Below, in pieces: positions 1 through 64,000 of a stretch of 64,000 nucleotides of DNA (the stretch's first letter is position 1; each line of letters starts with the position of its first letter). The stretch spans positions 5,225 through 69,224 of the forward strand of contig QHCE01000009.1 in the NCBI GenBank assembly GCA_003243955.1, written 5' to 3'. The notes below the pieces were generated by a model that did no database searches, had not been told where the DNA came from, and saw nothing but the letters and a program-made list of their open reading frames with translations. Both the position numbers and the translations under genes were made by a program. Source of the stretch: Acidimicrobiales bacterium. GTDB lineage: Bacteria; Actinomycetota; Actinomycetes; Mycobacteriales; QHCE01.

Positions 1-2191
1 CCGAACGCGCCGCCGAACCGAGCTCGGCCAGCCGCTGCGCTACCGCGTTCATAGCCGCGTCAGACTCGTGCAGCGCCGATAGCGTGGATTGCGCCACGCC
101 AGCAGCGACGCTCACGTCTTTTTCGGCTGCGTCCAGCTGCGTCTGAAGCTCCGCAGCGCGATCGATAGCCCTGCGTCGGGCAGAAATGGCCGCTTCCAGC
201 GTGGCTTGCACCTCAATAACGCTGGGCGCACTGGCAGACCCACCGGCGGCGTGGGTTAACCCGAGCACGTCGCCGTCTAGGGTGACGGCCCGAACACCGG
301 TAACCTCGGCAACGACGCGCCGCGCGGCGGCCAGATCGGAAGTGAGCACAACATCGTGCAAGAGCTGGGCCACCGCCGGCCCCACAGCAGAAGGCGCCTG
401 CACCACCTCGACCGCCCAGCGCGCTCCCAGCGGCAGCTCCTGACGCCTCGGCTGTAGTGCGGGAGCCTCGGGAGAGCTGCCAATCAGCACATGCGTTCGA
501 CCTGCATCATCAGCTTTCAGTAGCTCCAGTGCGGCCAGCGCCTGCGCGGCCGAAGACACCGCGACCCCGTTGGCCAGCTCACCTAGTGCCGCGGCAATCG
601 CCGCTTCAGTGCCGGGCTCCACCGAAAGCACAGCAGCCACACTGCCCAGCACTCCGCCGAGCCGATCCCCGGCCGCCAGCAACGCCCCTGCGGCATCCTT
701 GCGAGTCAGGCTAAGCTCCAGCGCCTCGGCCCGAGCGGTGCTTTCGGAAACTCCGCGGTCCGCGGTGTGAAGCTGCTCAGTGAGCTCAGCTACTCGCGCA
801 CGTGTACTCTCCATCGCCGCGGACGCCGCAACATGGCGGGCATCAAGGTCAAGCTCTCCTTCGTCGAGGCCATGTACGTCGTTTTGCAACCGGTCAAACT
901 CGGCCTCGGCGGCTTGGGCGCGTTGTCGAGCATCTGCCAACGCCAATAGCAGCCGGTCGATCTCATCACTAGCCGCCTGGGTACGGCTGCGCAGGGCTGA
1001 AACTCGCCCAGCCAGCTTGGCGAGCCCTTCCCGGCGGTCCGCAGCTGCCCGTACGCGTGCGACCAAAGTCTTTTCGGCCTGATCCGCACACTGCTCGGCA
1101 TCGGTCCGGCGCTGAACTGCCTCGCTCAAGCGCTCACGATCAGCATCGAGCGCGGCACACAGCTCGGTGTATTGCTCGCGCACAGCGTGAGCCTCGCGGT
1201 TCAGTGCATCTGGGTCACGTGACGACCGAGTTTCCAGCTGCTCGCTGGTAGCAAATCGCACCCGCTCAGCGGCCAGTTGGGTGGTGCCGCGAAAACGCTC
1301 GGCCAACGCAGAAAGTAAGTACCAGGTCTCTTGTGCTCGGGCGAGGGTAGGCGCCTGTGCGGCGAGCTGCTGCTCCAGAGCTGCCTCCTGTGTTCGACCC
1401 TGATTGAGCTGCTGTTCGTATTCATCTCGGCGGCTTCGCACTGACGCTTCGTCGGCGACCTCTTTGTCCAGCTCTGTCCGCAGGGCAAGCAAATCATCGG
1501 CCAGCAGTCGGAGACGTGAATCACGCAAGTCGGCTTGAATTCCAGCGGCGCGGCGTGCAACCTCTGCTTGGCGGCCTAGCGGTTTGAGCTGCCGTCTTAA
1601 CTCAGCGGTGAGGTCGTTCACCCGGTTGAGGTTGGCCTGCATTGCATCAAGCTTGCGCAAAGCTTTTTCTTTACGTTTGCGGTGCTTGAGAACTCCGGCG
1701 GCCTCCTCAATGAAACCGCGCCGATCCTCAGGTCTGGCCTGGAGCACGGAGTCTAGCTGCCCTTGCCCGACGATGACATGCATTTCGCGGCCAATGCCGG
1801 AATCTGACAGCAGCTCTTGAACATCGAGCAGGCGGCAGGAGTTACCGTTGATTTCGTACTCACTGTCGCCGCTACGAAACAAGCGTCGAGTGATGGAAAT
1901 TTCGGTGTAGTCAATAGGCAATGCGGCGTCGGAATTGTCTATGGTAAGCGTGACCTCAGCCCGGCCTAGAGGGGGCCGGCCAGCCGTGCCGGCAAAGATA
2001 ACGTCATCCATCTTGCCGCCGCGTAACGTTTTTGCGCCCTGCTCGCCAAGCACCCACGCGATGGCGTCCACCACGTTGGATTTACCGGAGCCATTAGGCC
2101 CGACCACGCAGGTAATCCCTGGCTCAAACCGGAACGTGGTAGCCGAAGCGAAGGACTTAAAGCCCTTGAGCGTCAAGCTAGACAAATACAC
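1..2191 (-). CDS. smc: Chromosome segregation protein SMC, N-terminal part. The 3' end runs off the window, so it is absent from the ORF track.
   Basis: Manual minus-strand translation from GTG at 2191 gives VYLSSLTLKGFKSFASATTFRFEPGITCVVGPNGSGKSNVVDAIAWVLGEQGAKTLRGGKMDDVIF (Walker A GPNGSGKS), followed by long coiled-coil-like sequence. It sits in an rnc-mutM-smc neighbourhood. Confidence 0.9.
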   Translation of the reverse strand, partial: MYLSSLTLKGFKSFASATTFRFEPGITCVVGPNGSGKSNVVDAIAWVLGEQGAKTLRGGKMDDVIFAGTAGRPPLGRAEVTLTIDNSDAALPIDYTEISITRRLFRSGDSEYEINGNSCRLLDVQELLSDSGIGREMHVIVGQGQLDSVLQARPEDRRGFIEEAAGVLKHRKRKEKALRKLDAMQANLNRVNDLTAELRRQLKPLGRQAEVARRAAGIQADLRDSRLRLLADDLLALRTELDKEVADEASVRSRRDEYEQQLNQGRTQEAALEQQLAAQAPTLARAQETWYLLSALAERFRGTTQLAAERVRFATSEQLETRSSRDPDALNREAHAVREQYTELCAALDADRERLSEAVQRRTDAEQCADQAEKTLVARVRAAADRREGLAKLAGRVSALRSRTQAASDEIDRLLLALADARQRAQAAEAEFDRLQNDVHGLDEGELDLDARHVAASAAMESTRARVAELTEQLHTADRGVSESTARAEALELSLTRKDAAGALLAAGDRLGGVLGSVAAVLSVEPGTEAAIAAALGELANGVAVSSAAQALAALELLKADDAGRTHVLIGSSPEAPALQPRRQELPLGARWAVEVVQAPSAVGPAVAQLLHDVVLTSDLAAARRVVAEVTGVRAVTLDGDVLGLTHAAGGSASAPSVIEVQATLEAAISARRRAIDRAAELQTQLDAAEKDVSVAAGVAQSTLSALHESDAAMNAVAQRLAELGSAARS

Positions 2192-2254
2192 GTTTTAAGA
2201 CTCTAGTGCTACAGGCCGGCCGCCGCTGGCACAGGTGGAACAAGCGCCGATAGC

Positions 2255-2335
2255 ACCAACCAAGGCCGCAGGAGCCGCCGTGTTCGAAAGATTCGGAAAG
2301 GCGGCTCCAGAACAGCAAACGCCGGCAGGGACCCA
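2255..2335 (+). repeat. Family-2 structured repeat, copy A (degenerate, left terminal arm missing)
   Basis: The core CCAAGGCCGCAGGAGCCGCC...GGCGGCTCC...AACGCCGGCAGGGACC is shared with 5333-5444, 46911-47006 and 51372-51476. It has an internal 9-bp stem GGAGCCGCC (2271-2279) / GGCGGCTCC (2300-2308). Confidence 0.5.
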
Positions 2336-2342
2336 TAGGGGC

Positions 2343-2552
2343 TTAGGTGAGCGCGGGTTCTTCCAGTGAGGTTGTTAGCCGACTGAAATCGTCGTTGTAT
2401 GCAGAGAGCGCCGCGGCAAGCCTGTCGTTGTCTGCTCGCAGCCGGGCAACTTCAAACCCTAAAGCCTGAACACTATCCTTGAGTCGCTGCAACTCATCGC
2501 GCAATGCTGGTTCTGTAACAGTGCCGATGTGGCCAAACAGCGCCTTTGCCAT
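2343..2552 (-). CDS. Hypothetical small coiled-coil protein (69 aa)
   Basis: ORF-track ORF with heptad-like Leu/Ala/Arg pattern (RDELQRLKDSVQALGFEVARLRADNDRLAAAL). I recognise no family. Confidence 0.4.
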   Translation of the reverse strand: MAKALFGHIGTVTEPALRDELQRLKDSVQALGFEVARLRADNDRLAAALSAYNDDFSRLTTSLEEPALT

Positions 2553-2974
2553 AATCTCTCCTCGTAAACCATCTCACGCCTGAGCTGGACGGACGCTAAA
2601 ACGCATCTCCAGTTACCGCCGTGCCATATGAAAAAATGCATACGTTCTGCTAACGCAGAACAAGGATAGCCAGGCTGGATCGGGTTTTACCTTTATGCCT
2701 ATCCGGTCTGGCTATGCTTGAGCTGATTCAGCACTACCTAATGTACTATACTCCCGCCGACGTTCGCGCAGGTCAATGCCTGACGGAAATGGGTTTTCTG
2801 TGCCGCGGCCTAAACAAGCGGGGGCGTTATATATACGGTAGTCGCGAAGCGTCTACCTCCGCGGCCAAACGGCTGATACCGCTGTGACCTTTAACACAGA
2901 TAAGAACTACAGCTATAGGCTTGTTTACCGGCAAATCCGCACTCAGCGGTAGAAATGAACATACCGTAACTGTC

Positions 2975-3643
2975 ATGGCAAGCCCCGGAAGCGCAATTTC
3001 AGCCGAGCTGATTGCTGCGCTTGTAGCAGCGCTCGCCGCGCTGACGACATACTCACACGCGCCGGTGCAGCCGGCCCCCACCGACGCGGTCCAGACTATT
3101 CCAAGCGCATCCAGCACCGTCAGCGAGGCTGCCTCATCACAGCCGACCACGGTGGTGCGGCAAGCAGCGCCAAGCCCAAGCATGGCTACTCCCAGTACGC
3201 AACTCCCCAGCGCCCCGATCGCTCCGGCAGCACCAGTTACCGATTCGCAAGCACAACAGGTCTTGCAGTTAGTGAATAGGCAACGTAGCGGCGCCGGTTG
3301 CGCTCCAGTGCAGCTGGAGCCACGCCTCACTCAAGCCGCATCGGCCCACAGCCGCGATATGGCTAACCGCCGGTACTTCGACCACCAAAGCCCCGACGGC
3401 GACTCCCCTGCCGAGCGCGTCACCAAAGCCGGATACAGCTGGTCCGGCACCGGGGAGAACATTGCGGCTGGGCAAAGCACTCCGCAAAAGGTCATGGACT
3501 CCTGGATGCACAGTGAAGACCACCGCAAAAACATTCTGAATTGCATGTGGCACGACATGGGCCTTGCCGTAGTGCATCAAGGCCCCCAGTCGCCGTACTG
3601 GACGCAAGAATTCGGCGCCCCACGCAGCCAGCGACGCGACTAA
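2975..3643 (+). CDS. Secreted or membrane-anchored CAP/SCP (YkwD-like) domain protein
   Basis: The C-terminal region has CAP-like motifs: NRQRSGAGCAPVQLEPRLTQAASAHSRDMANRRYFDHQSPDG...GENIAAGQSTPQKVMDSWMHSEDHRKNIL. A hydrophobic N-terminal segment is AISAELIAALVAALAAL. I chose ATG 2975 inside track ORF 2921..3643; the start is uncertain. Confidence 0.7.
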   Translation: MASPGSAISAELIAALVAALAALTTYSHAPVQPAPTDAVQTIPSASSTVSEAASSQPTTVVRQAAPSPSMATPSTQLPSAPIAPAAPVTDSQAQQVLQLVNRQRSGAGCAPVQLEPRLTQAASAHSRDMANRRYFDHQSPDGDSPAERVTKAGYSWSGTGENIAAGQSTPQKVMDSWMHSEDHRKNILNCMWHDMGLAVVHQGPQSPYWTQEFGAPRSQRRD

Positions 3644-3708
3644 ACGCAACCTTCGCGATAAGAGGCGCCAAGGTGCCGCAAGAAATTCAGGCATTATTTG
3701 GGGTTCCG

Positions 3709-4578
3709 CTAAGCTTGGGGCTGGCAGCTCGGGCAGTAGAAGGATGAGCGGTTCAGAAACGCTTCTCGCACAATCGCGGTACCGCAGCGCGGGCATGGTC
3801 GGCCATGCTGCCCGTAGGCGTGCAACGAACGATTGAAGTAGCCACTGCGACCATTGACATTCACGTACAGCGAATCAAAAGAAGTACCTCCCGCCGCCAA
3901 CGCCGCTGTGAAAACCTCCCGCAAGCCGACGAGTAGGGCACAAATCTCGAAATTAGTGATTTTCTGGGTGGGCCGTGCGTAATGTACTCGGGCCCGCCAC
4001 AACGCCTCATCGGCATAGATGTTTCCGACGCCAGAAATCAACGTTTGGTCCAGCAAAGCCCGCTTGATGTGAGTACGACGAGCCCGCAGCTTGGCGGAGA
4101 ACACCGCATCGTTGAATGCCCGATCTAGCGGGTCGGGCGCAATGTGCTCCAGACATGCTGGGGGTGCATCGCCAACGGTGGCAGCTACCCATAGCCCGCC
4201 AAAGGTTCGTTGGTCTACAAAGTGCAGACGGCTGGCCTCTGGATTGGCTTCCTGGCTAGCAGCACCAAGTTCAAAACTCACGCGCAGATGCGCGCGCTGT
4301 TGCGACGGCTGGGGCAGCGCAGAAACCAACAGCTGTCCGCTCATACCCAGATGTGCGAGCAGGCAGGCGCCGGTGTCGAGCGGAAGCCAGAGAAATTTGC
4401 CTCGTCGGCGAACGTCTCGAATAGTCGCCCCAGTGACCTGTTCGAGGAAGTCGTCAGGCCCAGCGGCATGCCGCCGAATAGCACGAGGATGCAATACCAC
4501 CGCGCCGGTGATGCGTCGCTGCCGCACCCAGCGATGCAGCCCGCGCCGAATAACTTCGACCTCAGGTAACTCCGGCAT
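3709..4578 (-). CDS. mutM: Formamidopyrimidine-DNA glycosylase
   Basis: It has the N-terminal MPELPEVE motif and a C-terminal zinc finger CPRCGTAI...CPSCQ, and sits beside rnc. Confidence 0.9.
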
Positions 4579-4587
4579 AACGCAGCT

Positions 4588-5310
4588 CTACTCAGCGCTC
4601 AGTAGCTGCCATGCCTGTTGCGCAGCGTGCTGTTCGGCCGCTTTCTTGCTGTTTCCACGGCCACTGCCTACCCTGCGACCGGCCACTAACAGGATCGCCT
4701 CAAAGCGCTTGGCATGGTCAGGTCCGGATTCACTGATCTCATACACCGGAACGCCTAGCCCCTGCGCGGCGGCGAGCTCCTGCAGCGACGTTTTCCAATC
4801 CAGTCCCACGCCGAGCTGTGCAGCCTGTTCAATCACGGGATCGAACAACTGATGCACGACTCGTGAGGCGGCCTCTAGCCCCAACTGGATGTAGATCGCA
4901 CCAAGCAGCGCCTCGCAGGTGTCGGCAAGAATACTGGCCTTTTCCCGGCCGCCGGTAGCCTCCTCGCCTTTGCCGAGTAGCACGTGCACGCCTAAACCGT
5001 GCTCGCCCAGCCGGCGCGCAACATCGGCCAATGCCCGCATATTCACTACCGAAGAGCGCAGCTTCGCAAGCTGTCCCTCAGGGAGTTCGGGGTAGTTGCG
5101 GTATAGCGTCGAGGTAACGACTAACCCCAGGACGGAGTCGCCTAGGAACTCCAACCGCTCATTGGTGGGCAGGCCGCCGTGCTCGTAGGCGTAGGAGCGG
5201 TGCGTGAGGGTGAGCCGCAGAAAGGGTTCGTCCAACGTCACGCCAAGCACAGCGTTCAGTTCCCGAGCAGCCGCGCGGACATGTGCGTCCACAGAGCTAG
5301 CCGTACTCAT
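4588..5310 (-). CDS. rnc: Ribonuclease III
   Basis: It carries the RNase III signature [13 protein letters not shown] plus a C-terminal dsRNA-binding region ([19 protein letters not shown]...[15 protein letters not shown]). Confidence 0.92.
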
Positions 5311-5332
5311 GACGTTATGTAAAGACAGAAGT

Positions 5333-5444
5333 GTGCGTCAATCGGTCTCTGCCAAGGCCGCAGGAGCCGCCGCCTACGAAAATGGAGCGCAGCGGAATGG
5401 GTAGGCAAGGTGACGAGAACGCCGGCAGGGGCCGATTGACGCAC
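5333..5444 (+). repeat. Family-2 structured repeat, copy B (complete)
   Basis: It has 21-nt terminal arms GTGCGTCAATCGGTCTCTGCC / GGCAGGGGCCGATTGACGCAC, which pair at 19 Watson-Crick plus 2 G.U positions on the + strand. The core is CAAGGCCGCAGGAGCCGCCGCCTAC...GTAGGCAAGGTGACGAGAACGCCGGCAGG. It fills the rpmF-rnc spacer. Confidence 0.7.
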
Positions 5445-5447
5445 GCT

Positions 5448-5630
5448 CTACGCAACTTCGAGGATCTGGCGGCCCTTATACATGCCACAGGTCTCACACA
5501 TCACATGCGAAAGTTTTGGCGCCCCACACTGCGGGCATGCACTGTAGTTGACCGGTTTGATCTTGCTGATCCAGTTCGCACGCCTCGAGCGAGTGTTCGC
5601 GCGAGACATTCGGCGTTTGGGGACGGCCAC
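5448..5630 (-). CDS. rpmF: 50S ribosomal protein L32
   Basis: MAVPKRRMSRANTRSRRANW... with CPQCG...CETCG zinc-ribbon cysteines. Confidence 0.92.
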   Translation of the reverse strand: MAVPKRRMSRANTRSRRANWISKIKPVNYSACPQCGAPKLSHVMCETCGMYKGRQILEVA

Positions 5631-5633
5631 GTC

Positions 5634-6263
5634 TTAGTTCTCCTGTTCACCTGACGGGCTCAGTACGGTAGAGCCCGTTGCCGCGCCGCCGGCGGTGTCG
5701 CCGGTGCGGCTGTCTAATAGTTCCTGCAGCGCAGCCCACCGAATATCGCTTTCTTCGTGGCAATGATCGGCGGGTAGCTGATCCACCTGCTCACCACAGC
5801 CAGCGCAGAGCCCTGGGCAGTCTTGCCGACACAACGGGGTGGTTGGTAACGCTAACAGCACCGCATCCCGTATTACCGGCTCGGTGTCTATCCTCTCATC
5901 CCGCAGTCGGCTGACTTCATCGGCGTCAGTCGTCTGGTCAGTAGTGCTGTCCGGAAAGGCGTACAGCTCGCAGATGTCCACTGCGAGCTCGTCATTGATT
6001 TCCCGTAAACAGCGGCCACATTCACCGTGCACACGTGCCTGCACAACACCGGTGAACACCACACCTTCCACCACCGATTCCAGGCGCGCTTCCAGCCGCA
6101 GCGTCGAATCAACTGGCACAACGATCATGTCGGTGCCAAATCCGGTGGGAGTGGGAATGTCTCGTTGCACTCTTCTCACGGAGCCAGCTCGCCGTTCCAG
6201 CTCTAGCGTGCTGAATACGAATGGCGAACGCGGATCAGGCGCAGCGTTGGTCATGGCAGTCAT
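5634..6263 (-). CDS. DUF177/YceD family protein (rRNA large-subunit accumulation protein-like)
   Basis: It lies directly upstream of rpmF, which is the usual position. It has the C-terminal cysteine motif CRQDCPGLCAGCG and an acidic tail. Confidence 0.8.
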   Translation of the reverse strand: MTAMTNAAPDPRSPFVFSTLELERRAGSVRRVQRDIPTPTGFGTDMIVVPVDSTLRLEARLESVVEGVVFTGVVQARVHGECGRCLREINDELAVDICELYAFPDSTTDQTTDADEVSRLRDERIDTEPVIRDAVLLALPTTPLCRQDCPGLCAGCGEQVDQLPADHCHEESDIRWAALQELLDSRTGDTAGGAATGSTVLSPSGEQEN

Positions 6264-6308
6264 CGCTCATAAAGTCTACTGCGCCTCACATTCGGGCACA
6301 GAGGCTGG

Positions 6309-8411
<2,103 letters not shown>

Positions 8412-8546
8412 CTATGAGGTTAGCGCCTCTGACACAGCACGGCTGTAATGGGCACGCATCCGCAATGGGAGGCAATTTAATGGTGAACATCGTTCCGGTT
8501 TGGATTCCCTAATCCCCTGTTGGAAAGCCAACATATACTTTCTCGA

Positions 8547-10772
8547 ATGAGCAATTCGGTGCCGGCAATCTCGACGCTCGAGGAGCGACCTGACCCCTCG
8601 CCGGCCTCTTGGAAGGACTGGGTGGGCCGGCGCTGGTCGTCGGCGGCAGCCATCCGCGCCGTGCAGGCAGCCGTGGTCCTACCCGGCCTGTTCGCATTTT
8701 GTTACCAGGTTGTAGGCGACCGGCAGATGGCTACCTTCGCCGCGTTCGGCAGTTTCTCGACCTTAGTGTTTGCCGGATTCACCGGGACTCGGAGAGACAA
8801 ATTGGCTGCCCATCTAGGGTTAGCAGTGGTCGGAAGCGTCCTAGTCGCTCTAGGCACCGTGGTGAGCTCATTACCGGTGCTGGCCACGCTCGTCATGCTG
8901 GTAGTCGGCTTCGCGGTGTTGTTCCTCGGGATCGTGGGACCGAATGTGGCATCGGGAGCCACGGCTGTACTGCTTGCATTCGTGCTACCGGCCGCTTCTC
9001 CGGGAACGATTTCAATGGTGCCGTCACGTCTGGAGGGGTGGTGGTTGGCGTCAGTGGCAGGAACGATCGCCATCCTGTTGTTCTCCCCTAAGCCAGCTGT
9101 TGACCCGCTGCGAGTTGACGTCGCGAGCTTGGCCCGAGCGTTGGCAGACGAGCTGGAGACAGTGACAGCGGGCGTGTTCGACGCGGACAAGCGGGACCAG
9201 TCGCTGGCGGCACAGCGAAAAATGCTCGCAGCGTTCACGGCGAGCCCATTCCGACCAACGGGTTTGACCACCTCTGATCAGGCGCTGAACAATATGGTGG
9301 GGATTCTCGAGTGGGTAAGTGGGTTGATCGGGGACGCCGTTCGCCAGTACTCCCGAGGTGTCGGCATCGACCAGGGTGATCAGGAACTCCTCCGCGAGGC
9401 AGCGATGACACTGCGACGCATAAGTTCGCTACTCGCTGGGGACAGCGGTGGCTTTGCTCTCGATCGCCTTAAGGAACTGCGTCAGCAGCGAGCGCACGCC
9501 GTGAGCGACACAGCAACAAACACACCCGAATTTTTTCAGATCGCCCACAGGGCTTTCCACGCCCGGATGGTGGCGCTCGCGGTGCAAGCCGCCGGCGCCG
9601 ATGCGCTCATTGTGGCCCGTCGTGCTGGCTCAGAGGCGATTGCCAAGCGACGCCTGCGATGGATTGGCAACGATACGGCTGTCGACGCCAAAGCGCCCCC
9701 CAGCCGTTGGGACGGGTTTCGCATCGGAGCGGGAGTTATCGGTCGCCATGCCAGCCTGCGTTCAATGTGGCTCCACAACAGCGCTCGAGGAGCACTCGCC
9801 CTGGCTGCTGCCGTTGCCATCGCCGATTTAAGCGGCGTTCAGCACGGTTTCTGGGTTGTGTTGGCCGCCCTGTCGGTCTTGCGAGCCAACGCCGCATCAA
9901 CCGGGGTCACCGCTGTACGGGCAATCGCCGGCACCGGCATCGGCTTCGTGATCGGCGCTGGCATCGTCGCGGCTGTTGGCACCAACCCTACGGCGTTGTG
10001 GCTGGTGCTGCCCGTGGCCGTCCTAGTCGCGTCATACACGCCGGGCGTCACATCGTTCGTGACCGGACAGGCCGCATTCACAGTCGCGGTGGCCGTGCTC
10101 TACAACCTGTTGGTGCCCGTAGGGTGGGTGGTGGGCTTGGTTCGCATTGAGGCCGTGGCCATGGGATGCCTGGTGAGCCTGGGGGTTGGTCTACTGCTGT
10201 GGCCCCGAGGTGCCGCAGCAGTAGTGGGCACCGACCTCTATGACGCATTCACCACCGGCTCCAACTACCTCCGCCAAGCGGCGAGTTGGGCGCTAGGGAC
10301 ACGGCCCAGCCCACCCGATGCGGGAGTGGAGGCGGTTGCCACCGCCGCTCGGCTCGACGATGCCCTGCGCGGCTATCTGAACGAGCAAGGCGCCAAACAG
10401 GTCATCAAAAACGACCTGTGGCGCTTAGTGGGGGCAGCGACGCGCCTGCGCCTCACCGCTGCATCCCTTGCTGGTATGGCTCCGTCTCCGACGAAAGCGG
10501 TGCAGGGTCACATCCTCGGCGAGAACGTGACCGCCTTGGCCAACTGGTACCAGAACCTTGCCAGCCACCTCTCACGGACTACCCCTTCTCGCATCGGCAC
10601 TATCACCCTCCCTGCGCTCCAGATGATCGAGGCCACCGCGCTTCATACCTGTGACCCCCGCAACCTCCTCGATATCGATTACCACCTGCGGGACCTCCAT
10701 GCCCACCAACGTGAGATAGTCGAGCCGGCCGGGCGAGTCGCAACTTTGCAACACCGGCAATGGTGGCGTTGA
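8547..10772 (+). CDS. FUSC-family (fusaric acid resistance / aromatic acid exporter-like) integral membrane protein
   Basis: Two multi-TM blocks are separated by a soluble helical region, which is the typical FUSC architecture. I chose ATG 8547 inside track ORF 8520..10772. Confidence 0.6.
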   Translation: MSNSVPAISTLEERPDPSPASWKDWVGRRWSSAAAIRAVQAAVVLPGLFAFCYQVVGDRQMATFAAFGSFSTLVFAGFTGTRRDKLAAHLGLAVVGSVLVALGTVVSSLPVLATLVMLVVGFAVLFLGIVGPNVASGATAVLLAFVLPAASPGTISMVPSRLEGWWLASVAGTIAILLFSPKPAVDPLRVDVASLARALADELETVTAGVFDADKRDQSLAAQRKMLAAFTASPFRPTGLTTSDQALNNMVGILEWVSGLIGDAVRQYSRGVGIDQGDQELLREAAMTLRRISSLLAGDSGGFALDRLKELRQQRAHAVSDTATNTPEFFQIAHRAFHARMVALAVQAAGADALIVARRAGSEAIAKRRLRWIGNDTAVDAKAPPSRWDGFRIGAGVIGRHASLRSMWLHNSARGALALAAAVAIADLSGVQHGFWVVLAALSVLRANAASTGVTAVRAIAGTGIGFVIGAGIVAAVGTNPTALWLVLPVAVLVASYTPGVTSFVTGQAAFTVAVAVLYNLLVPVGWVVGLVRIEAVAMGCLVSLGVGLLLWPRGAAAVVGTDLYDAFTTGSNYLRQAASWALGTRPSPPDAGVEAVATAARLDDALRGYLNEQGAKQVIKNDLWRLVGAATRLRLTAASLAGMAPSPTKAVQGHILGENVTALANWYQNLASHLSRTTPSRIGTITLPALQMIEATALHTCDPRNLLDIDYHLRDLHAHQREIVEPAGRVATLQHRQWWR

Positions 10773-10906
10773 GTAGCCAGAGGTCGCGTCGCGGGTAACT
10801 AACGAGTAAGTTAGCCGCACTCAGCAGTACTATCGTACCTATCGCCTAGTAACGTCACGACTGTTACGTTTGCGTTCTCTTCTCGGCGCCCAAAGGAGTC
10901 AATCCG

Positions 10907-12760
10907 GTGCGCGAATTCAGCATCCCTTCAGCCGTGGAGGTATCGGCGGAAGCCAACCTCGCTGACCCGGTCTGGCAGAACGCCGAAAGCCATCCCGATG
11001 AGATCGCCGTGCAGATTCTTCACGACGGCTTTCACCACGACAAAGTTGAGGAGATTAGCTACGCTGCGCTACGCGACAACGTAAGCGCGGTTGCGGCCGG
11101 ACTTATCGCTCATGGTGTGCAACCGGGAGAACGAGTAGCGATCATGTCGCGCACCCGATATGAGTGGATGCTCCTGGACTATGCCATCTGGTCGGTGGGT
11201 GGGGTCGTCGTGCCAATTTATCCCACCTCGTCGGTGAGCCAAATCGAATGGATGCTCTCCGACTCCGGCGCGGTAGCGTGCGTCGTGGAAAACCACGAAC
11301 AGCAACGGCTGCTGGACCAACTGGCACCCGCGCTGCCCGCGCTGCGACACATATGGCGAATTGAGACAACAGAAACTAAAACAGTAGAGACAGGTACGGC
11401 GGCCGCTGATCAGACATCTGGCGCTATTGCCACGCTCACGGCGGCCGGAACAACCGTTGATCCAATCCAGGTAACCAACCGCCGTGCCGCGCTGCGGGCG
11501 AGTGATCTAGCTACGATTATCTACACTTCAGGCACTACAGGTAAATCCAAAGGTTGCCGCATATTGCACCGCACCTTGCTCTTCGGTGTCTGTAACGGCA
11601 TGACAGTGTGCAGGCTCCTACTGAACCCGAGCGCCTCGACGTTAATGTTTCTCCCCTTGGCCCACGTGCTCGCACGCGAGATCCAATGTGGCGCCTTATC
11701 GACCCGCACCACTCTCGCATACAGCCCTGACACTAAGCAGCTGCTGAAAGACTTGGCACAGTTCGCTCCGACCATGCTGCTCGCGATCCCTCGAGTTATG
11801 GAACGGCTGTTCAACGGCGCGCAACAAAAAGCTCTCGCCGCTGGAAAAAGCCGAACCTTTAACGCGGCCGTAAACATCGCGATCAGCTACAGCATTGCTT
11901 TTGAGACCGGGACGGTTGGACTGAGGCTACGACTGCTGCGGGCAGTTTTCGACTTGCTGGTTTACCGCAAACTACGGGCGAGCCTGGGTGGACGGTGCAC
12001 ACGCGTACTTTCGGGCGGCGCCCCGCTGAGCACTAGGCTGGGGCACTTCTTTCGCGGCGCCGGTGTCACTGTCTACGAAGGTTACGGACTCACCGAAACC
12101 ATGGCTGCATGCACCGTCAACACTCCGGAGCACAATAAGATCGGCACTGCTGGCCGTCCGCTTCCTGGCGTGACCATACGCATCGCCGACGACGGCGAAG
12201 TATTGGTCAAAGGCGCCCTCGTCTTCGATGGCTACTGGCGCGACGAAGCCGCAACCGCACAAGCGCTGGATGACCAAGGCTGGCTATACACCGGCGACAT
12301 TGGCGCGCTCGACGAAGCCGGGTTTCTGCGGATCACGGGGCGCAAAAAGGAGTTGATTGTGACTTCGACGGGTAAGAACGTCGCGCCTGCACCGCTGGAA
12401 GACGCGCTGCGAGCCCATCCATTGATCAGTCAATGCATGGTGGTAGGTGACAACAAGCCCTTCATTGGGTGTTTGATCACTCTCGATATCGAAATGCTGA
12501 CCGCACGGCGAGAACTCGATGACGCGGCTGGGTCAGACAACGGCGCACCGCTGCACAGTGACCCCGCCCTGCACGCCCAACTCCAAGCGGCAGTCGATGC
12601 GGTAAACGCCACGGTTTCCCACTCTGAGGCGATCAAAGGGTTCCGCGTCTTATCCGAGGACTTCAGTGTGGAGAACGGCGAGCTGACCCCAAGCCTAAAG
12701 GTCAAGCGGGCCGTAATCGCCCAACGCTACGCTTGCGAGATTGCGGCTATCTATGGCTGA
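10907..12760 (+). CDS. Long-chain fatty-acid--CoA ligase (AMP-dependent synthetase, FadD15-like)
   Basis: AMP-binding motifs IIYTSGTTGKSKG, YEGYGLTET and YTGDIG are present, and the RBS AAAGGAG lies upstream of GTG 10907. Confidence 0.85.
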   Translation: MREFSIPSAVEVSAEANLADPVWQNAESHPDEIAVQILHDGFHHDKVEEISYAALRDNVSAVAAGLIAHGVQPGERVAIMSRTRYEWMLLDYAIWSVGGVVVPIYPTSSVSQIEWMLSDSGAVACVVENHEQQRLLDQLAPALPALRHIWRIETTETKTVETGTAAADQTSGAIATLTAAGTTVDPIQVTNRRAALRASDLATIIYTSGTTGKSKGCRILHRTLLFGVCNGMTVCRLLLNPSASTLMFLPLAHVLAREIQCGALSTRTTLAYSPDTKQLLKDLAQFAPTMLLAIPRVMERLFNGAQQKALAAGKSRTFNAAVNIAISYSIAFETGTVGLRLRLLRAVFDLLVYRKLRASLGGRCTRVLSGGAPLSTRLGHFFRGAGVTVYEGYGLTETMAACTVNTPEHNKIGTAGRPLPGVTIRIADDGEVLVKGALVFDGYWRDEAATAQALDDQGWLYTGDIGALDEAGFLRITGRKKELIVTSTGKNVAPAPLEDALRAHPLISQCMVVGDNKPFIGCLITLDIEMLTARRELDDAAGSDNGAPLHSDPALHAQLQAAVDAVNATVSHSEAIKGFRVLSEDFSVENGELTPSLKVKRAVIAQRYACEIAAIYG

Positions 12761-13883
12761 ACAAGAAGAGTATCTACAAGCAGCCCGGCTGCTCACTCAA
12801 CTACGTACCATCGCCCGGCAACTTCCCGGCACACTAGATCCCGTTGGAATCGCCGAGCACCTACTCGACGAGCTGCGCAGCATCATTCCAGCCGATAAGG
12901 CGGCGGCGTTCACCGCGAGTGGTGGCGGCCGTTTGGAGGTACTTGCGCAGCGTGGTCAGAATCGAGCCGCCTGGGAAACCTCTCTGGATAGCGATTCCCC
13001 CATCGCAGAAGCATGGGCAACACAACAGCCTGCGTTGCTTACCCGATCGGTTACCCGCATTGATGGTGACGGGCCGCGTGGAGCGGCCACCGGAGTAGTG
13101 CTGCCGCTCGTCACTGGGGTAAGGACAGTTGGCCTCATCGTATTGCAGGCGGACGCCTCTGACGCTTCGCCAACGTCTGATTCGGTAGAGCGCGCCGCGC
13201 AGATTACTCGCAGCGCCGCACTTCGACTGGAGACAGCCCTGCTCTTCGACGAGGTACGCAGCCTTGCTACAGCGCAGGAGCGACAACGTTTGGCGCGTGA
13301 GATACACGACGGAATCGCTCAAGAACTAGTGATTGTTGGGTACGCGCTAGACAACGCGATTGCTGAAATTGCCAGTGAAACACCTCGCCTAGACTCGGCC
13401 ACCAAGCAGCTGGAAACGCTGCGCGCGGAAGTTACCCGCATGATCACTGAGCTACGCTTGAGCTTATTCGAGCTGCGTAGCGACGTTGATCGACACGGCG
13501 GCTTAGGTAGCGCGATCGCTGAGTACGCCCGAACCGTGGGCAGCTCCGCTGGTTTGCGAGTGCATCTGAGCCTGGGTGAGTCGACTGCCCGGCTTCCCGC
13601 AGCCGTCGAATCTGAGCTGCTGCGGATTGCCCAAGAGGCCATTACAAACGCCCGTAAACACGCAAAAGCCGCGAACTTGTGGGTAAGCTGTGATGTAGAT
13701 CCACCTCGAGCGCAGCTGAAAATCAGCGACGACGGCACCGGTTTGAGTAGCAAGCAGCGGCGAAAGGACAGCTATGGCATGTCCATTATGGCCGAAAGGG
13801 CCCAACGCATCCGGGCTTGCCTGTCGATAACGACCCGCGAACCGAACGGAACAGTCGTTAGCGTGTCGCTAGGGGACAATTGA
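12753..13883 (+). CDS. GAF-domain sensor histidine kinase (HisKA_3 / NarL-partner type)
   Basis: H-box ERQRLAREIHDGIAQEL and ATPase N-box EAITNARKHAKA are present. ATG 12753 overlaps the fadD stop (ATGGCTGA). Confidence 0.8.
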   Translation: MAEQEEYLQAARLLTQLRTIARQLPGTLDPVGIAEHLLDELRSIIPADKAAAFTASGGGRLEVLAQRGQNRAAWETSLDSDSPIAEAWATQQPALLTRSVTRIDGDGPRGAATGVVLPLVTGVRTVGLIVLQADASDASPTSDSVERAAQITRSAALRLETALLFDEVRSLATAQERQRLAREIHDGIAQELVIVGYALDNAIAEIASETPRLDSATKQLETLRAEVTRMITELRLSLFELRSDVDRHGGLGSAIAEYARTVGSSAGLRVHLSLGESTARLPAAVESELLRIAQEAITNARKHAKAANLWVSCDVDPPRAQLKISDDGTGLSSKQRRKDSYGMSIMAERAQRIRACLSITTREPNGTVVSVSLGDN

Positions 13884-13961
13884 CCCCTTGGACACGGTAA
13901 CGTTGTATTCACTAGAAGCCCCGTGAGGGCCTACGGGAGCCGATGAGGAGCAAGAGTAGAC

Positions 13962-14678
13962 ATGACGACCCCAGGACTGAACCCGCCGCCCGGCTCGCGT
14001 CCTCCGCATATGCCGCTACGCGAGCAGCGGGCCAACGTCACCACCGTTCTATTAGTGGATGACCACGATCTGATTCGTCAAGGACTGCGGCACGCTTTCG
14101 AACGAGACCCGGAGTTTCGCGTGGTCGCCGAAGCAAGCACGGTCAAGGACGCGGTAGCCCGTGCCAATGAACTGCGGCCGGACGTCGTGATCATGGATCT
14201 ACGTTTACCGGACGGAAGTGGACTCGATGCCACTCGGGCGCTGCGCTCCTCTCGCTCCGATATCGGCATTGTAGTGCTTACTATGTACGCGGGTGACGAT
14301 CAGCTTTTTGGGGCCCTCGAGGCCGGTGCCAGCGCTTTCGTTCCAAAGAACGCCCCGGCCGACGAGGTTGTGGCGGCCGCGAAGCATGCCAAATCCTCCC
14401 CTAACGCGTTCACGGCGTCCGATCTTGCTGAGGCGATGAAGCGGCGGCTCACGCCCAGCGGACCCCACTTGTCGCCACGTGAGGGTCAAGTGCTCAAACT
14501 CCTGGCTGATGGGATGAGCGTCGCGGGCATCGCCAAGCAGCTCTATGTGTCTGAATCTACCGCTAAAACCCACATCTCCAAGCTGTACGAGAAGCTTGGC
14601 GCCGGAAATCGGGCGCAAGCGCTGATGACCGCGCTACGAGTCGGCCTACTGGAATCACCGCACCAAGGCGACGTGTAA
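13962..14678 (+). CDS. Response regulator, NarL/LuxR family
   Basis: It has a REC domain (VLLVDDHDLIRQGL..VVIMDLRLPDGSG) plus a LuxR HTH (LSPREGQVLKLLADGMSVAGIAKQLYVSESTAKTHISKLYEKLG), with RBS GAGGAG upstream. Confidence 0.88.
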   Translation: MTTPGLNPPPGSRPPHMPLREQRANVTTVLLVDDHDLIRQGLRHAFERDPEFRVVAEASTVKDAVARANELRPDVVIMDLRLPDGSGLDATRALRSSRSDIGIVVLTMYAGDDQLFGALEAGASAFVPKNAPADEVVAAAKHAKSSPNAFTASDLAEAMKRRLTPSGPHLSPREGQVLKLLADGMSVAGIAKQLYVSESTAKTHISKLYEKLGAGNRAQALMTALRVGLLESPHQGDV

Positions 14679-14707
14679 GTACGGCGTTTTCCCTGAAAAC
14701 GTCGTAC
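14679..14707 (+). terminator. Stem-loop immediately after the response-regulator stop
   Basis: GTACGGCGTTTTC-cct-GAAAACGTCGTAC forms a 13-bp stem with one mismatch. There is no clear U-tract. Confidence 0.45.
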
Positions 14708-14715
14708 TTAAGCTC

Positions 14716-14752
14716 GTGATTAGGACATTTTCCGGGAAAATGTCCTAATCAC
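14716..14752. terminator. Perfect 18-bp-arm palindrome between convergent genes (possible bidirectional terminator or protein site)
   Basis: GTGATTAGGACATTTTCC-g-GGAAAATGTCCTAATCAC. Confidence 0.4.
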
Positions 14753-14777
14753 ATTGGCGCATAAGGCTGAGAACCGC

Positions 14778-15899
14778 TCACGGACGCAGTAAACACGTCA
14801 TCCGCGCCGCGATGGTGTCCCAACGCCATGCCCGTTCCACCCATGCTCGGCCGGCCTGTCCCATCTTGGCCGCGAGTACAGGATCGGTCAGGACCTCAAC
14901 CTGCCGGGCCGCAATTTCATCGACATCGCGGCCATCTATCACGTATCCTGTCTCGCCGTGCCGCACGGCATCCGGCGCACCGCCGGAGTTGCCCGCTAGC
15001 ACCGGCAGCCCAGTGGCCGAGGCCTCCAAGTACACGATTCCCAAGCCTTCAACGTCCATACCCGCGCGACGGGTACGACACGGCATCGCAAAAACATCTC
15101 CGGCGGCATAATGGCTGGGTAGCTGCGCCGACGGCACCACTCCGGTGAAAACTACATGTTCGGCTGCCCCCACACTGCGAGCCAGTCGGCGCAGCCGGCC
15201 CTCATCTTTGCCTCCGCCGACCAGTAGCAAAGTGGCGCCGGGAACACTGCGCTGCACGACCGGCAGGGAACGAATCAACATGTCTTGCCCCTTGCGGGGT
15301 ACCAATCGGGACACGCACACCACCACTGGCCGATTACCTAGGCCATGCCGTCGCCGAACGCTAGACCCGTCCACATCTGGAGAATATGCCTCGGTATCCA
15401 CCCCTGGGGGCAACCACGCTAGCTCAGTACGCTCACCCAAGGCCCAAGCAAGCCGTTGCCGTGTGTACTCGCCCAGATAGGTAACCACGTCCACTTGCGC
15501 AGCGATACGCCGCAGCAGACTACGCGCGCCCGGCAAGGCCGCCCATCCGACCTCATGCCCATGGGTCTGCGCAATGATCCGCTGCACACCAGCTCGGCGT
15601 AGTGCTGGCGCGAGCAAGCCCAGCGGCGCCGCGGCGCCAAACCATGCCGTGTCACATGCATATGTCGTCACCAGCTTCGCGACACGCCGGGCCACGGTTG
15701 GAGTCGGCAATAGCATCGGGCCAGGATGGCGGATCACCAGAAATGGTTGCTGGGCGTCAAACTCCACATAACCAGGCGACGAAGAGGCGAATACCACAAG
15801 TCGATCGGTAGATATCCGCAGCGCCAGCTGGTGCACAAATGCTTGAATTCCACCAGGGCGCGGCGGGAAATCATTCGTAACCAGTAGCGTGTTCATCAT
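14778..15899 (-). CDS. GT4 glycosyltransferase, PimB'-like phosphatidylinositol mannoside mannosyltransferase
   Basis: It has the N-terminus MMNTLLVTNDFPPRPGGIQ and the C-terminal GT-B motif EGLGIVYLEASATGLPVLAGNSGGAPD. It lies between fadD15-like and ripC-like genes, as I recall for M. tuberculosis. Confidence 0.78.
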   Translation of the reverse strand: MMNTLLVTNDFPPRPGGIQAFVHQLALRISTDRLVVFASSSPGYVEFDAQQPFLVIRHPGPMLLPTPTVARRVAKLVTTYACDTAWFGAAAPLGLLAPALRRAGVQRIIAQTHGHEVGWAALPGARSLLRRIAAQVDVVTYLGEYTRQRLAWALGERTELAWLPPGVDTEAYSPDVDGSSVRRRHGLGNRPVVVCVSRLVPRKGQDMLIRSLPVVQRSVPGATLLLVGGGKDEGRLRRLARSVGAAEHVVFTGVVPSAQLPSHYAAGDVFAMPCRTRRAGMDVEGLGIVYLEASATGLPVLAGNSGGAPDAVRHGETGYVIDGRDVDEIAARQVEVLTDPVLAAKMGQAGRAWVERAWRWDTIAARMTCLLRP

Positions 15900-15948
15900 T
15901 GCGATGACCCTCTGGATTGGCTAACAAGGATCACCGCCGGTTGACCGA

Positions 15949-17004
15949 TTATGGCTGCCCGATACCAGAGACGGGGCTGCCACCCGCACCATCCATCGAA
16001 GCTACGTGTATGGGACTGCCGGGTTGTGATGCGTGCACCACTTGGCCACCTCCGATGTACAGTGCGACGTGGAAAGCAGGCGAACCGTAGAACACCAGAG
16101 CGCCTGGTTGCATCTCTGAGCGGGACACTTTTTTAACAACGTTGTACTGGAGCTGGGCCGAGTGCGGCAACGATTTACCACCGGCGCGCCATGCCGCCAT
16201 AGTCAGACCGGAGCAGTCATACAAAGCGGGGCCCGCGGCACCCCACAGGTACATCTTTCCCTGTTGCGCTAGCGCAAATTGCACCGCCTTGGCCGCGTCG
16301 CCTACGCCTTGACCTGTGTAAGCGACGGCGCCATACACTCTGTCGCGGACACCTCCGGCGAGTTGCGAACGTAACGCCTGCCATTTGGCCAGGTCTTCAG
16401 TGATGGAGCTTTGCTTCTTTCGAACGATGTCAAGCTGCTTTTTTTGTTCCGTCATCTCATCGGTGATGGACTTTTCTTTCCCCTCCAACGCGCGCTTGGC
16501 TTTAGCCAGCTTCGCAATCTTTGTCTGACGGTCTTGCTGAATTTGTTGCAGTACCGTGAACTGCTCAATCGTGGAGGAAGCATTCCGACTGCCCGCAATC
16601 AACGACATGGGTTCGAGGTTGCCTTGGCTATATACAAGGTTAGCGAGCTTGCCGACCTCAGCTTGATGTTTGGTGACCTCTGAGCGCGCGGCCTGGACCT
16701 GCGGTTGAAGCTGGGCCGCTGTGTCTTGGCTCTTCTGCACAACCACACGTGCCTGATCAAACTCTTCGGTAGCCGCAGCCATCTTGCTCTGCAGCTCATC
16801 AATCTGCTGCCGGGCCTGGCTCACCGTGGGCTCAGTCTTCACTCCGCCCCGCACGGCCTGGCTAACGCTCGCAGCCGCACTGTCGCTTCCGGCGAAGACG
16901 AGGACGGCACAGAGCGCACAGTTCGCAAAAAAAGCTAGCGCGCGGGTGGGGAAGTTGGCTCGGGACAATGCCACGAGTACGTACTCACTTTCTGCAGCGG
17001 ACAT
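15949..17004 (-). CDS. Secreted NlpC/P60 peptidoglycan endopeptidase with N-terminal coiled coil (RipC-like)
   Basis: It has a hydrophobic N-terminus, then about 200 aa of coiled coil, then a C-terminal NlpC/P60 domain: YLWGAAGPALYDCSGLTMAAW...HVALYIGGGQVVHA. Confidence 0.85.
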   Translation of the reverse strand: MSAAESEYVLVALSRANFPTRALAFFANCALCAVLVFAGSDSAAASVSQAVRGGVKTEPTVSQARQQIDELQSKMAAATEEFDQARVVVQKSQDTAAQLQPQVQAARSEVTKHQAEVGKLANLVYSQGNLEPMSLIAGSRNASSTIEQFTVLQQIQQDRQTKIAKLAKAKRALEGKEKSITDEMTEQKKQLDIVRKKQSSITEDLAKWQALRSQLAGGVRDRVYGAVAYTGQGVGDAAKAVQFALAQQGKMYLWGAAGPALYDCSGLTMAAWRAGGKSLPHSAQLQYNVVKKVSRSEMQPGALVFYGSPAFHVALYIGGGQVVHASQPGSPIHVASMDGAGGSPVSGIGQP

Positions 17005-17310
17005 TTGCGTATACCGGGGGTGGCAAACAAGAGGGCAACGGTACGGAGTAGCTCAAAGCCCCGCAACCCCCTGTGGCGTGCCTCACGAAGACTGATCTCT
17101 GGTCAGAAAAACGAACAAAAAACCACAATTTGCCCAAATGCATGAAGACCTAATGCCGCAAATAGAACAATCTGCCCCAGGCACAGTGCTGTCGACCCTA
17201 CATCCCTGCCCGACTCCTTCAACCCAGACCCCAAGTCGTCAGGCGGGCACGGCCCTCTTTTCCCACAACTTCTACGAAGTTCCCCAGATATGTTTCTCGC
17301 TCTAACCATT

Positions 17311-17450
17311 ACCCCTGGAGTCGGAGCGGAGGCGCTGCGGGCGGGGATGAGATGCAAGGCGGAGAAGGAGACGCATGTGGGCTATGCGCGACGACGACGC
17401 CGCGGATCGCCGCGTCAACCACGCTATGCGTCTGCACAATCAGGGGCTGG
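17311..17450 (+). repeat. Family-1 repeat, diverged core-only copy
   Basis: GATGCAAGGCGGAGAAGGAG-ACGCATgtgggctATGC-GCGACGACGAC-GCCGCGGatcgCCGCG...CAGGGG is collinear with the family-1 core. The hairpins keep their position but have different sequence. No terminal closing arms were recognised. Confidence 0.45.
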
Positions 17451-18339
17451 TCAATACCCCGAGGATAATGCCGATAGCAAACAAGGCCAGCAGAGTCCCC
17501 ATCACTAGCAGTGCGACCCAGCCGCGCACACCCTGCGCCTCTGGCTGTGCGGGTGCCGAATGCCCTATAATAGCACGTTCATGTAAGCCAGTGGGCGACC
17601 ACCAACTTGGCTTAGTGGAGGCCGCGAGGCGCTTCGTCGGGGGCTGAGCGGGAGGAGAGGCATCTACGAGTCGGGCCGGTGCGGCATCTGGGGGGGTGCT
17701 GCTTAAGCTGTCACGGATAGCTTGGGCCAGTACATGACTAGAAGCGCTTAGCGCACTGTATTCAGTCGAGGGGGGCGGATCGTTATCGACACTCGAATTG
17801 TTATCTACTCCCGAGACTGCAACCGAACCAAAACCTAAGGCGGATACTTCATCGGGTAGCTCGGTGGGGGAAGACTCCATAGGCTGCGCCGGCAGCACTC
17901 CACCATCACGTTGGGCGTACAACTCTTTCTCCCGCTGCCGCAGCAAAGCGGCCTCATGGCCAAGCTGCAGCCACGGCCGCCCGGCTCGTACCGCTGCTAC
18001 CCCAGTTGCGGGAACGCCGAGCACGAATAGGGCGCCCAGCAGCAGACCGATGCCGCTTTCGCCTCGAACAAAACTCATCAGCGAGCCGACTGATAGGACA
18101 ATGAGCGCGAGTGCGGCAAAGGCGAGCTTGAAGAAAACTCCGACTGACAAGGCGGAGCGCATACGCTGTCGTAGTTTGCCCAGCCGCGTGCAGATCTGCT
18201 CTAGCTCTAGCTCTACGCCCTGCGCTTGGTTGGCGCGATGCCGCCCAGCCGATGGTGTGGACTCGTCGAAAGGATCGAAATCGGCATCGAATACCGATGC
18301 ATAATACGCCGATTTTCTGGTTTGAGTGTCGCTCCTCAC
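17440..18339 (-). CDS. Hypothetical membrane protein (299 aa)
   Basis: ORF-track ORF with TM segments (VGVFFKLAFAALALIVLSVGSL; WVALLVMGTLLALFAIGIILGVL) and a Pro/Ser-rich disordered middle. I recognise no family. Confidence 0.45.
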   Translation of the reverse strand: MRSDTQTRKSAYYASVFDADFDPFDESTPSAGRHRANQAQGVELELEQICTRLGKLRQRMRSALSVGVFFKLAFAALALIVLSVGSLMSFVRGESGIGLLLGALFVLGVPATGVAAVRAGRPWLQLGHEAALLRQREKELYAQRDGGVLPAQPMESSPTELPDEVSALGFGSVAVSGVDNNSSVDNDPPPSTEYSALSASSHVLAQAIRDSLSSTPPDAAPARLVDASPPAQPPTKRLAASTKPSWWSPTGLHERAIIGHSAPAQPEAQGVRGWVALLVMGTLLALFAIGIILGVLTSP

Positions 18340-18480
18340 CTAATTAACGATACTCAGCTCAGCAAATAGGGCAATAGATTAAGCTGGGATTACACTAGGG
18401 TGTGACCGATTCCATTGCAGGAATACCCCAAACCTCCCACATAGTGGGAAACTTCAACGCTCCGATCGCGTGCATGATCA

Positions 18481-21400
18481 TTAGTCACTATGAATTAAAG
18501 TACGCAACTGGCGCAGCAACACCGAAAGCGTAGCCAGATCGGCCGGAGTTCTATCCCCGAGCATGGCCATGGTATTTTGCACTCGACCAATGTGCACCTG
18601 GTTGTGCTGAGACCAAATCTGTAGCCGCTCCTGTGGCGGTAAGGACGTGGCAGTGCCGGCCAACACTTGGCGCACTATCCCGGCCAAAACCGCGTACAGG
18701 TCATAACGCATGGCCATACGAGCCAGTACACTCCACCGATCCCGCCGCGGCAGCTGGGTGACGCGATCAAACAGCGCATCCATCCCGAATCGTTCGCTAG
18801 CGGCGAAGTACACCTGCGCTACTGAATGCACTGGTTCGTTAGTCTGCGTAGCCAGCTCCACGACGTCAAGTAGCCCGAATCCGCACAGAGCCCCCATGCA
18901 ACGGCGCGCGATATTGTCAGGCACGCCTTGTTCGATGAGCTCCTCGACGTAACCGTGTATCACCGTCGCCTCTGAACCCACGAATAGCTCGGTCGCACCG
19001 GGTAGCAGCTCGGCAACACCTGAGCCTAGTCGGTGGATCTCTGCCGTAACATCAATCGAGCCGGCTCGATTTTGTAACAGCCAGCGAACGCCCCTATCGA
19101 GCACTCGCCGTAGCCGAGATACCACAGCAAGTTGCGCGCTTGTGGAAATTACGTTGTCTAGCTGGTGCATCTCGTCCCATAGTTCACGCAGGCCGAGCAC
19201 AGTGGCGACGACATGATAGGCGCGCAGTACGTCGGCCGGCTCAGCTCCGGTCTCTTCCACGGCACGGTATACAAATGAAATTCCGCCGCGGTTTACCGCC
19301 TGGTTCGCCAGTAAAGTTGTGACGATTTCGCGTCGCAGCGGGTGTCCAGCCATCTGTTCGGCGAATCGTTCGCGCAGCGGGGTGGGAAAGTAGCGCACTA
19401 AAATGTCGTTGCACCATGGCTCATCAGGCAGTGATGTCGGCAGTACATCCTCAGCCACGCCAATCTTGACGTAAGCCATGAGCACCGACAACTCTGGTGA
19501 AGTAAGCCCGACACCTTCGGCTTCGCGGCGTGCACACTCGGCATCCGACGGCAAAAATTCCAACTCTCGGTCTAGCCGACTGACAAGCTCCATAGAGTTC
19601 ATCAAGCGGCGGTGCACATTGATCAGCCGAGAAGAGAGGTATGTGGACAGCGCGAGCGAGTGGTCTTGCAGATAGTTGTCACTCAGCACCAGCTGCGCGA
19701 TCTCATCGGTCATGCAGGCCAGGAGGTCATTGCGCTCGGATACCTGCAGCACACCCGCTTGCGTGGCTTGGCTAAGCAGAATTTTGATGTTCACCTCATG
19801 GTCGGAAGTGTTCACCCCAGCGACGTTATCGATGGCATCTGTGTAGATACGGCCCCCGCGCTGCGCGAATTCGATACGTCCGCGCTGTGTGAGCCCGAGA
19901 TTGCCACCCTCGGCCACAACTTTCACCCGGAGCTCAGCACCGTTTACCCGCACTGCGTCGTTGGATTTATCACCCGCTTCCGAATGCGGCTCACCGGCTG
20001 CCTTTACGTAGGTTCCGATACCTCCGTTGAACAATAAGTCCGCCGGCGTCAGTAAAATAGCCTGGATCAGCTCAGGCGGCGAAAGTGCGGTGATCTCCGT
20101 ACCCGATGAGCTCAGCCCGATCCCCAGCGATCGACGCATCTGCGCCGAGATCGGGATCGACTTAACCTCCCGCGAGAAGACCCCGCCACCGGAGGAGATC
20201 AGCTCAGGTACGTAGTTCGCCCAGCTAGAGCTAGGAAGATCGAATAGTCGCTGTCGCTCAGCAAACGATGTGGTTGCATCAGGGTCAGGATCCACAAAAA
20301 TATGCCGGTGGTCAAACGCGGCTAGCAGCCGGATGTGGCGGGACAGCAGCATTCCATTACCGAACACGTCGCCGGACATGTCACCGATACCGACCACGGT
20401 GAACTCCTGGGTCTGCGTATCCACTCCGATACCCCGAAAGTGTTGCTTTACCGACTCCCAGGCGCCTCTAGCCGTGATGCCCATCGCCTTGTGGTCGTAG
20501 CCAGCAGAGCCACCAGAGGCAAACGCGTCATCAAGCCAGAAGCCGTAGCTCGCAGCCACTCCATTGGCAACATCGGAGAACGTCGCCGTGCCCTTGTCGG
20601 CCGCTACCACCAAGTAGGAGTCTGCGTCGTCGTGACAGACAACGTCGGGCGGAGGCACAATAACCCCATCAACCCGGTTGTCGGTAACATCGAGCAAGGC
20701 GCAAATAAACCAGGTGTAACAGGCCACTCCTTCGGCTCGCAGGGCAGCTGCGCCCTCGGTGGTCTTCGGCGGCCGCTTCAGCACGAAACCACCCTTGGAG
20801 CCCACCGGTACGATGACAGCATTCTTGGCCATCTGGGCCTTCACTAAGCCCAGAATCTCGGTCCGGAAGTCCTCTCGCCGATCCGACCAGCGCAACCCTC
20901 CGCGAGCAACCTTGCCAAACCGCAAATGCACACCCTCAAGGCGAGGCGAGTACACGAAGATTTCGAACTTAGGGCGCGGCTGTGGTAAGCCTGCAATCGC
21001 CGCTGGGTCCAGCTTGAATGCTAAGTACGGCTTGCGCGGAGTGTCTTTACCCCGCTGGAAAAAATTAGTACGCCGGGTCGCTGTGATCAATGTCAAGAAC
21101 GAACGTAATATCCGATCGGAATCAAGGCTGATGACCTCTTCCAACGCCACGTTGAGCTGTTTCCGAGTGCGCTCTATCAGTTCTTGCCGTAGCGCGTCCG
21201 ACCGCGCGTCGAGGCTGCCACAGGCCGGATTGAAGCTCACCTCAAATAGTGCAAGCAGCAACGTGGCGACATGCGGATACTGCACTAGGGTTCGTTGTAA
21301 ATACTCTTCGCTATACACCGTCCCGATCTGGCGCAGATATTTCGCATAGCCGCGCAGCACCATGATCTGGTCCCATCGGAGCCCAGCCCGTAGCACCAAT

Positions 21401-23394
21401 TCATTGAAACCGTCAACCTCACAAACATCACGCCAACACGCTACAAATGCGTTCTCCATAGCTCGACGCACCTGAGGTGGGAGCTGAATTTCATCGACGT
21501 GCACATCGCTCGGCAACAACAAACCAAAATCATAGATCCACAACGGTGCGCCATCGTTGGAATTCACCCGGTAGGGCCGCTCATCGATCACCGTGACACC
21601 CAAAGACTGCAGCACCGGTAGCACCGCGGATAGCGACATGGGCTCTCCGCGGCGATACACCACGAATCGCAGCGTTTCCGCCCCCCCGGCAGCCTCCGGC
21701 CGACTGATCTGGCTCGAGCTAGACCGCTCAATATGCACAGCGATTTGATCGTCTTCTTCTAGCGTCTCCAGTCGAGCCACATCAGATACCGCCATCTGCG
21801 CACTGCGCTCAGATGTGTAACCATCGCCGAATGCCGCTTCGTAGCGTTCCTGTAGATGCCTCGCCTGGCGACCGCCGAACTCAGTGGTCAACGCGGCGCT
21901 AAATTCCTCTTCCCATAGCCTGGTGATGTCTGACAGCTGCGCCTGCAAAGCAGGGGTGTCGATCTCTCCAACTGGTGACGCGGGATCGGTGCGAACCACA
22001 AATCGGACCCGCGCAAGCTGCCCCTCGCTGACCCGCGCCGAGTAGTCGACACCCACGCCATTGAGCGCTTTTGTCAGAAGCTCTTGCATACGCAGCCGAG
22101 TACGGGTTGTGTAGCGGTCGCGCGGTAGATACACCGAACAAGAAATGAAACGGCCGTAGGCATCCTTACGAATAAACAACCGAAGTTCGCGCCGGCCAGT
22201 AAGCCGCAGCACGGTAAGCACCGTCTGCCGTAGCTCGTCGGTACTCATTTGAAACAGCTCGTCGCGTGGATATGCCTCTAGTATCTGTAGCAGTTCCTTG
22301 CCGGAGTGACTGCGTAAGCTTAGGCCAGCGCTGGCGATAACCTCCTCGACTTTCCGAGAAATCACTGGGAGCCGTCGCACACTCTCGGAGTAGGCAGCGG
22401 CCGAAAATAGGCCAAGAAATCGTCGCTCACCCACCACCGCACCAGTGGTATCGAACGTTTTGATGCTGATGTAATCCATGTAGGAAGGGCGATGCACAGT
22501 CGCACGAGCGTTGGCTTTCGTGATGATCAGCAGCCGGTGCTCCATCAGCTGTCGATACACTTGCGGCGACAATTCCGACAAGTTCCGTACCGTGGAGTTG
22601 TCACTGCGCAGAATGCCCAGGCCAGTACCCGGGATCGCGTGCAGATAGCTGCCCGTCTCCGCGTATTCGATGCTGTACTCCCGATAGCCCAAAAACGTAA
22701 AATGCCCCTCGGCGAGCCACTGCAGCAACGCTCGGGCGTCGAACACGTCCTTGCTGGGCACCGGAAGATCGGCTTGCATCAGCTCGTCTGCCAGGGACAG
22801 CGCGATAGTGCGCATCTTGGGCCAGTCTTCGACGGCTTCGGCCACATCGGTAAGCACTCGACGAAGGTTTTCTTGTAGCTCGCTGATTGCTGCGGGGTCA
22901 GTTTGGTGGTCGATTTCCACGTGCATCCACGACTCCACCAGCTGGTCGGAACTGGCGTCATCAAGTTCAACGTCGTCGTGCACAGCAGTGAGTACGCCAA
23001 GTGCGTCGCGAGCAACCACGATCTGGGGGTGGATGAACAACCTAACCCCCGCGCCCATGTGGACTAGCTCGGAGCTCACCGAATCCACTAGGAATGGCAT
23101 GTCATCGCAGACGATCTCTATCGCGCTACGCGTGACAGCGTCATCGTCATGATTGTGCGAGGCTGTGCTCGGAACGTCGGCAAGCACGCGCAGTAGCAGT
23201 TGTCCTGGCATGCGACGCGCCGCAAACTCGGCATGAGACCGCACCGCTGCCGAGAGTTCTCCTCCGCTGCGCCCGGAGAGCTCCCAGTCAGGCACTAGGC
23301 GCCAGTACACGCTGTCTACCGCGCGGAGGAGTTCCTCAGACAGCTGTTGCACGTCAGGCATATCCACCGTAGAAGACGACGTATTCATCAGCAA
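18481..23394 (-). CDS. gdh: Large NAD-specific glutamate dehydrogenase (about 180 kDa class)
   Basis: A single 1637-aa ORF. The length and sequence character match the Bac_GDH family (Rv2476c type), including the catalytic-domain-like region ...[39 protein letters not shown]. Confidence 0.9.
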   Translation of the reverse strand: [1637 protein letters not shown]

Positions 23395-23438
23395 GAAGTC
23401 TCTCTTCCTAAAGGTGCCCCAACCGAGTAGTTCAGCAC

Positions 23439-24407
23439 TTAGAACAACGCGTTGGACAGATTGCGGCGAGCTACGCGCACCGCCGGATCATCGGCTGGCA
23501 CAATGGATAGCAGCTCCAGCAGCCGGTTGCGGGCAAAATGACGTAGATCGTCACTCGTGTGCCGAACTACGGTGACCAGCCGCGCGAACGCCACGTCGAT
23601 CTGATTTCGTGCGAACTCTACGTCCGCGGCCTGACACTGCTGCTGCACCACGTCAGCACTGATAGCGGCGGAGGTAAGCGCCTCAGGCGCCCCTGCCGCG
23701 GCCAGCGCCTTTTCGGCATCTACTCCTTGCAGTCGGCGCAGCAGTTTTACCTGCACCAACCCGGCCAATGCGGCCTCGTCGGCAGGTGATGACGCCAAGA
23801 TCTGGTGAAACAACTCCTCAGCACCAGCTAGGTCTCCGGATTGGGCGCGTTCGGTAGCCGTGCTAAACCGTTCGTCTCCGGACGGTCCCGCTGCGGACTC
23901 AGCGAGTTGACTGCCTGCACCCCGAACTCCTAACTGGGCCGCTGCTTCCAGCACAGCAGTAAGCCAGCTACGCAGCTGGGGCTCGTCCAGAACGCCAGAG
24001 AAGCCGTCTATTGGCTGCGCCCCAGCAATCGCCATCACCATGGGCACGCTGGAAATTCTAAATGCACGCGCCAGTCCCGGACTAGCTTCGATGTCGATTT
24101 TTGCCAGTAACCACGCTCCTTGTGCAAGCACCGCTTGCCGCTCCAACACTGGGCTGAGCCGCTTGCAAGGCTCACACCACTGCGCCCAAAAATCCAGCAC
24201 TACTGGAACTCGTTGTGAGGCTTCTACGACATCAGTCTGAAATGACTGCTCAGTGACGGTGAGTACAAACTCCGACTGCGCACCTGTGGCCGGCTGTGGA
24301 GTGGGCTTGGCTAACGATGACAGGTCAAGCGCACGCGCCCACGACGATGGTGTGGCACGAAGGCCGGCATCGGGATAAGTCTGTGGTGAATTTTTGGAGT
24401 ACTGCAT
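23439..24407 (-). CDS. Thioredoxin-domain / TPR-like co-chaperone (YbbN/CnoX-like)
   Basis: A thioredoxin fold with the CxxC motif WAQWCEPCK is followed by a helical TPR-like C-terminal half. Confidence 0.7.
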   Translation of the reverse strand: MQYSKNSPQTYPDAGLRATPSSWARALDLSSLAKPTPQPATGAQSEFVLTVTEQSFQTDVVEASQRVPVVLDFWAQWCEPCKRLSPVLERQAVLAQGAWLLAKIDIEASPGLARAFRISSVPMVMAIAGAQPIDGFSGVLDEPQLRSWLTAVLEAAAQLGVRGAGSQLAESAAGPSGDERFSTATERAQSGDLAGAEELFHQILASSPADEAALAGLVQVKLLRRLQGVDAEKALAAAGAPEALTSAAISADVVQQQCQAADVEFARNQIDVAFARLVTVVRHTSDDLRHFARNRLLELLSIVPADDPAVRVARRNLSNALF

Positions 24408-24562
24408 ACGCCTAGTCTGTCACTTCACGCACCAGATCCCGCCAAGCCCTCTAGGGTAAGGAAAAGCGGAATTGAGCACAGCAGCACTGAATCGTGACCA
24501 CCTGTACGAGTTTGAACGATATACCGCGATTTGAGATACCAGAGGCAGACGGAGCGCCATTA

Positions 24563-24723
24563 AGAGGTCGCGCGGGTTGGTCGTTCGTTGCGAGGTGGTG
24601 CCTGGTCGAGGATGGCAAGGCGGAGGAGGAGTTCATGCTGGATGCATGGGCGACGACGACAACACAGCCAGGCGAAGTGCCAGGGGACACCGCAGTAGAA
24701 CAGCACCAATCCGCGCGACCTCT
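24563..24723 (+). repeat. Family-1 structured repeat, copy 1
   Basis: The closing helix AGAGGTCGCGCGGGTTGGT / ACCAATCCGCGCGACCTCT is 19 bp with one G.U. The core is GGCAAGGCGGAGGAGGAG, hairpin CATGC-tggat-GCATG, GGCGACGACGAC, ...GTGCCAGGGGACACCGCAGTAGAACAGC. It is near-identical to 41057-41232. Confidence 0.78.
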
Positions 24724-24745
24724 CAGCAAGAAAGGCGGCTTGCGC

Positions 24746-26374
24746 ATGGCCGTCAAAAAACTGAAGGCCGCCAGGGCCACAGTCTGCGGCAATAGTCATG
24801 GGCTCGTAGGCGCCGCAGTCGTGCTAAGCCTACTGGCCGTACTGTCCATGCTCACCGGTTGCGGTGCTGCTCATCGCGCATCTGCGACCAAAGATTTCGC
24901 CGCGATTACTGTTCCCACCGGAATCCCGACACCGGCGCAAGCAACGCTGCGCCATGGCAGCTATACCCAAACCCGGAGTGGACTGCACATACGCGTAGAA
25001 CTACTACATCGCATCGCCTTAGGTGACATCAGCGGCGCTGCCGCGCCAGACACGGCAGCGCTTGTGCAGACCAGCCTGAACTTGGATTCAGCCAGTGCAG
25101 CACTGCGTTTCCTCAGCGTCATTGTGCTGCGCAGCGCACCCCACAATCGGCCTCGCCAGTGGCAGAGTGCCCCTATCGTCAGTAACGCCCTCCCGCTCGG
25201 CGCGGGTGCGCGGTTAAAATCCATCGCGGTCAAACCGGCTGAGCTCCTGCACGGGCCTACACTGCGGGTGAGCTCAACCCAAATCATCGTTGGCTACGAG
25301 CTACCTGACAGCGAACACGTCGAGCAGATGCAACCCCGGCGGCTCACCGCAACACTGGTCGGAAACACGCTCGTTCCGCTAGAGGACGTGTCGACACACG
25401 AGCATTCCATGTATCGGGTAGCAGCACCTACCGTGCTGGCACTTAGCGCTTTAGGTGGAAAAGATCATCAACCCGATGGTGCCGGAGAAACACACGTGCA
25501 CGGTTTCGTGGCATACGGCGGAAACCAGCGCTACGCCATCTCGGTGCAGAAGGGATATCAGCTGCGGATCGACACCGCGGCGAGTTCGCCATCAAGCTCA
25601 CAGCAGCTACGGCTGAGTGTGAGTGGAGACGACGGCACTGTGCTGCAGAATGCTGGTAGAAGCGCATCGAACTACAGCAGCCCGGTGCCCAGCACCCAGA
25701 ACTATCAGCTCGAAGTCTTCAGCGCCACCGCCGATCCGGCCAGCTACATTCTCACCGTGAACGTGACCGCACCTTCCCCATCACCCTCGAGCGGGAAAAT
25801 TCTGCCCGAGCGTGCCACGAGCGGCAAAATACTACATCTGACATTTGACGACGGGCCTAATCCGCGTTTCACCGGTCAAATCCTCGACGTGCTCGCGAAG
25901 TACGGCGCAAAAGCAACGTTCTTCGTAGTGGGAAAGAACGTCGTAGAGCACCCGGAATGGATTGAGCGAGAGCTCCAATCCGGACATACCGTCGCCAACC
26001 ACAGTTATAGCCACCCTCGGTTGACGAATATCAGCCAACAGGCCTTCGATGCCGAAATTGACCAGACAGCGCAAGCCATCGGTCCGCATGGGGCCAAGTG
26101 TTTAAGGCCGCCCTATGGAGCCGTGGATGCACAAGTGCGGACCCGAGCTGCCGACAAGGGCTTAGCCGTGGTGCTCTGGGACGTAGACACCCAAGATTGG
26201 CGGCGGGGACCACCCGAGCAGATCGCGCAATCGGTGATCGACGGAGCCGAGACCGGCAACATCATTTTGATGCACGACGGCGGTGGTAACCGCGACAACA
26301 CCGTAAAAGCGCTCGACATAGCGCTAGCGAAGTTGTCCGCGCAAGGCTGGAGTTTCCAACCGATCTGTACATGA
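24746..26374 (+). CDS. Lipoprotein with C-terminal NodB-type polysaccharide deacetylase domain
   Basis: It has a signal peptide with lipobox (LSMLTGC) and NodB motifs LTFDDGP, HSYSHP and LMHDGG. The track ORF starts at 24494 only because the upstream repeat is open in frame. Confidence 0.8.
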   Translation: MAVKKLKAARATVCGNSHGLVGAAVVLSLLAVLSMLTGCGAAHRASATKDFAAITVPTGIPTPAQATLRHGSYTQTRSGLHIRVELLHRIALGDISGAAAPDTAALVQTSLNLDSASAALRFLSVIVLRSAPHNRPRQWQSAPIVSNALPLGAGARLKSIAVKPAELLHGPTLRVSSTQIIVGYELPDSEHVEQMQPRRLTATLVGNTLVPLEDVSTHEHSMYRVAAPTVLALSALGGKDHQPDGAGETHVHGFVAYGGNQRYAISVQKGYQLRIDTAASSPSSSQQLRLSVSGDDGTVLQNAGRSASNYSSPVPSTQNYQLEVFSATADPASYILTVNVTAPSPSPSSGKILPERATSGKILHLTFDDGPNPRFTGQILDVLAKYGAKATFFVVGKNVVEHPEWIERELQSGHTVANHSYSHPRLTNISQQAFDAEIDQTAQAIGPHGAKCLRPPYGAVDAQVRTRAADKGLAVVLWDVDTQDWRRGPPEQIAQSVIDGAETGNIILMHDGGGNRDNTVKALDIALAKLSAQGWSFQPICT

Positions 26375-26437
26375 CGGAGCCGTCTTCACGATATTCTAGA
26401 TCTTGATCGTAAGTTTCTTCCCATGCCACGCCAATGT

Positions 26438-26498
26438 GGGATTTGGATAGACAACTCTGCGGGATTTGGATAGACAACTCTGCGGGATTTGGATAGGC
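26438..26498 (+). repeat. 23-bp direct tandem repeat, 2.6 copies
   Basis: GGGATTTGGATAGACAACTCTGC occurs twice, followed by the partial copy GGGATTTGGATAGGC. It ends 9 nt before ATG 26508 of the ATPase gene. Confidence 0.85.
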
Positions 26499-26507
26499 TT
26501 GCTCTTT

Positions 26508-27749
26508 ATGGAGCAATATGTGCCTAGATTAGTGGATAAACTACTAGCGCGTCGCATACAGCACCACCCTGCGCTTTTAATTACAGGACCCCGAGCAAGC
26601 GGAAAGACAACTACGGCAGCTCGGTTTGCTCATAGCGTGATTTCTCTGGATCAGCCTGCTTTAGCCAGCGCGGTACGGGGGGACGCGGATGCCGCTATTC
26701 GCGGACTTGAAGAACCCATTCTCATCGACGAATGGCACATCGTTCCGGAAATCCTTGGCGCAGTAAAGCGTAGTGTCGATAAAGACCCTCATCCTGGACG
26801 TTTCATCGTCACAGGATCGGTACGAGGAGACATAGACTCGGTTACCTGGCCCGGCACGGGCCGACTTCTGCGAGTGAACATGTTCGGTCTCACCATGGGC
26901 GAGATTGGCAGACACATATCACCAGTTCCGCTGTTGGACCGTCTTGCCACAGGGGAACTTGAATCCTTGCTTACCTCACCCCGACAAGTGCTCGACCTAC
27001 GTGACTATGCCGAAATCTGCCTGCGCAGCGGGTTTCCTGATCCTGCCCTGCGTCTCCCATCCGAAGAACGTGGCCCATGGCTGGAAAGCTACATCGACCA
27101 CTTGTTCACTCGCGATCTCGAAGAGCTTGCCCGGCGGCGCAATCCGGAGCTTGCGCAAAGGTTCTTCGAGGCTTACGCACTCAATACCGCTGGCGTAGTG
27201 GATCAACGGACGTTGCACGCCAGCGCTGGAGTCGCCAAAGCTACTGGCGAAGCATACGAAAAGCTACTTCGGAACCTCCTGGTCGTGGATGCAATACCCG
27301 CGTGGTGGAGCAACAGACTGAAGCGGCTCATCCGCTCACCGAAACGTTACGTCGTAGACTCAGCACTCGCGCTCGTCGCGCTCCGTATGGATATCCGCGG
27401 GCTGATGAGTGACGGCAACATGCTAGGTCGCATCCTCGACACTCTGGTTATGGCGCAGCTTCGCTCAACGATTTCATGTTGTACATCTGCACCGCGACTG
27501 TTTCATCTTCGACAAGAAGACGGCCGGCATGAGATAGATATTGTGGTGGAATACGGTGGTGGCCGAATCTTCGGTATTGAGATTAAGGCCACGAGCGCCC
27601 CCAAACAGGAAGATGGCCGCCACTTGGTATGGCTCCGCGAAGAATTCGGTGATCGTTTTCTCGGTGGGGCGGTGCTACACACCGGCCCACGGGCTTTTCT
27701 CCTCGAGGAGAAAATCGTGGCTGCCCCTATCTCCAGCATCTGGAGTTAG
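26508..27749 (+). CDS. AAA ATPase with DUF4143 C-terminal domain
   Basis: It has Walker A ITGPRASGKTTTA and Walker B-like ILIDEW. The C-terminal HEIDIVVEYGGGRIFGIEIKATS resembles a D...ExK nuclease-fold motif. The flanks are AT-richer than the surroundings. Confidence 0.8.
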   Translation: MEQYVPRLVDKLLARRIQHHPALLITGPRASGKTTTAARFAHSVISLDQPALASAVRGDADAAIRGLEEPILIDEWHIVPEILGAVKRSVDKDPHPGRFIVTGSVRGDIDSVTWPGTGRLLRVNMFGLTMGEIGRHISPVPLLDRLATGELESLLTSPRQVLDLRDYAEICLRSGFPDPALRLPSEERGPWLESYIDHLFTRDLEELARRRNPELAQRFFEAYALNTAGVVDQRTLHASAGVAKATGEAYEKLLRNLLVVDAIPAWWSNRLKRLIRSPKRYVVDSALALVALRMDIRGLMSDGNMLGRILDTLVMAQLRSTISCCTSAPRLFHLRQEDGRHEIDIVVEYGGGRIFGIEIKATSAPKQEDGRHLVWLREEFGDRFLGGAVLHTGPRAFLLEEKIVAAPISSIWS

Positions 27750-27842
27750 TACTGGCTATTGATGAGATTCCACAGCCGTAGTGGCAGGGCCGTAACTCGT
27801 CACATCTACGTGAGTGGGTGTTTCAACCACGGCAAGCAGCTG

Positions 27843-29246
27843 TTAGCAATTCACGCTCAACTGGCTAGCCGCGGCGCGACGACCAGAATACCGCAGCAGT
27901 AACCAGCCCACCGCAACGAAAACCAGACCTGACGCCGCACTTACCGGCACCAAAATGCGGAGCTCAGCTTCTGCATTCAGCACGTTGTTCAAACCGTTGA
28001 AGGCAACCCCAAGCACCCCGATAGCGGCCACCGTTATGCCGATCGCCGGCAGAAGCGCTCCCCCGCCATGCGCCGCGCCTGGACTCGGCCGCTCGGCCGC
28101 CCGAAAAACCCCAACCAATGCCACGCATAGCGCCGCCAGCAGCATCAACCATGGCAGCCGTGATGCCCACCATATGGCGCTACCCACAGCCGGAAGTGAG
28201 ATATTGAAACCAATAAGCACAAGGTAGGCAATGAACAGTGCCGACAGGTGCCACAGGAATGTCGTCATCACCACAGCGTTGGCGCCGACCACATACCGCC
28301 ACACCTTTGGTCGACTCAACCATCGTGAAACCGGAGCTTTTACCAACAGTGCCAGACCAATAAGCCAGAGCGCCTGCACCAGGATTGCTAATGTTGGTGG
28401 GTTCATGTTGGAAAATCGATCCCCTGGCAGCCCCACCATGGAGATGGGATACCAGCCGCTCACCACAGTAAGTACGGTGAGCGCGGCGAGACCGCCTACC
28501 GCGAAGATTGCGCCGACGCGGCGCCCCAGCGCGCCATCGGCGTAGCTAAAGCCTAATTGATGCACCGCAAGCCAGATAAAAATCACGTTCAGCGGAGCCA
28601 GGGCCGCAAGGTCAAACTGGAAGCGGGATACATCTACCACCACAGCCGCTATTATCAACGCCAGGCTCACAGCCGAGCCCCAATGCTCATGCAGGACGAA
28701 CATTGGGGGCGCGAGTGCGATCAACGCCAAGTACACGCCAATGAACCACAGCGGCTGCACGGCGGTATCGGTGACCAGAGCTTCCAGCTGACCTTGGCGG
28801 CCAGACAGTTGGAACACCACCGCAATAGCTAGCCAGATCAGCAGAAAAAGCAGCGTAGGGCGAAGTAGACGGTTAGCGCGCGCACGCACGAAGTCGCCGT
28901 AACCGCCACCGCGAATCCGGAGCGACCGCACCCCGGTAGCGTGCACAAACCCACCGACGAAGAAAAACAACGGCATCACCTGCAGTAGCCACGTGAGCAC
29001 CTGGGCACCTTTGAGTTGCTCGAGCGCGTTCGTCGTAGTCGCGCCGCCATCGTCGGTAGGCTGCACGACCGCCATCAGCCAATGCCCTGCCACTACCGAG
29101 CCAATAGCCACCACGCGCAGCAGATCAATGTAGCGATCCCGTCCGGGTGGCGTGGCGTCGGAGATTTCTTGCAGGCTTGCAGCTTTCACCGTCGGGTCTC
29201 CCAGGTTGAGTTGCATATTATGGTCTGATGACACCCATGGCCTCAC
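27843..29246 (-). CDS. Acyltransferase family 3 integral membrane protein
   Basis: It is a protein of about 10 TM segments with the N-terminal motif DRYIDLLRVVAIGSVVAGHW typical of acyltransferase_3. An alternative start is ATG 29216. Confidence 0.72.
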   Translation of the reverse strand: MRPWVSSDHNMQLNLGDPTVKAASLQEISDATPPGRDRYIDLLRVVAIGSVVAGHWLMAVVQPTDDGGATTTNALEQLKGAQVLTWLLQVMPLFFFVGGFVHATGVRSLRIRGGGYGDFVRARANRLLRPTLLFLLIWLAIAVVFQLSGRQGQLEALVTDTAVQPLWFIGVYLALIALAPPMFVLHEHWGSAVSLALIIAAVVVDVSRFQFDLAALAPLNVIFIWLAVHQLGFSYADGALGRRVGAIFAVGGLAALTVLTVVSGWYPISMVGLPGDRFSNMNPPTLAILVQALWLIGLALLVKAPVSRWLSRPKVWRYVVGANAVVMTTFLWHLSALFIAYLVLIGFNISLPAVGSAIWWASRLPWLMLLAALCVALVGVFRAAERPSPGAAHGGGALLPAIGITVAAIGVLGVAFNGLNNVLNAEAELRILVPVSAASGLVFVAVGWLLLRYSGRRAAASQLSVNC

Positions 29247-29797
29247 CTCGCAGCCTGAGTCTCGTCAGCTGGACCGCAGACGACCTGCAGCAGCGCATGG
29301 ATGAACTGCTCGACGTGTACGCGAGCGCGATGGGCTATCACCGCACCATTATGGAGTGGCGGCGAGGTTTCATCGCGTCCCACACCCAGCGCGTCGGCTT
29401 TCGCGCCGTCGCCACGCTCAGCAACAACCGGCTAGTCGGCTTCAGCTACGGCTATCTGGGACGCCCCGGCCAGTGGTGGCACGACCAAGTCCGGGCGGCT
29501 CTGAGCGTGGCGGCGTATGCGCAATGGTTAAGCGATTGCTTCGAGATCGTCGAGCTACACGTTCACCCAGAGGTTCAAGGCGCGGGAGTTGGCCAGCGCC
29601 AGCTCGCAGCGATACTACGCGGAGTACAGGCCCACACTGTGGTGCTTTCCACCCCTGAACAGCCAGCCGCTGCTCCGCTTTCACCAGCGTGGCGACTCTA
29701 TCGGCGGTGTGGTTTCGTGGATGTGATCCGCAGACTGCGCTTTCCTGGAGACGAACGTCCTTTTGCGGTGCTGGGTAGGACGCTTCCACCAACCTGA
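29228..29797 (+). CDS. GNAT family N-acetyltransferase
   Basis: It has the acetyl-CoA-binding-type motif LHVHPEVQGAGVGQRQL and a C-terminal YRRCGF. Confidence 0.72.
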   Translation: MTPMASPRSLSLVSWTADDLQQRMDELLDVYASAMGYHRTIMEWRRGFIASHTQRVGFRAVATLSNNRLVGFSYGYLGRPGQWWHDQVRAALSVAAYAQWLSDCFEIVELHVHPEVQGAGVGQRQLAAILRGVQAHTVVLSTPEQPAAAPLSPAWRLYRRCGFVDVIRRLRFPGDERPFAVLGRTLPPT

Positions 29798-29872
29798 CGA
29801 GGTGGCCTGACTTTCAACAACCCTGTCGTCGACAACTTCACACAGACCATGCAATCAATTACGTGACGCTAG

Positions 29873-29903
29873 TAGTAAAAATTCATCCGCTTTAGCTCGG
29901 ATG
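29873..29903 (-). terminator. Putative intrinsic terminator of metF
   Basis: The minus-strand RNA CAUCCG-agcuaaag-CGGAUG is followed by AAUUUUUAC. The hairpin spans the stop codon. Confidence 0.45.
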
Positions 29904-30776
29904 TAACCGACGCCAGACCTGCCGGGTCGCCGGAGAGCGATTCAGCGTGATGAAGTGCAGCCCGGGCGCGCCCTCGGCGAGTAGCCGCTGTGACAGCGCA
30001 GTGGCTACATCCACCCCAATGGCCTCAACCGCGGCCGGATCGTGCTCCACCGCGTGCAACTGCCGCGCCAGCTCAGGTGGAAATGCCGCACCAGACAGTT
30101 CCGCCATTCGTTCAATCTGCCGCACGTTAGTCACCGGCATGACGCCTGGCACGATCGGGACGTCGCACCCGGCGCGAACCACCGCATCCCGCAATCGGGT
30201 ATAGCGTTGCCAGTCAAAGAAGAACTGCGTGATAGCGAACTGCGCACCGGCACGGCATTTGGCGATGAAGTGCTTGACGTCACTGGCAAAGTCCAGCGAC
30301 CGCGGGTGTACATCCGGGAAAGCGGCCGCACCCACTACGAAGTCGCCGCTATTGGCAATCAGCTCCACTAGCTCGTGTGCGTACCGCAAGCCTTCCGGAT
30401 GTTCCACCCATTCACCGGCCGGATTTCCTGGCGGGTCTCCACGCAGTGCTAGCACATTTCGTACGCCAACATCGGCGTAGTGTCCAATCACATTGCGCAG
30501 CTGCGCAATGGAGTGATTCACCGCTGTCAGGTGAGCCATCGGCAGCAAGGTGGTCTCAGCAGCAATTCTGCCGGTCAGCGTAACCGTGCGATCTCGAGAC
30601 GAACCGCCCGCGCCATAGGTGATGGACACAAAAGACGGACTCAGGGATTCCAGCTCACGGATCGTTTGCCACAACGTCGTCTCCCCAGCATCGGTCTTCG
30701 GCGGAAAGAACTCAAACGAAAAACTCCGGCGCGGGGCGTTGATCAGATCCGCGACGCTAGCCTGTTTGCCGGGCAT
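29892..30776 (-). CDS. metF: Methylenetetrahydrofolate reductase
   Basis: It has the MTHFR-like motif RSFSFEFFPPKTDAGE...VSITYGAGGSSR. I chose ATG 30776 inside track ORF 29892..30977 because the upstream extension is non-homologous. Confidence 0.8.
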   Translation of the reverse strand: MPGKQASVADLINAPRRSFSFEFFPPKTDAGETTLWQTIRELESLSPSFVSITYGAGGSSRDRTVTLTGRIAAETTLLPMAHLTAVNHSIAQLRNVIGHYADVGVRNVLALRGDPPGNPAGEWVEHPEGLRYAHELVELIANSGDFVVGAAAFPDVHPRSLDFASDVKHFIAKCRAGAQFAITQFFFDWQRYTRLRDAVVRAGCDVPIVPGVMPVTNVRQIERMAELSGAAFPPELARQLHAVEHDPAAVEAIGVDVATALSQRLLAEGAPGLHFITLNRSPATRQVWRRLHPS

Positions 30777-30898
30777 AACGGAGGCGGCACCTAAACCCAC
30801 GAAAACATGCTCCTCATCCTCGTGGGCGCACCAACGAGTGGATAGGCGGCTCAATAGGCGTTGACCTATGCAGACGGACAATAGGTTAGCGTGCCAGC

Positions 30899-31984
30899 GT
30901 GGAGCTCTCAGCGCAGCAGGCCAACATACGTAGCGATGTCCAGTCAGCACTACGCAGCTTTTTCGCGCTGCGTGCACAGCAACTCGCAGATATCAGCGGT
31001 GAACTGCCCTCAGTCATAGCAGAACTTTCCCAGCTCGTACTTAGTGGCGGAAAGCGCCTGCGACCAACGTTTGCCTACTGGGGCTGGCATGGCGCTGGTG
31101 GTGGAGATATCGACCGCGAGGCGGCCGTGGCGGCCGCGGCAAGTCTAGAGCTGATCCAGGCGTGTGCGCTGATCCACGACGACGTTATGGACGGCTCGCT
31201 CACTCGCCGGGGTAAGCCCGCGATGCATCGACGTTTCGCGGCGCTGCACCGCGAAGGCTTCGGACGAGGCGATGCCGACTCCCACGGTGTGGCAGTGGCC
31301 ATCTTGCTGGGTGACTTCGCGTTAGCCTGGGCCGACGAGCTACTGCGTGGGTCAGGCTTTAGCGATAGCCAGTTGTCTGCCGCATGGCCGATCTTTGAAC
31401 AGATGCGCACGGAGCTAATGGCGGGTCAGTATCTCGATTTGGCAAGCCAGGCGTATGGCGATCATTGCGTGGCTCGCGCCAGGCAAGTCGCGGTGTTCAA
31501 ATCAGCGAAATACACCATCGAACGCCCGCTTCACTTGGGTGCCGCGCTGGCTGCTGGCAGCCAAGACACTATGCGCGCCTACACCAAATACGGCATCCCG
31601 CTCGGCGAAGCGTTTCAGCTCCGCGACGATGTGCTCGGCATCTTTGGCGACCCAGCAAAAACCGGAAAGCCAACCGGCGACGACCTGCGAGAGGGCAAAC
31701 GAACGGTGCTAGTGGCGGCGGCTTTTGAACGCGCTGACGCCGCACAACGCAGCGTGCTGGAGCGCGGACTTGGCGATGCTGGACTCACCGAGGCTGCCGT
31801 GGACAAGATCCGCGAGATCTTTGTCGAGACTGGAGCACTCGCTGAACTGGAAGTCATGATCAGTGCGCTCACCGAGCGCGCCTTGGACGCGCTGGAGGAA
31901 GCAGGCACGCGCGGATATATTGAACCTTTAGCACTTGAAGCACTCGGCGCCCTCGCCGTAGCCACCACAGCGCGGGTCAGCTGA
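30899..31984 (+). CDS. Polyprenyl (geranylgeranyl) diphosphate synthase family protein
   Basis: It has two Asp-rich motifs, LIHDDVMD and QLRDDVLG, and is divergent from metF as in the Rv2172c/idsA2 arrangement. Confidence 0.85.
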   Translation: MELSAQQANIRSDVQSALRSFFALRAQQLADISGELPSVIAELSQLVLSGGKRLRPTFAYWGWHGAGGGDIDREAAVAAAASLELIQACALIHDDVMDGSLTRRGKPAMHRRFAALHREGFGRGDADSHGVAVAILLGDFALAWADELLRGSGFSDSQLSAAWPIFEQMRTELMAGQYLDLASQAYGDHCVARARQVAVFKSAKYTIERPLHLGAALAAGSQDTMRAYTKYGIPLGEAFQLRDDVLGIFGDPAKTGKPTGDDLREGKRTVLVAAAFERADAAQRSVLERGLGDAGLTEAAVDKIREIFVETGALAELEVMISALTERALDALEEAGTRGYIEPLALEALGALAVATTARVS

Positions 31985-32076
31985 GCTTGGCTAATGAGCC
32001 GACACAGAACTCTAAGAAGAATCTCTACTCATCATGCAAGGCCACGAAGCAATGAGATACGCACATTAGGGTCGAA

Positions 32077-33705
32077 ATGAATAGCCACGGCTGCCATGCC
32101 ACGATGGACAACGTGCAGCACACCGATCCAAGCGGCCACGGTGAGGTGCGTAGATCCACAGACACCCTCTTGCGGCGATCACGCTGGCTAGGACTGGGCG
32201 GCACTGTGCTGTTGGCCATCGGCGCGCTCGGGGTGGGAGTATTGCCGCGACCGGACCCGCTGGCTAATGCGCCAGTGCTGCGCCTACTGCGAGATGGCAT
32301 CGGGGCTCCGACCAGCGGAGCGCTTGCCGTCATCGGCATGGCGCTCTGGGTCGTGGCATGGTGGTCACTGCGCCGTCGCATCGGCAACGGTCTAACCACA
32401 CGCTGGATGAGCGTAACCGCGGCACTCTGGTCTCTACCCTTAGCGGTGGCTCCGCCGCTGCTAAGCCGTGACGTCTACTCCTACGCGGTGCAAGGCCAGC
32501 TCGCCGAGCATGGTCTCAATCCGTATGAGCATGGGCCGGCTGAGCTCAGCTCTAGCTGGGATACCTCGGCCTCGGCAGCATGGGATCTCTCCCGCACGCC
32601 ATACGGCCCGCTGTTTGTGCTTATTGCCCGCGCTTGCGCCACGCTAGGTGAGCTCAGCGGTCATCTGGAAGTGACAATCCTGGCGTTGCGACTATTCGCT
32701 ATCGCCGCCGTAGCGTTGCTGGCGGTGTACTTGCCGCAGCTTGCACGAAGCTGCGGGGTGGACGAAAGCCGCGCGCAATGGCTCGGGCTGGGGTGCCCCC
32801 TCGTGCTAGCGCACAGTATTTCTGGTGCGCACAACGACATCATCATGGCGGCGCTAATCGTGGCCGGACTAGCACAGCTGGCCCGGAGACGGCCGCTGCT
32901 TGCTGGGGCGCTACTAGGCGCGGCTATCGCGGTGAAGGCCCCCGCGCTGCTAGTGCTACCGCTCGCGGTACTGCTGGCCCTAGCCGTCGAGCGGGGCCGA
33001 AGCACAGGGCGTAAACCCAGCATCAGCAGCGCACTTGTGGTGATCGCGGCCGCGGTGGCCGCTCTCACTGTGGTGACAGTTATCGCGGGCTTTGGTTGGG
33101 GATGGGTGAACGCACTCCACGTTTCCAGCGGCAGTGTGCAATGGACTTCAGCGCCAACCAGCTGGGGCATCGCAACCCGCTGGTTAAGCGACCCATTCGC
33201 TACCCCATCAGCCAACGACGCGGCACTACGGATTGCTCGCGCGATAGGAACGGTGCTATTGGCTATCGTTTTGTTAGCCATCTGGGGGCGTGCGACGCAA
33301 CGCGTGTACAACGCGGCACGCACGACCTACGTTAGGTCGACACCAAACAAGCACGCGTTACTCATCGACACACCTATCGATACAGAAAGCGTCCGATATG
33401 TGGTACGGGCCGCCGGGTTAGCGCTACTGGCCGCAAGCATTTTGGGGCCCACGTTCCATCCGTGGTATTTCCTGTGGCCGCTGATATTGCTGGCGGCCAG
33501 CACTCGCAGCATCAGCGGCCGAACCGCTGCCGCAAGTGCTGCGGCAGCCCTATGCTTCATAGCGCTGCCTGATGGCTACAATCTGGCTCGCTCGACAATG
33601 TCGGTAGGAGTCATCGCCGTAGTAGTCGCCACCCTTGTACTCCCAGCTAGTGCCCTGTTTGTAGCAGGCCGCCGCTCATATGCCGACCGAATAGGCGCAT
33701 CCTAG
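32077..33705 (+). CDS. GT-C polytopic membrane glycosyltransferase, MptA-like alpha-(1->6)-mannosyltransferase candidate
   Basis: It is a 542-aa multi-TM protein. Its position after idsA-like and before the Rv2175c-like/pknL-like genes matches the mptA locus as I recall it. The family call rests on synteny and topology only. Confidence 0.5.
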   Translation: MNSHGCHATMDNVQHTDPSGHGEVRRSTDTLLRRSRWLGLGGTVLLAIGALGVGVLPRPDPLANAPVLRLLRDGIGAPTSGALAVIGMALWVVAWWSLRRRIGNGLTTRWMSVTAALWSLPLAVAPPLLSRDVYSYAVQGQLAEHGLNPYEHGPAELSSSWDTSASAAWDLSRTPYGPLFVLIARACATLGELSGHLEVTILALRLFAIAAVALLAVYLPQLARSCGVDESRAQWLGLGCPLVLAHSISGAHNDIIMAALIVAGLAQLARRRPLLAGALLGAAIAVKAPALLVLPLAVLLALAVERGRSTGRKPSISSALVVIAAAVAALTVVTVIAGFGWGWVNALHVSSGSVQWTSAPTSWGIATRWLSDPFATPSANDAALRIARAIGTVLLAIVLLAIWGRATQRVYNAARTTYVRSTPNKHALLIDTPIDTESVRYVVRAAGLALLAASILGPTFHPWYFLWPLILLAASTRSISGRTAAASAAAALCFIALPDGYNLARSTMSVGVIAVVVATLVLPASALFVAGRRSYADRIGAS

Positions 33706-34047
33706 CTTCACGGCGGCAGCCTCTAGACGCTTGTCCTGTGTCCACAGCTGAACGCCCGGGGTAAGTCTGGCTGCCGCGAGAAGCTGCGCATCAACATACC
33801 CAATTCCTATGCCGTATAAAAGCTCAGCGCTTATCAGCTTCATAACTTCATCATTGGTAGCTAACGTGGCCTGAGGTAAGGAGTTCAATAAACCGATGGT
33901 TTCGACGCGCTGGCGAAGATTGCCTAAAGCAAGTTCTCCTGTAACCCACGGATGGGCGCACACCTCTAGGCGTTGGAGTAGTTCTGTCAATAGAGAATTT
34001 TCGCTGCGGAAGTGATCCACCCAGACGGAGGTATCGACTAAAATCAC
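33676..34047 (-). CDS. vapC: VapC PIN-domain toxin
   Basis: It has the N-terminus MILVDTSVWVDHF, conserved acidic residues, and a 4-nt overlap with the upstream antitoxin. Confidence 0.85.
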   Translation of the reverse strand: MILVDTSVWVDHFRSENSLLTELLQRLEVCAHPWVTGELALGNLRQRVETIGLLNSLPQATLATNDEVMKLISAELLYGIGIGYVDAQLLAAARLTPGVQLWTQDKRLEAAAVKLGCAYSVGI

Positions 34048-34241
34048 CTTGCGTCGCTCTGGCGTCTAGGGGCAGCCTCCAACGTAGGATCGCTACCGCC
34101 TAATCGCGCAAGACGTCGTGCGCTTTCTCTTTCAATCAGCGCGCGTAGCCCTTCGCGAACTAGCGTGGTCTTCTCTGTGGTTCCAGTCAGACGCTTTGCT
34201 TCCAGCAAGAGCGCATCATCTAGGGCAAGGGTTGTTCGCAT
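34044..34241 (-). CDS. vapB: VapB-type antitoxin (65 aa)
   Basis: MRTTLALDDALLLEAKRLTGTTEKTTLVREGLRALIE. I chose ATG 34241 inside track ORF 34044..34406. It is coupled to vapC. Confidence 0.7.
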   Translation of the reverse strand: MRTTLALDDALLLEAKRLTGTTEKTTLVREGLRALIERESARRLARLGGSDPTLEAAPRRQSDAR

Positions 34242-34314
34242 TGCCACTCCTTCGGCATCACTTTCATCATCTAATAATGACTCAACTAGTGCCATGTTAG
34301 CCCAGCAACACACC

Positions 34315-34382
34315 TGTCGTCGAACTCGACAAAACTGCTGTTTTTTAGCCTGAAATGCACGTTTCTGTCGAGTTCGACGACA
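34315..34382. promoter_or_regulatory. Perfect 17-bp inverted repeat upstream of vapB (operator or hairpin candidate)
   Basis: TGTCGTCGAACTCGACA (34315-34331) and TGTCGAGTTCGACGACA (34366-34382) are separated by 34 nt, 74-141 nt upstream of the vapB start. Confidence 0.5.
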
Positions 34383-34432
34383 CAAACATGCATCCCTACA
34401 GCTCACTAACTAGTTCCCAGACGCGATCCTAG

Positions 34433-34786
34433 CTACAGCGCGAGCGCCTGTGCTCGACGCTTGACCTCACGTGCTTTAGGACCGTACAGCGCATCCACTG
34501 GCTTGCCGCCCAGCGATTCATCCGGGGTAAACAGCCAGCGCAGCATCTCTTCTCGCGAGAACCCGTCATCCCGCAGCACGATAAACAACCCCGCAAGGTG
34601 AGCGGCAACGTGTTCATCCGTGGGTACCAGCTCGCCAGGGATATACACCACTCCATCTCGGCGTAGCGCAAAAAGCTCACCCTCGGCAATCATGCGATGC
34701 ACCCGCGTGATGCGCACATTGAGCCGCTGCGCCACGGCAGGAACGGTAAGCCATTCGTTAGAGGAGATCAGCTGTTCGTCAGGCAT
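34433..34786 (-). CDS. Rv2175c-like winged-HTH DNA-binding protein
   Basis: It contains the HTH-like segment WLTVPAVAQRLNVRITRVHRMIAEGELFALRRDGVVYIP and is divergent from the Ser/Thr kinase. An alternative GTG start is at 34825. Confidence 0.6.
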   Translation of the reverse strand: MPDEQLISSNEWLTVPAVAQRLNVRITRVHRMIAEGELFALRRDGVVYIPGELVPTDEHVAAHLAGLFIVLRDDGFSREEMLRWLFTPDESLGGKPVDALYGPKAREVKRRAQALAL

Positions 34787-34835
34787 GATGAGAAACCGTA
34801 CACTGGCCTTCGTGAACGTAACCACGAGCGACCCG

Positions 34836-36917
34836 ATGCAGGGGATGTTGCTCGAAAAGCGCTACCGAATTCGCGGCAAAATAGCCCAGGGCGGCATGGC
34901 CTCGGTGTATGAGGCCTTCGACGAACGACTTGAGCGCCTGGTCGCCGTAAAGATCATGCGTCCGGAGTACGCAACCGACGCAGTGTTCGCCAGCAGGTTC
35001 ATGCGTGAAGCCCGATCGACCGCGGCGCTCAATCACCCACACATCGTCGCAGTGTTCGATCAGGGTCACCACGACAACACCATGTTCCTGGTTATGGAGA
35101 AAGTAGATGGCACCACGTTGCGCGGGGTGCTGAAGCAGCGAGTGCGGCTGAACCTCGCCGAGGCGATCGGCGTAATAGAGCCTGTACTTGCGGCGCTAGC
35201 CCAAGCACACGAGCGGGGCATCGCGCACCGCGACGTGAAACCAGAAAATGTTCTGATCTCCTCGACTGGAATCGTGAAAGTCGCGGACTTCGGCCTTGCC
35301 CGCGCGGTAGAGAGCACTCATCAACTCACCAGCCGCAACACGCTGCTAGGAACCGTCGCCTACTTGGCTCCCGAGCAGATCACCAACGCTGAATCTGATG
35401 CCCGAAGCGACGTCTATGCCGTCGGAATTATGCTATATGAAATGCTCACCGGGGTTAAGCCGCATCAGGGAAGCTCGGCGATGCAGGTCGCTTACCAACA
35501 TGTGAACTCCGATGTGCCGCCACCATCAGACGTTGTGGCACAGCTTCCACCACAGTTCGACGAGCTTGTTGCCGCTGCCACTCGGCGCGACCGCACTCAG
35601 CGGCTGGCTTCCGCCGGGGTTTTCCTCACCGCGCTACGTCAAACTCGGCTTGCTCTAGGCATCACTCCATTGCTTGTTCGGGCCGCTGATGAAGTGAACG
35701 GCGCGACTGAAGCTACGCCACCAGACCCACGATCGCGGGAAAGTGCCTCCGGACTGCCTCCTGCCGCCTCAGGTCAGCAGGAGTCCGCAGAGCCGCAGGA
35801 GGAGCAATCTACTGCTCCACGAAACGATCCCGGCCAGAGCCGGAAAGCACCCAGTACGGGCACCTCAGTGATGCCGCCGCTGGGCCAGCAGCAACTAGGC
35901 GGCTCACTCACAGGAATGCATCGCGGAACCGCCGCCCCAGAGATTTATCAGCCGCCCGAGATGCCATCCGAGCCTCCGCCGCTGGCATCCTCGGCAGAGG
36001 GCGCGCGGCAGGAAAAAGATAAAAAACGCAGACTCCTCATGACCGCGTTGGCCGCGGCAGTGGTGCTGGTACTGCTAGCTGGGGGGTTGCTGTGGTGGTT
36101 AGGCGGGCGCAACGACGTTACCGTTCCCCAGTTCATCGGGTTGGATAAAACCGCGGCGGAAAGCGTTGCTAAAAAAGCGGACATCAAGGTTAGCTACGGC
36201 ACATCCAAATTTTCTGATTCGGTGAGTGAAAACGTCGTATTAGAGCAGAAGCCCGGTGCAAAACAACGCGTGGGTTCTGGCGACACCATCACGCTGGTGC
36301 TCTCGGGTGGGCCAAGGGTCCGCAGCGTACCTCAGGTGCGCGGCAAGACTCGCGACGAAGCTACAAAACTGCTGGAAGCCGAGCATTTCACGCCCGTTGT
36401 CAGCGAAGAAGAGAGCCAAGACATACCCAAAGACAGTGCAATCCACACAGATCCTGGCGAAGGTAGGAAACTTAACGTCGACTCGCAGATCCGGTTAGTA
36501 ATCAGCAAGGGGCGCGGATCTACCCAAGTTCCTGATGTGGTGGGTCTAAGTAGGGCTGACGCCGTAGCTTTGCTCGCCGAGCACGGACTTAAAGCTACGT
36601 TCACTGAAGAAACAACCGACAATGACCCGAATAGCAATGCCAGAATCGACAGTGTGCTCCGGCAACAGACGGCACCTAACTCCACAGTAGAAAAGGGCAG
36701 CGAAGTTGTGCTGGTGATCTCTGGTGGCCCCGCTCAGGTTCAAGTACCCAACGTCCGCGGCTTGGATTGCGCACAGGCACGTGAGCTTCTACGCGGCGCG
36801 GGATTGAAAGCCAACTGTCAAGGTGCAAGTAGGGGCAAAGTCTTTTTCCAGTCACCCAACGCTGGTAGTACAGCAGAGCGAAAAAGCTCCGTGGCACTGT
36901 TCACGTTTCCCATTTAA
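34836..36917 (+). CDS. Ser/Thr protein kinase with four C-terminal PASTA repeats (PknL/PknB-like)
   Basis: It has Hanks motifs GGMASVYEA, VAVKIM, HRDVKPENVL, DFGLA and APE, a TM segment (LLMTALAAAVVLVLLAGGLLWWL), then four PASTA-like units. I chose ATG 34836. Confidence 0.88.
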   Translation: MQGMLLEKRYRIRGKIAQGGMASVYEAFDERLERLVAVKIMRPEYATDAVFASRFMREARSTAALNHPHIVAVFDQGHHDNTMFLVMEKVDGTTLRGVLKQRVRLNLAEAIGVIEPVLAALAQAHERGIAHRDVKPENVLISSTGIVKVADFGLARAVESTHQLTSRNTLLGTVAYLAPEQITNAESDARSDVYAVGIMLYEMLTGVKPHQGSSAMQVAYQHVNSDVPPPSDVVAQLPPQFDELVAAATRRDRTQRLASAGVFLTALRQTRLALGITPLLVRAADEVNGATEATPPDPRSRESASGLPPAASGQQESAEPQEEQSTAPRNDPGQSRKAPSTGTSVMPPLGQQQLGGSLTGMHRGTAAPEIYQPPEMPSEPPPLASSAEGARQEKDKKRRLLMTALAAAVVLVLLAGGLLWWLGGRNDVTVPQFIGLDKTAAESVAKKADIKVSYGTSKFSDSVSENVVLEQKPGAKQRVGSGDTITLVLSGGPRVRSVPQVRGKTRDEATKLLEAEHFTPVVSEEESQDIPKDSAIHTDPGEGRKLNVDSQIRLVISKGRGSTQVPDVVGLSRADAVALLAEHGLKATFTEETTDNDPNSNARIDSVLRQQTAPNSTVEKGSEVVLVISGGPAQVQVPNVRGLDCAQARELLRGAGLKANCQGASRGKVFFQSPNAGSTAERKSSVALFTFPI

Positions 36918-37090
36918 GAGCGCTCGGTAATTGATGCTGTTCTACTGCGGTGTCCCCTGGCACTTGTGTCTCGGCTGTAGCCGAGGATATTGTCGTCGTC
37001 GCCCATACCTTCTCGGTATGAACTCCTCCTCCGCCTTGCCATACTCGACCAGGCACCACCTCGCTACGAACGATCAAATGCCGAACACTC
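36918..37090 (-). repeat. Family-1 structured repeat, copy 2 (inverted orientation, diverged)
   Basis: It is the reverse complement of the family-1 core, with rewritten but still pairing stems. It begins on the nucleotide after the kinase stop codon. Confidence 0.72.
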
Positions 37091-37154
37091 TAACCGGCCG
37101 CAATCGTGAGCTAAGCCACTTCCCGTTGCATAATTCTGATCTTAGGGTCACTTT

Positions 37155-37172
37155 AGTTAGGTAAACCTAACT
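37155..37172. promoter_or_regulatory. Palindromic operator candidate upstream of bfd-bfr (iron-regulator box-like)
   Basis: AGTTAGGTAAACCTAACT is a perfect 8+2+8 palindrome containing TTAGGT/ACCTAA half-sites like DtxR/IdeR boxes, but with different spacing. It ends 15 nt before GTG 37187. Confidence 0.4.
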
Positions 37173-37186
37173 CAGTCGGGTGGACC

Positions 37187-37387
37187 GTGTACATCTGTAT
37201 CTGCGCCCAAGTCCGCGAATGCGAACTCCGCGATGTCATCACCGCCGGTGCGCGCAACGTTGATGACATCGCGCAAGCCTGCGGCGCAGGAACCGGTTGC
37301 GGCTCCTGCACACGGCGAGTGCAAGCCGTGCTCGGCAAGTTAGCCCTACCTGAGCTCAAGAGCCTGTGCCCGGCAGAACTACGCTGA
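37187..37387 (+). CDS. bfd: Bacterioferritin-associated ferredoxin (BFD-like [2Fe-2S])
   Basis: MYICICAQV...CGAGTGCGSC cysteine pattern, directly upstream of bfr. Confidence 0.85.
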   Translation: MYICICAQVRECELRDVITAGARNVDDIAQACGAGTGCGSCTRRVQAVLGKLALPELKSLCPAELR

Positions 37388-37447
37388 ACCCACTATGCGG
37401 CTGCCGGTGCTCGCCGGTGCCGAGCACTAGTGATCAGGGACGGTGTC

Positions 37448-37927
37448 ATGCAGGGCGATCCAGGAGTCTTAGAATTTCTCAACGAACAACTCACCGCGGA
37501 GCTCACCGCGATCAATCAATACTTCTTACATGCAAAAATGCAAGAAAACTGGGGTCTGGGCAAACTTGCGGCGCACACCAAAGCTGAATCACTGGATGAA
37601 ATGCGGCATGCCGAGATCATTACCGACCGCATCCTCTTCCTCGACGGACTTCCGAACTATCAGCGGCTATTTGCTGTGCGGATCGGCGAAACAGTGGCTG
37701 AGCAGTTCAGCTGCGACATGCTGATCGAGCAGGAGGCCATCGACCGGCTGCGCCGAGCGATCGACCACTCCCGATCAGTAGGTGACGTAACCTCGGCGAA
37801 GTTGTTCGAAGACATCCTCGCCGACGAGGAGCATCACATCGATTACCTGGAAACTCAGCTGGAGCTGATCGCTAAGCTCGGCGAACAGCTGTACCTAAGC
37901 AGCTTAGTGGCGCATCCCACCGAGTAG
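37448..37927 (+). CDS. bfr: Bacterioferritin
   Basis: MQGDPGVLEFLNEQLTAELTAINQYFLHAKM...EMRHAEIITDRILFLDG...EEHHIDYLETQL. ATG 37448 lies inside the track ORF. Confidence 0.92.
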   Translation: MQGDPGVLEFLNEQLTAELTAINQYFLHAKMQENWGLGKLAAHTKAESLDEMRHAEIITDRILFLDGLPNYQRLFAVRIGETVAEQFSCDMLIEQEAIDRLRRAIDHSRSVGDVTSAKLFEDILADEEHHIDYLETQLELIAKLGEQLYLSSLVAHPTE

Positions 37928-37960
37928 TCCTCTTCTACTTCACGGTGGTTACCACCGCGC

Positions 37961-38275
37961 TTAGCCGCGAAACGGTACCGCTGTGAGCTTAATGAGTAAT
38001 TCGCTGTTGTCGGCTGCCGCGGCGCGGTTCGGTTTGTGCACCCCACAGCGCTGACACTCGTGCAGCACCACGTAACGGCCTCGCTCATAGCGAGCCGCTA
38101 CTGGACGCATCAGGCCACCACATTCAGCGTCGCGGTCTCCTGGAGCGTTGTCTACGTGGCGTGACCATAGGCACGCGGAGCAATGGTTCGTGAAACCCGA
38201 GCCGACTACGCTGCGCCCGCACGCGCCGCAGATGAAATCCTCGACACGGCGCTGAAACCGCGGCCCCGTAGTCAT
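37961..38275 (-). CDS. RNHCP domain zinc-ribbon protein
   Basis: FICGACGRSV...FTNHCSACLWSRHVD...CGGLM...HECQRCG. Confidence 0.7.
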   Translation of the reverse strand: MTTGPRFQRRVEDFICGACGRSVVGSGFTNHCSACLWSRHVDNAPGDRDAECGGLMRPVAARYERGRYVVLHECQRCGVHKPNRAAAADNSELLIKLTAVPFRG

Positions 38276-38288
38276 CCTGATACCTCTG

Positions 38289-39620
<1,332 letters not shown>

Positions 39621-39647
39621 CTACAGTCTGAGCCGTTGGGCGAACGC

Positions 39648-40673
39648 TCACCCAAAGAAGACCTCAGCTTCGGCCAAACGCTCCATCGGAACCGTCTTGA
39701 GCTCTCGCGTAGCTTCCTCCAACGGAACCCGGATGATGTCAGTACCGCGCAACGCAACCATCATGCCCCAGTTCCGGTCATGCGCGGCGTCGATGGCGTG
39801 CAGGCCAAATCGGGTGGCCAACACCCGATCGTAGGCGGTAGGTGAGCCACCACGCTGCACATGCCCAAGCACTACCGCGCGCGACTCTTTACCAGTCCGT
39901 TCCTCAATGGTTTGGGCAAGCCACTGGCCAATTCCACCGAGCCGAACGTGACCAAACGCATCCTTCTCCCCGCTGAGCAGCACCTCTGCTCCTTGGGCAG
40001 GCAAGGCACCTTCGGCTACCACCAGGATAGGCGAGTACTGGGTGGCGAACCGGCTCTCCACGTGCTTGATCACCATGTCTAGATCGAACGGACGTTCCGG
40101 CACCAAGATCACGTTCGCGCCTCCAGCAAGCCCGGCATGCAATGCTATCCATCCAGCGTGGCGCCCCATTACTTCCACCACCAGCGCGCGGTGATGGCTC
40201 TCTGCCGTGGTGTGCAACCGGTCGATGGCTTCCATACACACCGTCACCGCAGTGTCGAAACCGAAGGTGTAGTCCGTGGCGCCTAAGTCGTTGTCAATAG
40301 TCTTAGGCACACCGATGACCGGCAAACCCTCGTCAGTGAGGCGCTTGGCCACGCCAAGGGTGTCTTCCCCGCCGATAGCGATCAACGCGTCAATACCCGC
40401 GGTACTCACATTGCGTTTAATTCGATCCGCGCCGCCATCAACCTTGAACGGATTGGTCCTTGATGAGCCCAAAATTGTGCCACCCCGCGGCAAAATGCCC
40501 CGTACTTGCGGCACACCCAACGGCGTAGTGTTTAGCTCCAACGGCCCCCGCCAACCATCACGAAACCCAACGAACTCGTGACCATAAACGCCTACGCCTT
40601 TACGAACGACCGCTCGAATGACCGCGTTGAGCCCCGGACAGTCGCCACCACCCGTGAGTACCCCGATGCGCAT
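39648..40673 (-). CDS. pfkA: 6-phosphofructokinase
   Basis: MRIGVLTGGGDCPGLNAVIRAVV...IGGEDTLGVA...PKTIDNDL...MGRHAGWIAL. Confidence 0.92.
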   Translation of the reverse strand: MRIGVLTGGGDCPGLNAVIRAVVRKGVGVYGHEFVGFRDGWRGPLELNTTPLGVPQVRGILPRGGTILGSSRTNPFKVDGGADRIKRNVSTAGIDALIAIGGEDTLGVAKRLTDEGLPVIGVPKTIDNDLGATDYTFGFDTAVTVCMEAIDRLHTTAESHHRALVVEVMGRHAGWIALHAGLAGGANVILVPERPFDLDMVIKHVESRFATQYSPILVVAEGALPAQGAEVLLSGEKDAFGHVRLGGIGQWLAQTIEERTGKESRAVVLGHVQRGGSPTAYDRVLATRFGLHAIDAAHDRNWGMMVALRGTDIIRVPLEEATRELKTVPMERLAEAEVFFG

Positions 40674-40776
40674 GAATCCGTTACTCCTTCATAGTTAGGT
40701 CTAGACCGATATGGATCGATACCGCACAGCTTGCCACTAACGTCGATTACGAGTTCCGCCGGGCGTTAAAGGGTAT

Positions 40777-40946
40777 CTAGTGTTGTGTAATCGATATCGT
40801 CGTGTGTGTGCTGGGGCTCAGGCGGCGCCTCGCGGCGTTGTCGAAATTTCGGAGGTAGGACACCGCTACCTGAAAATTCTCCGCCTTGCGATCCATCCAC
40901 CTGAACAACCAGCACCCAGAACGGAACATCGATTACACAACACTAG
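40777..40946. other. 170-nt long imperfect hairpin with perfect 19-bp termini (single copy). It could be a 6S-like ncRNA or a MITE-like palindrome.
   Basis: The termini are CTAGTGTTGTGTAATCGAT (40777-40795) / ATCGATTACACAACACTAG (40928-40946). The inner helices are GTGCTGG/CCAGCAC and TCAGG/CCTGA, and the apex is GGTAG-gacaccg-CTACC centred at 40862. Confidence 0.5.
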
Positions 40947-41056
40947 TGCCGTGCCGGGCGGCGGGAAAATTCCGCAGAGCTCGAAAAAAACATGCCCCCA
41001 AGTTTCGCCAAGCTCACGTCAGCTGAGTAACAAATCTGCAAGGATCACTACCACTA

Positions 41057-41232
41057 AGAGGTCGCGCGGGTTGGTCGTTCGTAGCGAGGGCGAAGTTGGC
41101 TAGCGCAGTCCTGGTCGAGGATGGCAAGGCGGAGGAGGAGTTCATGCTGGATGCATGGGCGACGACGACAACACAGCCAGGCGAAGTGCCAGGGGACACC
41201 GCAGTAGAACAGCACCAATCCGCGCGACCTCT
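41057..41232 (+). repeat. Family-1 structured repeat, copy 3
   Basis: It has the same termini and right half as copy 1. The left arm carries a different or inserted segment (GCGAGGGCGAAGTTGGCTAGCGCAGTCCTGG). Confidence 0.78.
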
Positions 41233-41314
41233 CAGCTAAGAGTGTCCAACCTAATTCATGCGGCGCGCATCTGTCGGATAGTGATTGCCGCCAACGGGTG
41301 CGAAAGGATCGGGT

Positions 41315-42397
41315 ATGCAACGCGGCAGCCCACGTATTCCTCCAGTGCTGCGGCGTGGCACGAACCCGATCAATCATCTAGCGGGCGGGCGTCGTCGGCT
41401 ATCTCGTCCATTGGCGGAGGCGCTGCCGGCCGACAAACCGTACTTTTCGGCCTGGACACCCAGCCGAGCGCGAACTGTGGCAAAGCTTCTGGCTGGTCAG
41501 CTCGGCTTCTCCGGCGAGCCGGAGCTACTCCGGCACGGGAACAGCTCGCGCTTTCAACTCGGCGACACCACCGCTAAGCTCACCAACCCCGAATGTACCA
41601 GCCCCGAGGATGTGCAACGGGAGCTGGATTTTGCGCAGCTGTGCCATGACAGTGGCGCGCCAGTACTTACACCGCGGGAGAACACGGTCCGCACGGTCAC
41701 ACAAGGCGGCGAACAGTTCGCCGCCACGTTATGGCCGCATATCCCCGAGGCCGACAAGTCCGCAGACCCATTCCAAGCCGGTCAAGTGCTGGCGACGCTT
41801 CATCAGCTACGGCTGAACACTTCTATTGCCCAGAAGTTGGCCCCGGTCGACCCATGCCGAGTCATCGCACAGTTCATCGATCTGATCACGCCTGTAGCCA
41901 CCTCAGCCGAGCGTACGCTCCTACGCGAGCGTGCCCAGCTTGCGCGTGCAGCCTGGGGCGAGCTCGCCAGTCATCGCGGTCTACCGCAAGTGCCCGTGCA
42001 CCTGAATCATCACGATTCCAGCATCACCGGCAGCCCCCTACATGACGGCAAGCCCGGACCATGGATCGTTAACACTGAATGCTCAGGCCTTGGGCCAGCT
42101 GAGCTGGATCTGCTGCGTGTGCAGCTGCGAGTAGATCGCTTCGGAGCCTCGCCACATATCGTTGACGATTTCCGTGCGGGCTACGCCGCGGTAGCCGGCA
42201 CGGAGGCGCTAAGCGATTGTCCTGAGCTGCTGCGCACTCTGCGCTGCGTGTGGGAGCCGTTCGTGATCGCGGAGCGCTGCTCGGAGTTGGTATATGACGA
42301 GCCTGAGCTGGAGGCAGAGTTCCATATTCGGATAGACAGCCTGCGCTATGAACCAGACGATCCGCACGCGCAGCAGTGGACCCACGTAGCTCACTAA
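41315..42397 (+). CDS. Phosphotransferase (APH/choline-kinase-like) fold protein with degenerate catalytic motifs
   Basis: ATG 41315 follows RBS AAAGGA. The pattern IVNTECSGLGPAELDL resembles the APH motif xIDWExAxxGxPxxDL, and VHLNHHD stands where HGD..N is expected. The family call is weak. Confidence 0.4.
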   Translation: MQRGSPRIPPVLRRGTNPINHLAGGRRRLSRPLAEALPADKPYFSAWTPSRARTVAKLLAGQLGFSGEPELLRHGNSSRFQLGDTTAKLTNPECTSPEDVQRELDFAQLCHDSGAPVLTPRENTVRTVTQGGEQFAATLWPHIPEADKSADPFQAGQVLATLHQLRLNTSIAQKLAPVDPCRVIAQFIDLITPVATSAERTLLRERAQLARAAWGELASHRGLPQVPVHLNHHDSSITGSPLHDGKPGPWIVNTECSGLGPAELDLLRVQLRVDRFGASPHIVDDFRAGYAAVAGTEALSDCPELLRTLRCVWEPFVIAERCSELVYDEPELEAEFHIRIDSLRYEPDDPHAQQWTHVAH

Positions 42398-42400
42398 GCG

Positions 42401-43078
42401 TTACGGAAGTTTCCAGTCAATAGGCGTAGCGCCTTGCTCGATCAGAGCTTGATTGGCGCGGCTAAATGGTCGCGAACCGAAAAACCCACGATCTGCCGAC
42501 ATCGGACTCGGGTGGGCACTGGCAATGATTGCGGTCTCGCCCAACGCCGGCTGCAGAGACTGCGCATCGCGCCCCCACAGGATCGCTACCAGCGGCACCT
42601 TGCGCTCGACCAGAACCTTAATGGCAGCATCAGTGACCTGCTCCCAACCTTTACCGCGATGTGAAGCCGGAGTGCCAGGGCGTACCGTAAGCACTCGGTT
42701 GAGCAGCAGAACTCCGTGCTCGCTCCAGGGAGTCAAATCTCCGCTGCTTGGACGTGGGTAGCCCAGATCCGCGACGTACTCGGTAAAAATGTTGCGCAGG
42801 CTGCCGGGCAGGGTGCGGACGTGCGAGGCAACAGAGAACGACAGCCCGATCGGATGTCCTGGAGTCGGGTACGGATCTTGACCGACAATAAGAACTTTGG
42901 TCTGCGCCAGCGGTGCGCTAAACGCCCGCAGTACGTTTTTTCCAGCGGGAAGGTACTCCCGGCCTTCGGCGATCTCAGTCCGCAGAAACTGGCCCATAGC
43001 CGCGATCTGCTCGGCCACTGGTTCAAGCTTGCGAGCCCAACTCGGGTGAATCAGCTCGGTGAGTGGTTGGGGGGTCAT
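42401..43078 (-). CDS. ung: Uracil-DNA glycosylase (family 1)
   Basis: It has motifs [16 protein letters not shown] and SAHPSPMS. Confidence 0.92.
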
Positions 43079-43104
43079 GGCAAAGAGTCAATCACGCCAA
43101 GGAA

Positions 43105-43851
43105 TTAACCACGCCAACGAGTGTGGGCTAACAGCACGGCCGCGGCAGCGGCACCCGCGGTGGAAGTGCGTAATACCTGATCGCCAAGCCGCACCGCCGT
43201 AGCCCCAACCTCAGAGAATGTCTCTAGCTCCGTCTCAGTGATCCCACCTTCCGGGCCTACCACCACGGCAATCTGGCCACAGCTGGGAAATGGGCCGCTG
43301 GCAAACCGGCGGAGTGCGGACTCATACAGCACAAAAGCCGAGTCGCTAGCCTGGAGCAGCTGAGCTACCTCGACAGTCCCAGCCAACGGCGCAATCCTCG
43401 GAAAGTGCACGCGACGCGATTGCTTGGCTGCTTCGCGGGCAGTGTCGGACCACCGTGCCAGCGCTTTTTGGGCTTTGTCGCCATCTGGCTCGCCCCACCG
43501 CGCGATACAGCGCTGGGCAGCCCAGGGCACGATTTCGTCGACCCCAAGCTCGGTCAGCAGCTCGACGGCACGCTCAGCGCGATCACCTTTCGCGAGCGCC
43601 TGCACCACCACGATACGAGGACTAGGCACTGCGTGCTCAGCCGCTTCCCCGACTTCCAGAACAAGCCGATCGCGCAATACGGCAGTTACGGTTGCCGACG
43701 CGTACCGGCCATGACCATCAGTGAGCAGCAACTGCTCGCTAACTCGAAGGCGCCGAACCCGCGCGGCATGGTGACCTTCCGGACCGTCCAAAACCCCAGC
43801 ACCTCGCGGCGGTATGGGGTTTGCGTAGAACACTGGCTTACTAGTGGCCAT
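43105..43851 (-). CDS. rsmE: 16S rRNA (uracil1498-N3)-methyltransferase
   Basis: It is 248 aa with the C-terminal SPOUT-like motif VVVGPEGGITETE...LGDQVLRTSTA, downstream of dnaJ as in hrcA-dnaJ-rsmE clusters. Confidence 0.85.
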   Translation of the reverse strand: MATSKPVFYANPIPPRGAGVLDGPEGHHAARVRRLRVSEQLLLTDGHGRYASATVTAVLRDRLVLEVGEAAEHAVPSPRIVVVQALAKGDRAERAVELLTELGVDEIVPWAAQRCIARWGEPDGDKAQKALARWSDTAREAAKQSRRVHFPRIAPLAGTVEVAQLLQASDSAFVLYESALRRFASGPFPSCGQIAVVVGPEGGITETELETFSEVGATAVRLGDQVLRTSTAGAAAAAVLLAHTRWRG

Positions 43852-43890
43852 TGGTTTTAGTGGCTACTGATTCTGATGGCCACTGACTCT

Positions 43891-45048
43891 CTAATGACCA
43901 TTGAGCGCGTCACGCATTTTGGACAGAAACCCACCGGCTTGCCGGATAGGCTCAGGACGCTCCTCGTCGCGCAGTCGCGCTAGGTCACGGATCAGTTTCT
44001 CCTGCTCCGGGTCGAGCTTGGTAGGCGTTTTGACTTCAAGGTGTATGTGCAAATCACCGCGTCCAGCGCTACGGAGATGCGGCACTCCACGCGCCCGAAT
44101 CCGTACCACGGCACCTGACTGAGTTCCGGATTTGATGTCAATCGCTTCTTCGCCATCCAGCGTCTTTAATGTTACCCGGGCACCAAGTGCGGCCGCTGTC
44201 ATCGGCAACGAAACCCGGCAATGCAGATCATCGCCCTTGCGGGTGAACACATCATGGGGCCGTTGATGCACTTCCACATACAGGTCTCCAGGAGGGCCGC
44301 CACCAGGACCGACCTCGCTCTCGCCAGCTAGTCGGATGCGCATGCCGTCTTCCACCCCGGCGGGCACCTTCACTCGCAGCGCTCGGCGCTCCCGTACTCG
44401 ACCTTCGCCGCCGCAGGGTTGGCAAGGGTGCTCGATGATCGTGCCGAACCCTTGACACGCCGCGCACGGACGCGAAGTGATCACTTGGCCAAGTAGCGAA
44501 CGCTGCACGCTTTGTATCTCGCCTCGGCCACCACACGTCTGGCACGTGTGCGGGTGCCTACCCGGTTCGGTCCCCGCACCAGCGCACACAGCACACACCA
44601 CCGCGGTATCTACGGTGAGCTCGCGGTTGACCCCAAACGTGGTCTCCGACAGCTCCAAGTCCAGCTTGATCAGCGCGTCAGCACCCGGGCGCGTTCGTGA
44701 TCGAGGCCCGCGCGAACGCGCGGCACCACCGTTGAAGAAGGTATCCATGATGTCTTGGAAACCCATCCCAAACGGGCCGCTATCGGCTCCGCCGTTCATA
44801 CCCGACTGCGCCAACGGATCGCCGCCCAGGTCTACGATCTCACGCTTTGCCGGGTCAGATAGCACCTCATAAGCCGTCGATACTTCGGCGAATCGCTCCT
44901 GAGCATCCGCATCGGAGCTCACGTCCGGATGCAACTGGCGGGCAAGCTTGCGATACGCGCGCTTGATCTCCTCAGGTGTGGCATCCCGGCGCACACCCAA
45001 TAGGCCGTAGTAGTCTTTGGCCGCTGTGCTCATAGTCTCACTCGTCAC
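43891..45048 (-). CDS. dnaJ: Chaperone DnaJ
   Basis: It has a J domain (DYYGLLGV...AYRKLARQLHPD), a G-rich linker and four CxxCxG zinc motifs. An alternative start is ATG 45033. Confidence 0.92.
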   Translation of the reverse strand: MTSETMSTAAKDYYGLLGVRRDATPEEIKRAYRKLARQLHPDVSSDADAQERFAEVSTAYEVLSDPAKREIVDLGGDPLAQSGMNGGADSGPFGMGFQDIMDTFFNGGAARSRGPRSRTRPGADALIKLDLELSETTFGVNRELTVDTAVVCAVCAGAGTEPGRHPHTCQTCGGRGEIQSVQRSLLGQVITSRPCAACQGFGTIIEHPCQPCGGEGRVRERRALRVKVPAGVEDGMRIRLAGESEVGPGGGPPGDLYVEVHQRPHDVFTRKGDDLHCRVSLPMTAAALGARVTLKTLDGEEAIDIKSGTQSGAVVRIRARGVPHLRSAGRGDLHIHLEVKTPTKLDPEQEKLIRDLARLRDEERPEPIRQAGGFLSKMRDALNGH

Positions 45049-45088
45049 CTGAAATAGATTGTTGCCAAATCAGCTTGAACCGGACACT

Positions 45089-46111
45089 CTAATTGTCCAC
45101 CAAAACCTGGCCCACATAGCGGGCGACCGCGCGCACCGCACTGATGGTGCCCGGATAGTCCATTCTCGTGGGGCCTAGCACCCCGAGCCCCGCGTAAACA
45201 GTACTTCCAGAACCATAACCGGTGCTGACAACCGAGGCCTCGCGTAGCCCCTCAACGGAATTCTCTCCGCCTATACAAATACGTAGCGCACTGGGCTCGC
45301 TGAGCTCACCGAGCAGCTTGAGCAGCACGACATGTTCTTCCAGTGCCTCTAAAATCGGATACACGGAGCTACCTAGTTGCCATGCTTCTCGAGTCAAGTT
45401 CGCGGTTCCAGCGAGCATGACCCGCTCCTCGGGCTGCTCCAGCACGGTTTCGGCCAGCACCGTCGATAGCGTAGCCATGGACGGACGCAACTGCGGCGGC
45501 GATTGGGCCACCAGCTGTTCCACTTCGGTCACGATGTCGGCCAGGGGCTGGCCAACAAGCGCCCCATTGATCGCATCCCGCAGGACACTGACGTCAGCTA
45601 ACTGCAGCGGCTGATCGAACTCGATAGTGCGCTGCTCAACCCGACCAGTGTCAGTGATCAACACCGTCAGCAACCGCTGCGCCGACAGTGGCACTAGTTC
45701 TACGTGCCGGACGTTACTGCGAGTAAGACGCGGATATTGCACAACGGCAACCTGCCGAGTGAGCTGCGCCAACATGCGGACGGTGCGTGCCACTACGTCG
45801 TCGAGATCTACCGCGCCTTCCAAGAACTGACTGATCGCTCGGCGTTCGGCGCTCGAGAGCGGCTTCACAGTTGAAAGCCGATCTACAAATAGGCGATATC
45901 CCTTGTCGGTGGGAACCCGACCCGCACTGGTGTGGGGCTGGTAGATGTAACCTTCCTCCTCCAGCAAGGCCATGTCATTTCGTACCGTGGCCGAAGAGAC
46001 CCCCAATTGGTGACGGGAGGCTAGTGCCTTGCTACCGACCGGCTCATTGGTGGAAACGTAGTCTTCAACTATGGCTTTGAGTACGTCGAGTTTACGCTCA
46101 TCTAGCGGCAC
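45089..46111 (-). CDS. hrcA: Heat-inducible transcription repressor HrcA
   Basis: The N-terminus reads [29 protein letters not shown] chose GTG 46111, preceded by GAGGGGAGG. The track ORF extends to 46267 with non-homologous sequence. Confidence 0.88.
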
Positions 46112-46171
46112 GCAACCTCCCCTCTTCACGGGTTCGTCTTGTGGTACTGAAACGGCATTTGAGTGGCCCTG

Positions 46172-46199
46172 ATGGCATTCGAACGGTATTGAGTGCCAA
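46172..46199. promoter_or_regulatory. Degenerate CIRCE-like inverted repeat upstream of hrcA
   Basis: ATGGCATTC-N10-GAGTGCCAA compared with the CIRCE consensus TTAGCACTC-N9-GAGTGCTAA. The right half matches 8/9, the left half about 6/9, and the spacer is one nt too long. Confidence 0.3.
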
Positions 46200-46237
46200 G
46201 CATACGTGGAGTAAGGCTTTTCCGTAGGCTGTCGGTC

Positions 46238-46807
46238 ATGAATCAAGATCGGGAACCACAAGCACACCCCGAGCCAGATCTCGGAGCCACCGGGAACCGT
46301 AGCCCCACTGAGCAGCCTAACCTCGAACAGCTCAACCTCGAGCAGCCCAACTTCAGACCAGGATTACTGCCGCTCTCGCGGACCGCTACTCCGGAATCCG
46401 TCCGGCAGCCTGCTTTGGGAATGCCCCCAACGCCTCCGGTGCCCGTATCTGAAGAGGACCAGCGCTGGAGCCTGATTGCACACTACGGCGCTAGCGCTCT
46501 CCTGGTGCTTACCGTCGGTACCGTCGGCTGGCTGGCCGGCTTGGTCACCCTGTTTTTGAAGGGGAACTCACCTATAGTACGGGCTCATGCCGTGGAATCG
46601 ACGAACTTCCAACTTACCTGGGGAGTGTTCACTATCGTCGAGGTCGCGTTAGGTGTGCTCACTTCCTGGACCTGCTTCAGTGTGCTGCTTGCGCTGTCGG
46701 CGCTAATCTCCGGAGGATTTGCGTTCGTGTTCTCCATCATTGGGGGGTACCACGCCTCGCGCGGCGCGCTATATCGCTACCCGGTTAGCTTCCGCATCAT
46801 CCAGTGA
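46238..46807 (+). CDS. DUF4870-like small membrane protein with low-complexity N-terminus
   Basis: The C-terminal 3-4 TM region has the pattern [10 protein letters not shown]...[24 protein letters not shown] chose ATG 46238. Confidence 0.55.
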
Positions 46808-46910
46808 GCCTGCCCCTATCCGCCTCCTGACAACTTCATAAAAGTTGCTGCCCTGTTAGAGCGTCCACCACTGAGCCGATTGTCGCTGATCTAACTCGAT
46901 CAACGAACGT

Positions 46911-47006
46911 GGCTCTGCCAAGGCCGCAGGAGCCGCCGGCCTACGAAGAAAGTGGAGCAAGGCGGCTCAAAACATGTAGAACGACGGCAGGGACCGATTG
47001 GTGCGC
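46911..47006 (+). repeat. Family-2 structured repeat, copy C
   Basis: GGCTCTGCCAAGGCCGCAGGAGCCGCCGGCCTACGAAG...GGCGGCTC...GTAGAACGACGGCAGGGACCGATTGGTGCGC. It lies between convergent genes and ends 3 nt before the hemW stop. Confidence 0.6.
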
Positions 47007-47008
47007 GC

Positions 47009-48313
47009 TCAAGGGTTCAGCTGAGCGAGGACGGTGTCAGCAAGTAGCCGACCGCGTAGCGTGAGGCAGGCGCGACCAGCGGTATATGCGTCGGGGCGGA
47101 GCAAACCGTCGGCCACGGCGAGCACTGCGCCGTCCTGGCCCGCGGCCTCCAGCTGGTGCAGCGGATATCCCTCTACAAGCCGCAACCGCAGCATCAGATC
47201 CTCATCGCGGCGCTGCCGCAGAGTGAGCAGCTCGCGAGCCTGTGCCGGTGAGCTACCTCCCGCCAACCGGGAAGCATAAGCGGCTGGGTGCTTTACATTC
47301 CACCAGCGCACACCACCCACGTGGCTATGCGCACCAGGACCAAGCCCCCACCAATTGCCGCCCCGCCAATACAGCTGATTGTGTCGACATCGATCCTCGC
47401 TCGTGCGGGCCCAGTTCGAGATTTCATACCAGCCCATCCCCGCCTCGCCGAGTATCTGTTCGGCGAGCAGATACCGGTCTGCCAGCGTGTCATGATCTGG
47501 GGCGGTCAACTCGCCACTACGCACTTGGCGCGCGAGCCGGGTTCCCGGCTCCACAGTAAGCGCATAGGCCGATATGTGATCGGGCTTAGCCGACACGGCT
47601 GTGCGCAAGGACTCCAGCCAATCGGTATCAGTCTCGGTGGGAGCACCGTAAATAAGATCTACATTCACGTGGGTAAATCCCGCTTGACGCGCCTGCGCGG
47701 CCGCGGCTACGGCGCGCCCAGGGGTATGGCGCCGGTCCAGTGTTGCCAGAACGTGCGGCATCGCGGACTGCATACCCAGCGAAATTCGAGTAAAACCAGC
47801 ATCTACCAGAGCAGCCAAACTGCTGAAGTCCACCGACTCCGGATTGGCTTCCGTGGACACCTCAGCGCCCGACGCGAGGCCAAAAACACTGTCCAGGCGA
47901 CGCAGAATCGTCGCCAAGTGCGATGCGGGTAACAATGTGGGGGTACCCCCACCGAAGAAGACCGTATCTATCTGCGGCAGCCGCGCCTCCGGCTTGGTGC
48001 CCAGCACCCGGCTGGCAAGCTCGATTTCGGCAAGCACGGCGCTGAGGTAGGAGTCGATGTCGGCCACGGTGCCTGTGGGGGCGGCGTGAGCTGCTAACTC
48101 GCTGAGCGTATAGGTGTTGAAGTCACAATATCCGCAGCGTGTAGCACAGTAGGGCACATGTACATAGACGCCGAAATGATCGGCGGGCTGACCCTGTTCC
48201 TCCCTTTGCACACCCTCCTCTCGCGCGTGCTCCCAGCGCAGTCCTGCTCGCGTGGACGTAGGCAAGCTGCCATCGCTGGGGGCTGGTTCACCTTCAGGTA
48301 GCTTTGCGGACAT
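47009..48313 (-). CDS. hemW: Radical SAM heme chaperone HemW / oxygen-independent coproporphyrinogen oxidase-like
   Basis: It has the motif GVYVHVPYCATRCGYCDFNTY (CxxxCxxC). The start is uncertain: ATG 48313 is chosen, GTG 48211 behind GAGAGGAGG is an alternative, and the track ORF runs to 48391. Confidence 0.8.
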   Translation of the reverse strand: MSAKLPEGEPAPSDGSLPTSTRAGLRWEHAREEGVQREEQGQPADHFGVYVHVPYCATRCGYCDFNTYTLSELAAHAAPTGTVADIDSYLSAVLAEIELASRVLGTKPEARLPQIDTVFFGGGTPTLLPASHLATILRRLDSVFGLASGAEVSTEANPESVDFSSLAALVDAGFTRISLGMQSAMPHVLATLDRRHTPGRAVAAAAQARQAGFTHVNVDLIYGAPTETDTDWLESLRTAVSAKPDHISAYALTVEPGTRLARQVRSGELTAPDHDTLADRYLLAEQILGEAGMGWYEISNWARTSEDRCRHNQLYWRGGNWWGLGPGAHSHVGGVRWWNVKHPAAYASRLAGGSSPAQARELLTLRQRRDEDLMLRLRLVEGYPLHQLEAAGQDGAVLAVADGLLRPDAYTAGRACLTLRGRLLADTVLAQLNP

Positions 48314-48346
48314 GGTTCTAGTCTGCTGGACAGTAATCTCTGAAGC

Positions 48347-49123
48347 ATGAACGCACTCGTGCACAGCAGAATTCGCGGGCCGATAGCTCACGTGACGCTA
48401 GATTCGCCTAGTAACCGCAATGCGCTTTCGGTAGAGCTGATCGAACAGCTATGTAGCACGCTGCGAAAACTGGGAGCTCAGCCAGCCGTGCGAGCGGTGG
48501 TGCTCAACCACACCGGGAGCACGTTCTGCTCCGGAGTCAATCTACGCGCCGCATCGAGCTGCATCGAGGGCGTCGCGGAGCTGCTTGCCACAGTCTGGGA
48601 ACATCCCGTTCCCGTGATCGCCGCCGTTTCCGGTGCGGTGCGCGGCGGAGGGCTTGGTCTACTCTGCGCTACCGACATCGTGGTGGCCAGTACCCAGAGC
48701 AGCTTCAGCTTCAGCGAAGTGCGGGTGGGGGTGGTACCTGGCACTATCTGGCCGCTGGTAGCAGGTCGCATCGCGGCATCGGCGCGCTACCTGCTTCTCA
48801 CCGGGGAGACATTTAATGCCACCCAAGCGCAGCACATCGGTTTGGTCACCGCCACGGTCAACCCGGAACAGCTCGATGACACCGTTGCCACCTACGCGTC
48901 AGCGGTACTTCAGGGGGCTCCCGGCGCGGTCATGGCCACCAAGCGGCTGTTGCGCACGGTGGATACCCGGTTACCCGCCGAGGGATCGCTACGCGAGTTA
49001 CTAAGACCACTAGCAGCGGCTTCGGGTGAGAAGTTTAATTTCACGGAGGCGCGCGAAGGCAGGGCAGCATTTGCCGATAAACGCAGTCCCAGCTGGGTAC
49101 CACATCCGCAGCAAGACACCTAA
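48347..49123 (+). CDS. Enoyl-CoA hydratase/isomerase (crotonase) family protein
   Basis: It has the crotonase-fold pattern VVLNHTGSTFCSGVNL...VIAAVSGAVRGGGLGLLCATDIVVA...F.F.EVRVGVVPG. Confidence 0.85.
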   Translation: MNALVHSRIRGPIAHVTLDSPSNRNALSVELIEQLCSTLRKLGAQPAVRAVVLNHTGSTFCSGVNLRAASSCIEGVAELLATVWEHPVPVIAAVSGAVRGGGLGLLCATDIVVASTQSSFSFSEVRVGVVPGTIWPLVAGRIAASARYLLLTGETFNATQAQHIGLVTATVNPEQLDDTVATYASAVLQGAPGAVMATKRLLRTVDTRLPAEGSLRELLRPLAAASGEKFNFTEAREGRAAFADKRSPSWVPHPQQDT

Positions 49124-50016
49124 TGGCCAGACCACTGCCGACAGTAGCCATCGTCGCGATCACCCTGGTGACATGTGCCACACTACTCGCCGCCGCTGGC
49201 TACGTCCTGATGCGCTTCACCGACGTTCGAATTCCGTTTATCTCCGACACGTGCCGAGCCTATGCTGATGGCGATCATGTACAGCTGGAACCCGAACAGC
49301 TCACTCACGCCGCCACTATCGCGGCGGCGGGCACCATGTCCAGAGTCGGCGAACGCGGAGTGGCCATCGCCCTGGCTACGGCACTGCAAGAGTCCAAGCT
49401 GCGCAACCTGTCTCACGGCGACCGGGACTCGCTGGGCTTATTCCAGCAACGCCCCTCGCAGGGATGGGGCACTGCTGAGCAGCTGCAGGACCCGCACTAC
49501 GCCAGCACTATATTCTTCTCGCGGCTGCGAAAGATCCCGAACTGGCGGGAGCTGGCGATCGCCGACGCCGCGCAAGCCGTCCAGCACAGCGCGCATCCGT
49601 CTGCCTACGCCAAATGGTCAACTGAGGCGACCACGCTGGCCGGCGCTCTCGCGGGAAAGCAAACCCGTGCAGTGACATGCCAGCTGCGGGAGCAGCTAGA
49701 TTCCCACGGACAGACGAATGTAGAGCAGCTACGGAACGCGCTGCAACGCGATTACGGTGGTCTCAATCTTCACCTAATACAGGGGAATGAGCTGCGGCTG
49801 AGTTTGGACTTAAGCGGGGGCAAAAATAGCAGCAGCTTGCCGCCTGGTGGCCCAGTAACCGGATGGCATCTCGCACACTGGTTCGTGGCGAAATCGCGCG
49901 ATTACGGGGTGCAGCAGGTCGCCTTTGATGGTGCGGCTTGGAGCGCCTCGAGCGGAAAATGGGAGTCGAACAAATCAGCACGACCAGGACAGCTCACGCT
50001 GCGCCTTTCCGACTGA
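49123..50016 (+). CDS. Conserved hypothetical secreted or membrane-anchored protein
   Basis: It has an N-terminal TM segment (VAIVAITLVTCATLLAAAGYVL) and the central motif QESKLRNLSHGDRDSLGLFQQRPSQGWG. Its start overlaps the echA stop. I cannot name a family. Confidence 0.5.
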   Translation: MARPLPTVAIVAITLVTCATLLAAAGYVLMRFTDVRIPFISDTCRAYADGDHVQLEPEQLTHAATIAAAGTMSRVGERGVAIALATALQESKLRNLSHGDRDSLGLFQQRPSQGWGTAEQLQDPHYASTIFFSRLRKIPNWRELAIADAAQAVQHSAHPSAYAKWSTEATTLAGALAGKQTRAVTCQLREQLDSHGQTNVEQLRNALQRDYGGLNLHLIQGNELRLSLDLSGGKNSSSLPPGGPVTGWHLAHWFVAKSRDYGVQQVAFDGAAWSASSGKWESNKSARPGQLTLRLSD

Positions 50017-50045
50017 ACACCTACTGTAATTTCGAGAGCGCTCGG

Positions 50046-50876
50046 TTACGTTGCTCTGAATCCAGTCTCGGAAATCGGCTCTGCGCTTGTTAATACACCC
50101 AAGTGTAGGCGCGCAAAGCGCAGAGCCTCGGCGAGCTCGGCTTCTCGCTGTTGGCAATTCAGCGCGAACCGGGTACTCGCCTCTACCGCGACCGTGCCGG
50201 TGAAACCGTTGCGAGCCAGCCGCTGCAGCAGCAATGCGCACGGCTGGTTTCCCCGACCAGGCAGCAGATGCTCATCGCGGCTCTGCCCCGTGCCATCGCC
50301 TAAATGCACGTGGATAAGCTGCGCGCCCATCCGATCGGCGATGTGCAACGCATCTGACTGCGCCACGGACGCATGAGATAAGTCCAGGGTGTAGTGCCGA
50401 TAACCACCTGGCACGCTCGGGTCCCAATGCACTGAATAAGGGCACCATTGGCGGGCTCGGGCCCGCAGCGGAAACATGTTTTCTACTGCCACCGCCACAC
50501 CATAGGTCTCCTCGAGCTGGCGAAGCTGAGTGGCGAAACCACGGGCGTAGTCCCGCTGCCATCGAAACGGTGGGTGCACCACGACGATACGAGCGCCGAC
50601 GCGCACCGCTGCCTGAACTGCCAAGTGGAGCCGAGTGACTGGATCGCGCGACCACACCCGCTGCGAAATGATCAGGCAAGGGCTATGAAGAGCCATGATT
50701 GGCACGCCGTAGCGGTGGGACAGCTCAATAAGCGCGTCGGTATCTTGACTTACCGGATCCGACCAGACCGCAACCTCTACGCCGTCATATCCCAGCGCGG
50801 CGGCAATTTCAAAAGCTGTCGCGGACTTCTCTGGATACACCGAGGCCGAAGACAGCAGCACCGGGATGTGGTTCAC
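50046..50876 (-). CDS. Sugar phosphate isomerase/epimerase (xylose isomerase-like TIM barrel)
   Basis: 276 aa. The pattern AALGYDGVEV...VVHPP...VAVENM...HVHLGD is typical of the AP_endonuc_2 fold. Confidence 0.72.
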   Translation of the reverse strand: MNHIPVLLSSASVYPEKSATAFEIAAALGYDGVEVAVWSDPVSQDTDALIELSHRYGVPIMALHSPCLIISQRVWSRDPVTRLHLAVQAAVRVGARIVVVHPPFRWQRDYARGFATQLRQLEETYGVAVAVENMFPLRARARQWCPYSVHWDPSVPGGYRHYTLDLSHASVAQSDALHIADRMGAQLIHVHLGDGTGQSRDEHLLPGRGNQPCALLLQRLARNGFTGTVAVEASTRFALNCQQREAELAEALRFARLHLGVLTSAEPISETGFRAT

Positions 50877-50993
50877 AACTACTAGCGTACTTAGAGACTG
50901 TAAAGAGCGGAATGCTGCTGGGACCGGTGTCTCACTGCAGTTATAAACTTGCCCACTGCCAGGTCAGTTGCTTGCTTGAGACAAGGGTGCGAA

Positions 50994-51368
50994 ATGACAG
51001 CAAAACGGGAACAACCGCAGAAGGCGCAGATAACTTTTGGGAAGTTCGAGAACGTTGACCTGAGAGTGGCGCGTGTGACGTCAGCACCGCTAGCTGAGGG
51101 TACTCGGTTTCCTTGTCGAGTGATCACACTTGAGCTTGGCCATCTAGGGCAGCGTACCTCGGTCGGGCAGTACGCACTGCATACCGAAGCTGAACTTGTT
51201 GGCAAAAACGTTGTTGCCTGCATCAATCTGGGCCAACGAGAGATGGGTTCATACACATCTGAGGCTTTGGTATTGGGCGCCCCGCATCCCCAGAGCCCCG
51301 AGGACCAGTCCCAGGCCACCCCACTGTTCGTCTCGCCAGATGCTACTGCGGGCGACCAAGTCTTTTAA
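50994..51368 (+). CDS. tRNA-binding domain protein (CsaA-like)
   Basis: ITFGKFENVDLRVARVTSAPLAEGTRFPCRVITLELGHLGQRTSVGQ. I chose ATG 50994. Confidence 0.72.
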   Translation: MTAKREQPQKAQITFGKFENVDLRVARVTSAPLAEGTRFPCRVITLELGHLGQRTSVGQYALHTEAELVGKNVVACINLGQREMGSYTSEALVLGAPHPQSPEDQSQATPLFVSPDATAGDQVF

Positions 51369-51371
51369 CTC

Positions 51372-51476
51372 AGAGGGTGTGCCAAATAGACCCCTGCCGG
51401 CGTTCTCGTCGCCTTGTCTACCTTCGTAGGCGGCGGCTCCTGCGGCCTTGGCAGATGCCCTATTGGCGCACCCTCT
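51372..51476 (-). repeat. Family-2 structured repeat, copy D (inverted orientation)
   Basis: Its terminal arms are AGAGGGTGTGCCAAATAGACCCCTGCC / GGCAGATGCCCTATTGGCGCACCCTCT. The core is the reverse complement of copy B. It lies 60 nt downstream of the antitoxin-like gene, on that gene's strand. Confidence 0.7.
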
Positions 51477-51536
51477 GACCATCCCCTACGAGCACCCCTA
51501 GCGGGTCAAGGTATTGCCTGCAAGATTCTGGCGGGC

Positions 51537-51866
51537 TCATGCGGCGCGGGATTGCTCGGCCAGCTCCTGGTGAACTCGGCGCGCAATGTTTTCCACCTGC
51601 TGGACGCTCAGCACGGCCGCAGTGGGGCCATCTGTGGCTTGGCTGAGGATACGCCGCACAAGTGCTGAAGCAGGTATGTGTTCAGCAACGGCCCGAGCTT
51701 TAATTCTGTCGGCCAGATATGTGGGCACACGCACGGAGATCACGGCTTTGTCCGCCTCAGCCGCCTCAGCGGCCTCAGCTTCAGCGGCTTCAGCCTCTTC
51801 CTCGGCGACTTCAGCGCGAATGGCCTCAATCCGCTCGCGGTCGGCATCGGTTAGTTGTTGTCTCAT
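51537..51866 (-). CDS. Ribbon-helix-helix antitoxin, BrnA/CopG-like
   Basis: The segment VISVRVPTYLADRIKARAVAEHIPASALVRRIL is an RHH pattern. It has an acidic EA-repeat N-terminus and a 4-nt overlap with the upstream small gene. Confidence 0.55.
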   Translation of the reverse strand: MRQQLTDADRERIEAIRAEVAEEEAEAAEAEAAEAAEADKAVISVRVPTYLADRIKARAVAEHIPASALVRRILSQATDGPTAAVLSVQQVENIARRVHQELAEQSRAA

Positions 51867-52156
51867 GAATCCGCCTCCTTACCTTCCAAATATTCGCGTA
51901 GATCCGCACCCCGCGTCTTCCACGCGGTGACACCAGTACCTGTAGCGGGATCAATTATCACGGTAATAGCAAACTTGGCTGTAGGCGAATAACCGATGAG
52001 CCGGGTATATCCTGCTCGACTTTTCAGGTCTGGAGCACGAACGACCTGGTAGGGATCGGCGGCCACTTCCAAAGTCCAACCCAGGTCAATATTTGTCGCG
52101 CCCGAATACCGACTAGAACGGTTAAGGATGTGTTCGGCCTCCGTATAGTCCACCAC
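51863..52156 (-). CDS. Putative toxin partner (BrnT-like small protein, 97 aa)
   Basis: It has the position and size of a toxin upstream of an RHH antitoxin. RLIGYSPTAKFAITVIIDP...GVTAWKTRGADLREY loosely resembles the BrnT C-terminal pattern. Confidence 0.4.
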   Translation of the reverse strand: MVDYTEAEHILNRSSRYSGATNIDLGWTLEVAADPYQVVRAPDLKSRAGYTRLIGYSPTAKFAITVIIDPATGTGVTAWKTRGADLREYLEGKEADS

Positions 52157-52219
52157 AGATCATCTACCACGCTTACACTGTCACACATTTACTTACTTAT
52201 CGCAAGTATGTGACTCCCG

Positions 52220-52993
52220 CTACCGCCCCTGGTTCTTCACCGCTTGCACTGCGGCCGCTGCGGCGGCTGGATCAAGGTATTGGCCACCGGGCACCCTCGG
52301 ACGCAGCGAGGTATCCAGCTCGTAGCGCAGCGGAATTCCGGTGGGGACGTCCAAACCCACAATCTCGGTGTCGCTGATGCCGTCCAGGTGCTTGATGAGC
52401 GCCCGCATCGAGTTCCCGTGCGCCGCGACCAGCACGGTGCGCCCAACCAGCAGGTCGGGCACGATTGCGTCGTACCAGTATGGCAACGCCCGGACCAGGA
52501 CGTCGGCAAGGCATTCCGTACGCGGCCGAGCCTCGGGTGGAAGTGTGGCGTAGCGGACATCATGGAACTGGGAGTACTCAGCGTCGGGCTCGAGCTTGGG
52601 CGGCGGTACATCGTAGGAGCGGCGCCAGCGCATGAACTGCTCGTCGCCGAATTGATCCCTGGTTTGCTTCTTGTCTTTACCTTGCAGTGCGCCGTAATGC
52701 CGCTCGTTGAGCCGCCAGCTCCGCCGTATGGGCACCCAGTGCCGATCGCAGCCGTGTAGCGCCGCTTCGGCCGTACGGATGGCCCGTCTCAGCAGCGATG
52801 TGTGCACTACATCGGGGAGCGCACCCGCATCAGCGAGCAGCGCGGCGGCGCGGCGCGCCTCGTCTTCACCCTGGGCGGATAGATCTACATCTACCCAGCC
52901 GGTGAACAAATTCTTGGCGTTCCATTCGCTTTCGCCGTGCCGCAGCAGAATCAAGGTGCCCGGTGACGACGTGGCCGCAATAGTCATAGCCAT
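52220..52993 (-). CDS. gpmA: 2,3-bisphosphoglycerate-dependent phosphoglycerate mutase
   Basis: [26 protein letters not shown]...[15 protein letters not shown]...[12 protein letters not shown] trimmed the start from the track ORF, which runs to 53089. Confidence 0.9.
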
Positions 52994-53078
52994 AAGCCTG
53001 CCAGAGCAGTCATATGGCAGCACCCACCGGCTGGGGTCAGGCTCGATAACGGAGGCTATAGAGCCTGCGGCCGCTAGA

Positions 53079-53687
53079 TTAGACATCACCCGTGTCGGTT
53101 GAGCCCTCGCGATGACTTAGCGCCTCGAGCAAACTTTCTTGTAAGTACGTCAGGTGCTGATACATGGCAAGCAGTAACCTGGCTTGCTGAGGTCTTTCGC
53201 GCTCGCAATCCTCGGTCAGCTGGGCGAGCACATCGGTCTGGCTGTTGATGTCAAGCCGGATGCCCAACACCAGGCGGGCGTCCGTCAACGAGATGAGCCA
53301 GGTCTGAGCTTGAGCAGCAGAGAGTCGGATCTGTCCCTGCCCAGTTGGCAGGTCGGCTAGCACTTGACGACAAGCCGCGAGCTTGCCGGTGCGCAACGCG
53401 GCTTCACTGAACCGGCGAAGCTCGTTGGCGGCGGCCTGATCGTCACGGTAGCCGTCGGGGAACAACCGACGCAGTGCTGGATCAGAACGGATCGAACCTC
53501 CCTCAAGTAACTCAAGCACTTGCTGGAACACCTGCCGCATGGCGTCAGCTTCCAAGGAGGCGACTTCGGCCACATACTCCACGCCGGACTGAGTTGACGA
53601 TTCGGCAGCAGCACCCGGCTGAGCGGTAGTGAATGTGTCTTGATGACGTCGATGAAACCCGCGGAATACGGTGGGCACGACCATCAA
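53079..53687 (-). CDS. DUF2017 domain protein (ClpS-adjacent)
   Basis: It sits immediately downstream of clpS with a 4-nt overlap, which is the arrangement typical of actinobacterial DUF2017. Confidence 0.65.
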
Positions 53688-53971
53688 CCCGTCCGCTGCA
53701 GCGTAGCCCAGAGCCCGTACGCGTGCAGCTGTGTTACATCGTGCTCCATTCGCTCCCGGGCACCAGAAGAAACCGCCGCTTTGCCTTTGCGATGTACGTC
53801 CAGCATGAGTGCGGTGGCTTTGGCTTCGTCATAGCCGAACAGAGTTTGGAAAACGTACGTCACATAAGACATCAAGTTGACTGGGTCATCCCACACGATG
53901 GTCGCCCATGGCCGCGCGGAGCATGCGGCCTCATTTACGTCAGGCTCCCGAACGCTAGTTGGTGTCGCCAC
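53684..53971 (-). CDS. clpS: ATP-dependent Clp protease adaptor ClpS
   Basis: [46 protein letters not shown]. Confidence 0.88.
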
Positions 53972-54069
53972 GCCTCCATGATGCCATTTCCGGTTCGCGC
54001 GAGCATCATCAGCACACCTAGAGGTCGCTCAGGTGCGGCTTAACCACGGCGTGCCGTAGGGTAACCGGC

Positions 54070-55353
54070 GTGACCTCAATGGGGTTGTTCACCGATCGCT
54101 ACGAGCTCACCATGCTCAGCGCGGCGCTAGCCGATGGCACCGCACATCGGCGCTGCGTTTTTGAGACATTCGCCCGGCGTCTCCCTCCCGGTAGGCGCTA
54201 CGGCGTCGTCGCCGGCACTCAGAGGTTGATCGAAGCGATCGAGCGGTTTCGATTTAGCGACCAGGACTTAGAATTCCTACACGACTGTGGGGCGGTCAAT
54301 ACCCAAGCCCGCGACTGGTTGGCGAAGTATCGCTTTTCCGGCGAGATAACCGGCTACCCCGAAGGCGAACTGTATTTTCCGGGTTCTCCCGTGCTCACCA
54401 TCAGCGGCAGCTTCGCCGAAGCCGTGATTCTGGAAACGCTCGTGCTGTCGATACTCAACCATGATTGCGCCATCGCCGCCGCCGCGGCCCGCATGAGTAG
54501 CGCAGCCGCCGGCCGCCCGTTGATCGAGATGGGCTCACGCCGAACTCATGAATACGCCGCCGTCGCGGCGGCCCGTGCCGCTTATGTAGCCGGTTTCTCC
54601 GCCACCTCCAACCTTGCCGCGGGCGCCCGCTACGGTATCCCCACCCAGGGCACGGCCGCGCACGCTTTCACGCTGCTGTACGGCAGTGAAGCCGAAGCTT
54701 TCGGCGCCCAGCTCAAGGCTTTCGGCCACGAGACCACGCTGCTGGTCGATACGTATGACATCAGCAACGGCATCGCTACCGCGGTGGAGGTTTCTGGTGG
54801 CAGACTCGGTGCCGTGCGCATCGATTCCGGCGATTTAGCCGAGTTAGCTCGGCAATCGCGGGCTCAACTGGACGCCCTCGGTGCCACGGATACCCGCATT
54901 GTGCTCTCCGGCGACTTGGACGAGTACAGCATCGCCGCTCTAGCCGCGGCTCCGGTGGACGCCTATGGGGTAGGAACGGCGCTCGTCACTGGCTCCGGAG
55001 CCCCAACCGCAGGCATGGTGTACAAGCTTGTCGAAGTGGAAGGTAAGCCAGTGGCTAAACGTAGTCAGCACAAGACCACCGTGCCAAGTCGCAAGTATGC
55101 GCTCCGCCGACATCGATCGACCGGAACGGCAATCGAGGAAGTACTGGTCACTGGCGCGCCACCGCCAGTGAGAGAGCACGATCGCGCGCTGCAGCGTCCA
55201 TTCATGTTTGAGGGCGTCCGGGTCGCGCAACCTCCAAGCCTGGTGGAGTCGCGTGAACACTTGGCGCAGCAGCTGGTCACACTCCCGTGGGAAGGGTTGC
55301 GGCTTTCGGCTGGAGACCCCGCAATTGGAGTGACATATGAATCGGCTCAGTAG
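54070..55353 (+). CDS. pncB: Nicotinate phosphoribosyltransferase
   Basis: LFTDRYELTMLSAAL...GSRRTHE...GTAAHAF...VRIDSGD...SGDLDE. Confidence 0.9.
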   Translation: MTSMGLFTDRYELTMLSAALADGTAHRRCVFETFARRLPPGRRYGVVAGTQRLIEAIERFRFSDQDLEFLHDCGAVNTQARDWLAKYRFSGEITGYPEGELYFPGSPVLTISGSFAEAVILETLVLSILNHDCAIAAAAARMSSAAAGRPLIEMGSRRTHEYAAVAAARAAYVAGFSATSNLAAGARYGIPTQGTAAHAFTLLYGSEAEAFGAQLKAFGHETTLLVDTYDISNGIATAVEVSGGRLGAVRIDSGDLAELARQSRAQLDALGATDTRIVLSGDLDEYSIAALAAAPVDAYGVGTALVTGSGAPTAGMVYKLVEVEGKPVAKRSQHKTTVPSRKYALRRHRSTGTAIEEVLVTGAPPPVREHDRALQRPFMFEGVRVAQPPSLVESREHLAQQLVTLPWEGLRLSAGDPAIGVTYESAQ

Positions 55354-55374
55354 TCAGCCGCTGAAGGAGGCACC

Positions 55375-56085
55375 ATGACCACGTTGGACACCACGCTGCA
55401 GAAACTGGCGGCCACAGCTGGACAGCCGCTGCGCGTACCCACGCCTGGCGCTGCCATCGAACCCGATCCGCTAGGACAGCTGGACAAGCTTCCACCAGTA
55501 GTCCGCCGGGCGTTGATCATCGTTGATGTGCAAAACGACTTCTGCGAGGGTGGGTCGCTTGCGGTCTCCGGTGGAGCGAACGTGGCACGCGAGATCACCG
55601 AAACGCTGGAAGCAGATACCGATAGCTGGGATTTTGTGGTCGCCACGCGAGACCACCATATCGACCCCGGTGCGCATTTCTCCAACGCGCCCGACTACCA
55701 AACCAGCTGGCCACCGCACTGCGTGACGGGTACACCCGGCGTGCAGCTACACCCGGCGCTGTCCACCGATCGGATCGCGGCAGTGTTCGATAAGGGCGCA
55801 TACACCGCGGCCTACTCGGGCTTTGAAGGTAAAGCTGACGGGGTAGAGCTGCGCGACTGGCTTGAAGATCGCGAGGTACGCGACGTGGACGTCGTGGGAA
55901 TCGCCACCGACCACTGTGTCCGAGCTACCGCGCTGGATGCCGCGCGGTATGGCTTTGCCGTGACCGTGCTGCTGGACCTGACCGCCGGCGTCGCGCAGGC
56001 AAGTGTGGAGCAAACGCTCGTCGACCTGCGGGAGGCAGGCGTACGGCTGGTCGGCGAAGGACATGAGCCGTTCAGCCCAACCTGA
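55375..56085 (+). CDS. pncA: Nicotinamidase / isochorismatase family hydrolase
   Basis: LIIVDVQNDFCEGGSLAV...VGIATDHCV (Asp/Lys/Cys-type motifs), adjacent to pncB. Confidence 0.8.
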   Translation: MTTLDTTLQKLAATAGQPLRVPTPGAAIEPDPLGQLDKLPPVVRRALIIVDVQNDFCEGGSLAVSGGANVAREITETLEADTDSWDFVVATRDHHIDPGAHFSNAPDYQTSWPPHCVTGTPGVQLHPALSTDRIAAVFDKGAYTAAYSGFEGKADGVELRDWLEDREVRDVDVVGIATDHCVRATALDAARYGFAVTVLLDLTAGVAQASVEQTLVDLREAGVRLVGEGHEPFSPT

Positions 56086-56262
56086 CCTCACCACGCCGGC
56101 AGACTAGTCTCGGCTTACCGGATCATTTTTACGCCCGGTAAGGCCTGGTTATGTAAAAGAACTACCAGTTGCGACGCTGGTAGTCCTAATCTGAGTATGG
56201 GCGCTGCGGCTTAGGAATAAGCGACACGCATCAGCTCGATTTTCGGCTCTAGGAGCGCTGTC

Positions 56263-57903
56263 ATGGACATCAGCACGATTCTCAAATCCCTCATCGCGCT
56301 CATCGTGGCCCTGACTGCCGGCACGGCCCAAGCGACTCCTAGCGATGCGCCAGACCCAGCCACCGTTCCTATCACTAGCGTCCATGCCCCGGCCTCGCCC
56401 AACGGCATCACGCCCAGCGTTACCACAACTGACAAGCCCAGCACTGCCCAGCCAGTTGTCTCCCCCTCTGTCACTAATGTCACCGGCACGTCTGCGGCAG
56501 ACGCTCCTACTTCCAGCGGCGGTCTCACCCCAAGCGTGGCCAACTCTCCCATCTCTGGTGTCGGTTCTCCTATTTCTGGTGTCGGTACCACGTGCCCGCC
56601 AGGCTCCTCCATTCCCTCCGCAGGCGCCCCGCCATCGACGCCCTCCCGTGTCGATGCCCCCGCTACGGCACGCCCCCGCACCTCCCGTGGTGGGGATGCA
56701 TCCCTGACGCCTCAGCGCGCCTCATCTGGAGTGAATACCCCAGGCGTCATGGCCTCTCCGCCTATGTCTCCGGCGGCCTACTCAACCGACGGACGCTCAG
56801 TCACCGAAGCAGCCCAAGCACCAAGGGAATACAGCAGCTCCCGCGATACTTACGCCTCTGGTGCCGGCTCACGTGGCGGTTATGACCCGAACGCCACGGG
56901 TACAGCACAGACGGAGAACTGCGTACAGCCTGGAGTGTCCTCGCTCCCAGTTAGGAATGTCGCGGATGCCCAGCCAGATTCATTAGCTCCGGCCGCACGG
57001 GCTCCACAGGGATCCGGTGGTCGGGGAGGTCGTGGGAGCCATGGTTCTGGCGGTCGCGGTTCGCGGGGCGGCCCTGGTTCGCGGGGTGGCCAGGGAGACG
57101 CCCCGGACTCGCAGGGTGTTGCCGCTGGTCCGCCGGCCGCCGGTCAGCCGGTTGCCGGCGCGCCAGCCTTACCGGCTACTAGAACTGGAGGCGCTCGGGG
57201 GTCCAACCACCCGGACGACTGCACCAAAGCTGGCGCCAGTACCAGTGGTAGCCCACTCCGCATCACCCAAAGTGGTACCTATGACGGGACGGGCAAACCC
57301 CCAGTTGGCGCCATTGACATCGAAGCTGACAATGTCGTCTTGCAAGGCTACACAGTATGCAATCCCAATGACACCGGAATCACAATCGGTGAAAAAAGGG
57401 GCGCAAATAACGTGACCGTAAGGAACAACACGGTCTCCCATCCGATGGGTCACGATGGCGATACTCTGCGTTTCTTCGGCAACAACATCACGATCCAGCA
57501 CAACACCTTCGGTAACACTGACAACGTCGGCGGCAAACGCCACGCCGACTGCATGCAGACCTTTGTTACTAGCACAGTACCCAGCCAGAACGTGACGATC
57601 GACAGTAACGTATGCGCAAACATCGCCAATATCTGTCTCATGGCCGAAGGCGCCGGCAGCAAAAGTGGTGGCCAAGGCAAGGGTCCCTCGTCGAACTGGA
57701 GATTCACCAACAACACCTGCCAGTTCGGGGCCTCTCAAGGCCTCCAACTCGAGTCAGTGTCGAACGTCACGGTCACCGGAAACACCTTTTCTGGGCATTC
57801 AAACAAGGCCGTTAGCTGTGTGCGATCCTCCGGGATTACCGCGAGCGGCAATACGGGCAATCCAACTGCAGCCCAAGGCTGCGGTGGTGACAGCCGCGCG
57901 TAA
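56263..57903 (+). CDS. Secreted protein: long Pro/Ser/Gly/Arg-rich region plus C-terminal right-handed beta-helix (pectate-lyase-fold-like) domain
   Basis: It has a signal peptide ending TAGTAQA, an internal tandem SPISGVG x2, and an RGG-like tract GSGGRGGRGSHGSGGRGSRGGPGSRGGQG. The C-terminus has repeated NNxT/NxT beta-helix rungs (NNVTVRNNTV, NNITIQHNTF, QNVTIDSNVC, SNVTVTGNTF). Confidence 0.6.
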   Translation: MDISTILKSLIALIVALTAGTAQATPSDAPDPATVPITSVHAPASPNGITPSVTTTDKPSTAQPVVSPSVTNVTGTSAADAPTSSGGLTPSVANSPISGVGSPISGVGTTCPPGSSIPSAGAPPSTPSRVDAPATARPRTSRGGDASLTPQRASSGVNTPGVMASPPMSPAAYSTDGRSVTEAAQAPREYSSSRDTYASGAGSRGGYDPNATGTAQTENCVQPGVSSLPVRNVADAQPDSLAPAARAPQGSGGRGGRGSHGSGGRGSRGGPGSRGGQGDAPDSQGVAAGPPAAGQPVAGAPALPATRTGGARGSNHPDDCTKAGASTSGSPLRITQSGTYDGTGKPPVGAIDIEADNVVLQGYTVCNPNDTGITIGEKRGANNVTVRNNTVSHPMGHDGDTLRFFGNNITIQHNTFGNTDNVGGKRHADCMQTFVTSTVPSQNVTIDSNVCANIANICLMAEGAGSKSGGQGKGPSSNWRFTNNTCQFGASQGLQLESVSNVTVTGNTFSGHSNKAVSCVRSSGITASGNTGNPTAAQGCGGDSRA

Positions 57904-58487
57904 CCAGCCGAACTAATCCCGTCGCGCCACAGCCACGCTATAGGTGCGGCAGCTCGCCGCCAACGTATAGAGCAGCTTCTCGACGATCCATACTCCCTAG
58001 GAGTCGGCCCTGACATCACTGATCCAAAGATCATGCGTCAGTCTCGTCGATGACCACACCAGTAACACCTAGTTGGGACTTATCCGAATATGAGTCTCCC
58101 GGTCACCGATCAGGTAGGTAACCTTCCTCTTTGTCGACGAACTCGACAGTTTTGTCGTTTTAGCCGTTCAAAATCGCGGCTGGCTCATTAACTACAAGAA
58201 TGTAGTAAACATGCCGCAGCGCTGTTGCGCGCGATTCGTTAACGCAGGTCTTGAGCCGAGTTGCCGCGCTGGACCCGTAGACAAGTCGGCAATACGGGCT
58301 CGAGACCATGCTGTTGTCTTTATGGCCGGTTTATCCAGATGCCGAGACTTTGGCGCTCGCCAGAAAATCCGCTCGAACACCGTCGATACCGGAGGGAATT
58401 TACAATCCTCTATTCCGATATCGGCCGCCCCACTGAGTTCTCTTTACGAGTCTCAGCGGCAAACCACGCTACTTTGGGGCCGGTAAC

Positions 58488-60194
58488 TCAGCCCGGTTCG
58501 GTGATCCGGGGGGCATCGGGTCTTGGCTCAGCCACAACTTTGCGTGACCATGCCGCTAGGTGGGGAAACTTTGCCTCAAATGCGGGCCGCTCGGAGCGGA
58601 TGCGCGGCAACTTCACGAAGTTATGCCGGGGCGGCGGACACGAGGTTGCCCACTCCAAAGACGCCCCGTATCCCCACGGATCGTCAACGCTGACAACCTT
58701 CCCCAACCGATAGGACTTCCAGACATTCCACAGGAACGGGATAGTGGAAATACCCAGAATGAACGCACCAATCGTCGAGATCGTGTTCAGCGTGGTGAAA
58801 CCGTCGCTGGGTGAATAGTCCGGGTATCGGCGTGGCATGCCTTTATTACCCAGCCAGTGCTGCACCAGGAACGTGGTGTGGAAGCCAATGGAGGTGAGCC
58901 AGAAGTGAAACTTGCCGAGCCGGTCATCGAGCATGCGGCCGGTCATCTTCGGGAACCAGAAATAGATTCCGGAGTATGCGGCGAAGACGATCGTGCCAAA
59001 TAACACGTAGTGGAAATGCGCCACCACGAAATAGGAGTCTGATACGTGGTAGTCGATCGGCGGTGCGGCCAGCAACACACCCGACAAGCCACCGAACAGG
59101 AACGTCACTAGGAAACCGAGAGCAAACAGCATCGGCGTCTCAAATGTCAGCTGTCCCCGCCACATGGTTCCGATCCAGTTGAAGAACTTCACCCCAGTCG
59201 GAATGGCGATCAGATAACTCAGGAACGAGAAGAATGGCAAAAGCACCGCACCGGTAACAAACATGTGATGCGCCCACACCGTCATCGACAGCGCAGCTAT
59301 CACCAGCGTCGCGCCCACCAACCCGGTGTAGCCGAAGATAGGTTTGCGGCTGAAAACCGGAATAACCTCGGAGATGATGCCGAAGAACGGTAGCGCGACG
59401 ATGTACACCTCAGGGTGCCCAAAAAACCAGAACAGGTGCTGCCACAAAATTGCGCCACCGGTTTCGGCGTCGAAAATATGTGAACCCAGATGGCGGTCAG
59501 CTAACAGTGCGGCTAGGGCTGCGGCAAGGATCGGAAACACCAACAGCACCAACAAGCTGGTGATCAAAATGTTCCAGGTGAAGATCGGCATCCGCCACAT
59601 CGTCATCCCGGGAGCTCGCAGGGTGAGAATGGTGGTGATCATGTTCACCGCGCCCAAGATGGTACCCAGACCAGAGATCATCAGTCCGACGATCCACATG
59701 TCGGCGCCCACGCCTGGAGAATTGATCGCGTTGTTCAGTGGGGCGTAGGCGAACCAACCAAAGTCCGCGGCCCCGCCCGGAGTGGCGAACCCTAAAATGA
59801 CGATGCCACCGCCGAAGGCATAAAGCCAGTAGGCGAAAGCGTTCAGCCGCGGAAACGACACATCGGGAGCGCCGATCTGCAGCGGCACAATGTAGTTAGC
59901 AAACGCGAAAACCAGCGGGGTAGCAAATAGCAGCAGCATGATGGTGCCGTGCATAGTGAATAGCTGGTTGTACTGTTCGAAGCTCAGAAACTGCATACCC
60001 GGACGAGCCAGCTCAGTCCGCATCAGCAAAGCCATCACGCCACCGATGACGAAAAAGGCGAACGAGGTCACCAAATACATGATCCCGATGGTCTTGGCGT
60101 CGGTGGTCCGCAACATCTGCGACAGGAACGAGCCTCTAGCGGGCTGTCGCACCGGATAGGGGTGAACCTGAATAGGCGCTGGCGCAATGGTCAC
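58488..60194 (-). CDS. ctaD: Cytochrome c oxidase (aa3) subunit I
   Basis: It is a 568-aa polytopic protein with heme-copper oxidase signatures ([24 protein letters not shown]). Confidence 0.95.
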
Positions 60195-60467
60195 AGGTGG
60201 TGAGAATAGTCTTCGTTGGCGATCAGCTTGCGCTGGCCCTTGTGGTTAAGGCACGCCACCAACTCTGCCGCGCCTAACGACAGATAGGCTCGCGGGCGCG
60301 ATGATCAGTTGTGATGTTTTGAGCATGTCGGCTGTTAGCTCGACAGGCTTGGACTAACCTTTCCTATAGCAGCACACACCACTAAGCTCAGGCGAGATGA
60401 AACTGACCACCACATCGATGAGCCCTCACGGAATTTATCGTGCTACGGAGAATCTGAGCCTGCCCGT

Positions 60468-62030
60468 ATGAGTCGAACATCCAGCTCGCGTCGCAGTCTA
60501 CGCAAACCTGCCACGAAGAAAGCCACCGCTGCTACTACCGAGCAGACGGCGTCCGACACCGCAGAGCATGCGCAGGCGAACGAGCCAACTCCCGACGATA
60601 CGAGGGCGCAGACACCCACGGTGCCCACTTGGCCCGAAGCGATCGAGGCGATGAATCGGCTCGCTGTGCTACTAGAAGAACGCGGCGAGGTTGCCGACGC
60701 GGTGCTGTGGTACGCCAAGGCCGCGGTTGCCGGAGACTTAGCGGCCGCGTACAACTTGGGGTTGCTATACCGGGATTTGGGTGAGACCGAAGCAGCCGGC
60801 CAGTGGCTGTCGCATGCGGCAACCGCCGGTGACATCGACGCGGCATACGCTCTGGGTGCGCTGCTACTGCAGCAAGGCGATCGTAGCGCCGCCGAACGGT
60901 GGCTGACCGTGGCCATGTCGGCGGGTGATCCAGATGCCCTCAACGCGATGGGCGTGCTGCGCCGAGAACGCGACGACACCCCGGCGGCAGAAAATTGCTT
61001 CCGGCGTGCTGCTGAAATGGGCAGCTCCAGTGGCGCCTACAACCTGGCGATGCTGTTGCGGGAGAGCAGCCGGCCAGCCGACAACGCCCAAGCGCGCAGC
61101 TGGCTACTTACCGCAGCCGATGGCGGGGACCCCGACGCCGCCTACAGCGCCGCTATCTCTGCTCGATCCGGTGGCGATACGGAAGCGGCCGAAAAGTACT
61201 TCGGTATCGCCGCTGAAGCCGGAAGCCTCAAAGCGGCGCACACCTTGGGCCGGTTACGGCACGACCGCGGCGATCTGGGTGCCGCGGAGCGTTGGTACCG
61301 AGTTGCCGCCGAAGGTGGCCATGTCAATGCCATGAACAACCTGGGTGTCTTTTACGGTGACCTTGGAGATGCCCAGCAGGCCGAACATTGGTATCTGCGA
61401 GCAATTGAGGCTGGGCATCAGCCCGCTGTGTACAACTTGGGAGTGCTGTTAGAGCAGCAGAATAAACTGAGCCGCGCCGCGGAGTGGTATCAGCGCGCCG
61501 CCGAAACCGGAAACTCTGATTCCGCATACAACCTAGGGGTGCTACTTCGCGACAAGGGCCGAACTGGCGAGGCGGAGCCGTGGTTCCGGCAAGCCGCCAC
61601 AGTTGGCGACAACGATGCCGCGTACAACTTAGCGGTGCTACTCGCCGAACGGGAAGAGTACAGCGAAGCTCAGATCTGGTTTCAACAGGCGGCAATCGCC
61701 GGAGACGCCGAATCAGCTGAGCAACTTGCGGTGCTACTGGAACGCCAAGGGAATGCGGCACAGGCACAGGAGTGGCGAAACCGTGACATGTTGGGCGAAC
61801 AAGGCTCGGGGCCAGTGACATTGAGCACTCTCCTGAACGCCGAACCGTCAAGCGCGACAGCATGGATGCCTGAACCGGCAAAACCAGAGGTGTCGGAGCT
61901 CGAGGTGCCGCAGTCGGAGGCGTTGCAGTCGGAGGCAGCGCAACTCGAGGTGCCAGAACCGCAGGCATCTGAACCGGATCCATCTAAGCAGCAGCCCTCA
62001 GTAACCGAGCTCTCCAGCAGGACCGCCTAA
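60468..62030 (+). CDS. Sel1-like / TPR repeat protein with acidic Pro/Glu/Ser-rich tail
   Basis: It has at least 10 units of about 36 aa of the type AAYNLGxLLxxxGxxxEAxxWYxRAAxxG, and the C-terminus EVSELEVPQSEALQSEAAQLEVPEPQASEPDPS. Confidence 0.72.
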   Translation: MSRTSSSRRSLRKPATKKATAATTEQTASDTAEHAQANEPTPDDTRAQTPTVPTWPEAIEAMNRLAVLLEERGEVADAVLWYAKAAVAGDLAAAYNLGLLYRDLGETEAAGQWLSHAATAGDIDAAYALGALLLQQGDRSAAERWLTVAMSAGDPDALNAMGVLRRERDDTPAAENCFRRAAEMGSSSGAYNLAMLLRESSRPADNAQARSWLLTAADGGDPDAAYSAAISARSGGDTEAAEKYFGIAAEAGSLKAAHTLGRLRHDRGDLGAAERWYRVAAEGGHVNAMNNLGVFYGDLGDAQQAEHWYLRAIEAGHQPAVYNLGVLLEQQNKLSRAAEWYQRAAETGNSDSAYNLGVLLRDKGRTGEAEPWFRQAATVGDNDAAYNLAVLLAEREEYSEAQIWFQQAAIAGDAESAEQLAVLLERQGNAAQAQEWRNRDMLGEQGSGPVTLSTLLNAEPSSATAWMPEPAKPEVSELEVPQSEALQSEAAQLEVPEPQASEPDPSKQQPSVTELSSRTA

Positions 62031-62068
62031 GAGGTTGCCTAACTGATCAACGAGAGAGGACGAAGCAG

Positions 62069-62541
62069 TTGCACAAGATCACCCCCTGCTTGTGGTTTGA
62101 CACCCAAAGCGAAGAGGCAGCGAAGTTCTATACCACGATTTTTAAGAACTCCAGGATCACCGACATTGCCTACTACGGTGAAGCTGGGCCCGACCGCAAG
62201 GATCAGTCATGACAGTGACCTTTGAGTTGGACGGCCAGGAGTTCACCGCATTGAACGGCGGCCCGCAGTTCAGGTTCAACGAGGCCATATCGTTCCAGGT
62301 GAGTTGTGTGACGCAGCAAGAAGTCGACGGTCTCTGGGGCAAGCTTTCCGCGGATGGAGAAGAGGGCCCCTGCGGTTGGTTAAAGGATAGATACGGCGTG
62401 TCGTGGCAAATTGTTCCTACAGTCTTGCCGAAGTTGCTCAAGGATCCCGACTCGAAAAAATCACAAAGAGTCATGCGAGCCATGCTCGGCATGAGCAAAA
62501 TCGACATTACCGCCCTGGAACGCGCAGCTGAGCAGCCATAG
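62069..62541 (+). pseudogene. VOC/PhnB-like (3-demethylubiquinone methyltransferase-domain) gene split by a frameshift
   Basis: Frame A runs from TTG 62069 (RBS GAGAGAGGA): HKITPCLWFDTQSEEAAKFYTTIFKNSRITDIAYYGEAGP, ending at TGA 62210-62212. Homology continues in another frame as PQGSVMTVTFELDGQEFTALNGGPQF...CGWLKDRYGVSWQIVP (track ORF 62209..62541). Confidence 0.7.
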
Positions 62542-62635
62542 ATGTGGCCCACGCCGCCTAGCGAGAATACGACTCAGCCGTGCGAAGCCGATCCACTACA
62601 GTTTGACACCTCAGCCTGTCTATCCCGCCACCTGA

Positions 62636-63664
62636 CTACTGCACGGACAGATGCACGTGATTGGTGTGGGCAGCCGATGGATTACCACCACCAGAATACG
62701 AACGCCATCCGGTAGATGGCAGCCAAATCTGTCGATACCAGATAACATACAACACGCCAAGACGCTCATTATTGGAAATGAACCATCCCGCGAGCCGGTT
62801 ACCGTACTCCTTGTCGCCGCCAGAAGCGGCACCCTCAAAACCACCCGTAGCGGCCGCGAAGTCACACGCTCGGCCTTTGCCGTGTTCACCAGAGCGCTCC
62901 ACGCGGTAACATCTGGTATAGCGACTAAACCCCGCGGCACGTGCTTCATTAAAGGCATGCAAAGTGCGCGGAGTAAGACACCCATTCGTAGTGGGATCCT
63001 TCACCGCGCACGACTCTTGAGACCAGGTTCCGTCGGGGTTACGTGGAGCGGGATCAGCGCTCGCGGCGCCACCGTCATAACCGGCTGTGCTTGATCCGCC
63101 AAAACGCGCAAGAGCCTTCTCGGCATCGGCCTTACTTTGGGCCATCTCTTTCGCGTGTTGCTGCTGCTTACGAATCTCTTCCTTGAGCTGCTCGCGGCTG
63201 TCGGTCAGCAATCTTCGCTCGTACGCCGCATGCTTAATCTGCTGAGTGTCACGGTGGGAAAGATGATCTACGTACGACAGGCGCTGCAGAAGCTCGGTGA
63301 ATGTAGCGCTCTGCAACACAGAGGACAGTAATCTTAGCCCGTCTCCACCATCGATATATGCCGTGGCCGCGACGCGCTGTAGGTCCCGGCTACTTAAGGC
63401 TGCTTGTTCTTCTAACTTGGCGATGCGGCCATTAAGCTCTTGATCCTTCCGCTGTGACGCCTGAAGTTGCGCTTTAACTTCCACATAACCGCGCGAAGCA
63501 GTCTCCAGCGCCTTATTCAGCGCTGAACTACCACCCTCAGGATCGGCGGCAGCAGGGCGGCTCGGCGCCGAGGATACTGGCGGCACCGCCAACAACAGTG
63601 CGGCCACCACGGCGAAAGCGCAGCCCACCACAAGATGGATGCGAGAAATGCGGATTAAGCGCAC
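62636..63664 (-). CDS. Secreted coiled-coil protein with ARB-07466-like C-terminal domain (putative cell-wall-acting enzyme)
   Basis: It has a signal/TM segment, a coiled coil, and a C-terminus GEHGKGRACDFAA...LGVLYVIWYRQIWLPSTGWRSYSGGGNPSAAHTNHVHLSV. The domain name is from memory of similar actinobacterial proteins. Confidence 0.5.
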   Translation of the reverse strand: MRLIRISRIHLVVGCAFAVVAALLLAVPPVSSAPSRPAAADPEGGSSALNKALETASRGYVEVKAQLQASQRKDQELNGRIAKLEEQAALSSRDLQRVAATAYIDGGDGLRLLSSVLQSATFTELLQRLSYVDHLSHRDTQQIKHAAYERRLLTDSREQLKEEIRKQQQHAKEMAQSKADAEKALARFGGSSTAGYDGGAASADPAPRNPDGTWSQESCAVKDPTTNGCLTPRTLHAFNEARAAGFSRYTRCYRVERSGEHGKGRACDFAAATGGFEGAASGGDKEYGNRLAGWFISNNERLGVLYVIWYRQIWLPSTGWRSYSGGGNPSAAHTNHVHLSVQ

Positions 63665-64000
63665 GATCCAAAAGTCCTCATCCGGTCTTCACGCCTATGC
63701 AACGCCTTTAACGCGAGGCAACCACGTAGGCAGAACACAGCTAGCCTTGGTATCTAGAGGCAGTGAGAATACCGCTGTGCCCAGCGGCCGAGCCGGCGTA
63801 ACGGATGAAACACGGTAACAACTAGCACTCAAAAGCTAAATAAGTTGGCTATCAATTCGTGCCAAAACCGGAGATACCGACTTGTTTCGACCCGCTATGG
63901 TCGCTGCTGACTCATTGACCACCTACTAAGCACGGCGAAGGATATCTACCGTGACTGAAAGCGCCGCACAGCTACCGCCAAATACCATGTGGTTTCGCCG

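Follow-up and report, generated by a model that had tools for sequence, protein, structure and literature searches.

Small non-autonomous DNA transposons, or MITEs, are recognized by a length below 500–800 bp, terminal inverted repeats (TIRs) of 4–30 bp, target-site duplications of 2–10 bp, the absence of a transposase gene and transcripts that form stable stem-loops (PMC10969869, PMC11602168). Elements of the IS630 family insert at TA and duplicate TA (PMC2170065), and IS630 itself, according to the title of a paper in that article's reference list (Tenzen & Ohtsubo 1991), prefers the TA of 5'-CTAG-3'. IS5-related MITEs such as MITEPsy1 duplicate four nucleotides, CTAG or YTAA, and the ends of the IS5 group read GGAAGGT... 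or GAGGGTG... (PMC3189936). Transcribed MITEs, such as the Correia and ERIC elements, are processed by RNases (PMC10969869).

The element described here is a 170-nt hairpin, its flanking CTAG tetranucleotides included, at 40777..40946 (minus strand) of a 64-kb stretch of DNA (the window). Like the MITEs of the IS630/Tc1-mariner group (RUP of Streptococcus pneumoniae, plant Stowaway), it is small and ORF-less, with perfect TIRs, TA at both junctions and presence/absence polymorphism between close relatives, and it shares with IS630 the CTAG context named in the reference list of PMC2170065. It differs from these MITEs in lacking sequence similarity to any described element, in pairing over its whole length rather than at its termini alone, and in its host, an uncultured actinobacterium of about 60% G+C. 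The ERIC/IRU elements of Enterobacteriaceae and Vibrionaceae are likewise intergenic and imperfectly palindromic throughout, with orientation-dependent RNA hairpins that can change mRNA fate and a highly variable copy number (PMC10969869), but ERIC is 127 bp long and unrelated in sequence and host range, whereas the present element measures 164–170 bp and ends in sharp, perfect 16-nt TIRs. The IS5-derived MITEPsy1 of Pseudomonas syringae, which inserts at CTAG or YTAA with a 4-nt duplication, would explain the CTAG...CTAG flanks (PMC3189936), although it is only 100 nt long, is not a whole-length hairpin and belongs to a group whose ends start with GG or GA rather than the TGTTG with which our element would begin under a CTAG duplication. 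The Correia repeat-enclosed elements of Neisseria share a TA duplication, TIRs, a length of about 100–160 bp and a transcribed hairpin that is cut by RNase III (PMC10969869), but they are unrelated in sequence, contain promoter elements as well as IHF sites and number in the hundreds, compared with two known copies of the subfamily described here.

We propose that the hairpin is, in all likelihood, a MITE of about 164 bp with perfect 16-nt TIRs of sequence GTGTTGTGTAATCGAT, moved in trans. Set against the usual definition, it is 164–170 bp long and contains no transposase gene, its terminal repeats (16 nt perfect, or 19 nt with the CTAG) are longer than the 10–15 bp taken as a minimum, CTAG flanks both known copies where the empty site has one CCAG, as a duplication of 2–10 bp would leave it, and it lies at two unrelated loci in two organisms while being absent from two relatives of the window. 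With two loci flanked by CTAG and an empty site, it therefore falls within the operational definition of a MITE. The only ORF that crosses it (40780–41103) runs into the flank and matches nothing in Pfam, where the 46 ORFs of the window likewise match no transposase family. Since the element encodes nothing, its movement would have to depend on a transposase gene at another place in the genome.

The termini of the hairpin, CTAGTGTTGTGTAATCGAT (40777–40795) and ATCGATTACACAACACTAG (40928–40946), are exact reverse complements over 19 nt, in agreement with an earlier note on this DNA that had described perfectly paired 19-bp ends. If the duplication is TA, the left TIR spans 40780..40795 on the plus strand and the right TIR, its exact reverse complement, 40928..40943 on the minus strand, each 16 nt long. 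The helices GTGCTGG/CCAGCAC and TCAGG/CCTGA and the apical hairpin GGTAG-gacaccg-CTACC (40854..40870), which the note had also named, are all found in the predicted folds; the stem beneath the apical hairpin differs between the two known copies by compensatory changes, with pairs 73:101, 74:100 and 75:99 altered on both sides. Both strands fold far more stably than shuffled sequences, as expected of the long hairpin that had been claimed: the plus strand reaches −78.9 kcal/mol (z −7.4) and the minus strand −92.0 kcal/mol (z −11.2); for neither strand did any of 200 shuffles match this stability. The better-folding minus strand is sense with respect to pfkA and bears a motif common to a neighbouring repeat family, family-1. 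The mostly unpaired stretch of about 12 nt that had been reported inside each terminus is a feature of the plus strand only, as the minus strand largely pairs it through G·U, and the minimum free energy and centroid structures of the better-folding strand, in the window and in the second copy alike, contain no bulge or internal loop larger than 5 nt.

No other site for the 19-mer terminus exists in the 64-kb window at up to three mismatches (0 expected by chance), and a profile built from the two known copies likewise recovers no second 170-nt copy there, so that this part of the earlier description stands. A full second copy is present at 143–311 of L047 (Ga0136627_1001508), a metagenome contig of 62% G+C. 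It is 85% identical over 171 columns, its terminal repeats agree at 16/16 and 15/16 positions, and it is flanked on both sides by CTAG, as in the window. Its neighbours (M15 peptidase, LeuRS, MoxR, a TetR regulator and an MFS transporter) mark a locus unrelated to pfkA, where the element occupies the loop of a 17-bp flanking hairpin (GAGAGACTTTTCAACGAC / GTCGTTGAAAAGTCTCTG). For the M15 peptidase, NCBI assemblies contain no homologue more than 71% identical, and the host is therefore a different organism. The nearest peptidase homologues, 71% and 63% identical, have different neighbours and were unusable as a source of an empty L047 site.

This copy was found by scanning for the exact terminal 18-mer TARTGTTGTGTAATCGAT, first in 185,579 species genomes and then in metagenome contigs. 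The species genomes gave four single matches, none with a partner terminus, three of which are in unrelated phyla and presumably due to chance; a solo 18-nt match in L003, a Mycobacteriales MAG, ends a malic-enzyme ORF without a partner terminus and was taken as chance or a relic. The metagenomes gave 36 single matches, with L047 as the sole real copy: 34 of them lie in low-G+C contigs in which only 15–19 nt of the terminus are alike and were treated as chance, and L016 (62% G+C) contains one terminus-like site only. The exact terminus had no match in viral contigs, plasmids or phages, the six-frame translations of both copies, concatenated as a protein query, had none at E ≤ 10, and in the literature the terminal-repeat strings led only to unrelated primer sequences. 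A longer element bounded by the exact terminal repeat was found in none of the genomes, metagenomes, viral contigs, plasmids and phages scanned with exact 18-mers. These scans weigh against the MITE assignment to the extent that they yielded no autonomous element or transposase with the same terminal repeats, and the subfamily is known from two copies only.

The insertion itself can be read from the orthologous locus of a close relative. The Logan contig L007 has the same gene order around pfkA, encodes a 97% identical PfkA and is 92–93% identical to the window at the nucleotide level in the flanking genes, but its pfkA upstream region measures 315 bp compared with about 641 bp in the window, and it lacks both the 170-nt hairpin and family-1 copy 3. 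When exactly 166 bp are taken out of the window, the two genomes become colinear without gaps on both flanks, between two conserved blocks, GGAATTTT at 27 nt off one side and GACGTTAGTGGCAAGC on the other; in place of the CTAG-[162 nt]-CTAG of the window, L007 has a single CCAG. A more distant relative, L012 (PfkA 89% identical), is also without trace of the element upstream of pfkA. The check for conservation in relatives that the earlier note had suggested thus found the element missing from both, a precise presence/absence polymorphism. The comparison with L007 shows that the element inserted at a CTAG site after the split from a relative with about 92% identical flanking DNA; in the simplest history, it entered the window's lineage and duplicated a palindromic target in doing so.

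The duplicated sequence would be either the TA inside CTAG, in the style of IS630/Tc1-mariner, with putative copies at 40778..40779 (within CTAG 40777–40780) and 40944..40945 (within CTAG 40943–40946), or the whole CTAG, in the style of IS5. As the target is palindromic, the two cannot be told apart, and because the stretch left of the site is poorly conserved between the genomes, the length of the duplication (2 bp, 4 bp, or none together with a 4-nt indel) is chosen by parsimony. Two details fit a duplication less well: the empty site reads CCAG rather than CTAG, and the 10 nt to its left are poorly conserved. The palindromic target also accounts for the earlier statement that no target-site duplication was obvious, since such a target reads as three or four extra bases of the inverted repeat; that statement gives way to a reading in which the outer CTAG, or its central TA, acts as a palindromic duplication.

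We therefore considered which type of enzyme might mobilize the element. An IS630/Tc1-mariner-type transposase would cut and paste it into TA, duplicating TA; an IS5-type enzyme, which would duplicate CTAG, is the alternative. TA lies inside CTAG at all four junctions of the two copies, which fits insertion at TA but also a 4-bp CTAG duplication of the IS5 type. We favour the IS630 type, to which we would give a little less than an even chance, because IS5-type ends start with GG or GA while the element would start with TGTTG under a CTAG duplication; the IS5 type appears a distinctly weaker candidate, and the rest falls to other mechanisms.

The element is not without kin in the window. Three family-1 repeats of 168–183 nt, all hairpins over their whole length, are placed in the same superfamily by alignments, fold and a joint profile: copy 1 (24560..24727, plus strand), the divergent copy 2 (36913..37087, minus strand), whose ends, TTAGAGTGTTCGGCATTTGATCGTTCG, are of a type intermediate between those of family-1 and of the 170-nt element, and copy 3 (41054..41236, plus strand), which shares the gap upstream of pfkA with the element, as the earlier note had observed. 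The profile of the two 170-nt copies matched these repeats weakly. The minus strand of the element and the plus strands of copies 1 and 3 have GGTnGA(T)GGATnGCAAGGCGGAGGA in common at the same left-end offset; in the element this core motif, GGTGGATGGATCGCAAGGCGGAG, lies at 40879..40902 (minus strand), with the same polarity, and includes a Shine-Dalgarno-like GGAG. Local alignment of this common 25-nt motif reached a z of about 6, a score matched by none of 500 shuffles, and did so in that orientation only. Global alignments of the element with the three family-1 copies scored z 3.5–7.2 above shuffles in the same orientation, whereas in the opposite orientation five of the six comparisons stayed at z about 1–2; the exception, copy 2 against the window copy (z 4.2), is attributed to palindromic end similarity.

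A joint nhmmer profile recovers the four full elements of the window together with a core-only relative or relic at 17345..17412 (plus strand; GCAAGGCGGAGAAGGAG...GCGACGACGAC; E 0.006), which overlaps the start of an unannotated 90-aa ORF. In an alignment of five sequences, 15 of the 46 consensus pairs show compensatory changes, and the superfamily core motif, GGAT.GCAAGGCGGAGGA ... CGACGACAAC, has one strand polarity throughout. On these alignments and profiles, the 170-nt element is a diverged relative of family-1 within a lineage-specific superfamily of hairpin repeats of about 170–185 nt. The earlier suggestion of a solitary, non-autonomous transposable element is thus upheld as regards mobility, by the presence/absence polymorphism, the duplication and the second copy, but the word solitary has to be dropped for an element related to the multi-copy family that adjoins it.

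Family-1 differs from the 170-nt subfamily in abundance and in its ends. L002 is a contig of a fragmented same-species assembly. By coordinate arithmetic, both of its ends lie inside family-1 copies, and family-1 is therefore highly repeated in that genome. The 170-nt element does not interrupt the L002 assembly, and identical copies are thus probably few in that genome; unlike family-1, the 170-nt subfamily is, to judge from the assembly, low-copy in the L002 genome. The family-1 ends (YTAA on the left and TCAG on the right; end sequence AGAGGTCGCGCGG) are not clean duplications, and no model of the three considered (TA, TNA and 4-bp) suits every copy, which weighs against the MITE assignment. 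A small ORF behind the family-1 sequence GGAGGAGGAG...ATG was rejected, its frame not being conserved in copy 2, and Rfam searches of the element and family-1 at gathering and permissive thresholds returned nothing relevant.

The most serious alternative refines the MITE assignment rather than replacing it: the element may be a mobile element that carries a functional one-strand hairpin, a structured-RNA module of the ERIC, Correia or REP type, which on co-transcription with neighbouring genes would change the stability, the processing (for example by RNase III) or the translation of the mRNA, with participation of the GGAGG-like core. Transcription in the pfkA sense would yield an RNA that folds into an almost unbroken hairpin of some 70 base pairs (−92 kcal/mol). 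In all five elements compared, the motif-bearing strand is the better folder, at −92.0 against −78.9 kcal/mol for the other strand in the window copy, −94.4 against −70.4 in the L047 copy, −86.2 against −68.6 in family-1 copy 1, −83.2 against −75.9 in copy 3 and −60.4 against −51.3 in copy 2. On this strand G·U outnumbers A·C by 5:0 in the window copy and by 10:3 in the L047 copy, in an arm-versus-arm alignment that does not favour wobble pairs. Between these two copies all 63 consensus pairs are kept, through four double changes and five single changes that all lead to G·U, with none broken, and paired columns change at about 10% compared with about 29% for unpaired ones. Whole-length pairing, compensatory changes (including those in the superfamily alignment) and a one-strand G·U bias exceed what a transposase needs, which speaks for a further constraint; such pairing beyond terminus binding suggests that either a transcript or one of the DNA strands is under selection. 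Of the four full window elements, three also aim the motif strand, in the sense direction, at the start of an adjacent gene (the 170-nt element at pfkA, family-1 copy 3 at the gene at 41285 and copy 1 at a deacetylase gene), and MITE transcripts are known to affect mRNA fate in other bacteria (PMC10969869).

We nevertheless regard this extension as possible rather than probable. It is drawn from two subfamily sequences only, and its shuffle control is weak, with 29 of 500 shuffles reaching the observed value. The pair counts are biased, since the consensus structure comes from the motif-bearing strand itself, and many of the G·U pairs are common by descent and not independent. Template-switch repair within quasi-palindromes can give rise to "compensatory" changes in the absence of selection and could have yielded those seen here. 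One family-1 copy and the L047 copy, moreover, are not sense-upstream of a gene. A stronger version, which we consider improbable, would make the element and family-1 an undescribed superfamily of strand-specific structured elements, serving as an RNase III-processed or ribosome-interacting module under transcript-level or one-strand selection; here a partly unpaired, GGAGG-containing core and the whole-length hairpin may be kept by selection and delivered beside genes such as pfkA.

The difference in folding between the two strands would also suit a single-strand mechanism. Like PATEs and REPINs, the element would then travel in single-stranded form, mobilized by a Y1 (HUH) transposase (IS200/IS605 or RAYT type), and insert 3' of a CTAG-like tetranucleotide without true duplication. 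A net insertion of 166 bp with one tetranucleotide at the empty site is consistent with this scheme if the far end of the element has a similar one, as are the YTAA and TCAG ends of family-1. In IS200/IS605 elements, however, the ends carry subterminal hairpins that are separate and directly oriented, and REPINs consist of short, GC-rich REP palindromes. The ends of our element are perfect inverted repeats of each other, and the 46 window ORFs match neither Y1_Tnp nor any RAYT family in Pfam, so that neither ends nor ORFs have the features that define REPINs or PATEs; REP palindromes, as PMC3733652 describes them, carry GTAG/CGTC tags. We therefore hold a Y1 mechanism to be very unlikely and retain cut-and-paste movement of a MITE as the preferred account.

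The idea of a 6S-like (or Ms1-like) small RNA gene, whose hairpin would sequester RNA polymerase by imitating an open promoter, is largely refuted and scarcely credible: the intergenic position, the size and rod-like shape (about 170 nt, with a closing stem and terminal loop in a long irregular hairpin, against the 170–190 nt of 6S RNA, RF00013) and the much better folding of one strand are as expected of such an RNA, but the large internal bubble on which the earlier note had based the likeness is absent from the better-folding strand, a near-continuous helix, the covariance models that it had proposed gave no match to 6S, Ms1 or any other family over the whole window at gathering thresholds and, at E ≤ 10 over 40500–41400, only a chance Xoo5 match outside the element, and a sequence that is missing at the orthologous site in both relatives, recurs at a non-syntenic locus, is bounded by a transposon-type duplication and is homologous to a dispersed repeat family does not behave as a conserved single-copy gene.

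As a MITE, the element has inserted into otherwise ordinary core chromosome. The window, of about 60% G+C, encodes, among others, RNase III, LigA, NAD-glutamate dehydrogenase, a PknB-type kinase, bacterioferritin, DAHP synthase, PfkA, DnaJ/HrcA and cytochrome oxidase subunit I. The pfkA gene (39648..40673, minus strand) encodes a 6-phosphofructokinase of 341 aa, as identified by PF00365 and by the names of its homologues, the closest named of which are from Cryptosporangium (84–86% identical), followed at about 78–83% by those of Micromonosporaceae and of MAGs labelled "Mycobacteriales bacterium". Two MAG assemblies, GCA_036837295.1 and GCA_050999955.1, hold an identical pfkA region, element included. 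A 458-aa PfkA homologue (P0002) was suspected of having been called through the element and was rejected, as it comes from an unrelated contig without the element.

The upstream gap of pfkA spans about 610–640 bp, with a divergently transcribed gene of unknown function on its far side, and the element sits 104 bp upstream of the pfkA start codon. The 103-bp spacer between them (40674..40776, minus strand) holds the block GACGTTAGTGGCAAGCTGTGYGGTATCGA, which the alignment shows to be conserved in both L007 and L012. Given that the insertion lies just upstream of this block, the proximal control region of pfkA probably remains intact, and the effect of the insertion on pfkA is probably neutral or mildly modulatory. 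Neither a sigma-70 promoter consensus nor a terminator consensus was found on either strand of 40500–41450.

We conclude that the 170-nt hairpin is a new, lineage-specific MITE-like element of a kind that is already known and fairly ordinary. Its assignment removes a false candidate for a 6S-type regulatory RNA from the annotation, and illustrates how a palindromic target such as CTAG can conceal a target-site duplication within an apparently longer inverted repeat. It adds a small MITE-like superfamily to a poorly sampled, uncultured actinobacterial lineage near Cryptosporangium and Micromonosporaceae, in which the control region of the central glycolytic gene pfkA has received two independent recent insertions. 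The superfamily repeats explain contig breaks in fragmented assemblies of the species and are potential strain markers. The one-strand folding bias, together with the common core motif, is the only feature of wider interest, and might reflect a role at the RNA level.

Hairpin repeats are abundant in the source genome. The family-1 repeats at 24560-24727 (+), 36913-37087 (-) and 41054-41236 (+), copies 1, 2 and 3 respectively, are 168-183 nt long, form a hairpin over their whole length and are distant homologues of the 170-nt element, the hairpin upstream of pfkA. The copies differ in their apical stem by a compensatory exchange (CATGC/GCATG against CATACC/GGTATG), and no clean target duplication was seen at the ends of the window's family-1 copies (YTAAGAGGTCGCGCGG / CCGCGCGACCTCTCAG). 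Family-1 is evidently repeated in the genome of a same-species contig (GCA_050999955.1, JBPCOV010000061.1; 4.3 kb, from a fragmented assembly) often enough to break assemblies, because one end of this contig lies at the outer edge of copy 3 and the other inside copy 2, corresponding to window positions 41236 and 36965.

Copy 3 lies ~50-80 bp upstream of the start of a gene divergent from pfkA (41285-42397, +), whose 360-370-aa product has no Pfam match and which is kept both in L007, a contig of a close relative, and in L012, from a more distant one. L007 lacks copy 3, as it lacks the 170-nt element. In L007, a stretch of 17 nt is tandemly duplicated (GTCTAGACCTGGCTACT) immediately upstream of the pfkA ribosome-binding site (~3960-3990); this duplication is not found in the window at 40690-40715.

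A core-only relic of the superfamily comprising family-1 and the 170-nt element is located at 17345-17412 (GCAAGGCGGAGAAGGAG-ACGC-ATG...GCGACGACGAC), and its GGAG-rich motif and ATG fall where an unannotated ORF of 90 aa (17375-17647), with no Pfam match, begins. Small palindromic repeats of ~100-120 nt that lie between genes, at 2253-2342, 5330-5447, 46914-47004 and 51385-51458, make up a third family; it has a conserved core (CTGCCAAGGCCGCAGGAGCCGCCG...GAACGCCGGCAGGG), and the best two copies have folding energies of -60 to -69 kcal/mol. Within a coding sequence, a TPR/Sel1-repeat protein gene (60468-62030) contains internal DNA repeats with 96-nt periodicity at 60744-61639 and a 15-nt periodic stretch at 61887-61966.

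The terminal repeat of the 170-nt element has solo matches in two other high-G+C actinobacterial contigs, one from a Mycobacteriales MAG (L003, 793-810) and one from a metagenome (L016, 95-112). The former constitutes the final codons (SITQH*) of a malic-enzyme ORF, after the latter comes a partial palindrome (GTAATCGATTAC), and neither has a partner terminus nearby; these matches may be relics or chance occurrences. On metagenome contig L047, the flanks of the second copy of the 170-nt element pair into a 17-bp hairpin (126-345; GAGAGACTTTTCAACGAC ... GTCGTTGAAAAGTCTCTG) whose loop contains the copy, and this placement suggests an insertion preference for palindromic or terminator-like sites.
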